From Macrostomum lignano (lineage: Eukaryota): DNA of 64,000 bases. Position 1 is the stretch's first letter. Each line of letters opens with the position of its first letter. The notes below the pieces were generated by a model. That model did not search any database and was not told the DNA's origin. It saw only the letters and a list, made by a program, of their open reading frames with translations. Location of the stretch: contig NIVC01003507.1 of the NCBI GenBank assembly GCA_002269645.1, positions 30,404 to 94,403 on the forward strand, given 5' to 3'. Positions 1 to 64,000 of this stretch are shown here, one piece after another. Made by a program: the position numbers and the translations under genes.

Positions 1-2319
<2,319 letters not shown>

Positions 2320-2523
2320 TTAGCCAGCAGCCAACTACTTAGCAGCCACCTGCCCCGCAAAAAAGCAGCAGGGGGGATCCGTCCCCCACCAGCAGACCAA
2401 GACGAGGAAGCTAGCCGCTTCCACGCCAGGCCAGAACGAAAAGGAGGGGGAAGAGCTTCCTCGAAAAACGAAAAGCTGGCGGATGTCAAAGAGTCCCTCG
2501 GTTTAAGTTGCCGTTTGCCCCCT

Positions 2524-3052
2524 GACTAGATAGCTAACAAGAGTGACCAGATAAGCTAGCGAGAGTGACTAGATAGCTAACCAAAGTGACCAGATACGCT
2601 ATCGAAAGTGACTAGACAGCTAACAAGAGTGACCAGATAAGCTATCGAGAGTGATCAGATAGCTAGCGAGAGTGACCAGATAGCTACCGAGATTGACCAG
2701 ATAAGCTATCGAGAGTGACCAGATAGCTAACAAGAGTGATCAGATAGCTATCGAGAGTGATCAGATAGCTAACAAGAGTGACCAGATGAGCTATCGAGAG
2801 TGATCAGATAGCTAACAAGAGTGACCAGATGAGCTATCGAGAGTGATCAGATAGCTAACAAGAGTGACCAGATGAGCTATCGAGAGTGATCAGATAGCTA
2901 ACAAGAGTGATCAGATAGCTATCGGGAGTGATCAGATAGCTATCGGGAGTGATCAGATAAGCTATCGAGAGTGATCAGATAGCTTACAAGAGTGACCAGA
3001 TGAGCTATCGAGAGTGACCATGTAGCTAACAAGAGTGATCAGATAGCTACCG
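2524..3052. repeat. ~21-bp minisatellite (gatagctatcgagagtgacca / gatagctaacaagagtgacca)
   Basis: Direct tandem periodicity; the unit contains the palindrome GATAGCTATC. Confidence 0.9.
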
Positions 3053-3273
3053 AAAGTTTAGGGCAACTAGGAGTGCAAAGTTATTTACAAGGAGGCGTAT
3101 TTCTGTATCCTGAATTTTACGGTACTACAAGCTTAATTTTTGTTTGTGGTTGGGTATTTCAAATTTATAAGCTAGGGTTTATAGAAAGAGTGCTTCTAGT
3201 CTAGATCGCTTGAGTCGACAGTGTACACTTATTTTGATAATCCTCATCGATTTTTATTTCAACAACTCCGCAG

Positions 3274-3755
3274 CCCAGTGGATCTCCGACGTTGACTGTT
3301 TTCTAAGCCTGCACGATCGCAAACTGTGCGTACTGGGCTTCTGCACTCTGCTCACCTGCCCGCCAGACCGCATGCCCGCCTGCTTTGCGGCCGCTCTGCC
3401 CAGCCTCCTGCCGCAGTTCCTGGCCCTGTTCCACGGCTTGAAGGCCGCCTACCAATTGAAAAGCCGCCTAGAGAACGAAGCCGAGGACGACGACGACGGC
3501 GACGGCGATGCCGAAGCGTCTGGCGAGGACGACAATTCGGCTGTTAGCGGCGACGGTCTCAATGCTAGTAACGGCGGCGGCAAGCAGCGCGGCGGCCGGC
3601 GCTCCAACGGTAAAGCCGACGCCGATGATGAAAACAAAGAGCTGGACAGCGACGAGGACGATATCGATCCGGAGCAGGTTGGCTTCTTCATTTCTATTAG
3701 TTAGTTAGTTAGTTAGTTGATTAGTTAGTTAGTTAGTTAGTTAGCTAGTTAGTTG

Positions 3756-3800
<45 letters not shown>

Positions 3801-3802
3801 CC

Positions 3803-3856
<54 letters not shown>

Positions 3857-3858
3857 CC

Positions 3859-3897
<39 letters not shown>

Positions 3898-3916
3898 AAG
3901 TTAGTTAGTTAGTTGA

Positions 3917-3948
<32 letters not shown>

Positions 3949-3986
3949 CTAGTTAGTTGGTTAGTTAGTTAGTTAGTTAGTTAGCC

Positions 3987-4025
<39 letters not shown>

Positions 4026-4026
4026 A

Positions 4027-4070
<44 letters not shown>

Positions 4071-4071
4071 G

Positions 4072-4108
<37 letters not shown>

Positions 4109-4170
4109 CCAGTTAGTTAGTAAGTTAGTTAGTTAGTTAGTTAGCTAGCCAGTTAGTTAGTTAGTTAGCC

Positions 4171-4216
<46 letters not shown>

Positions 4217-4391
4217 CCAGTTAGTTAGTTAGTTAGTTAGTTTGTTTGTTTGTTTGTTTGTTTGTTTGTTAGTTAGCCAGTTAGTTAGTTAGTTAGTTAG
4301 TTTATTTGTTTGTTTGTTTGTTTGTTTGTTTGTTAGTTTGTTTGTTTGTTAGTTAGTTAGTTAGTTAGTTATTTAGTTAGCCAGTTAGTTG

Positions 4392-4432
<41 letters not shown>

Positions 4433-4434
4433 CC

Positions 4435-4492
<58 letters not shown>

Positions 4493-4494
4493 CC

Positions 4495-4536
<42 letters not shown>

Positions 4537-4542
4537 CTAGCC

Positions 4543-4584
<42 letters not shown>

Positions 4585-4586
4585 CC

Positions 4587-4619
<33 letters not shown>

Positions 4620-4714
4620 GTTAGTTAGTTAGCCAGTTAGTTAGTTAGTTTGTTTGTTTGTTTGTTTGTTAGTTTGTTTGTTTGTTTGTTTGTTAGTTAG
4701 TTATTTAGTTAGCC

Positions 4715-4772
<58 letters not shown>

Positions 4773-4774
4773 CC

Positions 4775-4807
<33 letters not shown>

Positions 4808-5684
4808 GTTTGTTTGTTTGTTAGTTAGCCAGTTAGTTAGTTTGTTTGTTTGTTTGTTTGTTTGTTTGTTTGTTAGTTTGTTTGTTTGTTAGTTTGTTAG
4901 TTAGTTATTTAGTTAGCCAGTTAGTTGGTTAGTTAGTTAGTTAGTTAGTTAGTTAGCCAGTTAGTTTGTTTGTTTGTTAGTTTGTTTGTTAGCCAGTTAG
5001 TTAGTTAGTTTGTTTGTTTGTTTGTTTGTTGGTTAGTTAGTTAGTCAGTCAGTCAGTCAGTCAGTCAGTCAGTCAGTCAGTCAGTCAGTCAGTCAGTCAG
5101 TCAGTCAGTCAGTCAGTCAGTCGGTCATTCTGATAGATTTACTCAGTTTTCACACCTTCAGCGCGCAGTCCTGTCTTTATTAATCACGAGTAAATATCAG
5201 TATCACAGTAAAAACGAATGCACTTCAACAGGAAGAGTACGTCGCCAGGCTAAAGCAGCTGGACAAAGCAGCTGGCGGCGGCGATAACGGCGACGACGAG
5301 GGCGACGAGGACGACGACGATGAAGAATACGAGGACGAGGACTTGGTGAATCCCATGTACGAGACTAAGCTGGACGAGGACGACTGTGAACTGGACGAAT
5401 ACGCGGTGTTCAAGTCCACCCTGGAGAGCCTGGCCGCCAGTCAGAGCCAGGTGTACACCCAGCTGTTTGGCGCGGCCAACGAGCAGCAACGTAGCCAACT
5501 GCAGGAGGTGCTGCACATGGCCGAGCTCCGCGTCAACGCCAGACAGTCAAAGAAGATTGGCCAATCAGGCGGTTACACTTTTTCCCAGACTGCCGTGCCG
5601 ATCGCTTTTGATTTTGGCGTCGGCGGCGGCGGCGGCTCTGCGCAAACCTTTCAAGGCTTTTCGTCTGGCGCACCCAGGCAATGA
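3274..5684 (+). CDS. IPO7: Importin-7/8 family, last two exons (3274-3677, 5232-5684); upstream exons lie outside the window
   Basis: QWISDVDCFLSLHDRKLCVLG, acidic ELDSDEDDID, DEYAVFK and SGGYTFS...FDFG match the IPO7/IPO8 C-terminus. The GT-AG intron 3678-5231 is phase 0. IPO7 and IPO8 cannot be separated by eye. Confidence 0.85.
3697..5122. repeat. (TTAG)n microsatellite with TTTG and TCAG sub-arrays, in the importin intron
   Basis: Direct reading of the sequence. Confidence 0.97.
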
Positions 5685-6029
5685 TAAAATCGGCCAGTGT
5701 GCGACCGCGTGTTGGTTTCAGTTATTATGGGGCTTAACATTACCCGTCAGCTATACATTACTGGTAAGCTAACCCACTTCTGCCTTTGCCTACACCATTC
5801 TTTCCTCTTATAATTATTATTTTCTCTCTTTAAAAATACTGCATACTCGAGCTCTTTCCTGCTGTTTCATTATTATTCTTCAAAACCTTTGCGCGTTTCT
5901 CTGACGCTTGTTTTGTTGTTTCTCTTTGTTCTTTGTTGCTGCTTTTCCTGACGATTGACGATCCGGTCTGTTGCTAAGTTATTTAGTTAAAAAATCGGCT
6001 CTTTACCAGCTTTCTAGAAATCGATCATA

Positions 6030-6846
6030 CACCAACTTTCTGAGAATTGGTCCTTTGCCAACTTTCTAAGAATTGGTCCTATGCCAACTTTCTAAGAATT
6101 GGTGCTTTGCCAACTTTCTAAGAATTGGTCCTTTGCCAACTTTCTAAGAATTGGTCCTTTGCCAACTTTTTAAGAATTGGTCCTATGCCAACTTTCTAAG
6201 AATTGGTGCTTTGCCAACTTTCTAAGAATTGGTCCTTTGCCAACTTTCTAAGAATTGGTCCTATGGCCAACTTTTTAACATTCGGTCCTATACCCAACTT
6301 TCTTAAAATCGCTCCTATACCTACTTTCTAAGAATCGGTCCTATACCAACTTTCTAGGAATCGGTCCTATACCAACTTTCTAAGAATCGGTCCTATACCA
6401 ACTTTCTAGGAATCGGTCCTATACCAACTTTCTAAGAATCGGTCCTATACCAACTTTCTAGGAATCGGTCCTATACCAACTTTCTAGGAATCGGTCCTAT
6501 ACCAACTTTCTAGGAATCGGTCCTATACCAACTTTCTAGGAATCGGTCCTATACCAACTTTCTAGGAATCGGTCCTATACCAACTTTCTAAGAATCGGTC
6601 CTATACCAACTTTCTAGGAATCGGTCCTATACCAACTTTCTAAGAATCGGTCCTATACCAACTTTCTAGGAATCGGTCCTATACCAACTTTCTAGGAATC
6701 GGTCCTATACCAACTTTCTAGGAATCGGTCCTATACCAACTTTCTAAGAATCGGTCCTATACCAACTTTCTAGGAATCGGTCCTATACCAACTTTCTAGG
6801 AATCGGTCATATACCAACTTTCTAAGAATCGCTCCTATACCAACTT
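6030..6846. repeat. 26-bp minisatellite (ccaactttctaagaatcggtcctata)
   Basis: About 30 tandem copies with variant blocks. Confidence 0.95.
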
Positions 6847-8194
6847 TAAGAGTCAATCCTAATCGCTTTTTTAAGTTCTTTAAGTATCTGTAGGTATCGC
6901 GTTTCTCATTTATATCATCATATTCATAAATAATGAAAAGTCTGCTATTTTGGCAATCCGAATCAAGAAGCAAGAGCTCCGGTTACACTATTTGCGCGTA
7001 AAAGTTCTTCTGTGCTGCTACAAGAAATTTATATTTTTTGTTTTGTTATAATTCTGTACTGCTCCTGACGTTCTTTTGACTGTGTAAAGATCAAAACAAG
7101 TCGGTAGGTTTCCATGCTCTTGTCTTCTTTTTACCAATTTTATTAATAAATAGAATTGGATTCCAATGGCGATTCCAGCAAGACTGATCATATCAATAAC
7201 AGTTTTCATAATTTTAAATTAATGTTTTTAATCTTATATATTATTGTAGTGTAATTTACGAGTAATGTTATTATAACTGAAGCCAGTGCACCTACACCTT
7301 TTGCTTGCTTACTTGGAATTCGTTCTTGTTTTTTCCTTAAAATATTATTAATATTGTTACTAATGGGTGGGTGACCTAATTTCCTAACCAAAACTATTTG
7401 CCCCTTATATCACCCAATTATGATTGTCCGTTTTGTTGTTATATTATAATATGAATAATTATAAACTCCATCACAATAATGTTTCTCTATTCAACTTCTA
7501 ATAATATTTTTGAAGCCTAAATATAGTTAAAATTTACTTCGTGTTTTTGTCGCCTTTAACTTCGATTTGATCTACTGTTAGTAGGCTAGCGGCGCATATT
7601 GTTATTTTTTTTCAATTTTTGGGCTTTAATGAATGCTTTAACATAGCGGTATTTTTAACACTGGTGTAGACTGCTATTCCGCCTTATTACAGTTTATATC
7701 TGAGTTTCTAGTCTTGCCCCTAGCGTATGCTGTTGATAAGTTATTTAACAAGCTATTAGTGTCAGCTAAAAAAGGAAAACTTCGCCGGCCAAAGGGCTGA
7801 TTGGGCTAAAAATGATTGATAATGTGTTTTTTTCAAGAATAAAGTTAATATATTCAATCTACTCTACTAGTACATTAGTAGCATCTATGCACGGTATGTT
7901 TCATTTTTATATATAAACTTATTATTATTTATTGACCTATTGGCGTTACCCGCTGTTTGAAGAGTGTTACGCATATGTGTTGAATATCAATTGAATGATT
8001 GATAAATATTTCTGTCTAAAACCGTTTTTTCAGTTTCTCAATTTGCGTTGCTAGGTTGCTTCCGTGTTGGTAAATTAACAATTGTTTATCTATTAAATAC
8101 AATCGTGATCGGTCGCCTACTGTGGACAAAAAAATTTGTTTGATTTTACTTCGCTTTATTATTGTATGTTCTAGCTTATATGAGGTCTAAGTTC

Positions 8195-9545
8195 TATGAC
8201 AGCTCTATCTAGTGCAGTTCAGGTGTGACAGACAGCTGTATCTAGTGCAGTTCAGGTGTGACAGACAGCTCTATCTAGTGCAGTTCAGGTGTGACAGACA
8301 GCTCTATCTAGTGCAGTTCAGGTGTGACAGACAGCTGTATCTAGTGCAGTTCAGGTGTGACAGACAGCTCTATCTAGTGCAGTTCAGGTGTGACAGACAG
8401 CTGTATCTAGTGCAGTTCAGGTGTGACAGACAGCTCTATCTAGTGCAGTTTAGGTGTGACAGACAGCTCTATCTAGTGCAGTTCAGGTGTGACAGACAGC
8501 TCTATCTAGTGCAGTTCAGGTGTGACAGACAGCTCTATCTAGTGCAGTTTAGGTGTGACAGACAGCTCTATCTAGTGCAGTTTAGGTGTGACAGACAGCT
8601 CTATCTAGTGCAGTTTAGGTGTGACAGACAGCTCTATCTAGTGCAGTTCAGGTGTGACAGACAGCTGTATCTAGTGCAGTTCAGGTGTGACAGACAGCTC
8701 TATCTAGTGCAGTTTAGGTGTGACAGACAGCTGTATCTAGTGCAGTTCAGGTGTGACAGACAGCTGTATCTAGTGCAGTTCAGGTGTGACAGACAGCTCT
8801 ATCTAGTGCAGTTTAGGTGTGACAGACAGGTCTATCTGGTGCAGTTCAGGTGTGACAGACAGCTGTATCTAGTGCAGTTCAGGTGTGACAGACAGGTCTA
8901 TCTGGTGCAGTTCAGGTGTGACAGACAGCTGCATCTAGTGCAGTTCAGGTGTGACAGTCAGGTCTATCTGGTGCAGTTCAGGTGTGACAGACAGCTGTAT
9001 CTAGTGCAGTTCAGGTGTGACAGTCAGGTCTATCTGGTGCAGTTCAGGTGTGACAGACACCTGTATCTAGTGCAGTTCAGGTGTGACAGACAGCTGTATC
9101 TAGTGCAGTTCCGGTGTGACAGACAGGTCTATCTGGTGTAGTTCAGGTGTGACAGACAGGTCTATCTAGTGCAGTTCAGGTGTGACAGACAGCTGTATCT
9201 AGTGCAGTTCAGGTGTGACAGACAGGTCTATCTAGTGCAGTTTAGGTGTGACAGACAGCTCTATCTAGTGCAGTTCAGGTGTGACAGACAGCTCTATCTA
9301 GTGCAGTTCAGGTGTGACAGACAGCTCTATCTAGTGCAGTTTAGGTGTGACAGACAGCTCTATCTAGTGCAGTTTAGGTGTGACAGACAGCTGTATCTAG
9401 TGCAGTTTAGGTGTGACAGACAGCTGTATCTAGTGCAGTTCAGGTGTGACAGACAGCTGTATCTAGTGCAGTTCAGGTGTGACAGACAGGTCTATCTAGT
9501 GCAGTTCAGGTGTGACAGACAGGTCTATCTGGTGTAGTTCAGGTG
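8195..9545. repeat. 33-bp minisatellite (ctagtgcagttcaggtgtgacagacagctgtat)
   Basis: About 40 copies. The LVQFRCDRQLY ORFs are translations of this array. Confidence 0.95.
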
Positions 9546-9660
9546 CTGTTACAGTGGAAGGATTCATATGCTTAATATGAGCACGGAACATGAATAACAG
9601 GAAACATGAATACAATTCAGCCTAATCAGAGTTTCGCATCACCACTTTAAGCTACCTGGC

Positions 9661-11679
9661 ATGTCACAACAGCAGCAGCGGTCTAGCAAGCGAGTCTCAG
9701 TCGGCCCATCAGCAGGTAGACAGGCCGGCGGCAAGGCTACGACCAGCGGAGGCAGACTGTCGATGAGCGTAGGCTCAGGCGGCGGTGGCAAGCCGAATCC
9801 CAAACTGAACTATAAGCAGACTTGCAGCCTGAAGGAGGGCCACGGCCAGTCTGTGTACGCGCTGCAATTCAACAATAGCAGCGGCAGCGAGCCCTGCCTG
9901 TTTGCCACCGCCGGGGCCTGCTATGTGACCGTCTACGCCTGCCTGCCTGACGGTGTTATTGAACTGCTTCAGGCGTACGCCGATCCGGCTGGCGATGAGG
10001 AGGAGTTCTGCTGTCTGGCCTGGTCGCTGGATCCGATTACTAGGCAACAGGTATGACCATCTAGGCAACAGGTGTGATCATCTAGGCAACAGGTATGACC
10101 ATCTAGGCAACAGGTGTGATCATCTAGGCAACAGGTGTGACCATCTAGGCAACAGGTGTGATCATCTAGGCAACAGGTGTGACCATCTAGGCAACAGGTG
10201 TGATCATCTAGGCAACAGGTGTGACCATCTAGGCAACAGGCTGTGACGTCTGACGTGACCATCTAGGCAACAGGTGTGACCATCTAAGCAACAGGTGTGA
10301 CCATCTAGGCAACAGGTATGATCATCTAGGCAACAGGTATGACCATCTAGGCAACAGGCTGTGACGTGACCATCTAGGCAACAGGTGTGATTATCTAGGC
10401 AACAGGTATGACCATCTAGGCAACAGGCTGTGACGTGACCATCTAGGTAACAGGTATGACCATCTAGGCAACAGGTATGACCATCTAGGCAACAGGTATG
10501 ACCATCTAGGCAACAGGTATGACCATCTAGGCAACAGGTATGACCATCTAGGCAACAGGCTGTGACGTGACCATCTAGGCAACAGGTATGACCATCTAAG
10601 CAACAGGTGTGATCATCTAGGCAACAGGTGTGACCATCTAGGCAACAGGTGTGATCATCTAGGCAACAGGTGTGATAATCTAGGCAACAGGTATGACCAT
10701 CTATGCAACAGGTGTGACAATCTAGGTAATTGGTGTTACGCAGATTCTAGGCAAAATGAATTAAGATCTAAGTCTATACAATGGATGTGAGGATCTAGAC
10801 AATGGATGTGAGGATCTAGACAATGGATGTGAGGGTCTAGACAATATGTGTGAGGATCTAGACAATGGATGTGAGGATCTAGACAATGGATGTGAGGATC
10901 TAGACAATGGATGTGAGGATCTAGACAATGGATGTGAGGATCTAGACAATGGATGTGAGGGTCTAGACAACAGGCAGCTTTCAAACCCCCGGGTTTGAGG
11001 GCCAAGCCTCTTTGCTTTTTTAACTTGGAAAGCCTATAAAACATCAGTTTGAAACCCATCTCAGGTGATATTGACGGCCGGTCGACGCGGCGTCATCCGC
11101 GTGATTTGTCCATCCATGGCTGCCTGTCTGAAGAGCTTAGTCGGCCACGGTAACAGTGTCAATCACCTGAAGGTGAGCCCGCGCAATCCAGCCCTGCTAT
11201 TCAGCTTCTCCAAGGACTACACGGCCAGAGCGTGGAATCTGGCCACCGGCCATCAGGTGGCCATCTTCGGCGGCTGCGACGGGCACCGCTCTGAGGTGCT
11301 GCACGGCGACGTGAATCTGGACTGCAGCCTGCTGCTCTCCTGCGGCATGGATCATTCTGTCCGGCTGTGGCGCCTGGATCGGCCGGAGTTTGAGCGGGCG
11401 GCCCGCCTCTCGGAGACCTGGTCGGACGAGGATGAGAAGCGCCGGTTCCCCACCTGGATGCAGCATCATCCGGATTTTGTCACGCGAGAGGTGCGACCCC
11501 GTTTGATTTGGGATTTGGACTAAGATAGATAGACAGGCACTAAGACAGACAGACAGACAGACAGACATGCAGGCAGCAGACATACTGCCTGTCTATCTGT
11601 GTCTGTCACAGACAGACAGACACTAAGACAGGTAGACAAGACAGGTAGACAGACAGACAGTCAGGTAGGCATGTACTCG

Positions 11680-11751
<72 letters not shown>

Positions 11752-11833
11752 TAGACAGACAGGTAAACAGATAAACAGACACAGATAGACAGACAGTCAG
11801 GTAGACAGACAGACAGGTAGACAGACAGACAGG

Positions 11834-11889
<56 letters not shown>

Positions 11890-13328
11890 TAGACAGACAC
11901 GTAGACAGGTAGACGGACACAGACAGACAGACAGACAGGTAAATAGACAGAAAGACAGGTAGACAGACACAGACAGACAGGTAGACAGGTAGACAGGTAG
12001 ACATGTGTATAGCATATAGAATATACATGGTTTTGTGTTTGATTTTTAGATAAGTAAGTGATGTCAAAGTTATTTTAGCTTCTTTGCTGGTAGGCACATG
12101 CAGATAAATATGTAGATAAGTAAGACAGGTAGGCAGATAGCTAGCTGTGTCTAAAGATGTATGCCAAATTGTCTTTTTCTTGTTCCTATTCAGGTGCACG
12201 GCAACTACATCGACTGCGCTGCCTGGTTTGGCAACTGCATCCTGTCAAAGTCGTGCGAATCCTGCGTTGTCTTGTGGAAGCCTGGCAGTTTGAAATCGGC
12301 CGATTGTGGCCCGTTGAGGCACACTGACAATGCCATGTCTATACTGTACCAGTTCGAGGTGAAGAACTGTGATATTTGGTTCATCAAGTTCGATCTGCAC
12401 CTGCCAACCAAGGTTGGACTTCGGCTTGTACTTTTATCTTCGGGAATCAGAATACCAGCTCCTTTCCCAGGGTCACTCTGCCGCCCCTATCATATCTCTG
12501 AGGATCACTCTGCCGCCCGTATCATAGCTCTGAGGATCACTCTGCCGCCCCTATCATAGCTCTGAGGATCACTCTGCCGCCCCTATCATAGCTCTGATGA
12601 TCACTCTGCCGCCCCTATCATAGCTCTGAGGATCACTCTGCCGCCCCTATCATAGCTCTGAGGATCACTCTGCCGCCCCTATCATAGCTCTGAGGATCAC
12701 TCTGCCGCCCCTATCATAGCTCTGAGGATCACTCTGCCGTCCCTATCATAGCTCTTAGGGTCACTCTGCCGCCCCTATCATAGCTCTTAGGGTCACTTGC
12801 CGCCCCTATCATAGCTCTTAGGGTCACTCTGCCCCCAACTATCATAGCTCTTAGGGTCACTCTGCCGCCCCTATCATAGCTCTTAGGGTCACTCTGCCGC
12901 CCCTATCATAGCTCTTAGGGTCACTCTGCCCCCAACTATCTCAGCTCTGAGGGTCACTCTGTCCCCAACTATACCAGCTGTGAGGGTCACTCTGACCCCC
13001 AATTATCCCAGCTCCGGGGGTCACTCTGCCGTCAACTATCGCGTATTAACAATCCCAGGACCTGAATTAAATCAATCCATCTGCATTCCAGCGCCTGGCC
13101 CTGGGCAATTCCATCGGCAAAGTGCAACTATTCGACTTGGACGCGCCGGACATTTTCGATATGCGGCCAGCAACGCTGAACGTCACTAAAGGCCAAGGCG
13201 CAGTCAGGCAGACCTGCTTTAGCCGCGACGGATCGACACTACTGTGCGTCTGCGACTTCGGCCTGGTTGTACGATTCGATCTGGACAAGCAGAGCGCCGC
13301 TGCCGCCGCGGCAGCTGCTGCCAAATAG
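9661..13328 (+). CDS. EED: Polycomb protein EED/esc (WD40 subunit of PRC2), 4 exons: 9661-10050, 11065-11490, 12194-12412, 13092-13328; ~423 aa
   Basis: Motifs VGHGNSVNHLK, IFGGCDGHRSEVL, SCGMDHS, VHGNYIDC...ILSKSCE, CDIWFIKF, RLALGN, VRQTCFSRDGS. All three introns are GT-AG, phase 0. AATAAA at 13452. Confidence 0.93.
10039..10725. repeat. 21-bp minisatellite containing the EED exon 1 splice donor (ctaggcaacag|gtatgaccat)
   Basis: The first unit spans the exon/intron junction; about 30 copies. Confidence 0.95.
10773..10970. repeat. 21-bp minisatellite (gatctagacaatggatgtgag), related to the preceding array
   Basis: About 15/21 identity to the donor-containing unit. Confidence 0.9.
11524..12000. 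repeat. (GACA)n-type microsatellite in EED intron 2
   Basis: Direct reading of the sequence. Confidence 0.95.
12470..13030. repeat. 32-bp minisatellite (cactctgccgcccctatcatagctctgaggat) in EED intron 3
   Basis: Tandem copies that degenerate toward the 3' end. Confidence 0.93.
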
Positions 13329-14841
13329 GAGCCGAATGCAGTAGTCACGTGAGCTAATGCTGAAATTGACATGTGGTGCATGTATAGTATCTATGTATAT
13401 AGTTGCATGTACAAGTTTATTGTCAAAAAGTTTCTATTTCTCAATTAACGAAATAAAGCAGCTATCTGCAGGCTTCATTATCTAAGTCTTTCTTCTCGCT
13501 AGTGAAACTCTCAATTTTTATTTAATTAGATAAAAGCAACTGTAGGATCAATTCATTCGTGTTTCGCCGCTGAAAAAGGTTCATGCGCACTAATCCGTGT
13601 TTTTGCTCACTAAGTAGATACCGTGTGTCTGCAATTCGTGTGTTCGCAATTCCCTTGGTAGTTTTTTAACTTTGGTAACTAATTTACCGGCTGGAATATT
13701 GCTGCCAAAATACAATGCTTGGCCATACTTAGTATATTTGTCTATTGATAAGTTGTGCTAAAATACTTTTCTTCAATTCTGTTGTCTCATTTATTTTAAA
13801 TTTAATACTTTTTATGTTTGATTGTGTAATATAATTTACGGTATTCGAATTCACAGTTAGACACCGTGACTAATCACTGGATTCACGTTAAGAAGTATCA
13901 ATAACATTAAAAGTCATGACCTGCGTGTAATGAGATGCAGCTAACTGCCGGGGCATATTCTGTGGAGCCGGTCAGCCAAAGCAGATGCAGGCTATTCCAT
14001 AGCCCATACCCAGTATTTTACACGTACATTACACAAGTACACACGAACAGCTGATATCCATTTTACACAATTCTGATAGTATAGCTAATTTCAAATTATA
14101 CTTGTTTTACTGACATTAAACATTCTCAGCCACAGAGTCCACGCTACAGCGACTATTCGAAGGCAAGAATACAGATAACGTGCATACATGTACTATACAT
14201 CTACAAGTTGATTAGAAATGGCACTAACAATACACCTAGTCCAGCCGTAGCAGTAGAGTTTTGTGACGCATTTCTTTGCTGTTTTGTTTAAGGCTTATAG
14301 CTTTTTCCTAATTTTTATTCTTTATAACTGTGGGTTAAAAGATTTTGTTAAACTTGCTAAGACATAAATAACTCGTTTTAACTTCATCAGTAAATGCCGA
14401 ATTTTTGGCCACGTCGATCGATTCCTATAAATCATGCTCATTCCTCTAAATTTGATTAAAACTGTATAAAATACTGTAAAGTGTAGCAAAATACAAAGTA
14501 AATCTGCATTTTTTAGGTTTAATAAAGATTATAAAGGTTTTTTTCAACGCAAACAGCACCGAGGCACAGACTTTCTAGTACGACTTTTACGGTACACATC
14601 TTGATATTTTTAGAAGCGGTAGAGTTCGTAGATATTATAAACCATCCAGTAGGCCTACACTAGCATATGTCTAGATAGAAGTCAAAGTGGATTCTACAGT
14701 ATTTTATCATATGGACGATCACTGCTAATTATACACTAGTTTTATAGTAATAATAGGGCCTAGATAGGATAAATAGAATACGACTTTTATTATCCAATCC
14801 AGCTATACTATCTTAAGGACCTAGCTAGCCCCTAATCAGCA

Positions 14842-17800
14842 ATGATTCTACTAACTATGATTGCGCGAGTGTCTGATGGTCTGCCATTGGCTGCTTCAAT
14901 TCACAATGAAGAGGTATGATTAAAAATATAAAGACTAAATATTTTTAATTTCATTGGCAAATTGCCAATTTTAGTTAAATCAGATGCACTATGCATAGAT
15001 CTTTTTAATATTATATCAAGTTAGTGCCTAGTAAGGCCTAAATAATGTAAATAATATTTAAGTCAAGGCTTTGTCTTTGTTGTTTATATAATTAATATAG
15101 GCCCATATGGCTATAGGCCTATTTTGTCTGTATTATCATATAAATGCTAATTTTGCTAAATCAGTTTTTTGGTATATAAATATTGCAAAAATATAATTTA
15201 TGTGTACTCTAATATTTTTAGTCAGGTAATTATACATTTTGTCAACTAACATTTCCTCAATTAGGCTTAGCAGTTTATTAATTAGCCATTGTTAGGTACT
15301 ATCTAGGCCTATTATATTATAAAAAACCTATGGCAAAAACATTAGTCCTTAAACAAAAAACCTGACTTACTTACTACTTTTTATTGATTGAAAATTAATT
15401 GTTAATCTTTAATAAATATTACTTAATATTAAATAGAGTATAAGAATTGCCTATAAGCAAATTGCCCACTAAGTTTTTTTCCTAGGCCTATTAAGGTTTG
15501 CCTTTTGCCTACAATGCTTTTTTCCTATAGCATATTAGTCAGCTAGATTGTATCTGCATTCCTCTCCTCCTAATGCTTAATAAGCCCTACTATCTAACTC
15601 TAAGTCTAAGTCTTGAAGAGATTTAGAAGACTGAGCAATATAGGAAATGCATTAATTAATAGCTTATCAATGTACTTTCACATATATATATAGAACTAAA
15701 TACCTACAAGAAAAATATGAATTTGAATCATTTGATATGCAATTATTATCAAAATGTTTTGATTGAGTAAATTGCTTTATTAAGACTTATTAAGCATTGG
15801 AAGATAATATAGACAAAATCTACTATGTGCCTAAATGTGCTATAGGAAAACAACATTGTAGGCAAACTATAGCAAGAAAAATCTCTGTGGGTAATTCACT
15901 TGCAAGCAAATTGCACTGCAGGCAAATCTTAGTAAAAATCTCAATGGGCAATTTGCCCATAGGCAAAATGCACTGCAGGAAAATCTTGATGAAAAAAGCT
16001 TTATAGGGAAATCTTAATGGGCAAATCTCTTATAGGAAAATCTTAGCTAGCAATTGATTTGTGGGCAATATAAGCCCTATTGGAATAAGTGGACAATAGG
16101 TAGACTCTAAATCTAATTGTTTGTCACATTTTTAGAATTTTCTAATGTTGCGCTGCAGCTAGAGTCAAGGCAGATGGGGTTGCAGCATAGTGCAGTTTTG
16201 GGTAAACAGCAATAACAACTTTGTCTGTCTTATTAAGGCTAATTGCCTTGTCATCTAATCAGTAATATGCCTATATTTGATGCAAAAGTTAATATGTTCT
16301 ATGTTGTATTGCATTTTTGAGCTACAATTTTAGACCCAATGTTTTGTGTCTGCAGGTTTTTACATTTATTCTATTAGGGTATGTGAACTAAAGGTTATTT
16401 CAATAGCATTAACAAGTATAGCAAAAAGTTACAAAATATTGGGAAAGAAATAAATCAAATTAATACTTATATATGCAATAATTTATAAATATAATTTTAA
16501 TGATAAAATCAAAAAGTAAAAAGTTGTTACATTCTAGGATCAATATTATAAGCAAGACATTAATTATACACATAAGCATATGTGTATTTAATTTGTAATC
16601 TCAAAACTCCTTGTCAGTCTTATATTTTGGTTCTTTGTATTTTGGTCTTATTGATATTGCCATTAATGTTAATAATGACTGTTGTTTACTTAAAAAAGAA
16701 TAATGCAAATTCACTTATCCATCAATGCAAAAAACTGTAATAGGCAGTCTGTCACTTTTAATAAAAAGATTACTATTTATTAACACCTATTAATGGTATA
16801 ATGCTTAGGCCCCTTAAATAGACTAGTGCCCAATATTATAACCAACTTACTTAAAAATTTCAAGTAATGCTTAAAGTGTTGCATAGATATTACAAGCATA
16901 GTCAAACCATTTCTTGGAGCTATAGCAATCAAGTCTATCCTTACTATCCTTGATGCCATTTTGATAAGCAGGGTATCTTGAAGCTTGCTAATGCCTACTA
17001 GGCATTTTGTAACTGTACAATATAACCTCAGAGCACAAAAGCATGATATACCATTGAGTATCAATTTTTAAAAAGTTATTTTCTAGGAGTGTACTGAAGC
17101 AGCTCGCGTGCAGCAAGATAAAGACCGCTTGTCCTTTAATAAAGTGCTGCGGCTGGGCCTTTTACGGCTCTAGTTTATTTGGACCATAGACAGTTCAAGC
17201 AGCAATGGCTGGCTCTGTCAAAAGTACATGTGTCCGCTATACCACTCCTCTCCCCCAGAGCCAGATAATGTTGCTCTTGCATTGTGTTCTTTAGGAGCTT
17301 AGCTGCTATGGCAAATGGCTGGGTCAGCTGCAATTACTTTGCCACTAACGCAATGGAAGCAACTGGGTTAGAAAAGGGTCACTGGCAGTAGATGACTGTG
17401 TTGGGGCGCCTAAATTGGTAGTGTGAAACTGTTAGTAGCACAGAAATTGAAAGCGCATGCAGAGTATTTGGCTGGCTCGACGGTGGATGTTCAGGGACTA
17501 TTCAAAAGTGTGAGCACTTTGCTGCTGATAGATCCAGCTGCAGGCCAGTGACATTGTGGGCGAGTTGAGGTTGTAGGCACCAGCATCCTTGAGGCTAAGG
17601 GCAGCGGCAGCAGTGGATGGTTGTGCTAATGATGATGCTGCTGGTACATATGCTATTGTGGTGATCCATCGGTAGCGTGGTGGGGTCTGCAGCACAGAAA
17701 AGTGCACTGATGCTTCGTCTGACATGTCCGCCTGTGCTGCTGGGACAAGGTATTGCCAAGGTGAGCCGCATTGATGTCACAGCATCAGGTAGGGCATTGC

Positions 17801-20035
17801 AAGCAAACTCTGGCAGGCGAGAGCCCCTTACCCAGAGTGCACTGCTCACATATTGCATAACCACAGTGACCAGGAATCAGTGATGGTCATTTTGATGCAG
17901 CTCTAGTTAGAAGTGCTGAGCCAGATGCAGGGATCAAGGTGGCTGATGGCTTTGGCTGGACTCGGAAGACCTGGTGGCCAAAACTGTGACAAGGCAGCAG
18001 GTGAAAAGCTTGAAATACTCAGCTATGGCTAAGTATAGTCAGACTCACCACTGAAGCACCTCGCATGCGGCAAGATGAAGACTGCTTGTCCTTTAATAAA
18101 GTGCTGCAGCTGGGCCTTTTATGGCTCTAGTTTATTTGAGCCATAGATAGTCTGAGCAGCAGTGGCTGGCTCTGTCAAAAGTACATGTGTCTACTACAGT
18201 ACACATTTTAAAAAAATTTTACATCACATCATTACTTCTTTTACTGGTGCAGCTATAATGAATTTGCCAAGTTGCCATAATGTCTGGTTGACAAAATGCC
18301 AGTGGATGAAATTTCCTAGAACCAGCCTAAATACAAGTATACTTTTTTGTTTTTTAATTGTAAGCTCTTTGTAAAATGAAACTAAACAATACACTGGGGC
18401 CTACTAGACTATAAAGTACTATGTTCACTGACTTATAACTTTATTGAACCATTGAGTAAAATGAAAAATAATATTTTTATCTTGTATGGTTTTACTTTAT
18501 ACCTTAATTACTTTATAATCCCGTCGAACTTTTCACCCAGAATTTTTTCCGGAATTTAGTGATCCGGGCCCGATTTTTATTTGCTTAATAATACCTTAAT
18601 TACTTTATAATATAACATTTAAAAAATCAATACCAACAAGCTATTTAAGGTAATATAACGGTATCATTAGTTTATGTTCATTAGAGTCAATAGTTATGCA
18701 AGGACAGTAGGTTAAGTCTAAAAGTAGCATTGTTTTGTTAATTTTTCTACTAGAACCATATATTTATTTATGTACACATTATTGGTGTGTTTTTGATAAT
18801 TTACTACTCAATTTTCAAGAAACTTTTTAATCATATTTAAACTTCTTAATCTCATCTCTAACAGACTGCTCCCAACATGCCAGAGTACCAGAGCAAAGCC
18901 AAAAAATTGTTTCGCCGATTGAATTCTACTTCACCATCAAGGTGCAGTCTGGAATCTGGTGCCTACACATTCCAGTAAGTTCTTGTACCCCTCACACTGA
19001 TCTAGTTAGCTCGTTTTGTCTTATTTTTACAAATTCTGTCTCTAACTTGACCTTCAGAGGCTTCAATGACCCCATTTAATATTCGTGTCATTAGCCTTGG
19101 TCACCATTGAGCTCCTTGACCCCATATGACCCCAGAACTTTGATCACTACTGAGCTCCGTGACCCCATATGTCGAGAAAAATAAGACTGAAAACACTAGA
19201 ACTAAATTAGATGTTAAATTGAATAAGTAAGATAAGGAGCCAGTAAGTGGGCGCAGGGCCCAAACCAGTATATTTATATGACATTAAATTGCAGGGGGTT
19301 TGAATTGAAGATAATAAAGAGAGGGGTGGAGTGCGCGACTAAAGAGAGAGGTGAGAATGGAGAGCCAATCAGAAGGCAGCAGGGGAGAGAGAGATAAGAA
19401 TAACAAGATTGAGCTAGACAGAGAGAGAGAAAACAGAGTAAACAGAGACAAGTGAAGGTGAACTAAGAAATGAATAGGAAAGTCGCGACACCATATGACC
19501 CCTGACTTCGATCACTACTGACCTCCGTGACCCCAAATGACCTCTGGCCTATTTGAACAGCTACCAGATCGACTCGGGAGTCTGCTACCTGGCCCTTGCC
19601 GGTTGCAATTTCTCTAAACGCTTGGCCTTCTCCTACCTGGACGATCTCCGTCGCGAATTCGCCAACCAATTCGACACCGTCCGGGTGGACTCGGTGGCCC
19701 GGCCCTACCATTTCATAGAATTCGAGCAGTACATCAAGAAGGCTCGCCGCTCATTTGTTGACAGCCGGGCCAACCGCAATCTGGCCATGCTGGGCGCCGA
19801 GCTGCAGGATGTCCAACGGATTATGGTAGAAAATATGGACGAAGTGCTGGCCAGGGGCGAGTCCTTAGCAACGCTGGACGACAAGGCTAGCCACCTGTCG
19901 TTGCTGTCGCGCAGGTATCGCGACGATGCAGCGTATTTGAATTTGCGCTCGGTTTACGCCAGATACGGCATCGCCTGCATTGTCATTTTGATGCTGTTCT
20001 GCTACATCTACGAGGGTCACTCAGAAAGTTCTTAG
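14842..20035 (+). CDS. SEC22B: Vesicle-trafficking SNARE SEC22B (longin + SNARE + TM), exons 14842-14913, 18865-18974, 19561-20035; the last 7 residues come from a mariner TIR
   Basis: MILLTMIARVSDGLPLAAS, YQSKAKKLFRRL, RPYHFIEFEQYI, ELQDVQRIMVENMDEVLARGE. Splice phases (0 and 2) are consistent. The displaced native tail is at 21321-21341. Confidence 0.93.
17095..18198 (-). mobile_element. Non-autonomous mini LTR retrotransposon (TRIM-like), 1104 bp
   Basis: 147-bp LTRs at 17095-17241 and 18052-18198 with TG..CA outer ends. GTAC TSD at 17091-94 and 18199-202. Minus-strand PBS-like TGGTGAGTCTGAC next to the 5' LTR; PPT GGGGGAGAGGAGTGG (17242-17256) next to the 3' LTR. Confidence 0.85.
19170..19490. 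mobile_element. Solo LTR, 321 bp, in SEC22B intron 2
   Basis: TGTCGAGA...TCGCGACA termini with a CCATA 5-bp TSD (19165-69, 19491-95); internal CCAAT box. Confidence 0.75.
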
Positions 20036-21320
20036 CCTGAACAAGAAAACAGCAACAAATGAACTAAAAAACGACTACAAGTGCTCAAAATACTCTCCAC
20101 CGGCATTGATACAGGCTTGCATCCTGTGAAACCAGCTGTCGAAGCAATGCCGCCAATCCTCATCCCGGAGCTCCTCGATGATGTTTTTGAACTCATTTAC
20201 AGCTTCTTCCGGTGAAGAAAAAACCTGGCCCTTCAGAATCTCCTTGCACTTCGGAAACAGAAAAAAGTCGCACGGTGCCAGGTCTGGACTGTAAGCAGGG
20301 TGAGTCATCAGCTGGACCCCACAGTCAGCCAGAAACTCCAGAGTTTGAGCCGCCGTGTGCGCGCTGGCGTTGTCGTGGTGCAGAAGCACCCCACGCATTC
20401 CGCACCTTGGGCGCCTCTGGCTCACAGCAGAAAAGACCTTGGGCAGGCAAACCGTTGTGTACCAGTCAGCGGTGACTGTCTGGCGATCTTCAAGTGAAAC
20501 GGAAGCCACATGCCCAGTGCGCATGAAGAAACAGGCCACCATCTGCTTGCCGACACTCCGGCTGCGTCGAAACTTTGTGGGGCTGTCCTCGTCTCCAAAG
20601 GTCCACATGGCTGACTGGCGCTTGCTTTCGGGGTCGTATTGATAAATCCAGGTCTCATCGCCCGTGAGGATGTCCCAGATACGCCGGCTGGTCCCGGATT
20701 CGAATTTCTGCAGCATGAATCGGCACCAAGCCACCCTGGTGTCCTTCTGCACGTCCGACAGCTGATGGGGGATCCACCGGGAAGCCAGCTTCCGCACTCC
20801 AAGGTGTTCGTGCATAATGGCGTGCACACTCCCCGATCCAATACCGATCTCCTGCTGGATCTGCTGGTAGGTCACTCGCCGGTCAGCGGCAATCATGCTG
20901 GACACAGCGCAGATATTTTCTGGAGTCACTGCGTCACAGGGTCTCCCGGATCGATGTTCATCTTCGAGGCTTTCTCGACCTCGGCGAAACTCAGCGAACC
21001 AGTTTTTGACGGTTGCGTATGAAGGACATACATGGGTGAAAACGTTCTGTAAAGTTTGATACGATTCGGCCGAAGACTTGCCTTGCTTGAAGTGCAAGTA
21101 AATCATTGCTCTGAAGTCGCGATTTTCCAGCTTCATTGTTGAATTGAAGAACTCAGGGGGTGAACTGACTTTAACTCGCTGCAGTGGACTCAAAAGTGGC
21201 TGCTTCTGTTTGAAATTTTTGCTGCGATACTTTTAAAAGTTGGTCTTTACCATAGACAAATTTCATGCTTCTACGTCTCGTGGATCCTACTCAGGCTAAA
21301 GACTTTCTGAGTGACCCTCG
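20011..21320 (-). mobile_element. Full-length mariner (DD34D) transposon, 1310 bp
   Basis: 30-bp TIRs, 28/30 identical (cgagggtcactcagaaagt..ttagcctga). TA TSD at 20009-10 and 21321-22. Intact transposase ORF. Confidence 0.96.
20075..21136 (-). CDS. Mariner transposase, 353 aa, apparently intact
   Basis: WIPHQL, TGDETW, HHDNA...YSPDLAPCD with D34D spacing. Likely start MKLENRDFRAMIY at 21136. Confidence 0.95.
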   Translation of the reverse strand: MKLENRDFRAMIYLHFKQGKSSAESYQTLQNVFTHVCPSYATVKNWFAEFRRGRESLEDEHRSGRPCDAVTPENICAVSSMIAADRRVTYQQIQQEIGIGSGSVHAIMHEHLGVRKLASRWIPHQLSDVQKDTRVAWCRFMLQKFESGTSRRIWDILTGDETWIYQYDPESKRQSAMWTFGDEDSPTKFRRSRSVGKQMVACFFMRTGHVASVSLEDRQTVTADWYTTVCLPKVFSAVSQRRPRCGMRGVLLHHDNASAHTAAQTLEFLADCGVQLMTHPAYSPDLAPCDFFLFPKCKEILKGQVFSSPEEAVNEFKNIIEELRDEDWRHCFDSWFHRMQACINAGGEYFEHL

Positions 21321-21809
21321 TACTTCAAATTCCTGTGGTAGACTAAGTTTAAAAACTAATGAGGTGCCGAAGCAATTGACTATTTAATTACAGTCATAGT
21401 TACTCTTACTGTTTACCCAATTAGGAAAATGCAGAAATAAGAATATAGAATGACCTGACCTGATTTTCTGAGAAATTTCTGAGAAACTGAGTTACTGACC
21501 TGAACCAGGCGTTGGCTTAGTTGTTGATTGATTCAATTCCCGTCTTTCTTGAACAACATTCCGTGCCTTTTAATTTTTTGTGCTATTTTCATTGGTATTC
21601 TTCTATGACAGGTGATTTCTCGCTTTTTTGATTTGCATAATATTAGCCTTTTTATGTAATTTGCAAAATTACGTCTTATCAAACGGTGCTTTTCTGTAAG
21701 AGTATTTGCCTTGCTTAACTATACTTTGGCAATGCAAACAGTCCATCAGCGACTGTTAGTTTTTATCCTTTGAAACTTTTGTAGGTGAATTGTTTATTTT
21801 TATTACAGT

Positions 21810-23272
21810 CCTGTTAGACATTGGAAATCCTGTTCGATATTATACATCCTGTTAGATATAAATACTGTTAGACAGTATAAATCTTTTTAGACAGTCGAGA
21901 TCCTGTTAGACAGTAGAAATCCTGTTGGATATGCAGTAGGAACCCTGTTAGACAGTAGAAATCCTGTTAGACAGTAGAAATCCTGTTAGACAGTAGAAAT
22001 CCTGTTAGACAGTATAAATCTTTTTAGACAGTCGAGATCCTGTTAGACAGTAGAAATCCTGTTGGATATGCAGTAGGAACCCTGTTAGACAGTAGAAATC
22101 CTGTTAGACAGTAGAAATCCTGTTAGACAGTAGAAATACTGTTAGACAGTAGAAATCCTGTTAGACAGTAGAAATACTGTTAGACAGTAGAAATACTGTT
22201 AGACAGTAGAAATACTGTTAGACAGTAGGAACCCTGTTAGACAGTAGGAACCCTGTTAGACAGTAGGAACCCTGTTAGACAATAGAAACCCTGTTAGACA
22301 GTAGGAACCCTGTTAGACAGTAGAAATCCTGTTAGACAGTAGAAATACTGTTAGACAGTAGAAATACTGTTAGACAGTAGAAATACTGTTAGACAGTAGG
22401 AACCCTGTTAGACAGTAGGAACCCTGTTAGACAGTAGGAACCCTGTTAGACAATAGAAACCCTGTTAGACAGTAGAAATACTGTTAGACAGTAGAAATAC
22501 TGTTAGACAGTAGAAATACTGTTAGACAGTAGAAATACTGTTAGACAGTAGAAATCCTGTTAGACAGTAGAAATACTGTTAGACAGTAGAAATACTGTTA
22601 GACAGTAGAAATACTGTTAGACAGTAGAAATACTGTTAGACAGTAGAAATACTGTTAGACAGTAGGAACCCTGTTAGACAGTAGGAACCCTGTTAGACAA
22701 TAGAAACCCTGTTAGACAGTAGAAATCCTGTTAGACAGTAGAAATACTGTTAGACAGTAGAAATACTGTTAGACAGTAGAAATACTGTTAGACAGTAGAA
22801 ATACTGTTAGACAGTAGAAATACTGTTAGACAGTAGAAATACTGTTAGACAGTAGGAACCCTGTTAGACAGTAGGAACCCTGTTAGACAATAGAAACCCT
22901 GTTAGACAGTAGAAATCCTGTTAGACAGTAGAAATACTGTTAGACAGTAGAAATACTGTTAGACAGTAGAAACACTGTTAGACAGTAGAAATACTGTTAG
23001 ACAGTAGGAACCCTGTTAGACAGTAGGAACCCTGTTAGACAGTAGGAACCCTGTTAGACAATAGAAACCCTGTTAGACAATAGGAACCCTGTTAGACAGT
23101 AGGAACCCTGTTAGACAGTAGGAACCCTGTTAGACAGTAGGAACCCTGTTAGACAGTAGGAACCCTGTTAGACAGTAGGAACCCTGTTAGACAGTAGGAA
23201 CCCTGTTAGACAGTAGGAACCCTGTTAGACAGTAGGAACCCTGTTAGACAATAGGAACCCTGTTAGACAGGT
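21810..23272. repeat. 19-bp minisatellite (ctgttagacagtagaaatc and variants)
   Basis: About 75 copies with higher-order variant blocks. Confidence 0.95.
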
Positions 23273-23909
23273 CATCCTGTTATAGAGAAGAATGCAAGAA
23301 ACGTTGTTAGACCTTTTTAGAAGATCCTTCTTTTAAACAGACTGTAATAAAGCGGGGTTTAGCAGAAGGGCTGAAAGCTTTTAGGATTTGGCTGGTATCA
23401 CATCTATCTTTATTCAATACTCTCTATGCATTCCACTTGGATATCTTTTGCAATAAACAAGTCGAATACAGCAAATGGATTGCTAAATTATTTAATTTGC
23501 GCCACGTCGGGAACCTGCATGAGTCTGGAACTATATAATATTGAATAGTATGAAGATTTTGTGTTCAGAGTCTAGTCTCGATGACCTTGGGGCGTCAACT
23601 ACTTAGCTTTATAATCCGAGCACTATATTATATCGAGCAGATTCTTTATGAGTATCAACTATCGTTTCTGTATGCCCAGATCGCAGCTCTCAGAGCGGCA
23701 CTGTGTGTTTTATTCGACTGCTGCTCCATGCGCTCTCTCCATTCCTCTTCCTCTCAGCTGCTGGGTGCGCACTTCTAGCTAGAGTCTCACTTGTTTATCA
23801 GGCTATGGATCCCTTGCCTTATAATTGAATTTAAAAGTACTTTTCCTGTTTGTAAGTTGGGAGTGACTTTTTGTACAGCTGTACAGTTGAGGCCGTTTGA
23901 ATTTGGGCC

Positions 23910-24395
23910 TAACTGTTAGATAGGTTATGAATAACTGTTATATAGGATGTTGATAACTGTTAGATAGGGTGTTGAAAACTGTTAGATAGGGTGTTGATAA
24001 CTGTTAGATAGGGTCTTGATAGCTGTTAGATAGGATGTTGATAACTGTTAGAATCAGATAGAATGTTCCTAACTGTTAGATAGAATGTTGATAACTGTTA
24101 GATAGGGTATGATACATGTTAGATAGGGTGTTGATAACTGTTAGATAGGGTGTTGATAACTGTTAGATAGGGTCTTGATAGCTGTTAGATAGGTCGTTCC
24201 TAACTGTTAGATAGGGTGTTGATAACTGTCAGATAGGGTGTTGATAGCTGTTAGATAGGGTGTTGATAACTGTTAGATAGGATGTTGCTAACTGTTAGAT
24301 AGGGTTTTGATAACTGTTAGATAGGATATTGATAACTGTTAGATATGATGCTGATAACTGTTAGATATGATGTTGATAACTGTTAGATAAATATT
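23910..24395. repeat. 22-bp minisatellite (ctgttagatagggtgttgataa)
   Basis: Tandem array sharing the ctgttaga core with the 19-bp array. Confidence 0.9.
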
Positions 24396-24679
24396 GATGA
24401 TGCTAGATATAGTAACATTTCGAAAAATTCACAAAGCCTAACTCTGCACACTTGATAAGAAAAAGACAATTATATTCTTTCCAGCTACGTCAGCGGCCGC
24501 AGCAGCAACAGTGGCGGCAGCGGCAGCAGAAGCAGCAGACGTTGGCTGCTTAGACTGCCAATAAAATTTAAAAAATCGTCAGTGCTATTCTTTTGTACTT
24601 GTGCTTACCTTGTATACTTTTGCCAGCTTTGGTTTAGTCCTGTAGTCCTGTATTTCTGATTAATCGATTCGAACTCGAG

Positions 24680-27600
24680 ATGAAGGGTTTCTTATCGAAG
24701 CTCGGAGGTCCTCCAGCCTCATCGTCAATGTCGTCATCGTCATCGACCTCTGCCGGAGCTTCTCATGACGCAGGCGGCGGCGGTTTCATTGGCAGGACCT
24801 TCCACCTGCACCGCTACCAGCTGGTTGTGGAGGAGAAAATCGCCGAAGGCGGCTTCGCCGTTGTGTTTAAAGTGCGCAGCACTCAAGACGGTCGAATATT
24901 TGCGCTAAAACGCATGTGCGTCAATAGTGAGAACAGTCTGCAGATCTGCCAGCGGGAGATCACCATTGTGGTGCGTGTTGTCATGGTGATCTATTGTGCG
25001 CGGCTGTGGAACAGTTTGTACACACAGCTATGGAACAGCTCCCCTCACTGTCAGTGTGCACACACTGCTATGGAACAGCTCCCCTCACTATCAGTGTGCA
25101 CACACAGCTATGGAACAGCTCCCCTCACTGTCAGTGTGTACACACACAGCTATGGAACAGCTCCCCTCACTGTCAGTGTGTACACACACAGCTATGGAAC
25201 AGCTCCCCTCACTGTCAGTGTGTACACACACAGCTATGGAACAGCTCCCCTCACTGTCAGTGTGTACACACACAGCTATGGAACAGTTCCCCTCACTGTC
25301 AGTGTGCACACACAGCTATGGAACAGCTCCCTCACTGTCAGTGTGTACACACACAGCTATGGAACAGTTCCCCTCACTGTCAGTGTGCACACACAGCTAT
25401 GGAACAGCTCCCCTCACTGTCAGTGTGTACACACGCAGCTATGGAACAGCTCCCCTCACTGCCAGAGTGTACACACACAGCTATGGAACAGCTCTCTCAC
25501 TGTCAGAGTGTACACACACAGCTATGGAACAGCTCCCTCACTGTCAGAGTGTACACACGCAGCTATGGAACAGCTCCCCTCACTGTCAGTGTGTACACAC
25601 GCAGCTATGGAACAGCTCCCCTCACTGTCAGAGTGTACACACACAGCTATGGAACAGCTCCCTCACTGTCAGTGTGTACACACACAGCTATGGAACAGTT
25701 CCCCTCACTGTCAGTGTGTACACACACAGCTATGGAACAGCTCCCCTCACTGTCAGTGTGCACACACACACAGCTATGGAACAGCTCCCCTCACTGTCAG
25801 TGTGCACACACACACAGCTATGGAACAGCTCTCCTCACTGTCAGTGTGCACACACAGCTATGGAACAGCTCCCCTCACTGTCAGAGTTTGTACACATAGC
25901 ATCAATATTTGAAAAGCCTACTTATTGACTTAGCAAAAGAACCAAGTCTGCAATTGTTCAATTTGCCTAGTCACGTATTGGCCTCGGGCATATCCAAATA
26001 AATTTGCATAATGATATTTTAAACTTCGGATTGGCTTCATCAGCCCGCCGCATCCAATGACCTTTATTTGCAGCGGTCGCTAACCCACAAGAACATTATT
26101 AAATACGTTGACGACTGCGTTAATCACCTGCCAAACGGTGTTTACGAAGTGCTGCTACTCATGACCTACTGCAAAAGTGAGTAGGGAGGTAATCTGTTGA
26201 TTTACGTCATGTGCGTAGAACAGTGGGACAAAAAGAGGTGGAGAGATAAAGGGAAGGATATGTGGATAAATAGAGGGGTAGAGTGTGAGAAAGAAGGATA
26301 GAGGGGCAGAGATAGAGGGGTAGAGTGAGAGATAGAGGGGTAGAGTTAGAGATAGAGGGGTAGAGTGAGAGATAGAGGGGTAGAGTGAGAGATAGAGGGG
26401 TTAGAGTGTGAGAAAGAAGGATAGAGAGGCAGAGATAGAGGGATAGAGAGGCAGAGTGAGAGGGGTAGAGTGAGAGATAGAGGGGTGGAGTGTGAGATAG
26501 AAGGATAGAGAGGCAGAGATAGAGGGATAGAGAGGCAGAGTGAGAGGGGTAGAGTGAGAGATAGAGGGGTGGAGTGTGAGATAGAAGGATAGAGGCAGAG
26601 ATAGAGGGATAGAGAGGCAGAGTGAGAGGGGTAGAGTGAGAGATAGAGGGGTAGAGTGAGAGATAGAGGGGTAGAGTGAGAGATAGAGAGGTAGAGTGAG
26701 AGATAGAGGGGTAGAGTGAGAGATAGAAGTGTAGAGTGTGAGATAGAAAGATAGAGAGGCAGAGATAGAGGGGTAGAGTGTGAGATAGAAGGATACAGAG
26801 GCAGAAATAGAGGGATAGAAAGGCAAAGATAGAGGGGTAAAGTGTGAGATAGAAGGATACAGAGGCAGAGATAGAGGAATAGAGAGGCAAAGATAGAGGG
26901 GTAGAGTGTGAGATAGAAGGATACAGAGGCAGAAATAGAGGGATAGAGAGGCAAAGATAGAGGGGTAAAGTGTGAGATAGAAGGATACAGAGGCAGAGAT
27001 AGAGGGATAGAGAGGCAAAGATAGAGGGGTAGAGTGTGAGATAGAAGGATACAGAGGCAGAAATAGAGGGATAGAGAGGCAAAGATAGAGGGGTAAAGTG
27101 TGAGATAGAAGGATAGAGGCAGAGATAGAGGGTTAGCTAGGGAGGAATAGAACTAGATGCGAGTTCAGATGATTTGAATCAAAGTCGAGTCAAACTGAAA
27201 CTGAGACCGCAGGCTGCGCAGCCGAGGCTGTACTATGTGACCTTCACCCGTGCCCGCAGAGACAGTAGTGGGGCAGCTGAACGATTGCGCCCAGTCTGGC
27301 GGGCACTTGACTGAGTCGCATATTCTGCGCATATTCTGCGACGTATGCGAGGCCGTGTCGAGGCTGCACCACTGTCACACGCCCGTGCAGCACCGCGATC
27401 TCAAAGTAGAGAATGTACTAATAGACGATTCCGGCAACTATGTACTGTGCGACTTTGGCAGCGCCACTGTGCGCGTGCTGCAGCCAGCTGTTCAGGGCGC
27501 CGCTCCAGTTGAAGAGGAGATTCAAAAGTACACGACGTTAGCCTATCGCAGCCCTGAGATGGTGGACCCGTACTCTGGCCGGCCTATCGGCACTAAGGCT

Positions 27601-30600
27601 GACATCTGGGCGCTGGGCTGTATGCTGTACAAGTTGGCGTACTTCAGTCTGCCATTCGGCGAAAGCACCCTGGCTATCAGTTCCGGCCGTCTGTGCCTGC
27701 CTGACCGGCCTGAATATTCTGTTGAATTGCGCAAACTGATTCGCTATGCGTTGCAGCCGGACCCCAGCCTGAGGCCGGACATATTCCAGATCTGTCATTT
27801 GGCATTTCAATTGGCTGGCCGAGTTAATCCGGTGCAAAATGTCAATGTGAGCTGGGCGTCAGCGCTAATTAGATGACGAGGAATTCCGTGCCCTAGTTAC
27901 TCACGCCGTTTACCCAGAGATATCAATTTAAGTCACCCAAAAAATAATAAGGGCGGAGAGCAGTGGCGGATTTAAAAGGAGGGGGGCGGGGGCTGCCGAT
28001 GATGGCGCCCCCTTTTCTTTGCCTTAAAAAAGATCTTTACCGCCTTCAGTTTGTTCAGTATGGCGCCCCTCAAGATCGCCCTCTAGTGTATATCATAGCG
28101 CCCCTCTAGTGTATATTATGGCGCCCCTCTAGTGTATATTATGGCGCCACTCTAGTGTATATTATGGCGCCCCTCTAGTGTATATTATGGCGCCCCTCTA
28201 GTGTATATTATGGCGCCCCTCTAGTGTATATTATGGCGCCACTCTAGTGTATATTATGGCGCCCCTCTAGTGTATATTATGGCGCCACTCTAGTGTATAT
28301 TATGGCGCCACTCTAGTGTATAGAATGGCGCCCCTCTAGTGTATATTATGGCGCCACTCTAGTGTATATTATGGCGCCACTCTAGTGTATAGAATGGCGC
28401 CCATCTAGTGTATATTATGGCGCCCCTCTAGTGTATATTATGGCGCCACTCTAGTGTATATTATGGCGCCACTCTAGTGTATATTATGGCGCCCCTCAAG
28501 ATCGCCCTCTAGTGTATATTATGGCGCCACTCTAGTGTATATTATGGCGCCACTCTAGTGTATATTATGGCGCCACTCTAGTGTATATTATGGCGCCCCT
28601 CAAGATCGCCCTCTAGTGTATATTATGGCGCCACTCTAGTGTATATTATGGCGCCACTCTGGTGTATAGGATGGCGCCACTCTAGTGTATATTATGGCGT
28701 CATTCTAGTGTATATTATGGCGCCACTCTAGTGTATATTATGGCGCCACTCTAGTGTATATTATGGCGCCACTCTAGTGTATATTATGGCGCCTCCCTAG
28801 TGTATATTATGGCGTCATTCTAGTGTATATTATGGCGTCATTCTAGTGTATATTATGGCGTCATTCTAGTGTATATTATGGCGCCCCTCTAGTGTATATT
28901 ATGGCGCCCCTCTAGTGTATATTATGGCGCCACTCTAGTGTATATTATGGCGCCACTCTAGTGTATATTATGGCGCCACTCTAGTGTATATTATGGCGCC
29001 ACTCTAGTGTATATTATGGCGCCCCCACTCTAGTGTATATTATGGCGCCACTCTAGTGTATATTATGGCGCCACTCTAGTTTATATTATGGCGCCACTCT
29101 AGTGTATATTATGGCGCCACTCTAGTGTATATTATGGCGCCCCCACTCTAGTGTATATTATGGCACCCCCACTCTAGTGTATATTATGGCGCCACTCTAG
29201 TGTATAGGATGGCGCCACTCTAGTGTATATTATGGCGCCACTCTAGTGTATATTATGGCGCCCCCACTCTAGTGTATATTATGGCACCCCCACTCTAGTG
29301 TATATTATGGCGCCACTCTAGTGTATATTATGGCACCCCCACTCTAGTGTATATTATGGCACCCTTACTCTAGTGTATATTATGGCACCCCCACTCTAGT
29401 GTATATTATGGCGCCACTCTAGTGTATATTATGGCACCCCCACTCATGGTTAATATCCGCCCCCCCCCCATTTTATAATTCTAAATCCGCCCCCGGCGAA
29501 GATGAAAGGAGAAAAGAGAGAGTAGACAAGAGCATAGATAAGAAGAAATAAAAGGAGAGGAGAGAGCTGAGAGGCGACACTAACCCTGAGTGGCTGGATT
29601 ACTATTGCTAAGTTTCAAAGGACTCTTTTAGTGGCACAGAATGCACAGTAGGCGTCTGTACCTTTTCAAAATCAGGCAATATCGCACCTGAAAATAAACT
29701 TTGTGTCTGTGTCTACTAGACCTAGTGCTAGGATTTTACAAGTGTTTAAATAGAAGTTTTACCCAGCTGGTTGCATTTGTCTTTGACCAAACAGAAATCG
29801 GAAATACCTCGCTTCGACATTCTCAACGCGCCGCCAACTGAAAGCGAAAATCGTCGCGAAATCAGCAAATCGCCTAGCGTTGGGTGAGTCGCCGTAGTCT
29901 TTGTGTCCGTCTTGGCGTGTCTTTGTGTCCGTCTTAGCGTTTTTGTGTCTGTTTTAGCGTGTCCTTGTGTGTCTTAACGTGCCTTTGTGTCTGTCTTAAC
30001 TTGCCTTTGTGTCCGTCTTGGCGTGTCTTTGTGTCCGTCTTGGCGTGTCTTTGTGTCCGTCTTAGCGTTTTTGTGTCTGTTTTAGCGTGTCCTTGTGTGT
30101 CTTAACGTGCCTTTGTGTCTGTCTTAACTTGCCTTTGTGTCCGTCTTGGCGTGTCTTTGTGTCCGTCTTGGCGTGTCTTTGTGTCCGTCTTGGCGTGTCC
30201 TTGTGTCCGTCTTAGCGTGTCCTTATGTCCGTCTTGGCGTGGCTTTGTCTTGGCGTGTCTTTGTGTCCGTCTTGGCGTGTCCTTGTGTCCGTCTTAGCCT
30301 GTTTTTGTGTTCGTCTTAGCATGCCTTTGTGTCCATCTTGGCGTGTCTTTGTGTCCGTCTTAGCGTGTCCTTATGTCCGTCTTGGCGTGGCTTTGTGTCT
30401 GTCTTGGCGTGTCTTTGTGTCCGTCTTGGCGTGTCCTTGTGTCCGTCTTGGCGTGTCCTTGTGTCCGTCTTGGCGTGGCTTTGTGTCTGTCTTGGCGTGT
30501 CTTTGTGTCCGTCTTAGCGTGCCTTTGTGTCCGTCTTGGCGTGTCTTTGTGTCCGTCTTAGCGTGTTTTTGTGTCCGTCTTAGCGTGTTTTTGTGTCCGT

Positions 30601-33600
30601 CTTAGCGTGTTTTTGTGTCCGTCTTGGCGTGTCCTTGTGTCCGTCTTAGCGTGTCCTTGTGTCCGTCTTAGCGTGTTTTTGTGTTCGTCTTAGCGTGTTT
30701 GTGTTTGCCTTAGTGTCTCTTAATGTATGTCTGTGTCTTGATGTCTGCGGGTCTCAATTTATTTTTTTGTGTTTTAATGGTTGTGTGTCTTCGTTCCACT
30801 TTAAACTTGATGTCTATCCATCTTAAAATGATAGAATCTGTATTAATAAATATGTCTTAGCATCGGACTGTCGTAGTACATCATAGTCATTCAGACTTTC
30901 ACGCCTCCCTTAGGAAGGGACAAGTCTGCTAGTCTACCTTTACTAAATTTTCCAATCTATTCTACTGATACTACTGATCAGTATTTAAGTACTGTATTGT
31001 CATTCTCTTTCGCAGCCGAATCGCTACTCAATCCGCTTCGACGGTGGCGCCGCGTCCGCCTCTTGTCGCCGGCGTCGTCCAACAGAAGCCGCCGCAGCCG
31101 CCGCCGCAGCAGCACCAGCCGCAGCAGCACCAGCCGCAGCAGCACCAGCCGCAGCAGCACCAGCCACAGCAGTTGCCGCAGGCTTCGTCGTCCGCATCGG
31201 CCGGTTCGCCGATCAAAGCGGCTCCTCCTTTTCCGACAGCGACAGCGGCTGCTGCTGCTGCTGCGGACGCGGCGCTGAATAAATCTACTGTGCGCCAACG
31301 GCCGAGACCGTCGCAGGCGCAGCAGCAGCAGCAGAAACAGACGCTGAAACAGCCATGGGTGACGCTTGAACCTCAGCAGCAGACTTCCTCGTCCGCTGCT
31401 GCGTCTGCGACTGCCGCTGCCGCCGCACCAGCGCAGCCATCTGCCGGCAATCGCAGCTCGTCACTGTTCGACGTTCGGGTTAGCGAATTCGCCCCAGCGA
31501 CTGGCTGGGTGGGCCTCGGCGAGGTGCGCGCTGCGCTGATGGAGTAGATAGGGGGCTTCTGACTTTAGCCACCTCCCACCCTCCCAGATCCTCAGTTGCT
31601 GGGCCAGCCTCCCAGATCCTCAGTTGCTGGGCCAGCCTCCCAGATCCTCAGTTGCTGGGCCAGCCTCCCAGATCCTCAGTTGCTGGGCCAGCCTCCCAGA
31701 TCCTCAGTTGCTGGGCCAGCCTCCCAGATCCTCAGTTGCTGGGCCAGCCTCCCAGATCCTCAGTTGCTGGGCCAGCCTCCCAGATCCTCAGTTGCTGGGC
31801 CAGCCTCCCAGATCCTCAGTTGCTGGGCCAGCCTCCCAGATCCTCAGTTGCTGGGCCAGCCTCCCAGATCCCCAGACTTGGCCGCCGAGCTTCAGATTAA
31901 GTTTTTCAATTTAAACTCTTGATAATTTGCCAGCACACTCTCCCGATTTTATCCATTCCCAGTCGCAACAGTCCGGCTCTCAAGAGCAGCCAGCATTTTC
32001 AGCGGCAGCAACTGCAGCAGCGGCGGCGGCGGCCGCTCCAGCCAGCAGCCAGGCCGGCTCTCTGGACCGGCTGCGTCACGCCTCCCAGCAGCAGCAGCAG
32101 CCTCCGCCTTCCATCGCCGGCTGGAACCCTTTTGCCACAGACGATGATCAGCACCAGCCCGAGACGGCTGTTGGCCGCGGTGCGTCTGTCGGGACCAGCG
32201 GCGCCGCCGCCGCCGACGGGAACAGCTCCGAGGACGCGCTGGAGGACGCCATGTTCGGTTTGGAGTTCGACAGAATCAGACGAGCCGGCTCGCAGAGCAG
32301 TGAGTCCTCTGTCGATTTTATTTTTTGCCTCTAGCTTTTTAAGAACATGTGCATTCTATGCTACTTATTTCGCTCTAGTAGCACATTTAGTTTAACGTAT
32401 TTAATTCGCTTCTTTTTGCAGGCATGGCGGCGCAAAAATCACGCGAAGATTTAGTTATGGAGGAGCCCGATCCCGCATTTGATCCGTTTGGCGCGGCGCC
32501 TATTAATCCTAAGCGTGAGTCATCAATGGTTAATACTAGCTAGCTAATAAGGACTTAACAGCACATTTTAATGACTTTTTATGACTTATTCATTTCAATT
32601 CCATAGATATAGTGTGCAAATTAGCATAACGTTTTCACGTGTCGTCATGTGAATTTTTTTACCGAATTAGACAAATTTTTACTGTTTTATCCTTAGATTT
32701 CTACTTTCAGTAGCCGATCTCGCACATTCCATCCTATATTTGCATCAATCAATCTTTACAGTAAAATCCAAGCACTCAAGCGGCTCCGGTGGCAATTCCG
32801 CCAGCGCCGATCGGTCGAAAAAATCGCGCCGATCCAAACGCGAACAGACGCGAGCTCGCCGCGGCGAACAGCATCACCAGCTTCATCATCATCATCACCG
32901 GGCTGACGTTGACTGGCTGTGCGCCGGCAGCGATGATGAAACCGCCTGCGGTCTGGACCGCTCGGGCCGGTCCGACCTGTTCGCAGCGATCCCATTCCGC
33001 AAAGATCCCGACGACAAGTCGCGCTACGAACAATTGGACCATTGCTACTCAGACGAAGAGGTGCTGCAACAATCGTCTATTGCTAATTTTAATTTTATAG
33101 CCTCGGATAATGACAACACCGGGTCCAAACAGCTGCCGCGTCAGGTTGACTGCGGCAGCGCTGCACCGGCGGCTACTGTCGTCGATCCTGTCGCAGTTCC
33201 TGACCACCAACTAGGAGCTGGACGACACCGTCTGCGACCACCGTCTAGGGAGACATCCTCCGACGGTCTGGACGAGTATGGCACCGACGACGGAGGCGGT
33301 GGCGGCGGTGGTTGCGGCCCAAGTGTCGGAGTCGGGGCTCGCAGAATCCCTATCACCGGCGGCGGCACCGGAGGCGCTCCTAGCGGCGCTGCCGGTGGCA
33401 ACCGCCTGTTCAACTACGTGACCCTGATGGAGGACGCGGCCGATGCCGGCAGTCTGGACAGTCGATCCTTTGAACTCGGCGGCGGCGGCAGCAGCCTCAC
33501 AGCCGACAAGGCCAGTGTGCTGTCGTTTGGCGACTACGACAACGGCGTCAGCGGCAGCCAGGTCCAGGCTCCACTGCCGGCCCCACCGCAGGCGACAGCC

Positions 33601-34689
33601 GATCGCATTGTCGGGCATCAGTACGGCGTCCGGCCTCTGCTAGATGACGATGAATTGTCCGAAGGTGAACGGCTTAGCGACTGTGGCGGAGGAGGCGGCG
33701 TCGGTGGAGCCAGCGACTCGTCGGATCCGTTCTCGCTGGCGCCGTTCAAGCCACCGAAGCAGCGCAGGCGACCTACTGGCTCGAATCGGCAGCCGGCGCC
33801 GCCGCCCCAGCAGCCCCAGCAGATTCAGCGGCCGCCTTCAAAGCCAACAACTCGGCACGCTTTCGAAATGAAAGACGCTACAGCGAACGATCCGGATTCG
33901 GATTTCGATCCTCGTGCAGGCGAGCTGCCGAGGACAGCGGCGCCGGTTCAGCCTTCTGCAGCGCCTCCAGCTCCGACTAAGCCGTCGCAGCCTCGGCCGT
34001 CCGCCGTCGCTGTCGCTGTATCGTCTTCATCGGCGACGAGCGTCTCCACGCCGTCGACAAAGTTCATCAGCAGTCCGTCGCGGAGTCAGCGTAGGCCACA
34101 GCCGCCAGTTGACGATCGGCCACTGCCGCAAATCGGCGTCACCAGCGACGACGGCTTTGCTGCCGACTTTTTCGACGCATCAGACGACGAAGCCGGCGCC
34201 TCGTTGGTCGCCTCAGCGGCCGGAGCTTCTTCGCCTCCGGCGTCGCCGCCGCCGCTTAGATCGGCGTCCTTGTCTTCCCCGTCGGCTGGAGCCGTCGGCA
34301 CCGCCGCGGCCACTCCGGCGACAAATTCCGCATCTGTGGCCGTCAAGCCGAAATCCTCGGGTCGGTTTCGCAGTCTGCTTGGCGGCGGCGACGCATCAGC
34401 ACCGGCTGCGGCGTCAACGGCGCCGCCGCCAGCCTCGCTGTCCTCCTCGGCTCCGTCAGCTGCCGCAGTGACGCAGCAGTCAGTGCCGGTATCGGCTGCG
34501 CCAGCAGCGCCGGCCGCCGACCTGCCTGTCAGCGGATCCGGCAGCGTCGTCGGCGGCGGCGGTGGCAGCGGTAAGAAGGCCAAGAAAAAAGAAAAAGTGG
34601 CGGCGGCTTTTGCCAATCTCAGCTTTGTCGACTTCGACTCGGGCGCTGAGGACGGCAGCGGCAGGGCGGCTGCGTCAGCTGTAGATTAG
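24680..34689 (+). CDS. AAK1: Numb-associated kinase, AAK1/BMP2K family; exons 24680-24970, 26074-26176, 27260-27846, 29795-29883, 31016-~31478, 31963-32299, 32422-32514, 32762-34689; ~1296 aa
   Basis: Kinase motifs IAEGGFAVV, ALKRM, HRDLKVEN, DFGSAT, YTTLAYRSPEM, KADIWALG. Q/P-rich region, NPF and DPF endocytic motifs, BMP2K-like tail. Splice phases are all compatible; the exon 5 donor is ambiguous (31472, 31478 or 31523). AAK1 versus BMP2K orthology is unresolved. Confidence 0.88.
25010..25895. repeat. ~38-40-bp minisatellite in kinase intron 1
   Basis: Unit cacacagctatggaacagctcccctcactgtcagtgtgta with indel variants. Confidence 0.93.
26270..27135. repeat. GA-rich compound repeat in kinase intron 2
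   Basis: Units such as gatagaggggtagagtgaga. Confidence 0.9.
27961..29495. mobile_element. hAT-like non-autonomous element carrying an internal 23-bp minisatellite (gtgtatattatggcgccactcta)
   Basis: Imperfect TIRs CAGTGGCGGATTTA / TAAATCCGCCCCCG. Flanking 8-mers gcggagag / gcgaagat match at 6/8. Confidence 0.7.
29900..30705. repeat. 22-bp minisatellite (gtgtccgtcttggcgtgtcttt) in kinase intron 4
   Basis: Direct tandem periodicity. Confidence 0.92.
31576..31872. repeat. 28-bp minisatellite (ctcccagatcctcagttgctgggccagc) in kinase intron 5
   Basis: About 10 near-identical copies; a related short array is at 46195-46265. Confidence 0.95.
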
Positions 34690-35524
34690 GCTGGAGACAG
34701 GCTTACAGTGCTGATTTTATTGACCCTAAACCTATTAGATTACCGTTTGTATCCGATAAGTCTCTGCGCTCACTGATCACCTACTGAGAGGTACCGTATA
34801 ACTGCCGCTGGTATTTTTCTCTGCACCCGGACAAAGGAGTCATAATATTAAATTTATTTGCTAACTGTTATGAGTAATTGAAATTGTAATAATTTCAAGA
34901 GTTAATCCGCATTGCATTCACAGTAATGCAGTTATTATTTTTTCCTTAAAACCTTCATGCTTCATTCTATATACAAAATGTTTTCTTTAACGAAACTCGC
35001 TTCAATAATTTGGCCGTTTTGAAATGCGCATGCTCTAAATCTCTATTCAGTGTTATTTTGCTTGTTTTCCTTTCTATTAACCGCATATTTGCATCTCTAT
35101 TTCCGTTTCGGAAGTTAACAGCGCCACTTTAACATTGGTTTTGTCTGCAGAAAAATCTGCGTTTGCTAGCAGAAATTCCAATATGAATTCGCTGAATGTC
35201 GATACAAAAGCACACTCGGGCTAGTTATAGTTTGTATTGATCGTTAACATTTTGTTTGTTAATTACATTTCGTGCACATGCGATGAAACTACGAGAATAT
35301 TTTATCTACAGTTTTGCTAACTATTATTGATATTATTGTTTATCCAAAATAAAACTATTGCGGATGCTAGCTAGTAAATAGAGTGCTTGGAGTAGTCATT
35401 TTGGCAACTGCCAGTCTGCCACTGGAAGGCAGATTTAAAATCATCCTCTCCGTAATAGTTGTTTCAAATTAGTCTAGAGAAAGCGTTTATCTATTCATTG
35501 GCCTGAAGGGCTGAGGGGCTGACC

Positions 35525-35985
35525 AGCTAGAAAATCGATAAACCTTTACTTCTAGGCTTTAACTCACCCCGCCCCACACACCAGCCAGTCAATGGGGTAG
35601 AAAAGAGGGCATGTTAGATTGGGTCAATCATAAAATCGATAAATCTTAAACTGGCCCCACACACCAGCGACAAAGACAGTCAATTTGATACGCTTGTTGG
35701 TTGAGGGGTGGAAAAAAGGCGAAAAATCTTTAACTTTACCAAAAGTTAAGCGATACATTCAGTGTGTGGGGGGTAGGAAAGAGGCTGGAGGCTGAGGGGC
35801 CGGCCATAAAATCGATAAATCTTTATTAAACTCAACCCACCACACACCAGCCAAGACATAAAGCCAGTCAGTGGGGTAGAAAAGTGGGGCGGACCAGAAA
35901 ATCGATAAACCACTCACCCCACACCACCACCAGCCAAACATAGTTAGTCACTCGGGGGGGGGATAGAAAAGAGGGCAGGAAGGAC
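35525..35985. repeat. Diverged ~100-bp tandem repeat (aaaatcgataaa...ccccacacaccagcc...ggggtagaaaag)
   Basis: About 4-5 recognisable copies of the motif set. Confidence 0.6.
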
Positions 35986-38479
35986 CGCTAGATGTACAAA
36001 TCGGTTCTTGGAAATATAAAAGATTTTTAGGCTTCAAAATGATTTTGACGTAAACTGTTTGAAATGTTTAATTGTGCGTGATATTCGTTTACGAAAACTT
36101 TTATGACTTGTCTGCTCTATTTCTATTTTTCTGTTTTCCATTCTATATAAGAGTATAATGACTCATGAGACCAAGTCCTTCTACTAATGTTCTTTAATTT
36201 AGTAACGTCTTCTTCTAAAAAGCAAGCCTTGAAAACAGTTTGCAAGAAACGAAGTGTCCTCTTAAGCTGATTCTAGTAAGGGTCATTCGTACTGTTATTA
36301 TTGGCTTAAAAAGCTGCACCCAAGCGTTATGCTGCAATGTTGCTGAACTTTGCTAACCTAGAATTGTGATTTACAAGTATAGTGTTCCTTTTCACAGAAG
36401 AAAACAATAGTTTCTTTTCCGCCAAAATGATTCAATTAATCAATTGTATTAATTACACGCGTAAATGTGTGTATTTATGCTGATTTCTTACTGCATGCTT
36501 CTGCGCATTCTGTTCATTCGCCTCAGTTGCGGTGTTTGAAACGTATCTACATGTTTCTTTCTAGTTTGAGGTCTGCTGGCTTGCTCTATGGAATAAATTT
36601 ATGTACTATTAAAACTCAGCAGCGCAGCACTTGTGCAATGCTGTTTTTCACCTGTTTTTAATAGTTTCTTCATCCCATGCACACACCTTAATTCCTGTAA
36701 TTAAGTTTATCTTTGAAGACGCTCTTGTTGTTGTGTAACGAGGTTGGCTTTTAATTTCCAATATGATTATAAATATATATATTAATATATACTGTATAAC
36801 ATACATATATATATATTAAATTTGATTTCTATCATTATATTATTCCTATGCACAGTCGTAGACAGTGGCCGTCGGCCTGCCAGTTTCATTAACGAGTTTT
36901 TACAAACTTTGAAAAATCAGCGCTAAAATTTTGGTTTTTTTCCTTCATTTTTTCCCTATATTTGGCGTCGCAAGAGTGTGCCATAACCTTGCAACTGCAA
37001 CCCCCAGGAACATCAGCGTTATCTTATAGAAAACCCACACAGTCAGCAATTGCAAACCCTAGCTGGCAAAAATGGTCTAACAACCTACAGCGCTACCTTT
37101 CCGGTCGTTTAGAGCGGGAAATTCTGCTCTACACGACCGAAAAGGAAATCACCGACCCGTTGTACAAAAAGATCGCAAACAATGAAACGATCGCAGAAGC
37201 CAGGCCAAAGTGCAAACAAATTGCAAAACTTATCGAGTCCTCCAGCAAACAGTTTAAAGGCCGCGTCAACGTTGTAGTTCGTATTCATCAGATACTCAAT
37301 TCCGGCAATTCCTTTAGGATGGCGAACAGATGGACTCATGGACCATGGTACAGCAGACTGAGGAGCTGCATCAGAAGTGGGCCAGTTTGAAGACCTGCAG
37401 TATAGTCACTAATAAGACCAAATCGTGGCCTGCTGCCGCAGCGACTCTTGAATGTACTGTACGTATATATTGGGGCTTGCTTAAGCATCACACATATTTG
37501 TACACAACTCGCCAACTGCCACAAAACATAGTTGGGCACACAAGTCTGCACCAATTTGGCCATGTGTGACACTGTTGGCACAGTTGCACTCTGATGGTTG
37601 GTACATTTAGTTTTGGTTGGGAAACTGCATTGTACTCTCGCTCCTACATACGCTCGTACGAGTATACATATTGATTTTGTTTGTGGAAATTTGTCTATCT
37701 ATTTTAGTTTGTCTAATTATCAATCTGTTACATCACTGTTATTATGTTGTCATTATGTTAGATAGCATACGTTGGATAAACCAACTTAAGAATTTACTCA
37801 CATACTCGTTTGGAGATTGATTTAAGCCGGGAATATGATTCATTCCGACCGTTTTAGACGTCTGAACTCGGAATTACTAGTCTGCTAGTTTTAACAATGG
37901 CCGCAACAGTGGTCACGGAGCCAAACGATGCTGGATTCAACATTGAGACAATCGCGAAAGCGAAAAGCCACAAGCTTTGTTGGAGAGCTACAAAAGAAGA
38001 AGCAAAAAATGAGAGCAATAGCTATCAGTTAATGACAACGATGTAGACTAATGTCGGCGGTACTCGAGAAGTTGCTATTTGTATCGATTCGATTCGATCT
38101 AACAGTAATACCAGTGGTATAATCCTAAAGGAGAAAATGGAAAATGGGTTCCGTTATGGGCGATTTCAGCCCAAACCTACTGTAGAGATACTTAGTCGCG
38201 TAGGAAACACAGATATCTTGTCAAGCAATTTTTTTAACAATCTTGCTTCTTTTTCACCTAAAAATAGAAGAAACATCTGCTGACATCAGTGACAGAAAAT
38301 AACTAATTTGGTAAATCACATGACGCATTTATAATTAATAGCTGATTTACTTTATCCGCCCTCGATCGGGATGATATCGATTTTCAAGCACTAATTACTG
38401 GATGAATAGGTGAGTGGAAACGTGATGCGAAGTATTTTTGCCTATTTACTGTAGTTGCAAGTTATCTATATATATTATT

Positions 38480-38640
38480 CGAGCTCTGCGAAAAACGCGT
38501 CTGACTCCCCAGGCCACACGACCCCGCAGGTTTGATTCCGTGCTTATGGCCTCGGGGTTATCGTGCAATTCTCGCCCATGTAGGCCAACCCCCAAGGCGC
38601 AGAGAGTGTTCGGTACATGACTGACATGAGAACTGTGTTA
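38480..38640. repeat. Dispersed repeat fragment; related copy at ~40095-40200
   Basis: Both copies share ggggtt.tcgt.caatt...cccat...gccaa..cccccaaggc..agagagtg. Family unknown. Confidence 0.55.
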
Positions 38641-39137
38641 GATCCCTTTCATATCATACACCAGTCTGATGAAGGCCTCCTCTTTGGTTGATAAATTCTG
38701 ATCTTTACTGCATGGATTTATCATTAAACATATATGCTTTCAATGAGCTCAAAAATTTAATAATAGTTTTGAAAATTGACAGAGAGAGAGAGAGTCTGAG
38801 AGAGGTTGCTGCATGCTGATATACTTTTCTTGCTGATGTCTATGGCCAAACTATCAACTTCTTCGTTGCCCTTTTCGTCCATGTCTATGTCTATGGGCAA
38901 GACCAAATCATACTGCGATTCTCGACCTGGTTGGTTCAAGTATCGAATTGGCTGACAAAAGCAATACCAGAGCGTACATGCTGCAGAGAACGCATACCGC
39001 TAAATGGAGTTTGGTCATAGACGAATTCAGTTAGAGAGCAATCTCTCCAGTTTGTCCACGCTGCTTCACCGGCGGCTACCGGCGGCGGTTTGATCTTGAA
39101 TCGTAAAACTGGGTGGGGGCGGACAGAGGGTCCTCTT

Positions 39138-39260
39138 TAGGGGTGTTCGGGGTTCGGGGTTGGAAGAAATGTTCGGGACGGGGTTCGGGGTTCGGGGTAG
39201 GGGTACCGGGTTCGGGGTAAACCCCGAACCCCGAAAAAATGGCCGACCCGAACACCCCTA
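39138..39260. mobile_element. 123-bp hAT-like MITE
   Basis: Perfect 14-bp TIR TAGGGGTGTTCGGG / CCCGAACACCCCTA; 8-bp TSD gtcctctt / gtcctctc. Confidence 0.8.
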
Positions 39261-40141
39261 GTCCTCTCAAATTGCAAATGGGGGACCAATCTAGGCGAGG
39301 TCAAAGCGGTCACTGGCCTCCAGGAATCAATAACAGCAGTCTGTCTCTATCGCGGTGGACAAAATGACTGTAGCATATTTGTTCAGTGTCTGGGAACTGC
39401 TTGGGGCCCCAGCTCCTGGCAACAAGTGTTGTGGCTTTGGATCGTCAATGAATGTAGTGACAATTCTAAATTTCTGGCATTTTGTCCTGATACGTTACAA
39501 AAGCACTCGCCTCAGCTCTAGTAAAGTAAAAAATAATGCAAGACACGATTCACATTACAGGTGGCTGTATTAGAATTACAACACTGTTCCGTTCCGAAGT
39601 ATATATGAAAAAGTACAACAGACAACTGAAAAATTAAGGTTCTTATGTAATGACAGAAAGAATATTTTACATTTAGCATGTATGATGGCATGCACTACTG
39701 GCTTGCAGGCTGATACGTGAAGGATTCGGTTAGGGAAGATGGTGCAGGCAAACCAGTCAGGTATGATAGCATTTTTAGAAAAATGAATTGGTCACTTAAT
39801 GACAATACGCATTTTAATGCATCCACTGCTGAGTGAGTGACCAACCAGCTTTCGAAATTGCATTTTAAATTGTGTATAAATGTACAACATGACATGGCTA
39901 AATTAATGGCTGAACATAAGATGGGCATAAATCGAAAGACACCGCAACTTGCAAAACCATGCGAAATTGACTGACGAGATGGGAATTATTCAGTTCCTTG
40001 GCACTGATTGCTTCGTCTGAAGGTGCAAAGCGTCTGGACTCACCGTTCCACGACCAACTGGTTTGATTGTTGGTGGCTCACAGTTATTTGGGGCTTGTGT
40101 CCAGAAAAAATAGCCTGGGGTTGTCGTACAATTCGCACCCA

Positions 40142-42316
40142 TTAGGGCCAACACCCCCAAGGCAGAGAGAGTGCACATGCCTGACGATTAGAAACTGGTT
40201 GGTTTGGTTTGGTTTGGTGCTGGTTTGTGGGACAATGTTTCCGAAGGCGTTGCGCCAGGGTGCCCAACAGCCCTCCCGTAATTATTATTATTACAAGCCA
40301 GTGAACCAAGCCTGTGAGCCAGTGGGTCAGGCGCAAAACTGAAAACATCCTACATCTCGCTGAGGCCATTTTTGTTGCGAAAAGCCCGCTGAGTCGCAAT
40401 CCATTCGTTCAAAAGTCAAAACTTCTCGACCTGCTGCTGCCCTCCGGTTGAAAAGTACACCGAGGCCTGGCCTAGCAACAGCAGGCAGCAGCCGACGGCC
40501 ACGCAGCCGCAGTCCAGGCAGCGCTGCCCGCTCTCCCGACTGCCGGCCAGCCGCAGGGCCAACGCGGCCGCCGCCGCTGCGGTGAGCGCGGTTGCCAAAG
40601 GCAACGCCGCCAGGATCCAATAGTAGGCCAGAGCTCGCGCCACCTCCAGGCGGAACAGCTGCTGCTCGTCGTCCACGTCGCCTCCCCATCCTCCGCTTCC
40701 CGTTGCTCCTTCCCCAGCGTCGCCAGGGAGGACTCTGTGTTGACGTCTTGGTCGCTTACGCCTACGCAGGACTCGAACTTTGGTCACTGACCAGCTGCTG
40801 GAGCCGGCCACCAGCAAACTGGCGTTGCTAAGCAACAAGCGGAGTCGTCGGCGACTCCGACGCTGCCGGCCAAGTCGAAGGTCGCAGCGTCGCGTGTCAA
40901 ATGGAAAGCTAGACGATCCGGGCATTACTCGACATTGAGTTCGCAGGGCGGCCCGGAAGCGGAGGGTCACCTCGCCGTTTGGCCGCACCGCGCGGGTTGA
41001 GGCGTGGCGTCTGTGATAGCATGGGGAGGGTTGTCAAAGCCCTTAGCCTTGTCCTGCTCGACTCTCATTGAGTGGCATTGTCTGTTTTCAGACACCTGCT
41101 TCCTGACACCTGCTTCCCGATACCTGCTTCCCGATACCTGCTTCCCGATACCTGCTTCCCGATACCTGCTTCCCGATACCTGCTTCCCGATACCTGCTTC
41201 CCGATACCTGCTTCCCGATACCTGCTTCCCGATACCTGCTTCCCGATACCTGCTTCCCGATACCTGCTTCCCGATACCTGCTTCCCGATACCTGCTTCCC
41301 GATACCTGCTTCCCGATACCTGCTTCCCGATACCTGCTTCCCGATACCTGCTTCCCGATACCTGCTTCCCGATACCTGCTTCCCGATACCTGCTTCCCGA
41401 TACCTGCTTCCCGATACCTGCTTCCCGATACCTGCTTCCCGATACCTGCTTCCCGATACCTGCTTCCCGATACCTGCTTCCCGATACCTGCTTCCCGATA
41501 CCTGCTTCCCGATACCTGCTTCCCGATACCTGCTTCCCGATACCTGCTTCCCGATATCTGCTTCCCGATACCTGCTTCCCGATACCTGCTTCCCGATACC
41601 TGCTTCCCGATACCTGCTTCCCGATACCTGCTTCCCGATACCTGCTTCCCGATACCTGCTTCCCGATACCTGCTTCCCGATACCTGCTTCCCGATACCTG
41701 CTTCCCGATACCTGCTTCCCGATACCTGCTTCCCGATACCTGCTTCCCGATACCTGCTTCCCGATACCTGCTTCCCGATACCTGCTTCCCGATACCTGCT
41801 TCCTGATACTCGAATCCCCCCAGCTTGACACCCGATTTCCAGTGTCTAGCGCCCAAAATCCCTCAGCAGCTCACTGACTCCAGATGTCCGCAATGCTGGC
41901 ATTATTAGTGGCACTGAGACCGCTTTCAACGCCTATCTCAGGCGCCCAGTCGATGTTCGCAGACTCTGTCTTGTTCTTCCTGGCCGCTGCAACCGATTTA
42001 GTGTCATTCCAGGCTAGAAGGAAGCTGCCCGACCACTGCAGGACGCCGCCGCGGCTGCCGGCGCTCCCGGTGCCCCGGTCGCTCAGCCCGATGATGGCCA
42101 CCCCAGTGAGGCTTAGGCGTACTTCACGAACTTGATTCCCGGGGATCGTTAAGTTCATCGTGCTCCCGCTACTGCTGGCATCCAGTGCGCTGTCCAGCAG
42201 AGCTGCTAGCTGCTGTTCGACCGCCGGCCTCCGGCAGCTGTCCGACGTTGATGCGGATGGAAGCGGCGATCCGGCGGTCAGAAGCAGCAGCACCAGAAGA
42301 GGACTTCGGTGAGGTG
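40142..42316 (-). CDS. Divergent Cys-loop ligand-gated ion channel subunit; exons ~42316-41875 and 41010-~40430, TM3-like segment ~40338-40142; start and 3' exons unresolved
   Basis: Signal-like LLVLLLLTAG, LLAWND, DWAPEI, VRPNGEV, C..FPFD..C loop, RLEVAR..YYW..P pre-M1/M1. A phase-2 GT-AG intron spans 41874-41011. Confidence 0.72.
41093..41810. repeat. 14-bp minisatellite (cctgcttcccgata), highly homogeneous
   Basis: About 50 copies inside the channel gene intron. Confidence 0.97.
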
Positions 42317-42977
42317 CTGGGGAATGGTGTGAGAAAATTGAGGTAAACGTTTTTGCGAAAATGCACTGATGATACGTATTTTGTACGGTAAATGCCATTG
42401 TAGGTGAGTGCGCTGGCGCCCCTGGTGCTGGCGCCCCTGGTGCTGGCGCCCCTGGTGCTGGCGCCCCTGCTGCTGGCGCCCCTGCTGCTACAGCAGGACA
42501 ATGGTAGTGTAATCGAGCCCATCCATGATAATCCACGACCAAGAGTTATCCAACCGCATTTCTACAAGAGTAAACGACAAGACATACTAATAAAGTGATT
42601 ATTATTTTACTTACAAAACTCGTAGGCCATAAGCTAATTACGTCAATACTTATTCAGGCAATTGTAATTGTTGCTTTTAGTCGCTGGCGATTGAGTCCGG
42701 TGCTGCTGCTCTTCCAAACAGCCAGCGCTGCAACTTTTGTAAATATCTGTATAGCTGTCGGAAAGTCGGAAATGTTGAGTCAACATGCCCGAGTCCAATA
42801 ATAAGTTTGAGAACGAAGCGCATGCTCAGCGCAGACCTATAGGAGTCTCTTTGTGTATTGATTAATTTTTTTCTCCAACTTTGCCCAGGGGTTGACCCAG
42901 ACAACTGAGTTGGCTGGCAGAACTTAAGCAAAAATTCTGTTCATGGAGCGCTAAAAACTGTTTATGCAATGTTTTCT

Positions 42978-43312
42978 GTTTCCTGACACCTGCTTCCCGA
43001 TATTCTATGCTTCCCGAAACATGCTTCCCGATACCTGCTTCCCGATACCTGCTTCCCGATACCTGCTTCCCGATACTTGCTTCCCGAAACCTGCTTCCCG
43101 AAACCTGCTTCCCGAAACCTGCTTCCCGATACCTGCTTCCCGATACCTGCTTCCCGATACCTGCTTCCCGATACCTGCTTGCCGATACCTGCCTACCGAT
43201 CATACTTGATGTTTCCCGATACCTGCCTAACCGATACTTGATGTTTCCCGATACCTGCCTAACCGATACTTCATGCTTCCCCATACCTGCCTACCGATAC
43301 TTCATGCTTCCC
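42978..43312. repeat. Degenerate array of the same 14-bp minisatellite
   Basis: Same unit and same leading cctgacacctgcttcccgata as the array at 41093. Confidence 0.9.
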
Positions 43313-44084
43313 CAAGTCCTCATTTTAATTTCGTTATTTTTCGAGTCCTTTAAATCCCTAAATTTTTGTTATTCAAACTTTCATTTCCAGTTATATTTAG
43401 CTAAGAACTCCATGGTCGAAGTATATTAGAATTTCAACTCTCTAGTTAACTACTCTATACAATGCATAGAGAGGCCAGCTGTCGAAACTGCAACCCACTT
43501 GGCAATGCAATGTGCACGAGGGACAGAGCAGTGCTTGCACAAACCCCAGCAAGGGTTCCTTCATATTGCAGTGGAATTTTCCTTAACTTTCCAAAACCAT
43601 AACTGCAAAAGATTTCCACTGCTCGATCACATTTTTGGATTGCATAAATTTTATGTAGGTACCTTAAAATAACCATGTAGTTTAATGAAATAGACAGTAC
43701 ATGAAGCACTTTATTTAGGAGCAATCACCAACGGTGGGGTTTGGTGGGCAACTGACCTCCCATCACTTTGACCTCCCTCTGGATGACTCATTGATTCTTT
43801 GCGCCAAATCAGTGAAATCACATTATGGACTTTTAATATGCATAAAACTTATGCATAAAATTTTGTGTCTTGTAAGAGGTTTGTTGATTTGAAAATGAGT
43901 GTCTGCGGAGCCAAAATGAGTGCCTGCAGCCGCTAAAAGCAAATAGCAATAATTCCTAAAAATCTTTTGTTTTGGATTCTTTATTCTATCCACCTTCCCA
44001 TTGTAAAAGCCATGGTTGGTATAATGCTGTTCGCAAGTTTGCCCGGCAAACTTCATACATAAGCTCAGGTCGTCATCAGAAAGA

Positions 44085-44172
44085 GGTCCTCACCGCCCTC
44101 AGTTTGCTCAGTATGGCGCCCCTCTAGTGTTTATTGTGGCGCCCCCACTCTTATGGTTAAAATCCGGCCCTC
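44085..44172. mobile_element. Short relative of the 27961-29495 hAT-like element with only ~2 internal repeat units
   Basis: Shares caccgcc.tcagtttg.tcagtatggcgcccctc..agtgt...cccccactc.tatggttaa.atcc. Confidence 0.6.
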
Positions 44173-44954
44173 ATTTTCATATTTCTGAATCCACCTCTGT
44201 GTATAAGTGGATTTGTTACAATCAAAATTGAAAAACCTGACATCAAATGGCCTTACGAATGTTCAGAGGGTTGTAGCTATACTGACGAATAAATAAAATA
44301 AAATCCCAACACCAAGCCATTAAACTGTAAACATCTTCATCGAAAACGAAGTACAAGCTCGTAGGACAGGGAGCTCAGGCCTCGCCCTCCAGCTAGTCTT
44401 GATGCACGAGGGGGCCCTGATGCACGGACACGGAGCTTTTAGATTTAAAATCTGGATCTGGAAGGCTAACATTTATAAAAGCATCGATTTTTGCAAATTT
44501 CTCTAGGATGTTAATTTCCAAATCTATTTTTATAGTAGGACATGTTGTTCTTACAAAAAAATAATATGTGGTAATCTGATTAGTAATTAAGTACCCAGAG
44601 ACAATTGAGACCTGAATCGGACAGTTGTAATAACACAAAGATTTCTCAAGTAACAATAGGGCATTAAAGCACCAACGGCTGGCAGTGCAGCAAGGCTAAA
44701 TCCAACTAGAATGTCAGTTTCAAGGTCATGTACTCCAAGTGCCGCTCCAAATTCTGAGTCTAGAACACCATGGCGCCGTGGGCGAAGGTGTCTCGAATTG
44801 CAGTCACCCGCAGATTTGCCGGGAGTCCCGGAACTGATGAGGGCTTGACTTCGTCTTCGAAGGGGTATTTAGCTCGTAATGTATTAATTCATTTTTTTAT
44901 TGAGCTCTCAGAACATTCGAACCTGTCTTTGCCTCTTCGCGATCGCCGCTCATC

Positions 44955-45977
44955 ATGCTGTCTTCTTCTTTTGCACTGCAGTTGCTTCTCAGCATCGTTT
45001 TTGGCGTCATCCTGGTCCTGGGAGCGATCGGAAACTCGGTCGCTCTCATTGTTGCGGTGATTCAGAAAACTCCAAACAATGTGGTCAACATCTACCTGGC
45101 TAACCTGGCTGTTGCCGACCTGCTTCACCTTGTCTCAATTGTGCCGCTCATCCTGGCAACGGGAAGTGGATGGCAATGGGGAAGAGGCCTGTGCCAGATC
45201 AACTACACGGTCAAATATACCAGCTTTACTGTCATCGCCTTCACCATCACCGCAATGGGATTCGACTGCTACGTCGACATGGTGAGGCCTGAACTTTACA
45301 GACTGCGCAGTCCCCGATTTGTGTGGGGCCTCATGCTGGGCCTGTGGATCCTGAGCACCTCAGTTATGAGTTGTATTGGCGCCTATGCCACAGTCAGCCC
45401 ATCGACCGGAAACGGAAGTGCTATCATTGACTACTGCGGCCACTTCTTGGACAATTACAACAGTGATACGGCAGACCAACCCTCGTCGAGCTTCGGTTTA
45501 AAAATCGGTGCTATCTGCATCTGGCTTGTCCTGCCGTTGGTTCTTTTCTTGGGTTTCTACCGCTGCATCCGGCGCAACACGGACGCTCAGGCGCCTGGCG
45601 CAGCGTCGCGTTTTAAACGCGTCCTGCTCCCAGTGATCGTTTTGGCTGCGAGCCACTCAGTCTGCACCCTGCCGCAGTGGCTCTCTATGTTGCTGAGTTG
45701 TTGGAAACTCATCCCCGAGCACGTGTCTGATTCCTTAACTCGCTTCTCGGCGCTACTTGTCTACCTGAACAGCGCCTGCAGCACAGTGCTCTACGCCTGG
45801 CTCAACCCGTCGCTTCGTCGAGGCCTGCGTCGCATCTTCGTCTGCCCCTGCCGCTGGCAAAATGACCGACCAGCCGCGGCGGAGTACTCTGAAAGTCGCG
45901 TAGCTGACGACGAAACCGAGGAGGCCATTGCTCTTCGCACGCTTAGCAACCAGCTTGTGGACGAAATGTTCGGCTGA
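44955..45977 (+). CDS. Class A (rhodopsin-like) GPCR, peptide-receptor-like, 340 aa; possible extra upstream exon 44770-44864
   Basis: Seven hydrophobic helices, GN in TM1, NLAVADL in TM2, W-WG..LC, DCY, TM7 tyrosine. A phase-2 donor (44865) and acceptor (44911) could add an N-terminus. Confidence 0.9.
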   Translation: MLSSSFALQLLLSIVFGVILVLGAIGNSVALIVAVIQKTPNNVVNIYLANLAVADLLHLVSIVPLILATGSGWQWGRGLCQINYTVKYTSFTVIAFTITAMGFDCYVDMVRPELYRLRSPRFVWGLMLGLWILSTSVMSCIGAYATVSPSTGNGSAIIDYCGHFLDNYNSDTADQPSSSFGLKIGAICIWLVLPLVLFLGFYRCIRRNTDAQAPGAASRFKRVLLPVIVLAASHSVCTLPQWLSMLLSCWKLIPEHVSDSLTRFSALLVYLNSACSTVLYAWLNPSLRRGLRRIFVCPCRWQNDRPAAAEYSESRVADDETEEAIALRTLSNQLVDEMFG

Positions 45978-46620
45978 TTGTGGTCAGAAGAACGCGGCTT
46001 GAAAAGTTGATTCGGGTAGATACGATCGTAGTTTCTAAACACAAAGTGTATTGGCCTTTGAAATCTTTGCATCATTAATACCAATAGAAATACTGGTAAG
46101 CAATAGCAACAGCTGAAACTATTCAATATTTATATCATAATTGCTGTTACATGTAGCATAGTACTGTGTGAGAATTTACCGCACACAGTCTTGCTGAGCC
46201 AGCCTCCCAGATCTTCAGTTGCTAGGCCAGCCTCCCAGATCCTCAGTTGCTAGGCCAACCTCCAAAACAGAGAGAAGATTTTCCAACGTGAATGGTTAAA
46301 ATTTACATCATTAAAATCGATGGTTGTCTAAAACCATACTCGTAGAAATATTTTCTCTAGATTGAACTTTTGTTTATTCGTTGTGATACAGCTTTAAGTA
46401 TCAAGACGTACCGTTTGCGTACTTTTTAATAGATCTTGGTATAAAATGCAATTTCGAAAAAGAAACTAAAACAAAAATTATGTACTCTGTTATATGCTAT
46501 TTAATTGTGATCCATTTTTACGAACTTCAGAAGTACATGTAAGCGATTGATTGCTAATTTATCCAAATAGCTACAGACCCAAGCATCATTTATATATATT
46601 ATAAATGTATATTATAAATG

Positions 46621-46654
<34 letters not shown>

Positions 46655-48084
46655 TATATATATAGCATTAGAAGATTAAAGATTGTAATTTGTCTGTTGT
46701 GTCAAGCTGTGTAAAACCAGTTGCAGTTGTAGAGCTTTATCATGCAATAACCCACTCCCGTGCATACGTGTATTTCTACTTATCTTACATGTTTTAGGCT
46801 GTGTCCGCTACGAAATACTGTATAGAAAAGGTAAAAAAGGTCGATAAATTAAAATGTACGAATACAACTGCTATGCGTACGACATACCCAGTATTTCCTT
46901 GATACTTTACGTAAAGTAAATTGTAAGCATAGCAGTATTTTTTCGTAATTAAAAACTTTCTTTTCTATCTGCTTCTTTATGTACTTTTATTTTCCATCAA
47001 TATTTTTTTCAGTTTTTGCTTCTTACTGCGCATTCAATCAATTCTTGTTTAAATCGTACAAACTCAAAATCGCACATTCAAAATAGGTTTTGCTCTTTAA
47101 GCTGTCGTCTTCTTAAGCAGAATAGATTGAACGTATAAACAAATTATATGAAACTTTTATTTGATACTCTACTAACAGTAGAACTACTAGGGAAATACAT
47201 TACCAATAAAATCAATTAAAATACGGTCATAAGAATAAAACCATTTCTACTGTCAGTAAAATATTTATAATTTTTATAATATAATATTTCTTAGTCACAA
47301 TAATACACGTTGTAAGTTCTCATTTCAAAACTTTTACTTTTCCTATTGTTCCTACAGATTATAATGTACCTGAACTTCGTAAGAATTGTTAAAACAAGAA
47401 TCGGTGGAAAAGTTAACAGGAAAGTTTTAAGAAACTCAAAAAAACTACGACCTACATGTTAATTAAAAAGTGATCAATTTACACATACCAGTAGATATTT
47501 TTTATCAGATATAGCAACCTGTTTACTGTGGCAATTTTTTGTTTAAAGCATCCAATACGCTGGAAACAATGATGATGCCTCCTCATAGCAGCATTAGCAC
47601 TAGCGTTAGCGTTGTTAGCATTGCCAGAACGATTGACATCAGCTCACTACTGTTACAGACTTGTTTCCTCCTTCTTCTGCTGACCTCTAGATGTCACCAA
47701 TTATCACAGACGTACTCGTTCTAACTGCAATTCCACCTTAAAGCTACTGAGCCCTTTCACAGACTTTCTGGTTCCTGTCCCTAAGCTGTCTACTTCTAGT
47801 AGTATTGGCTGCCTCTGAACTATGACCTTTCTCTAATTTCACACGATTTCTTGGAAACCTTGTGATAGCGTGTAGTGCCCGAGCGGTAAGACACTGTCTA
47901 ATTTCCTAATTTTAGTCCGAAAGTCTAGCGTTTTCCGAGGATCAAGGGTGTCCAGCAGTAGCTAATTCACTCCTCTAATGCCTAATTTCCTAGCGCCTAA
48001 TACCTATTATTAGCCAGTACGGCTTCCTTAGAGTCTGCACGACCTTAAATCTCTCCTTAATTTTAGACCCTTGTCTTGGGTCTC

Positions 48085-48385
48085 CCCGACCTCTGGTTTC
48101 TCCCTATTCAGATCCTTAGTTCTGGGTCTCCATGACCTCTGATTTCTCCCTATTCAGATCCTTAGTTCTGGGTCTCCATGACCTCTGATTTCTCCCTATT
48201 CAGATCCTTAGTTCTGGGTCTCCATGACCTCTGATTTCTCCCTATTCAGATCCTTAGTTCTGGGTCTCCACGACCTCTGGTTTCTCCCTATTCAGATCCT
48301 TAGTTCTGGGTCTCCATGACCTCTGATTTCTCCCTATTCAGATCCTTAGTTCTGGGTCTCCACGACCTCTGGTTTCTCCCTATTC
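48085..48385. repeat. 46-bp minisatellite (ctccctattcagatccttagttctgggtctccatgacctctgattt)
   Basis: About 6 copies. Confidence 0.9.
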
Positions 48386-48420
48386 CTACAAAGAACTAAG
48401 ACTCGAAAGTTTCAACTTAC

Positions 48421-48675
48421 GTTTTGGTTTGGATGGCAAAAACGCTCCTTCTCCGGTTGAGAGCGAGCTCGCGAAAATTCGCGGAAGAGCGAGTCACTTT
48501 TATTTTTGGTAAATTGTTCCGTTTATATAGAGGATAAAACTTAATTTGATTGGATGAAATTAATTATAACAAAAATAGCTTACGAAATTATAACAAAATA
48601 TTAAACTCCATTGGCTGAAGTTAGTTAAAACAAAATAATTAAGGGATTTAAACAAGGAAATTTACTGATTGGCTG
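48421..48675 (-). promoter_or_regulatory. Putative Pol II promoter (3 CCAAT boxes + TATA) and short non-coding first exon
   Basis: Minus-strand CCAAT at ~48551, 48612 and 48670, TATATAAA at 48529-48522, GTAAGT donor at 48420. Confidence 0.4.
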
Positions 48676-48943
48676 AGTAAAAATAGCTCATTAAACCCGC
48701 TTAAAACTACTATTAGTAAGAATAAAAGATCGACCCTATTACACTACGCTGCAAATGACGCAAGTTTTTTTTCAACACTTTTTTCAACAATGCAACAATG
48801 TTTCTGAGTATAGAAAAATGAATTGGAACGTGTATAGAATGAAAAATAAGTGTCTCAATCCGTAAGAACGTAACGTACCACAAGATACTGCACGATACAA
48901 GCATTCACATGTACCATATTGTACATAAATGTATAAGATGCGT

Positions 48944-49248
48944 CAGGGGCGTTGCCATGGATTTTATGGTGGGGGTCAAACCCAAAAATTCTACATGTAC
49001 ATGACTTTCAGAATCGGCGTTGTCAGCGCTCTTTTTGGCGCCGCAGACACTTATTTTTGCGCCGCAGACACTCATTTTGGCGCCGCAGGCACTCATTTGG
49101 CGCTGCAGACACTCATTTTAGCGCCGCAGGCACTAATATTGGCGCCGCAGTCGCTATGTTTTGTCGCCCTGAAGTGGCATGTCTCCCCATTGCTTTTACT
49201 GGGGGGGGGGGACATGCCCCCTCTGTGTCCTCGGTGACGACGCTCCTG
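48944..49248. mobile_element. hAT-like MITE with internal ~21-bp repeats
   Basis: TIR caggggcgttgcca versus caggagcgtcgtca (11/14); weak TSD agatgcgt / agatatac; related fragment at ~43905-43940. Confidence 0.55.
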
Positions 49249-50026
49249 AGATATACTTCTTAATACATTTTCATATTGTTCATTAAAGTTCCGGAACTAT
49301 AGATTTCCAAGAGGTGGCTTAAAAAAGTTATGCAACGTATAAATTTTCATCAACAAAAATCATACTCAACAACATTAAAAAGTCGCCAGCTTTAGGAGAG
49401 TGCGAAGTAAATTCCAGCTCAGCATTGTCTTTTAAGTGACGCAACTTGCGCCACGCGACGCAGAGTTGGGCTGTATGGGTGAGGAGGGATTGGGAAGAGC
49501 GGAGGGCGAAGATTGGACGGATCGAAGCTTCCGCCCGGTTTTCATTGTTTTTTTCAAGCATTTTTAAATATCAGAATGGTTGGCCAGGTGAAAGACTGGT
49601 CGAAAGCTAGTCGAAAGACTCTGCTTACTGGGGCAAAGGGTGGCGACTTTCAATGTTGCTGAGTACATATTCTGGTTCTGGAATCGAGCCATGAAACCCT
49701 CATAGTTTATCATGCGCTCCTATGTACATTTAATTTAGGGTTGCGCAACTGTGTCATAAGTAACAATTTTAATTAGTTAGTACATTGCTACTCTAAGCTA
49801 AGCCAATGTTATATGTACTCTTGACCATGAGAGTATACCGTCGCGATCTGATTGGTTGGAAGAATTGAAGATTTCAATCTGAAACTGTGCGCAAGTGCGA
49901 TGCCTCTCGATCCAGTCTTGGCTAGTTAATAAAACCTGACTACACTCAAAGTGAAATGAAGAACCCATTAGAAATCGTGTCAGAAATTATATTCTCTAGT
50001 TACGAGTATTTAAATCATTCAAAATC

Positions 50027-50686
50027 ATGACAACAATCTCGGAGCGGAGTGCTTTGTGGTGCATAGTTGGAGTCGTATTATTAGGCGCCGCACAGATTGT
50101 TCACTGCAATAGAAACTATTATAGCGATGGTTACAGCGGCAGCAGATACGGCGATGGACAAGGCGGCTACGGCGGTGGATGGGATGACTACTATGGTGGT
50201 GGACGGAGTGACTACAGCGGTGGTCGGAGTGACTACAGCGGTGGACGAAGTGGCTACAGCGGTGGACGGAGTGACTACAGCGGTGGACGGAGTGACTACA
50301 GCGGTGGACGAAGTGACTACAGCGGTGGACAGAGTGACTACAACGGTGGACAGAGTGACTACAGCGGTGGTCGGAGTGACTACAACGGTGGTCGGAGTGA
50401 CTACAGCGGTGGTCGGAGTGACTACAGCGATGGACGGAGTGACTACAGCGGTGGACGGAGTGACTACAGCGATGGACGGAGTGACTACAGCGGTGGACGG
50501 AGTGACTACAGTGGTAGACGGAGTGGCTACAGCGGTAGACGAAGTGGCTACAGCGGTGGACGGAGGGTCGGTGAAGAAAGCTACTCTGGAAACGACGCTT
50601 CTTCATCAGGAAACAACGGTGGCGGCTATAAGTTTAAGCCCAATAGCATTTTCCACTATGCCGGAAAGAATACTGGAAAGTATTGA
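50027..50686 (+). CDS. Secreted Gly/Ser/Tyr/Arg-rich repeat protein (17 x GGRSDYS-type), 219 aa
   Basis: Signal-peptide-like N-terminus, unique flanks in frame with the repeat, silent-site variation between units, AATAAA at 50812. Confidence 0.75.
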   Translation: MTTISERSALWCIVGVVLLGAAQIVHCNRNYYSDGYSGSRYGDGQGGYGGGWDDYYGGGRSDYSGGRSDYSGGRSGYSGGRSDYSGGRSDYSGGRSDYSGGQSDYNGGQSDYSGGRSDYNGGRSDYSGGRSDYSDGRSDYSGGRSDYSDGRSDYSGGRSDYSGRRSGYSGRRSGYSGGRRVGEESYSGNDASSSGNNGGGYKFKPNSIFHYAGKNTGKY

Positions 50687-51066
50687 ACTGCAATGCAGTT
50701 CGTTTTGGAGAGTCGTTAAAAAACCAAATCTGCACTGAAGCAACTTGATACTGCACTGTGTTAAGTCGGTTGTCTCTCTTAAATTAATTGTCAAGGCACT
50801 ACCTAGAAAGAAATAAAACGTTTTGAGTTACCGCAATGTTGTGGTCTGTGTTTCACTTTCTCGAAGATGCTCAGAATATTTAAAATTGATGTAAATTCTG
50901 TTCAATTCACTATGATTTTAAGGTTAAGGATTAGCTTAGTTGCAAGAATACGAAATCTAGTATTGTCTTTTTTGCAATGCGACTATTTGATGCGACTATT
51001 TGATGCATTTTTGCAAACAATTTTATATTCTAATGAGAATTGCTGAAAAGGTTTGAGGTTTTAGGC

Positions 51067-51120
51067 CAGGGGTCGGCAAAATCTGGCCCGCGAAGTCTTA
51101 TTATCCGGCCCTCTTGTCCT
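51067..51120 (+). mobile_element. hAT (Charlie-like) left-end fragment
   Basis: CAGGGGTCGGCAAA...GGCCCGCG terminal motif; no right end found. Confidence 0.4.
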
Positions 51121-52175
51121 TTTGAAAGTTCACGATAGCCTGCTCTAGGCTTTTGTCTCTTCTCAGCTCTCCTCTCTCCCCACAAGTCTTCTCTTTAATT
51201 TTTTCTGTCCTTTCTTCTCTCATCCCATCCATCCTCTTATCTCATCGCTCTTCTCTACGCTACCCTCATAAAAGATTGCGCAACACTCCCGCTTGCCAGA
51301 AGGCCTAGTCCTAAGCTGAACTCTCTATTAGGACTAATAGGACAGACTTAATTTGAGGCCCAGCAGTCTTCAGTTAGGACACCTAACACGACTTTACTCT
51401 TGACTCGTACTTTTATGGCTCCGGCTCCTGATGCTCCAATATACTGTACAGTGTACACTCTCCAACGTGTGATTGAGTTCACACAATCACACCACGGCCC
51501 ACGCGGTTCTTGTCTCAATTGTGGGGTGACTCGTCAACTAACTAAGCGATAAACTTGTTAAATTTGGTAGGTGGGGTGCCTGAGCTGAGCCTGCAACGCG
51601 CCTGGGCGCGCGTCAGAAAGCAAGTTACTCAGAACTCAGAACTCGGTACAACTCACTGTCTGCCAGCAAGTCTGCCAGAACTGTTTAGCGGTTTAGAAAT
51701 TCAGCGCTCGACACTGGGCCAGCCCATGGACTCCTAGATTCTACTTCCGAGATCTTGTAAATAAAGTCGTCCATGGCTAGTGGAACTTCGCTATACGTGC
51801 GTTGGAGCTTTTGTTTTAGCTTCTGGGCTGAATGTACGAGTACACACACCTATGTGCCTCCAAGCCCCAAACCTTTCTAATCCTCCGCACGCCCGCCGTC
51901 CCAACAACCCCTTGCCTTGGAGGTTTGAGTGGTGGGGTGTCCGCACATTCACCCAACCCCCCGCCCCTCTATCAGACAGACTACTACAGCCGCTATTTCA
52001 TTCGAAGTTTCAACCGTTTCTGTTAGCCACAGACCACAGTGAAACCGATATAATGGCAGCTTGGCACTAGTGTGTAGTCTGAATGCTGCATGCTATTTAC
52101 TGTTTTTTTTCAGTTAAACTAGCGCTAGTGATACAATTAATAGTAGAAATTTACTCTACAGTCTAAATATTAAGC

Positions 52176-55100
52176 ATGGCCGCTGCTGTCGTCGCAGCCG
52201 CCGCCCGCCGCAGCTGCCAAACCACATCGAAGACGCCGCTTTGCATCGAGTTCTACGACTTCTGCCGCAAAGGCGATGTAAGCCAGGTTCAGTCCTACCT
52301 TAGTGAGGGCCTGCCTGCTGACTGGACTAATGAGAGAGATCGCAATAGGAGTTTGCTGATGGCCACAGCCTGGAAGGATAGCGAGGACGTCTGCCGGCTG
52401 CTCATTGAACAGAAAGCTCCCCTGGACCATCAAGATAGCTCGGGGCTCAGTGCGATGCACATCTGCGCCAAGCAGAATTCGATTCGCGTAGCCAAGTTAC
52501 TATTACAAGCCGGTGCCAACGTCAACTTGCTGGCTGAGAACGACATTACCGCGCTGATGATTTGTGCTGACTTGGGCCACACGGAGCTAGCCGAAGTGTT
52601 ATTAAAACAGCCGACAATCAATCTCGACCAGCAAAGCAGTCGCGGATTCACAGCTCTAATGAAGTCCGTGTTTGAGAACAGCGTTCAGCTAGCTCACCTG
52701 CTCATCGATCGTGGCGCCAAACTCGACCTGGCCTCTAATAGCGGCTTCACCGCGCTGCACCTATGCGCCCAGCTGGACAGGCGCGAGATCGCACAGCGCA
52801 TCCTGGCCAAGGCACCACCTGAGATGGTTAACCAGCCAACTAAGCCGGAGTTCAAAGGCAATACAGCGTTAATTTTAGCCTCGCTAAATGGCCACGTAAA
52901 GATGGTGCAGCTGCTGCACGAGAACGGTGCCGATCCTAATTTTGCCAATAGCGAGGGTTGCACAGCCTTGGACCAAGTGTCTGGCAGCGATTCGAAGGAG
53001 CTGCTGAAACTGCTGCAGAGCTGGAGTAGTCAGAGCAGGAAGTGAGTTTTGTTAGCGTTGATTTGATTGCATGGTACAAGTTTATTTTTAAGATAAGGCC
53101 GTATATATGAGACATATCTGCACTGCACCTAAAGTGCAGATGCTTGATTGCTGTGGAGAATTGTTAATTCTTTCGGGAGCAATCACTGGAGCAACAATTG
53201 ATTCTTTCAGTGGGCAATAATCGATTCTCTCGGTCGGTGGGCAATCACTGGAGCAACAATTGATTCTTTCAGTGGGCAATCATCGATTCTCTCGGTCGGT
53301 GGGCAATCACTGGAGCAACAATTGATTCTTTCAGTGGGCAATCATCGATTCTCTCGGTCGGTGGGCAATCACTGGAGCAACAATTGATTTTTGGTGGGCA
53401 TTTGCAGTGTGACCACACCTGCGTTATTTTATAGTTTTCTGCGCTATTTTTTTTCTGCTCAACTGCGCTACTATTTTGGTTTTACAGTTACTTTTTGATC
53501 ATTTCTGCGCTAAAAAAATTTTGAAACTATGAAGCTTCTTTTCTTGTCTTTTCTGCTCATTTTTTACTTAGAAAAGATCGGTAGTTGATCAGTAGTTGAA
53601 ACAAGAATGTGCATGCAAATGATTAACTTGCACTTGCACATGTATTTAGTTCAGACTGCATTGCTTCAGCCAAAAGCAATTTCTTCAGCCAAAAGCAATT
53701 TCACGAGCTTTTCTTTGCCTTCAAGTTCATCGTCATCAACTCAGGCTCAGCGTAATCAGTGATGCCAAGCACAAATCAGCGATGAAGCATCTCAAGCAGT
53801 CCAATTCTGGGCAACAGAGCCAAATAATAATTGTACATTTTTTCCTCTAATGAAGAATCTGCTTGAGACCCGGATGCTGACAAACTACAAAGAAGGATGC
53901 TTGTTCCGGTTCACAGATGAGCTGGCGAAGGTTATCCCTGTCGCCTCCCCGGACAGTGAAATTGCTGAAAACTATGCTTGCGCTAGGACGAAGACGAACT
54001 ACCTGATCTGCCTGTCGAGAATGCTACATCACTATGTATCCTAGCTTGCATCCATTATTTGGCTATTTTACTATTTTAGTTTCTGAAAAAGCACATATAG
54101 CCATTAAAACACTCCAGAATCCTGCTGCGCTATTTTTTACTGCTCTATTTTTTATAAATTCTTTGTGGTCACACTGGTGGGCAATCATAGATTCTTTTGG
54201 TGGGCAACCATTGGAGAAATAATTAACTCTTTTAATGGGCAATCTCGATTCTCTCACACAATAGAGATATACTCATACTGCGCTGCATATTTCCATCTTT
54301 TCTAGTAATAAAAACGACATGCTATATAAACACACTACTTTAAGCATACTTAATCACTTTGCAGCAAACCGACAGCACCGGCAGGCCTCAGCCTTGCCGA
54401 CGCCATTCGCAAAGACGATCTAGAAAGCGTGCGGAAGCTGGCGAAATCGGAGACAGTGACCAACGTAGATAGAACAACAGGCTGGACGCCTCTGATGCTG
54501 GCTGCCGGACTGGGCAAGACGGAGTCATTGAAAGTGGTACTTTCGCTAATCGGCACCAGTAGTAGTCTCGACTTTCATGTCAATAGACAGGCGGAAGACT
54601 CAACTAAAGCAACTGCCCTGCATGCCGCTGTCCAGTGCGGCAGTGAGCCCTGCGTCAAGTTGCTGTTGCAAGCTGGTGCCAGCCTGGCTGTGTTAGACGC
54701 CCAGGGTTCAACTCCGCTGTCCTTGTGCGCCGACCTGGGCTCGGCCACGGATGTCGCAGAGCTAATTATTGAACGAGCCAGCGCGGACGAATTGATGAAA
54801 CCAGGTGCTGACGGCCGGCTCTGTCCGGCCAATTTGGCCGCCGTCCGTGGCCATCTGGACGTGCTGCGCCTGATGCTCAATCGACTTCGTAAACTCGACG
54901 ATAATTCAAGTCGCCAAACATGGCTGCCACAGATTCTCGAAGAAGCCAAAGCGGCTTGGCAATTCGAAGCGGCAAATGCTGTGCTAGAGGAAATGTAAGA
55001 CCATAAATTGACTTTAATTGTCTAGTCTCTAGGCCCTTATGCGAAGCTAATTACGAGCTCGTACATGTACAAGAAATTGCCTCTAAAATGTAGCGACAAC

Positions 55101-57115
55101 GTGAAGTGAATAACTATATGTCATGCTATAAAGAAATGGAAATGTCTTGTGAGTAATAACTAAAAATGTAAGCTGTCAAGACTTTGGCTCCCATTAACGC
55201 TATCGCATTCCACTCTCGCACTTCTCCCAGGCCTAAAAACGCGAAGAACAATGAGGAGCTGACAACTGCCAGACTGTTTAAGGCAGCGATGGATGCCAAC
55301 CCGGAAAAGGTGAAGGAACTGCTCGATTCTAGCCAAGCGGTGCGAGATAGCATCAACAAACGAAGCCAACAGGATCCAGGATGGACCGCTTTGATGGCTA
55401 GCGCCTGGAATGATGATGAAAGTACTTGTAAGCTGCTGCTAGATCGAGGCGCGGATCCCAATGTCACGGAGCAAAAGCTTGGCATCACAGCGCTGCACAT
55501 CGCGGTGCAGCAGAACAGCCGTCGGGTTGCCAAAGTCCTCTTGGACCAGAAGTCCATCGGCCTCAATGCCAGGAGCAAAGACAATCGGACTCCGCTGATT
55601 CGAGCAGCTTGGCTTAACCATATGGACATCGCCAAGCAACTGTTAGACCGGCATGCCAGCGTCAACGCCCAAGAAATTGATGGATTCAGCGCGCTGCACT
55701 TTTGCGCCCAAGAAAATCTGCTGGAGCTAGCGAAACTGTTGATCAGTCACGATGCCGACCTGGAACTGCAGACAAGCTCTAAGAAGAACTGCAACACCGC
55801 TTTCACCCTAGCCGCGGTAAAGGGCCACACGGACATGCTGGAACTGCTAGCCAATGTTGGGGCCGATATCTACTACAAGAGCTCGCAGGGCGACGCCATG
55901 GATCTGGCCAAGCGGGCGAAGAGAACCGCGGCTATTGAGATGCTGGTCAAGCTCGACAGGCAGCGAAAATGCAGCTGGGAGGCCGCTACGGCGCCAATAC
56001 CGTCAAGGTTAGATAGCTTTTACAAACGAGGAGACTACCTCGTTGCTCATTCATTTTTAGATTTTTATGCAATCCAGCTCGTATCGTGAGGTCATATTTT
56101 CTCAGTTTTATAAGAAATAAATTTTGCTTGGCTGAATTTTTAAAATCTTCCTCATTATCTGTATCTCTGTCTAATTTTTTACAGCAGCACCACCAGCAAT
56201 GAGACAGCAGGAGTCAAGATGCAGCTTGACGCTGGGAGTGCTCAGGTAGCTGAAGTACCTTCAGTGGAGATGGACAGTTCGAACTTGAACTCCAGTGTTG
56301 TGCCGCCTATATGCGGCTACCAGTACTGCATGCGCTCCAATCCGCGTGGAATGTGCGTCATCATCAACAATGAGCAGTTCTCAGGCGAATGTGAATCTCG
56401 ACCCGGCTCAAGGAAAGATGTAGCCAGTCTGGAGCGACTGTTTAAGGACACACTCAAGTTTCGGGTTCAAGTCCACCAGAATCTGGACGCGTGCGACATT
56501 CTCGCCCTGATGCGATCGCTAGCTGCCCGCGATCGTCACACGAAATTTGACTGTTTCGTTGCTTTCATCATGTCGCACGGTGAATACGACCGCGTTCTTG
56601 GCTGCGACGGCGAGTGGGTCGCCCTAGATGACATGTTCGCGCCATTCTACTGCTGTGACTCTCTGCAGCAGAAGCCGAAGCTGTTCTTCCTACAGGCCTG
56701 TCGGCCTCTCGGCGTCGGCGCCAGCGTGACAGCCGAGTCAAACGTCGACCAGCCGGTGTCGTCTGTTGGAAGCAACAACAGCAGTCCAAGCAATTTCGAT
56801 GCCTCCAACAGGCGGTTAAACAGACAACTCTCCGAGAAGCTTGACTTTCTATTTGCCTACTCGGTGACTAGGGGTGACTACGCTCTGAGATGCCCGACGA
56901 CAGGAAGTATTTACATACAAAAATTGTGCGAAGTGTTCAGAGAAAACTACAAGACTCATCACCTCTGCACTATGCTTAATATGGTGCGCCAAACGCTGGG
57001 TCGCCTCCCGATGTACGTCAATCAGCAACCCCAGGAGCCCATGTTTAACTTGCCATCCGAGACCACGCAGCTGCGGGGCGAAGTCTGGTTTAAGGATCTG
57101 GAGAACGACCAATAG
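52176..57115 (+). CDS. Ankyrin-repeat caspase: exons 52176-53041, 54365-54994, 55231-56007, 56185-57115; 1067 aa
   Basis: Three ANK exons (~15 TALH/TPL-type repeats plus caps) and a p20/p10 caspase exon (IINNEQF, IMSHG, KPKLFFLQACRP, GSIYIQ). Donors AA|GTGAGT, AT|GTAAGA and AG|GTTAGA pair with phase-2 acceptors. Exons total 3204 nt and stay open. Confidence 0.85.
53170..53400. repeat. 62-bp minisatellite in ANK-caspase intron 1; degenerate relative at ~54170-54260
   Basis: About 3.5 copies of gggcaatcactggagcaacaattgattctttcagtgggcaatcatcgattctctcggtcggt. Confidence 0.85.
53850..54030 (+). pseudogene. hAT-like transposase fragment in ANK-caspase intron 1
   Basis: DELAKVIP..SPDSEIAENYACARTK resembles the PDS.IA....C.RTK motif of hAT-related transposases (from memory, not searched). 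Confidence 0.45.
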
Positions 57116-57464
57116 CAGCTCTAATTGTCTGGAGTTCCAGGATGATATCACTTTAAACAACAGTCTGAAGTTTGTGTGGGGTTTGTGTTCTTTTAAACAT
57201 ACCGAATTTCATGCAGTTCCGTTCCGCTAAAATCACGTGAATAATTTTTACAATAGCAATGGCCAACCAAATATTGATTGATATATATTGCCAATTGTAC
57301 AAAATCTTAATTCAACTTTTTTACTCAAGCTTCATCTGAATGTCAAATTACTCGTATATGGTGCTATTCACAGTAATATTTTATAGTTTAATAGTAATAA
57401 TAATATAATTGATTACACCTGCCTCAATTTGGCCAGATGTGCAACCGAGAGCTCATTGCAGCTG

Positions 57465-57706
57465 CTATATTGCGCGGCGCATCTGAAGGCTAAGTACGTC
57501 TGTTCAGTCCAAGGACTGGGGGTCGTCACACACACCCTCAATTACCCCAGCTAATGCTGGCACCCATTTTACAGCTGGGTGAACTGAAGCAATGCAGAGT
57601 TAAGTGTCTTGCTCAAGGACACAAATTGTTCCGAGTGGGATCGGGAATCGAACCCCCGACCTTCAAGTCGGAAGTCCGACGCTCCAACCAATAGGCTACA
57701 ATCTCC
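57465..57706 (-). mobile_element. tRNA-derived SINE with a V-SINE-like central domain
   Basis: Minus strand has an A box TAGCCTATTGG and B box GGTTCGATTCC, then gtgtccttgagcaagacacttaac and cacccagctgtaaaatggg. Confidence 0.7.
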
Positions 57707-58294
57707 TTAATTCTGTAGCTCGGGTGGATCGGGTGGCAGGTGACTCGCTGCCTGCAGCAGCTCAAGGGGCGGCTCAACAGCGTGGAGCAGCAGAAAGACC
57801 TCATTGACAGTAGTCGCCAGCGATGTCGGAACATACTTCAAAGTGGGGAGCTATTGGTGGGAGGGCACATTGCACATGATTTTTTTAATCTAAGAACACC
57901 CAAACTCCTGCTGTTATGTCAGTTTGTGACATTAGTTGTGACAACCAGACCAATATTCAATTCTGTGTTGGAAGTGGCCAAAAGTCTGAAAAATGTTCGA
58001 ATTTTCAACTAATTCAAACATTGCGCAACTGCACTGCACTATCAATTTATTTAGCAAATATCTCAAATGAATGAAATTTGCCAGGGCAAGACCAGTAGTT
58101 TTCTGGATCTCTTGCCTGCCTCCTGCCTGGCTGCCTGCCTCTTGGCGTTGTCTTTTTATTATTTTATCTGACGGCATTTCAGTGCTTTTATTTGCAGTAC
58201 CCTGAGGACCAAATGTGGCCCGAAAAGCCTCTCTATCCGGCACTTGGGTCCTTTGAATCTTCACAATAGCAATCCTGCCCGCTCGATGTTTGTG

Positions 58295-58559
58295 TCTTCT
58301 CAGCTCTCTTCTCTCATCTCTCTTCCCATGTTCTCCTGTTCTCTCCTCTCCTGTCCTCACCTCTCTCCTCTACTCTCCTCTCCTCTCATCTTCTCACCTC
58401 TCTCCTCTCCTTTCCTCTCATCTCCTCACCTCTCTCCTCTCCTCGCCTCTCCTCTCCTCACCTCTCTCCTCTCCTCTCATCTCCTCTCCTCTCCTCTCCT
58501 CTCATCTCACCTCTCTCCTCTCCTGTTGATCATCTCAAGATATATAGATATAGATAGAT

Positions 58560-58612
<53 letters not shown>

Positions 58613-58621
58613 ATAGATAGG

Positions 58622-58656
<35 letters not shown>

Positions 58657-58665
58657 ATAGATAGG

Positions 58666-58731
<66 letters not shown>

Positions 58732-58732
58732 T
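58295..58732. repeat. CT-rich simple repeat (58295-58525) followed by (GATA)n (58545-58732)
   Basis: Direct reading of the sequence. Confidence 0.95.
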
Positions 58733-59546
58733 TACATATAAGTGCATATATACTAGTCCTTGTCCATAACTTGGAGTCTATTTCGTATCAATCCGGATAT
58801 TAACTTTTCTATGAAATTCTTTATTTTTAATAAGTAAAAAATTTTTTTCGCTTAAGACACAAAATGGAAACTGTTTATTAGCCGGTATAACTCGACCTGT
58901 ATTTAGCTTGCAATCACTTAGATTCATAAACTTATTAGAATTTGAGTTTGTAAACACCTTTTGTTAAAACGTTTGGTTTGAGCTTTTCGTACAGTCAGTA
59001 TGAATTAACAACTAGTAGAGAAAATTTAACAGCTAATATTCGGATACGTAATTGTGAACACAGTGGCTATTCGCATGGTAGTCCTCATTGCTCTATTCTA
59101 ATGTAAAAACGGTTTCATTAAAACAAAAGTTAGTCTAAATCCTTGAAGCCGCTTAATTACTTGAATGTTATTTTTTTCAAATACAAAAAATTCACTAGTT
59201 TCTCAAATTAGGTATTTTTAATATGCTAAGTTATGTAGTTCGTAATTGAATGTCTACAATTTTTAATGCGAATTTTCTTCGGTTGTAGGACTACCGTACG
59301 AATATTCACAATCTTGAGTGAAACAGCATGATAAAAATATTAATAAAACGTTTAAAATAATAAAAATATGGCTCATAGGAAAGTAAGGGATAGTAATTTC
59401 AATATTATATTAACTGACGAAGAAGTGCATTTTGATTCTGCAAAATTGATTTCTTTTCGTATCACCGATTTTAACTGTGAGCGTTTTCATAAATCTTTAA
59501 AAAGTTGTTGCTACTTGAACAATCACCATAAATCAATCCGAGACAG

Positions 59547-62500
59547 CTAGTTCTTCTTAGCCACGGACTTGGTCGAGTCTCGCAGTTTCCTGCGACTCCC
59601 ATAATTGCCTTCGTTTTCGCATTTTGGCGTCGGCGTGCTCACTTCGTCGCGGCCCGGCCTTGGGAAATTGTGATAGACGGGCACCTCGGCGGATGACGGA
59701 CCATCGCCCGCGGTCCACTGGTCATAGCCTGTCGTGTTGTCTCTCATTATGTCTTGAATTCCGACTACGCTGACGTTGGACGAATTTAGATCCACTCTAG
59801 TGTGCCTGTTAACAGTGCCGCAGCACAGCATCGCTATGGCAGCCCCTCGGAACTCCCAGTTTAGCAAGCCGAGACAGAGTAGGACAAAGAATCCTTGACA
59901 AGCGTTCAGAATGACGAAAACGTACTGCACGGGTAGGGTGTACCATAGAGTCTGCGGAACAGCGAACAGCCAGGCGGCGGTCAGTAGTGGCGCCAGCAAG
60001 GCGCACTCGTGCGACTGGTGCTTAAGCTCGGTTTGAATATCGCGTCGCTTGATAGCCTGCTGGCTGAGGTTGCACAAGACTATCAGAGTGACCAAAATTG
60101 ACAGTAGGCCAAACAGTAGCAGCGGTCCCAGGAATGACCAAATATAGATACCATCCAGCCAGCACTGGGGGCCGTAGCCAAACGACTGAAAGTTGACCCC
60201 GGCGACAACGGCCACAATAACCACGGGAAGGATCCATGCTATTGGAAGAAGCCATTTCAATCGACCGATAATGACGCCTTTGACTACAGCGTGGAACAGC
60301 CAAATTGATGCGGCTAGCAGCATCGCTAGGCCAGCGACAAAGAACAGATGCATAACAATAGAAACCGCCTTGCAAAATTCGTCGCTTTGTTTTGCTATTC
60401 CAGTCAGTAGAAAGCTTAGCTGACCAATGAAAATTGCTCCGGCAAGGTTCAGATACAGAATGTACAGTTCATTGTGCAGCTTTTTGTCGCGAGCAACAAT
60501 TATTATAAAGAAGATCAGACACAAGAGCGAAATTCCCGTGAGAATGTACTTCAAGTAAGCTAGAATTATCTCGTGTATGTTGTTGTCGTATTCAGGCGCA
60601 GGTTGCATCAGCACTGCAAAGCTAGTCAGGTGGTTACAGCTGCATGTTACGCTTTTCTCGTCCTCGTACAGCTTGACACAGCCTTCGGTTGACCACATGC
60701 CTCTGCCGAAGGCTGAGCCACTAGCCTTTCTTGGGTCCCAGAAGACGCATCGAGTTTCAAGCTGCATTTCTTCTTTATTAATTTGACTTTTTATGTTAGG
60801 CACAAACAATTGTAGAGTTAAATTTACAGGCTGCTCCATTTTCCTTGTCATTGCAACGGGAATGCTAGTTTTAATGGATACTACTCGACTGTTGACGGCT
60901 AGCACAATGCTACCGTTTGTAGCACTAGATAAGACGGTTTCATTCGTAGCAACGTTAGGGAGCAGGTCGCTAACCTGATTATAAACAACGCAGGCAACTT
61001 TGACTTCAGTTCCAGCCTGTGTTAGACTAGTAAATAAGCTGATAGGAAGGAGCACGGTGTCGGTTGACTGCATCCACAGGCTGTGGGTTTGTTCCGTATA
61101 GCGCAGTGCGTCAACTGGGCGATCAATGCAGCTCGAGCTAATTAGTTGAGTGCTCCAGTGCATCAGACCCTGTGTAAAGGTCACAGAAGAGCAGGCGGTG
61201 GGCAGCTGGCCAGCGAGACGGAGTGCCAGAGACTCGATTGGGCCAAGCATCGCTGCTGGATTGAGCTTTCCAGAGTTGATCTGAGGTCGGAGTTGGTCCG
61301 CAAACTTTTTCTGCATCACGGCACTGAATGCTCGACTAAATGAGCGCAAACTAGTGGCCAATGACTCGTTGCTGGTTCCGTCTGATTTTACTTTTAAGTT
61401 TGCCGTAATGCGACTCAGAATATCAAACGCTGACTGAGCGAATTCGACACTCGTTCCTTTGGCATCCGCAGTACCAGCTATCACTTCGCAAGCGGAATCG
61501 GCCTCAGACTGGACTGAAAACCTACGACTTGAGTTGGCAATACTTGCTATATTGTCAAATTTATCGTCTTGGCATATTCCATAGATGTAAACGCTTTGAC
61601 AGCTGCCCACAATGCAGGTTGTAAGCAGGCTATCCAGTTCAGAGGCGCAGTTACCTGTAAGCAGCTTCTTGTTCTTGGGCGGGTCCAGGCAATCAATCGG
61701 CGGTTCGTTCCAAAATACCAGATCGCTCATCAGCATAACTGCAGAAGGTGAGCCAAGCACAGCATTTGAAACTGTGGATGGCGCTAAATTCTCGCTACTG
61801 AACTGAGTCGACGCCACGACTTGGACGCCATTCAAATAGAGTTCGACGACTGCCTTAGTAACACTAACTGCCAAGTTGAACCAGGATCTAGTATGAATCT
61901 GCTGCTCAATAGAGCTGTCTCCAAGAGTGACTTGAGAAAGTTTTCCTGCAATACTCAGCTCCACACTAATTTTCACGATGTTTGAAGAAGCGGATTTCTT
62001 CTTTGCTCGAATGCGCAGCCCTTGGTTAGATGGATAGCCGGCCCGAAGAACATCCACGTACTCTTCCGTACCGATGGATTGAATCTGCAGCCAGAGCGAT
62101 ATTGTGAAGCCTTTAGGACAACCGGATCCAGAGAAGAGGCACACTTCAGTGCCCAAGTCAACAGATTCGGCTGCAACGAAGCGTCTACTTCGATTGGCTT
62201 TATTTGCGTGGTTACTGTTTCCGCAGAATGCATGGGAACATGAATGGTTTGCCTATCGTAGCAATTTGCGTCAAGATCTGTGGAAAGCTCGTCTGCACTG
62301 CCTAACGGCAAGTACTTCAGCATGATATCGCTAAAACAAGCGGCCGCTGCGTTTTTACTCTTGTCATTGGGTCGGCCTAACAAGCCCGCTGTGTAGTTAC
62401 CAATGTCATTATCTTCATTCCAACACAAAGTGCTTGCGTTTTCAAAATATGTAATAATGTAGTCATCGGCTTTAAGTAGTATACTGGCACTGGCGTACCA

Positions 62501-64000
62501 GAATACCTGCAGTGACACCCAGGTTGAGTAGTTAAATGGCGCCGAGGCTGTACAAGTTCTGTTAGGACTGCGAACTGTGACTTGAACAAAAGCATCGCGA
62601 GTCAAGGCCACCGCTGTACCAATCGAGCCCGGGTTCTGACCACCTGTGCTAAATAGGTAAGCGTATCTTCAGTTTTTGGCATAGTTGGCTTCATTACTAG
62701 CGTTAAAATGTACGACTTGCAATTCGAGGTATTGTAAAGACAGCTGTCTTGCGAGTTCTCCATAATAACATATGAGCCTCCTGTGCCAAGGGTGCACAGA
62801 GCTCCGTTTTCAGTGCCGTATTTGTCCGGGCCAAAGTCTGTGTTAACACCGTGCAAAGATTTTGGCTGGAGCTTTGACCACAGACCCGCGACTGTCCAGT
62901 AGTCGTCAGCCAGGCGCAGAAGATCGTACTGGCTGCTTTGAATACCAAGAACGAGATTGCTTTGACTGCTCGTCAGGAGCTCCTTGTACCAGGCAGCAAC
63001 TATAAACAGCAAGAATGAATCTCCTAGAGCGGCTGACGGATCCACCAATTTTCCACAGTTAGTGCTCCAGCTGCAGTGCTGTCTCTGAACGTCCCACCAG
63101 ATTCTCTGTACTCAAGACTGATGCTCACATTAGTACCATTAAGAATAATTGTAGGAAAGAAATTATCCTTTGAGAGAAGCAGAGCTACATTAGACCACCG
63201 ATTGAGGCGCATCTTTACGTTGGATTTGGTCACCATTTTAGCAGTCCAGCCGGCTAGTTTGACCCAAGCTGCTAAGCTACATCAGCGCTGATGTTCATTC
63301 CGAATCCTTCAAACGGATCGGCTTCATTGCCCATTGAAATTATTGTTAGGTCCGCTCCACTGTCCTTGCTGAGAAGCTTCATCCACAGAGTTACAATTAC
63401 TTGTTTCCTGCAGGAGCTCAATCGCCTTGGGCATTCTTCGGCCCGGAATGCTTTAATGCCGACCTGTCCGTTGGTTCCGATCTTAGAGAACTTGGCTTCA
63501 TAGCTGCTGACATTGCCAACTGGACCGATCGGCGTCGAGAGCAGTTTAGCCTGCTTTAACAGAAGGAATTCGGTGTCTATGATCGCTTGGCCCCACGAAA
63601 TCAAGTCAGAATCAATGTAGTAGCGGTTATTTAAGCTGCCAACAGACATTGCGAACTCCTCCGGGGTCATCCACCTGTCGTAGAAGACTATATCAGTAAA
63701 TGAAAATTGCCCATAAACCAGTCAGGATTGTCCTTCCAAGTGCTGTTCTGATCGTTGTCAAACCTGCCAACACAGCTCGGATGTGCTTATCGTAAGCCTT
63801 GTAACTGATGTCTGGCTGCAAATTGCGAATGCCGTAATCAGTACCATTTAAAAAGAACCGCATGCCCTGCTGTAAGTTCCAAGTAAAGCCAACATTGAAC
63901 CACTCGTTCAAACCGAATCGATTGGCGTCGATTACAATAGTCCAATCTTGCTGTCAATAGAGATTGACGCGCCTAGCAGATTGCCTGTGGTAAATATGCT
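59547..64000 (-). CDS. Adhesion GPCR (LamG/pentraxin-like repeats + GAIN/GPS + 7TM, ADGRD/GPR133-like); continuous ORF 62156-59547, upstream part frameshifted, extends beyond the window
   Basis: GPS CVFW...WSTEGC...CSCNHLTSFAVLM with an intact HL|T motif, secretin-type 7TM helices, and repeated C..C..T.SLW modules in the upstream frames. Confidence 0.85.

Follow-up and report, generated by a model that had tools for sequence, protein, structure and literature searches.

In the list of open reading frames of this DNA, three ankyrin-repeat (ANK) frames and one caspase frame stand as separate items, and the question is whether they are parts of a single protein and, if so, what sort of protease that protein would be. 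The window, i.e. the whole stretch of 64,000 nucleotides that was analysed, comes from contig NIVC01003507.1 of the flatworm Macrostomum lignano, and all positions below are counted from its first letter.

Gene structure

The four frames make up the M. lignano gene BOX15_Mlig008805g1 (Mlig008805), which has 4 exons and 3 cis-spliced introns, all GT..AG and all in phase 2. The exons (866, 630, 777 and 931 nt) sum to 3204 nt, that is 1067 codons plus a stop with no internal stop, and the spliced product agrees in every residue with GenBank PAA51086.1 (1067 aa; contig NIVC01003507.1). An earlier note on this DNA had joined the four ORFs into the same 1067-aa protein by means of phase 2 donors at 53042, 54995 and 56008 and acceptors at 54364, 55230 and 56184, and all of these coordinates are correct. 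It had also called the gene hidden, which it is not: the identical model, built from RNA-seq, was already in GenBank and is also found in UniProt. The donors, which it took to be consensus sites, all have the GT, but the third (GTTAGA) departs from the M. lignano consensus GT[G/A]AG (PMC8629364) and is the weakest of the three. The components of the locus are the following:

52108 to 52113, + strand: TTTCAG acceptor-like site, 63 nt 5' of the ATG; a candidate SL trans-splice or 5'UTR acceptor, proposed from its sequence
52176 to 53041, + strand: exon 1; ATG and ANK module 1 (aa 1-288, with 2 nt from codon 289)
53042 to 54364, + strand: intron 1; 1323 nt, GTGAGT...CAG, phase 2, GC 0.40
54365 to 54994, + strand: exon 2; ANK module 2, aa 289-498, symmetric 2-2, 630 nt
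54995 to 55230, + strand: intron 2; 236 nt, GTAAGA...CAG, phase 2
55231 to 56007, + strand: exon 3; ANK module 3, aa 499-757, symmetric 2-2, 777 nt
56008 to 56184, + strand: intron 3; 177 nt, GTTAGA...CAG, phase 2, the ANK-to-caspase junction
56185 to 57115, + strand: exon 4; disordered linker, p20, intersubunit linker and p10, with the TAG stop at 57113-57115

The upstream TTTCAG fits [T/C]TNCAG, the motif described for trans-splice acceptors in M. lignano (PMC8629364). Reading through the exon 1 donor leads to a stop after 1 codon, and within intron 1 a 62-bp unit is repeated in tandem (53179-53400).

The earlier note had been ready to give up the single protein if transcripts ended separately after each ORF; the two available annotations, GenBank and ML2, both use all three junctions. 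The GenBank BOX15 models derive from a genome-guided RNA-seq assembly, in which the program TBONE cuts transcripts where there is evidence of trans-splicing or a poly(A) tail (PMC5730564), and the ML2 model (UniProt A0A1I8G5A3, 859 aa) is independent and older. Exact-protein look-ups matched two GenBank contigs only and no Logan transcript contigs. The second contig carries a homeolog (L001) that is 97% identical, with the same exon lengths and splice sites; its intron 1 is 1795 nt long. Between the two copies there are 0 gap columns in the 3204 exon nt, as against 551 in the introns, and dN/dS is 0.33 overall (0.31 for the ANK part, 0.38 for the caspase part). Exon GC is 0.53-0.57 and intron GC 0.32-0.40, a contrast which, together with the indel-free exons, places the gene structure far beyond chance.

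Could the model nevertheless have come from faulty annotation or assembly, or could the gene be a pseudogene? There is much redundancy in the Mlig_3_7 assembly (PMC5730564), and relatives have older models that run into adjacent genes; that of the paralog P0250, with 2049 aa, includes a PIRC1_2 domain, for example. However, two loci on different contigs have intact 3204-nt frames, exons free of indels and the dN/dS of 0.33 given above, and such a reading, whose chances we consider negligible, is effectively refuted.

Paralogs and the integrity of the ANK-caspase junction

M. lignano has at least 5 groups of ANK-caspase genes: Mlig008805, P0250 (A0A1I8I0Q1), Mlig001045, Mlig000705/009621 and Mlig019067. 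The paralog P0250 is colinear with Mlig008805 over its full length, straight through the ANK-caspase junction, with 55-71% identity in the ANK exons, 63% in p20, 51% in p10 and 29-37% in the linkers. The last three groups encode shorter proteins (599-723 aa) and have exon structures that differ from that of Mlig008805. In Mlig001045, ANK repeats and the beginning of p20 share one exon (aa 207-515), which shows that the fusion of the two domains is real in this family. Intron positions are not common to Mlig008805, its paralogs and the Cichlidogyrus gene and hence provide no orthology signal.

The third junction deserves particular attention, because intron 3 contains an AATAAA (56116-56121) 63 nt before the acceptor and an in-frame ATG (56219) lies downstream, which makes alternative processing into two products possible. 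Either as an M. lignano operon or by such processing, the locus would then yield an ANK-only protein of 757 + 27 read-through residues (TGA at 56087-56089, poly(A) after the AATAAA at 56116) and a stand-alone 298-aa caspase, its mRNA trans-spliced at the 56184 acceptor and its start the ATG at 56219. Operons account for about 15% of M. lignano genes, and the gap of about 95 nt from read-through stop to acceptor resembles their ~100-bp intergenic peak (PMC8629364); the weak donor 3 points the same way. Yet a single AATAAA is unremarkable in an intron that is 68% A+T, 56007 is joined to 56185 in the GenBank model, which is transcript-based, as well as in the independent one from ML2, and TBONE, built to cut at just this kind of evidence, left the junction uncut (PMC5730564). 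Moreover, P0250, at 55-70% identity, keeps the frame through the junction and has Asp773 and Asp788 conserved but not Met770, and the other M. lignano ANK caspases are all single proteins, one of them with the junction inside an exon. We therefore regard two products as very improbable, and Mlig008805 as almost certainly a single spliced protein-coding gene.

The caspase domain

A Peptidase_C14 domain (Pfam PF00656) occupies residues 812-1046 of PAA51086.1 (E 1.9e-47), with p20 at aa ~801-934 and p10 at aa 963-1067. Among solved structures the domain matches caspase-7 (E 2.8e-30), with the His, the Cys and both Arg aligned. In the AF2 model the caspase core has a pLDDT above 90, and its best Foldseek matches are caspase-7/3/8 (caspase-7: TM 0.88, E 1.5e-23). 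PAA51086.1 is thus a caspase (MEROPS C14A) of the caspase-3/7/8 type with a complete p20/p10. Assignments to the metacaspases, the paracaspases or CHAT were dropped, since the best matches in both sequence and structure are all animal caspases. By score, the domain is no nearer to the initiator (DED) than to the effector caspases; in searches with the full-length sequence, generic ANK proteins dominate beyond the top match. The His and Cys dyad and the arginines of SRPGS and YALR, which the earlier note had picked out, align with those of caspase-7:

56399 to 56401, + strand: Arg830 (SRPGS), first S1-pocket Arg; aligned to the Arg in caspase-7 'vRnGT' (RNGT), column at least 90% conserved
56576 to 56578, + strand: catalytic His889 (MSHG); column invariant in the 123- and 81-sequence alignments
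56699 to 56701, + strand: catalytic Cys930 (QACRP); Cys column invariant in the 123- and 81-sequence alignments
56888 to 56890, + strand: Arg993 (YALR), second S1-pocket Arg; aligned to the Arg in caspase-7 'SWRSP', column at least 90% conserved

The S1 pocket for Asp (Arg830, Gln928 and Arg993) aligns throughout with its caspase-7 counterparts, and, judged from these alignments, every residue needed for Asp-directed catalysis is present. The active-site pentapeptide is QACRP and not the canonical QACxG, with Pro in a position that is Gly in at least 90% of 122 homologues; the homeolog has QACRP too and P0250 has QGCRI. Reduced or altered activity is accordingly possible, and one could go further and imagine a catalytically impaired pseudo-caspase whose role, like that of c-FLIP, is to be a scaffold or decoy; the departure of both the gene and P0250 from a near-invariant motif speaks for it. 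We consider this distinctly improbable: His889, Cys930, Arg830 and Arg993 are kept in the gene, the homeolog and the diverged paralog, the caspase-domain dN/dS is 0.38, and functional caspases with a fifth pentapeptide residue other than Gly exist, for example Drosophila Dredd. PAA51086.1 is, in our estimation, probably a catalytically active, Asp-specific cysteine protease.

The ankyrin prodomain and the linkers

Ankyrin repeats take up residues ~20-750 (or ~30-750) of PAA51086.1, with matches to Pfam Ank families, the best being Ank_2 (E 2.7e-81), and there are 15 repeats by a strict consensus scan and about 19-20 by eye. There is no CARD, DED or Death match in the protein (Pfam, E <= 0.01), as was anticipated in the earlier note, which had ~750 aa of ANK repeats in place of CARD or DED. 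The prodomain is an all-helical ANK array of about 730-750 residues in three exon-sized modules. Exons 1 and 3 are colinear over 195 aa with 32% identity; this is compatible with an exon duplication but indistinguishable from generic ANK-ANK similarity, and the idea was not retained.

A disordered linker of about 55 residues (742-800) separates ANK repeats and caspase, and the intersubunit linker (aa 935-962) is also disordered in the AF2 models. Both contain aspartates at which cleavage might occur:

56273 to 56275, + strand: Asp788 (VEMD|S), candidate prodomain-removal site, cleavage predicted; Asp kept in P0250 (FEPD|Y)
56747 to 56800, + strand: intersubunit linker; Asp946 (ESNVD|Q) and Asp963 (SNFD|A) are candidate sites of p20/p10 processing, cleavage predicted

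The full-length AF2 model was used only for the linker boundaries; its ANK region has low confidence (mean pLDDT 63.8), owing to an alignment only 2 sequences deep there, and it is uninformative on ANK-caspase contacts.

Phylogeny and distribution of the ANK caspases

By its architecture, Mlig008805 is an ANK-prodomain caspase in the broad sense, as already described in flatworms. The earlier note could not say whether this architecture had been reported in other invertebrates, and it would have counted an already well-characterised family as a refutation, which applies in part. Named the family certainly is: in Krasovec et al. (2024, Genome Biol Evol evae204, PMC11463336), "ANK caspases" are a flatworm clade, monophyletic in neodermatans, placed as the sister group of DED caspases and proposed as initiators, the Schistosoma members having first been noted by Lee et al. 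(2014, Trends Parasitol 30:75, via PMC11463336). Functionally, the family is uncharacterised. The same paper restricts ANK caspases to parasitic flatworms, describes the free-living ones as being without them and reports a single annelid case, that of Alitta virens (PMC11463336). The host of Mlig008805 is the free-living macrostomorph M. lignano, which lies outside this published parasite-only distribution. What is new here, then, is neither the gene model nor the architecture but the occurrence of ANK caspases in a free-living flatworm, contrary to the 2024 paper; our literature search found no mention of Mlig008805, Mlig008053, Mlig019067 or Mlig001045.

In neighbor-joining (NJ) trees of 258 caspase domains, Mlig008805 and P0250 pair with 100% bootstrap and, on these sequence comparisons, constitute a long-prodomain subfamily of their own within M. 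lignano. With the two neodermatan sequences in these trees (Cichlidogyrus and Trichobilharzia), Mlig019067 groups with the monogenean and schistosomatid caspases at 72-88%. The union of Mlig008805/P0250 with Cichlidogyrus/Trichobilharzia/Mlig019067 has 1-2% bootstrap, deep nodes being unsupported throughout, and the grouping of the other three M. lignano gene groups with Mlig008805 is weak (34-41%) or absent. A profile search from seven ANK-caspase domains, limited by its word index, returned 19 ordinary caspases and no neodermatan sequence.

In schistosomes, ANK caspases have reportedly come up as potential drug targets, and the family has been interpreted as an adaptation to parasitism. The existence of intact and constrained ANK caspases in M. 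lignano, one of which clusters with parasite genes, removes the exclusive tie to parasitism. With slightly less than even confidence, we propose that ANK caspases did not arise in parasitic flatworms, the common ancestor that Macrostomorpha share with Neodermata (early Rhabditophora) having already possessed them, that in Macrostomum they diversified into at least 5 gene groups including a ~20-repeat "giant prodomain" subfamily, and that these may be apical ligand- or adaptor-sensing caspases of a lineage that reportedly lost FADD. If this is true, it overturns the connection drawn in print between ANK caspases and the origin of parasitism, and their pathway becomes testable in a transgenic, RNAi-amenable free-living model. 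Ankyrin-prodomain caspases are the one branch of the apoptotic machinery that is particular to flatworms, and M. lignano offers the transgenesis, RNAi and good genomic resources with which to seek ANK partners and a cell-death phenotype. The gain for Mlig008805 itself is smaller; it was correctly annotated, as a "hypothetical protein", and its prodomain is unusually long.

A possible mode of action

Taken as a whole, the explanation that we somewhat favour is one ANK-caspase gene encoding an active Asp protease with the ANK repeats as recruitment or activation module. The ANK solenoid would take the position that CARD or DED has in initiator caspases, as a protein-protein interaction module; it might deliver the zymogen to a platform or partner or, alternatively, hold it in check. 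Activation could then occur by proximity-driven dimerisation, with cleavage at Asp788 and at Asp946/Asp963. The role of the ANK region, proposed by analogy, is in itself a tentative assignment, a little more doubtful than not. A sensor-protease or scaffold-activated caspase acting outside the apoptosome/DISC routes, as the earlier note suggested, is plausible, and Krasovec et al. speculate likewise (PMC11463336).

The ANK repeats could instead serve an effector-type caspase for localisation or substrate selection, as a tether to membrane, cytoskeleton or substrate, with an upstream caspase cleaving to activate it. The nearest solved structures and many of the nearest sequences are indeed caspase-7 and caspase-3, Asp sites are present in both linkers, and ANK repeats often recruit substrates to catalytic domains (PMC5662874). 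That Krasovec et al. put ANK caspases sister to the DED caspases (PMC11463336) argues against it. The ANK modules are conserved between paralogs to the same degree as p20, which would fit either role. Finally, a long prodomain such as this is a hallmark of apical caspases, and we judge the effector alternative unlikely.

Comparison with known systems

The closest parallels to the proposed recruitment-type caspase are the parasite ANK caspases, also from Platyhelminthes, in which an N-terminal ankyrin prodomain similarly stands in the place of CARD or DED and is followed by p20/p10. The prodomain of PAA51086.1 (about 750 aa) is far longer than that of the 799-aa Cichlidogyrus protein, whose ANK matches fall within residues 76-295. 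DED initiators of the caspase-8/10 type have the same succession of long interaction prodomain, flexible linker with Asp sites and caspase domain, and fish caspase-8 is among the best database matches (31-36% identity); however, theirs is a death fold, whereas PAA51086.1 has no death-fold domain at all. FADD is reported to have been lost in all flatworms, so DISC-type recruitment is not expected. The effector caspases 3/7 are the best solved-structure matches by sequence and fold, with all catalytic and S1 residues aligned, but their prodomains have a few tens of residues, as against about 800 residues before p20 in PAA51086.1, and they have QACRG instead of QACRP.

ANK-caspase fusions also occur further afield. 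In the jellyfish Sanderia malayensis, EP00794_P009253 combines ANK and caspase in a tandem ANK-caspase-ANK-caspase model, and its caspase domains show no grouping with those of the flatworm genes (NJ); the jellyfish and annelid ANK-caspases are most simply seen as independent fusions. A long ANK array is functionally coupled to a caspase in Caiap, the fish inflammasome adaptor (CARD + 16 ANK), whose zebrafish ANK domain binds active caspase-1 in trans (PMC5662874). While Caiap acts in trans and has no protease domain, PAA51086.1 carries ANK repeats and caspase on one chain.

Gene structure and annotation

The four open frames on the + strand between window positions 52176 and 57115 are the exons of a single gene, exactly as the earlier note had proposed: its splice sites unite segments of 866, 630, 777 and 931 nt into 3204 nt (1067 codons and a TAG stop), a frame with no internal stops, and this observation is confirmed in full. 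All three introns (1323, 236 and 177 nt) are phase 2 and end in CAG. Their donors are GTGAGT, GTAAGA and GTTAGA, the third being slightly off the M. lignano consensus (donor GT[G/A]AG, acceptor CAG; PMC8629364). Read-through past donors 1, 2 and 3 encounters a stop after 1, 1 and 27 codons, respectively, and the GC content is 0.53-0.57 in the exons as against 0.32-0.40 in the introns.

The protein was not, however, "hidden", as the same model is already archived in GenBank: the spliced product is PAA51086.1 at every residue (BOX15_Mlig008805g1, "hypothetical protein", Macrostomum lignano, contig NIVC01003507.1, assembly GCA_002269645.1), with 97% identity to PAA92194.1. Rather than being an ab initio prediction, the BOX15 annotation goes back to a genome-guided RNA-seq assembly (StringTie and TACO), with a TBONE step that cuts transcriptional units at experimentally observed trans-splice or poly(A) sites (PMC5730564). 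An older, independent model from the ML2 assembly, UniProt A0A1I8G5A3 (859 aa, truncated), has the same three junctions.

With respect to the transcript borders, TTTTTTTTCAG/TT at 52108-52113, 63 nt upstream of the start codon, agrees with [T/C]TNCAG, the motif of spliced-leader acceptors in M. lignano, and the gene may be trans-spliced. No AATAAA or ATTAAA occurs within 885 nt 3' of the stop (57116-58000); the sole such hexamer near the 3' half of the gene is inside intron 3 (56116). Intron 1 carries a 62-bp tandem repeat (53179-53400; 3.6 copies, 97% matches), and in the homeolog, the second copy of the gene on contig NIVC01000059.1, this intron is 472 nt longer, with more copies of the repeat. 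The surrounding features are:

20075-21193, - strand: mariner/Mos1-like transposase ORF (HTH_48, Transposase_1, DDE_3)
44955-45977, + strand: intronless 340-aa rhodopsin-family GPCR ORF (7tm_1, E 3.9e-27)
50027-50738, + strand: 188-aa GenBank model, on the same strand as the caspase gene and 1.4 kb 5' of it
58332-58731: adjoining (TCTCC)n and (AGAT)n microsatellites
59547-62156, - strand: large adhesion GPCR exon (Laminin_G_3, GAIN, GPS, 7tm_2), convergent with the caspase gene

The 188-aa neighbour, which has no Pfam match, combines a hydrophobic, signal-like N-terminus with ~19 copies of the heptapeptide GGRSDYS, encoded by a 21-bp tandem repeat (50167-50565). The number of these units varies: the homeologous model has just 140 aa. 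This neighbour and the caspase gene could belong to one transcriptional unit. The microsatellites account for the long low-complexity ORFs found there on both strands.

Domain architecture and active site

The gene encodes an ankyrin-repeat (ANK) solenoid, a flexible linker and a complete caspase domain. Pfam places ANK families over residues ~30-750 (Ank_2, E 2.7e-81), followed by Peptidase_C14 over 812-1046 (E 1.9e-47), and detects no CARD, DED or Death domain. The repeats, 15 by a strict consensus scan and ~19-20 by eye, fall into three modules that correspond to exons 1-3. For the caspase part, AF2 with a 123-sequence alignment gives a model whose core pLDDT is >90 (fragment residues 1-44 and 179-205 are disordered), and Foldseek matches this model to caspase-7, -3 and -8 (E 1.5e-23, TM 0.88). 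The full-length model, whose ANK part has low confidence, shows disorder at residues 742-800 and 935-962 and is all-helical over the N-terminal 740 residues. When the protein is aligned with caspase-7 (E 2.8e-30), Arg830 (SRPGS), His889 (MSHG), Gln928-Ala-Cys930 and Arg993 (YALR) fall on the catalytic and S1 residues. The earlier note described the structure, a spliced ANK and caspase gene, correctly. Candidate processing sites, from the sequence, are:

VEMD788/S: linker
NVD946/Q: between the subunits
NFD963/A: between the subunits

The single departure is the pentapeptide QACRP: at its fifth position, at least 90% of homologues have Gly. The Pro is shared with the homeolog, and a more distant M. 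lignano paralog, UniProt A0A1I8I0Q1 (P0250), has QGCRI. This unusual pentapeptide keeps alive the idea of a weakened pseudo-protease, to be set against the otherwise complete set of catalytic and S1 residues. An effector-type enzyme, targeted by its ANK region to a site or substrate, is also a live alternative, effector caspases being the nearest structures to this domain.

Conservation of the two-domain product

The homeolog matches the window gene in its four exon lengths and its splice sites, with introns of 1795, 228 and 166 nt. Between the two copies there are 57 substitutions and no gap columns in the 3204 nt of exons, as compared with 551 gap columns in the introns. Over the whole frame the dN/dS ratio is 0.33, with 0.31 in the ANK part and 0.38 in the caspase part, which indicates that both parts are under purifying selection. 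P0250 is colinear with the window protein from residue 17 to where the caspase domain ends, the ANK-to-caspase junction included. Identity is 66%, 55% and 71% in the three ANK exons, 63% in p20 and 51% in p10, and only 37% and 29% in the two linkers; the ANK region is therefore constrained at least as much as the protease. Asp773 and Asp788 are kept in P0250.

The ANK-to-caspase junction coincides with intron 3, and it is conceivable, if improbable, that the gene yields an ANK-only mRNA and a stand-alone caspase mRNA as alternative products. The intron has an AATAAA (56116-56121), as does that of the homeolog, with the acceptor 63 nt 3' of it and then an in-frame ATG at 56219; moreover, M. lignano employs spliced-leader trans-splicing and has ~15% of its genes in operons with ~100-bp spacers (PMC8629364). 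Nevertheless, two annotations join exon 3 to exon 4, contrary to two products as the main output, and TBONE made no cut at this point. In P0250 the frame is preserved across the junction and Met770, the sole possible start of a stand-alone caspase, is absent. In another M. lignano ANK caspase, Mlig001045, one exon (aa 207-515) spans the boundary: its ANK repeats extend to ~398, and the caspase domain begins at ~416 and runs on for its first ~100 residues within the exon, so that there the domains are joined without splicing.

Distribution and phylogeny

The combination of ANK repeats and caspase domain, whose novelty the earlier note had left undecided, has already been published: in a survey of 60 lophotrochozoan genomes, Krasovec et al. 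2024 describe a clade of ANK caspases "specifically restricted to parasitic platyhelminths", free-living flatworms being said to be without them, with the annelid Alitta virens as one further case (PMC11463336); Schistosoma had furnished the first examples (Lee et al. 2014). These authors suggest that ANK caspases may be initiators whose activator is not identified (PMC11463336). Beyond their paper, no other work or functional study was found in the literature searched. The window gene adds a new member, without a name of its own, to a kind that is known but functionally uncharacterised.

We have searched the caspase domain exhaustively by HMMER against 1.84 billion representatives and screened the best 150 matches for ANK repeats. 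Among these, M. lignano has at least five ANK-caspase gene groups:

window gene and homeolog
P0250
Mlig001045
Mlig000705/009621
Mlig019067

The same 150 include the monogenean Cichlidogyrus casuarinus (KAL3319427.1) and the jellyfish Sanderia malayensis, the latter with a tandem ANK-caspase-ANK-caspase model. The schistosomatid Trichobilharzia regenti protein VDP98924.1, a model with no recognisable ANK region, is 48% identical to the Cichlidogyrus caspase domain. Other close caspase domains outside the window are joined to a protein kinase domain (P0323) or to a 'GT4-conflict' glycosyltransferase (P0294 and P0368, the latter with a COR-B domain as well).

In neighbour-joining trees of 258 caspase domains (five settings, 100-200 bootstraps), Cichlidogyrus and Trichobilharzia group together at 100%, and their union with Mlig019067 has 72-88%. 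A second pair at 100% is that of the window gene and P0250, to which Mlig001045 and Mlig000705 are added with no more than 34-41%. For one clade comprising every flatworm ANK caspase the value is 1-2%, which is not a rejection, as deep caspase nodes are essentially without support throughout. M. lignano thus likely has an orthologue of the parasite ANK caspase, in contradiction to the stated restriction to parasites. The best candidate is Mlig019067, a 599-aa ANK caspase (positions 3001-6919 of the locus L003, from contig NIVC01000010.1) named 'Caspase-8' in UniProt. The window gene appears from these trees to belong to a separate long-prodomain subfamily, whose ANK-caspase fusion may be either shared or independent. 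Contrary to the current literature, then, a free-living flatworm has an ANK-caspase family.

Proposed mode of action

By analogy with established caspase biology, the window protein would be a zymogen of a protease that cuts after Asp. The long N-terminal ANK module, in place of a CARD or DED, would bind a partner or platform and thereby govern both dimerisation and cleavage at the Asp sites of the linkers; the "sensor-protease in immunity" of the earlier note is one version of this recruitment idea, speculative as to immunity. Caiap provides a precedent, in that its ANK array is able to bind and stabilise an active caspase (PMC5662874).
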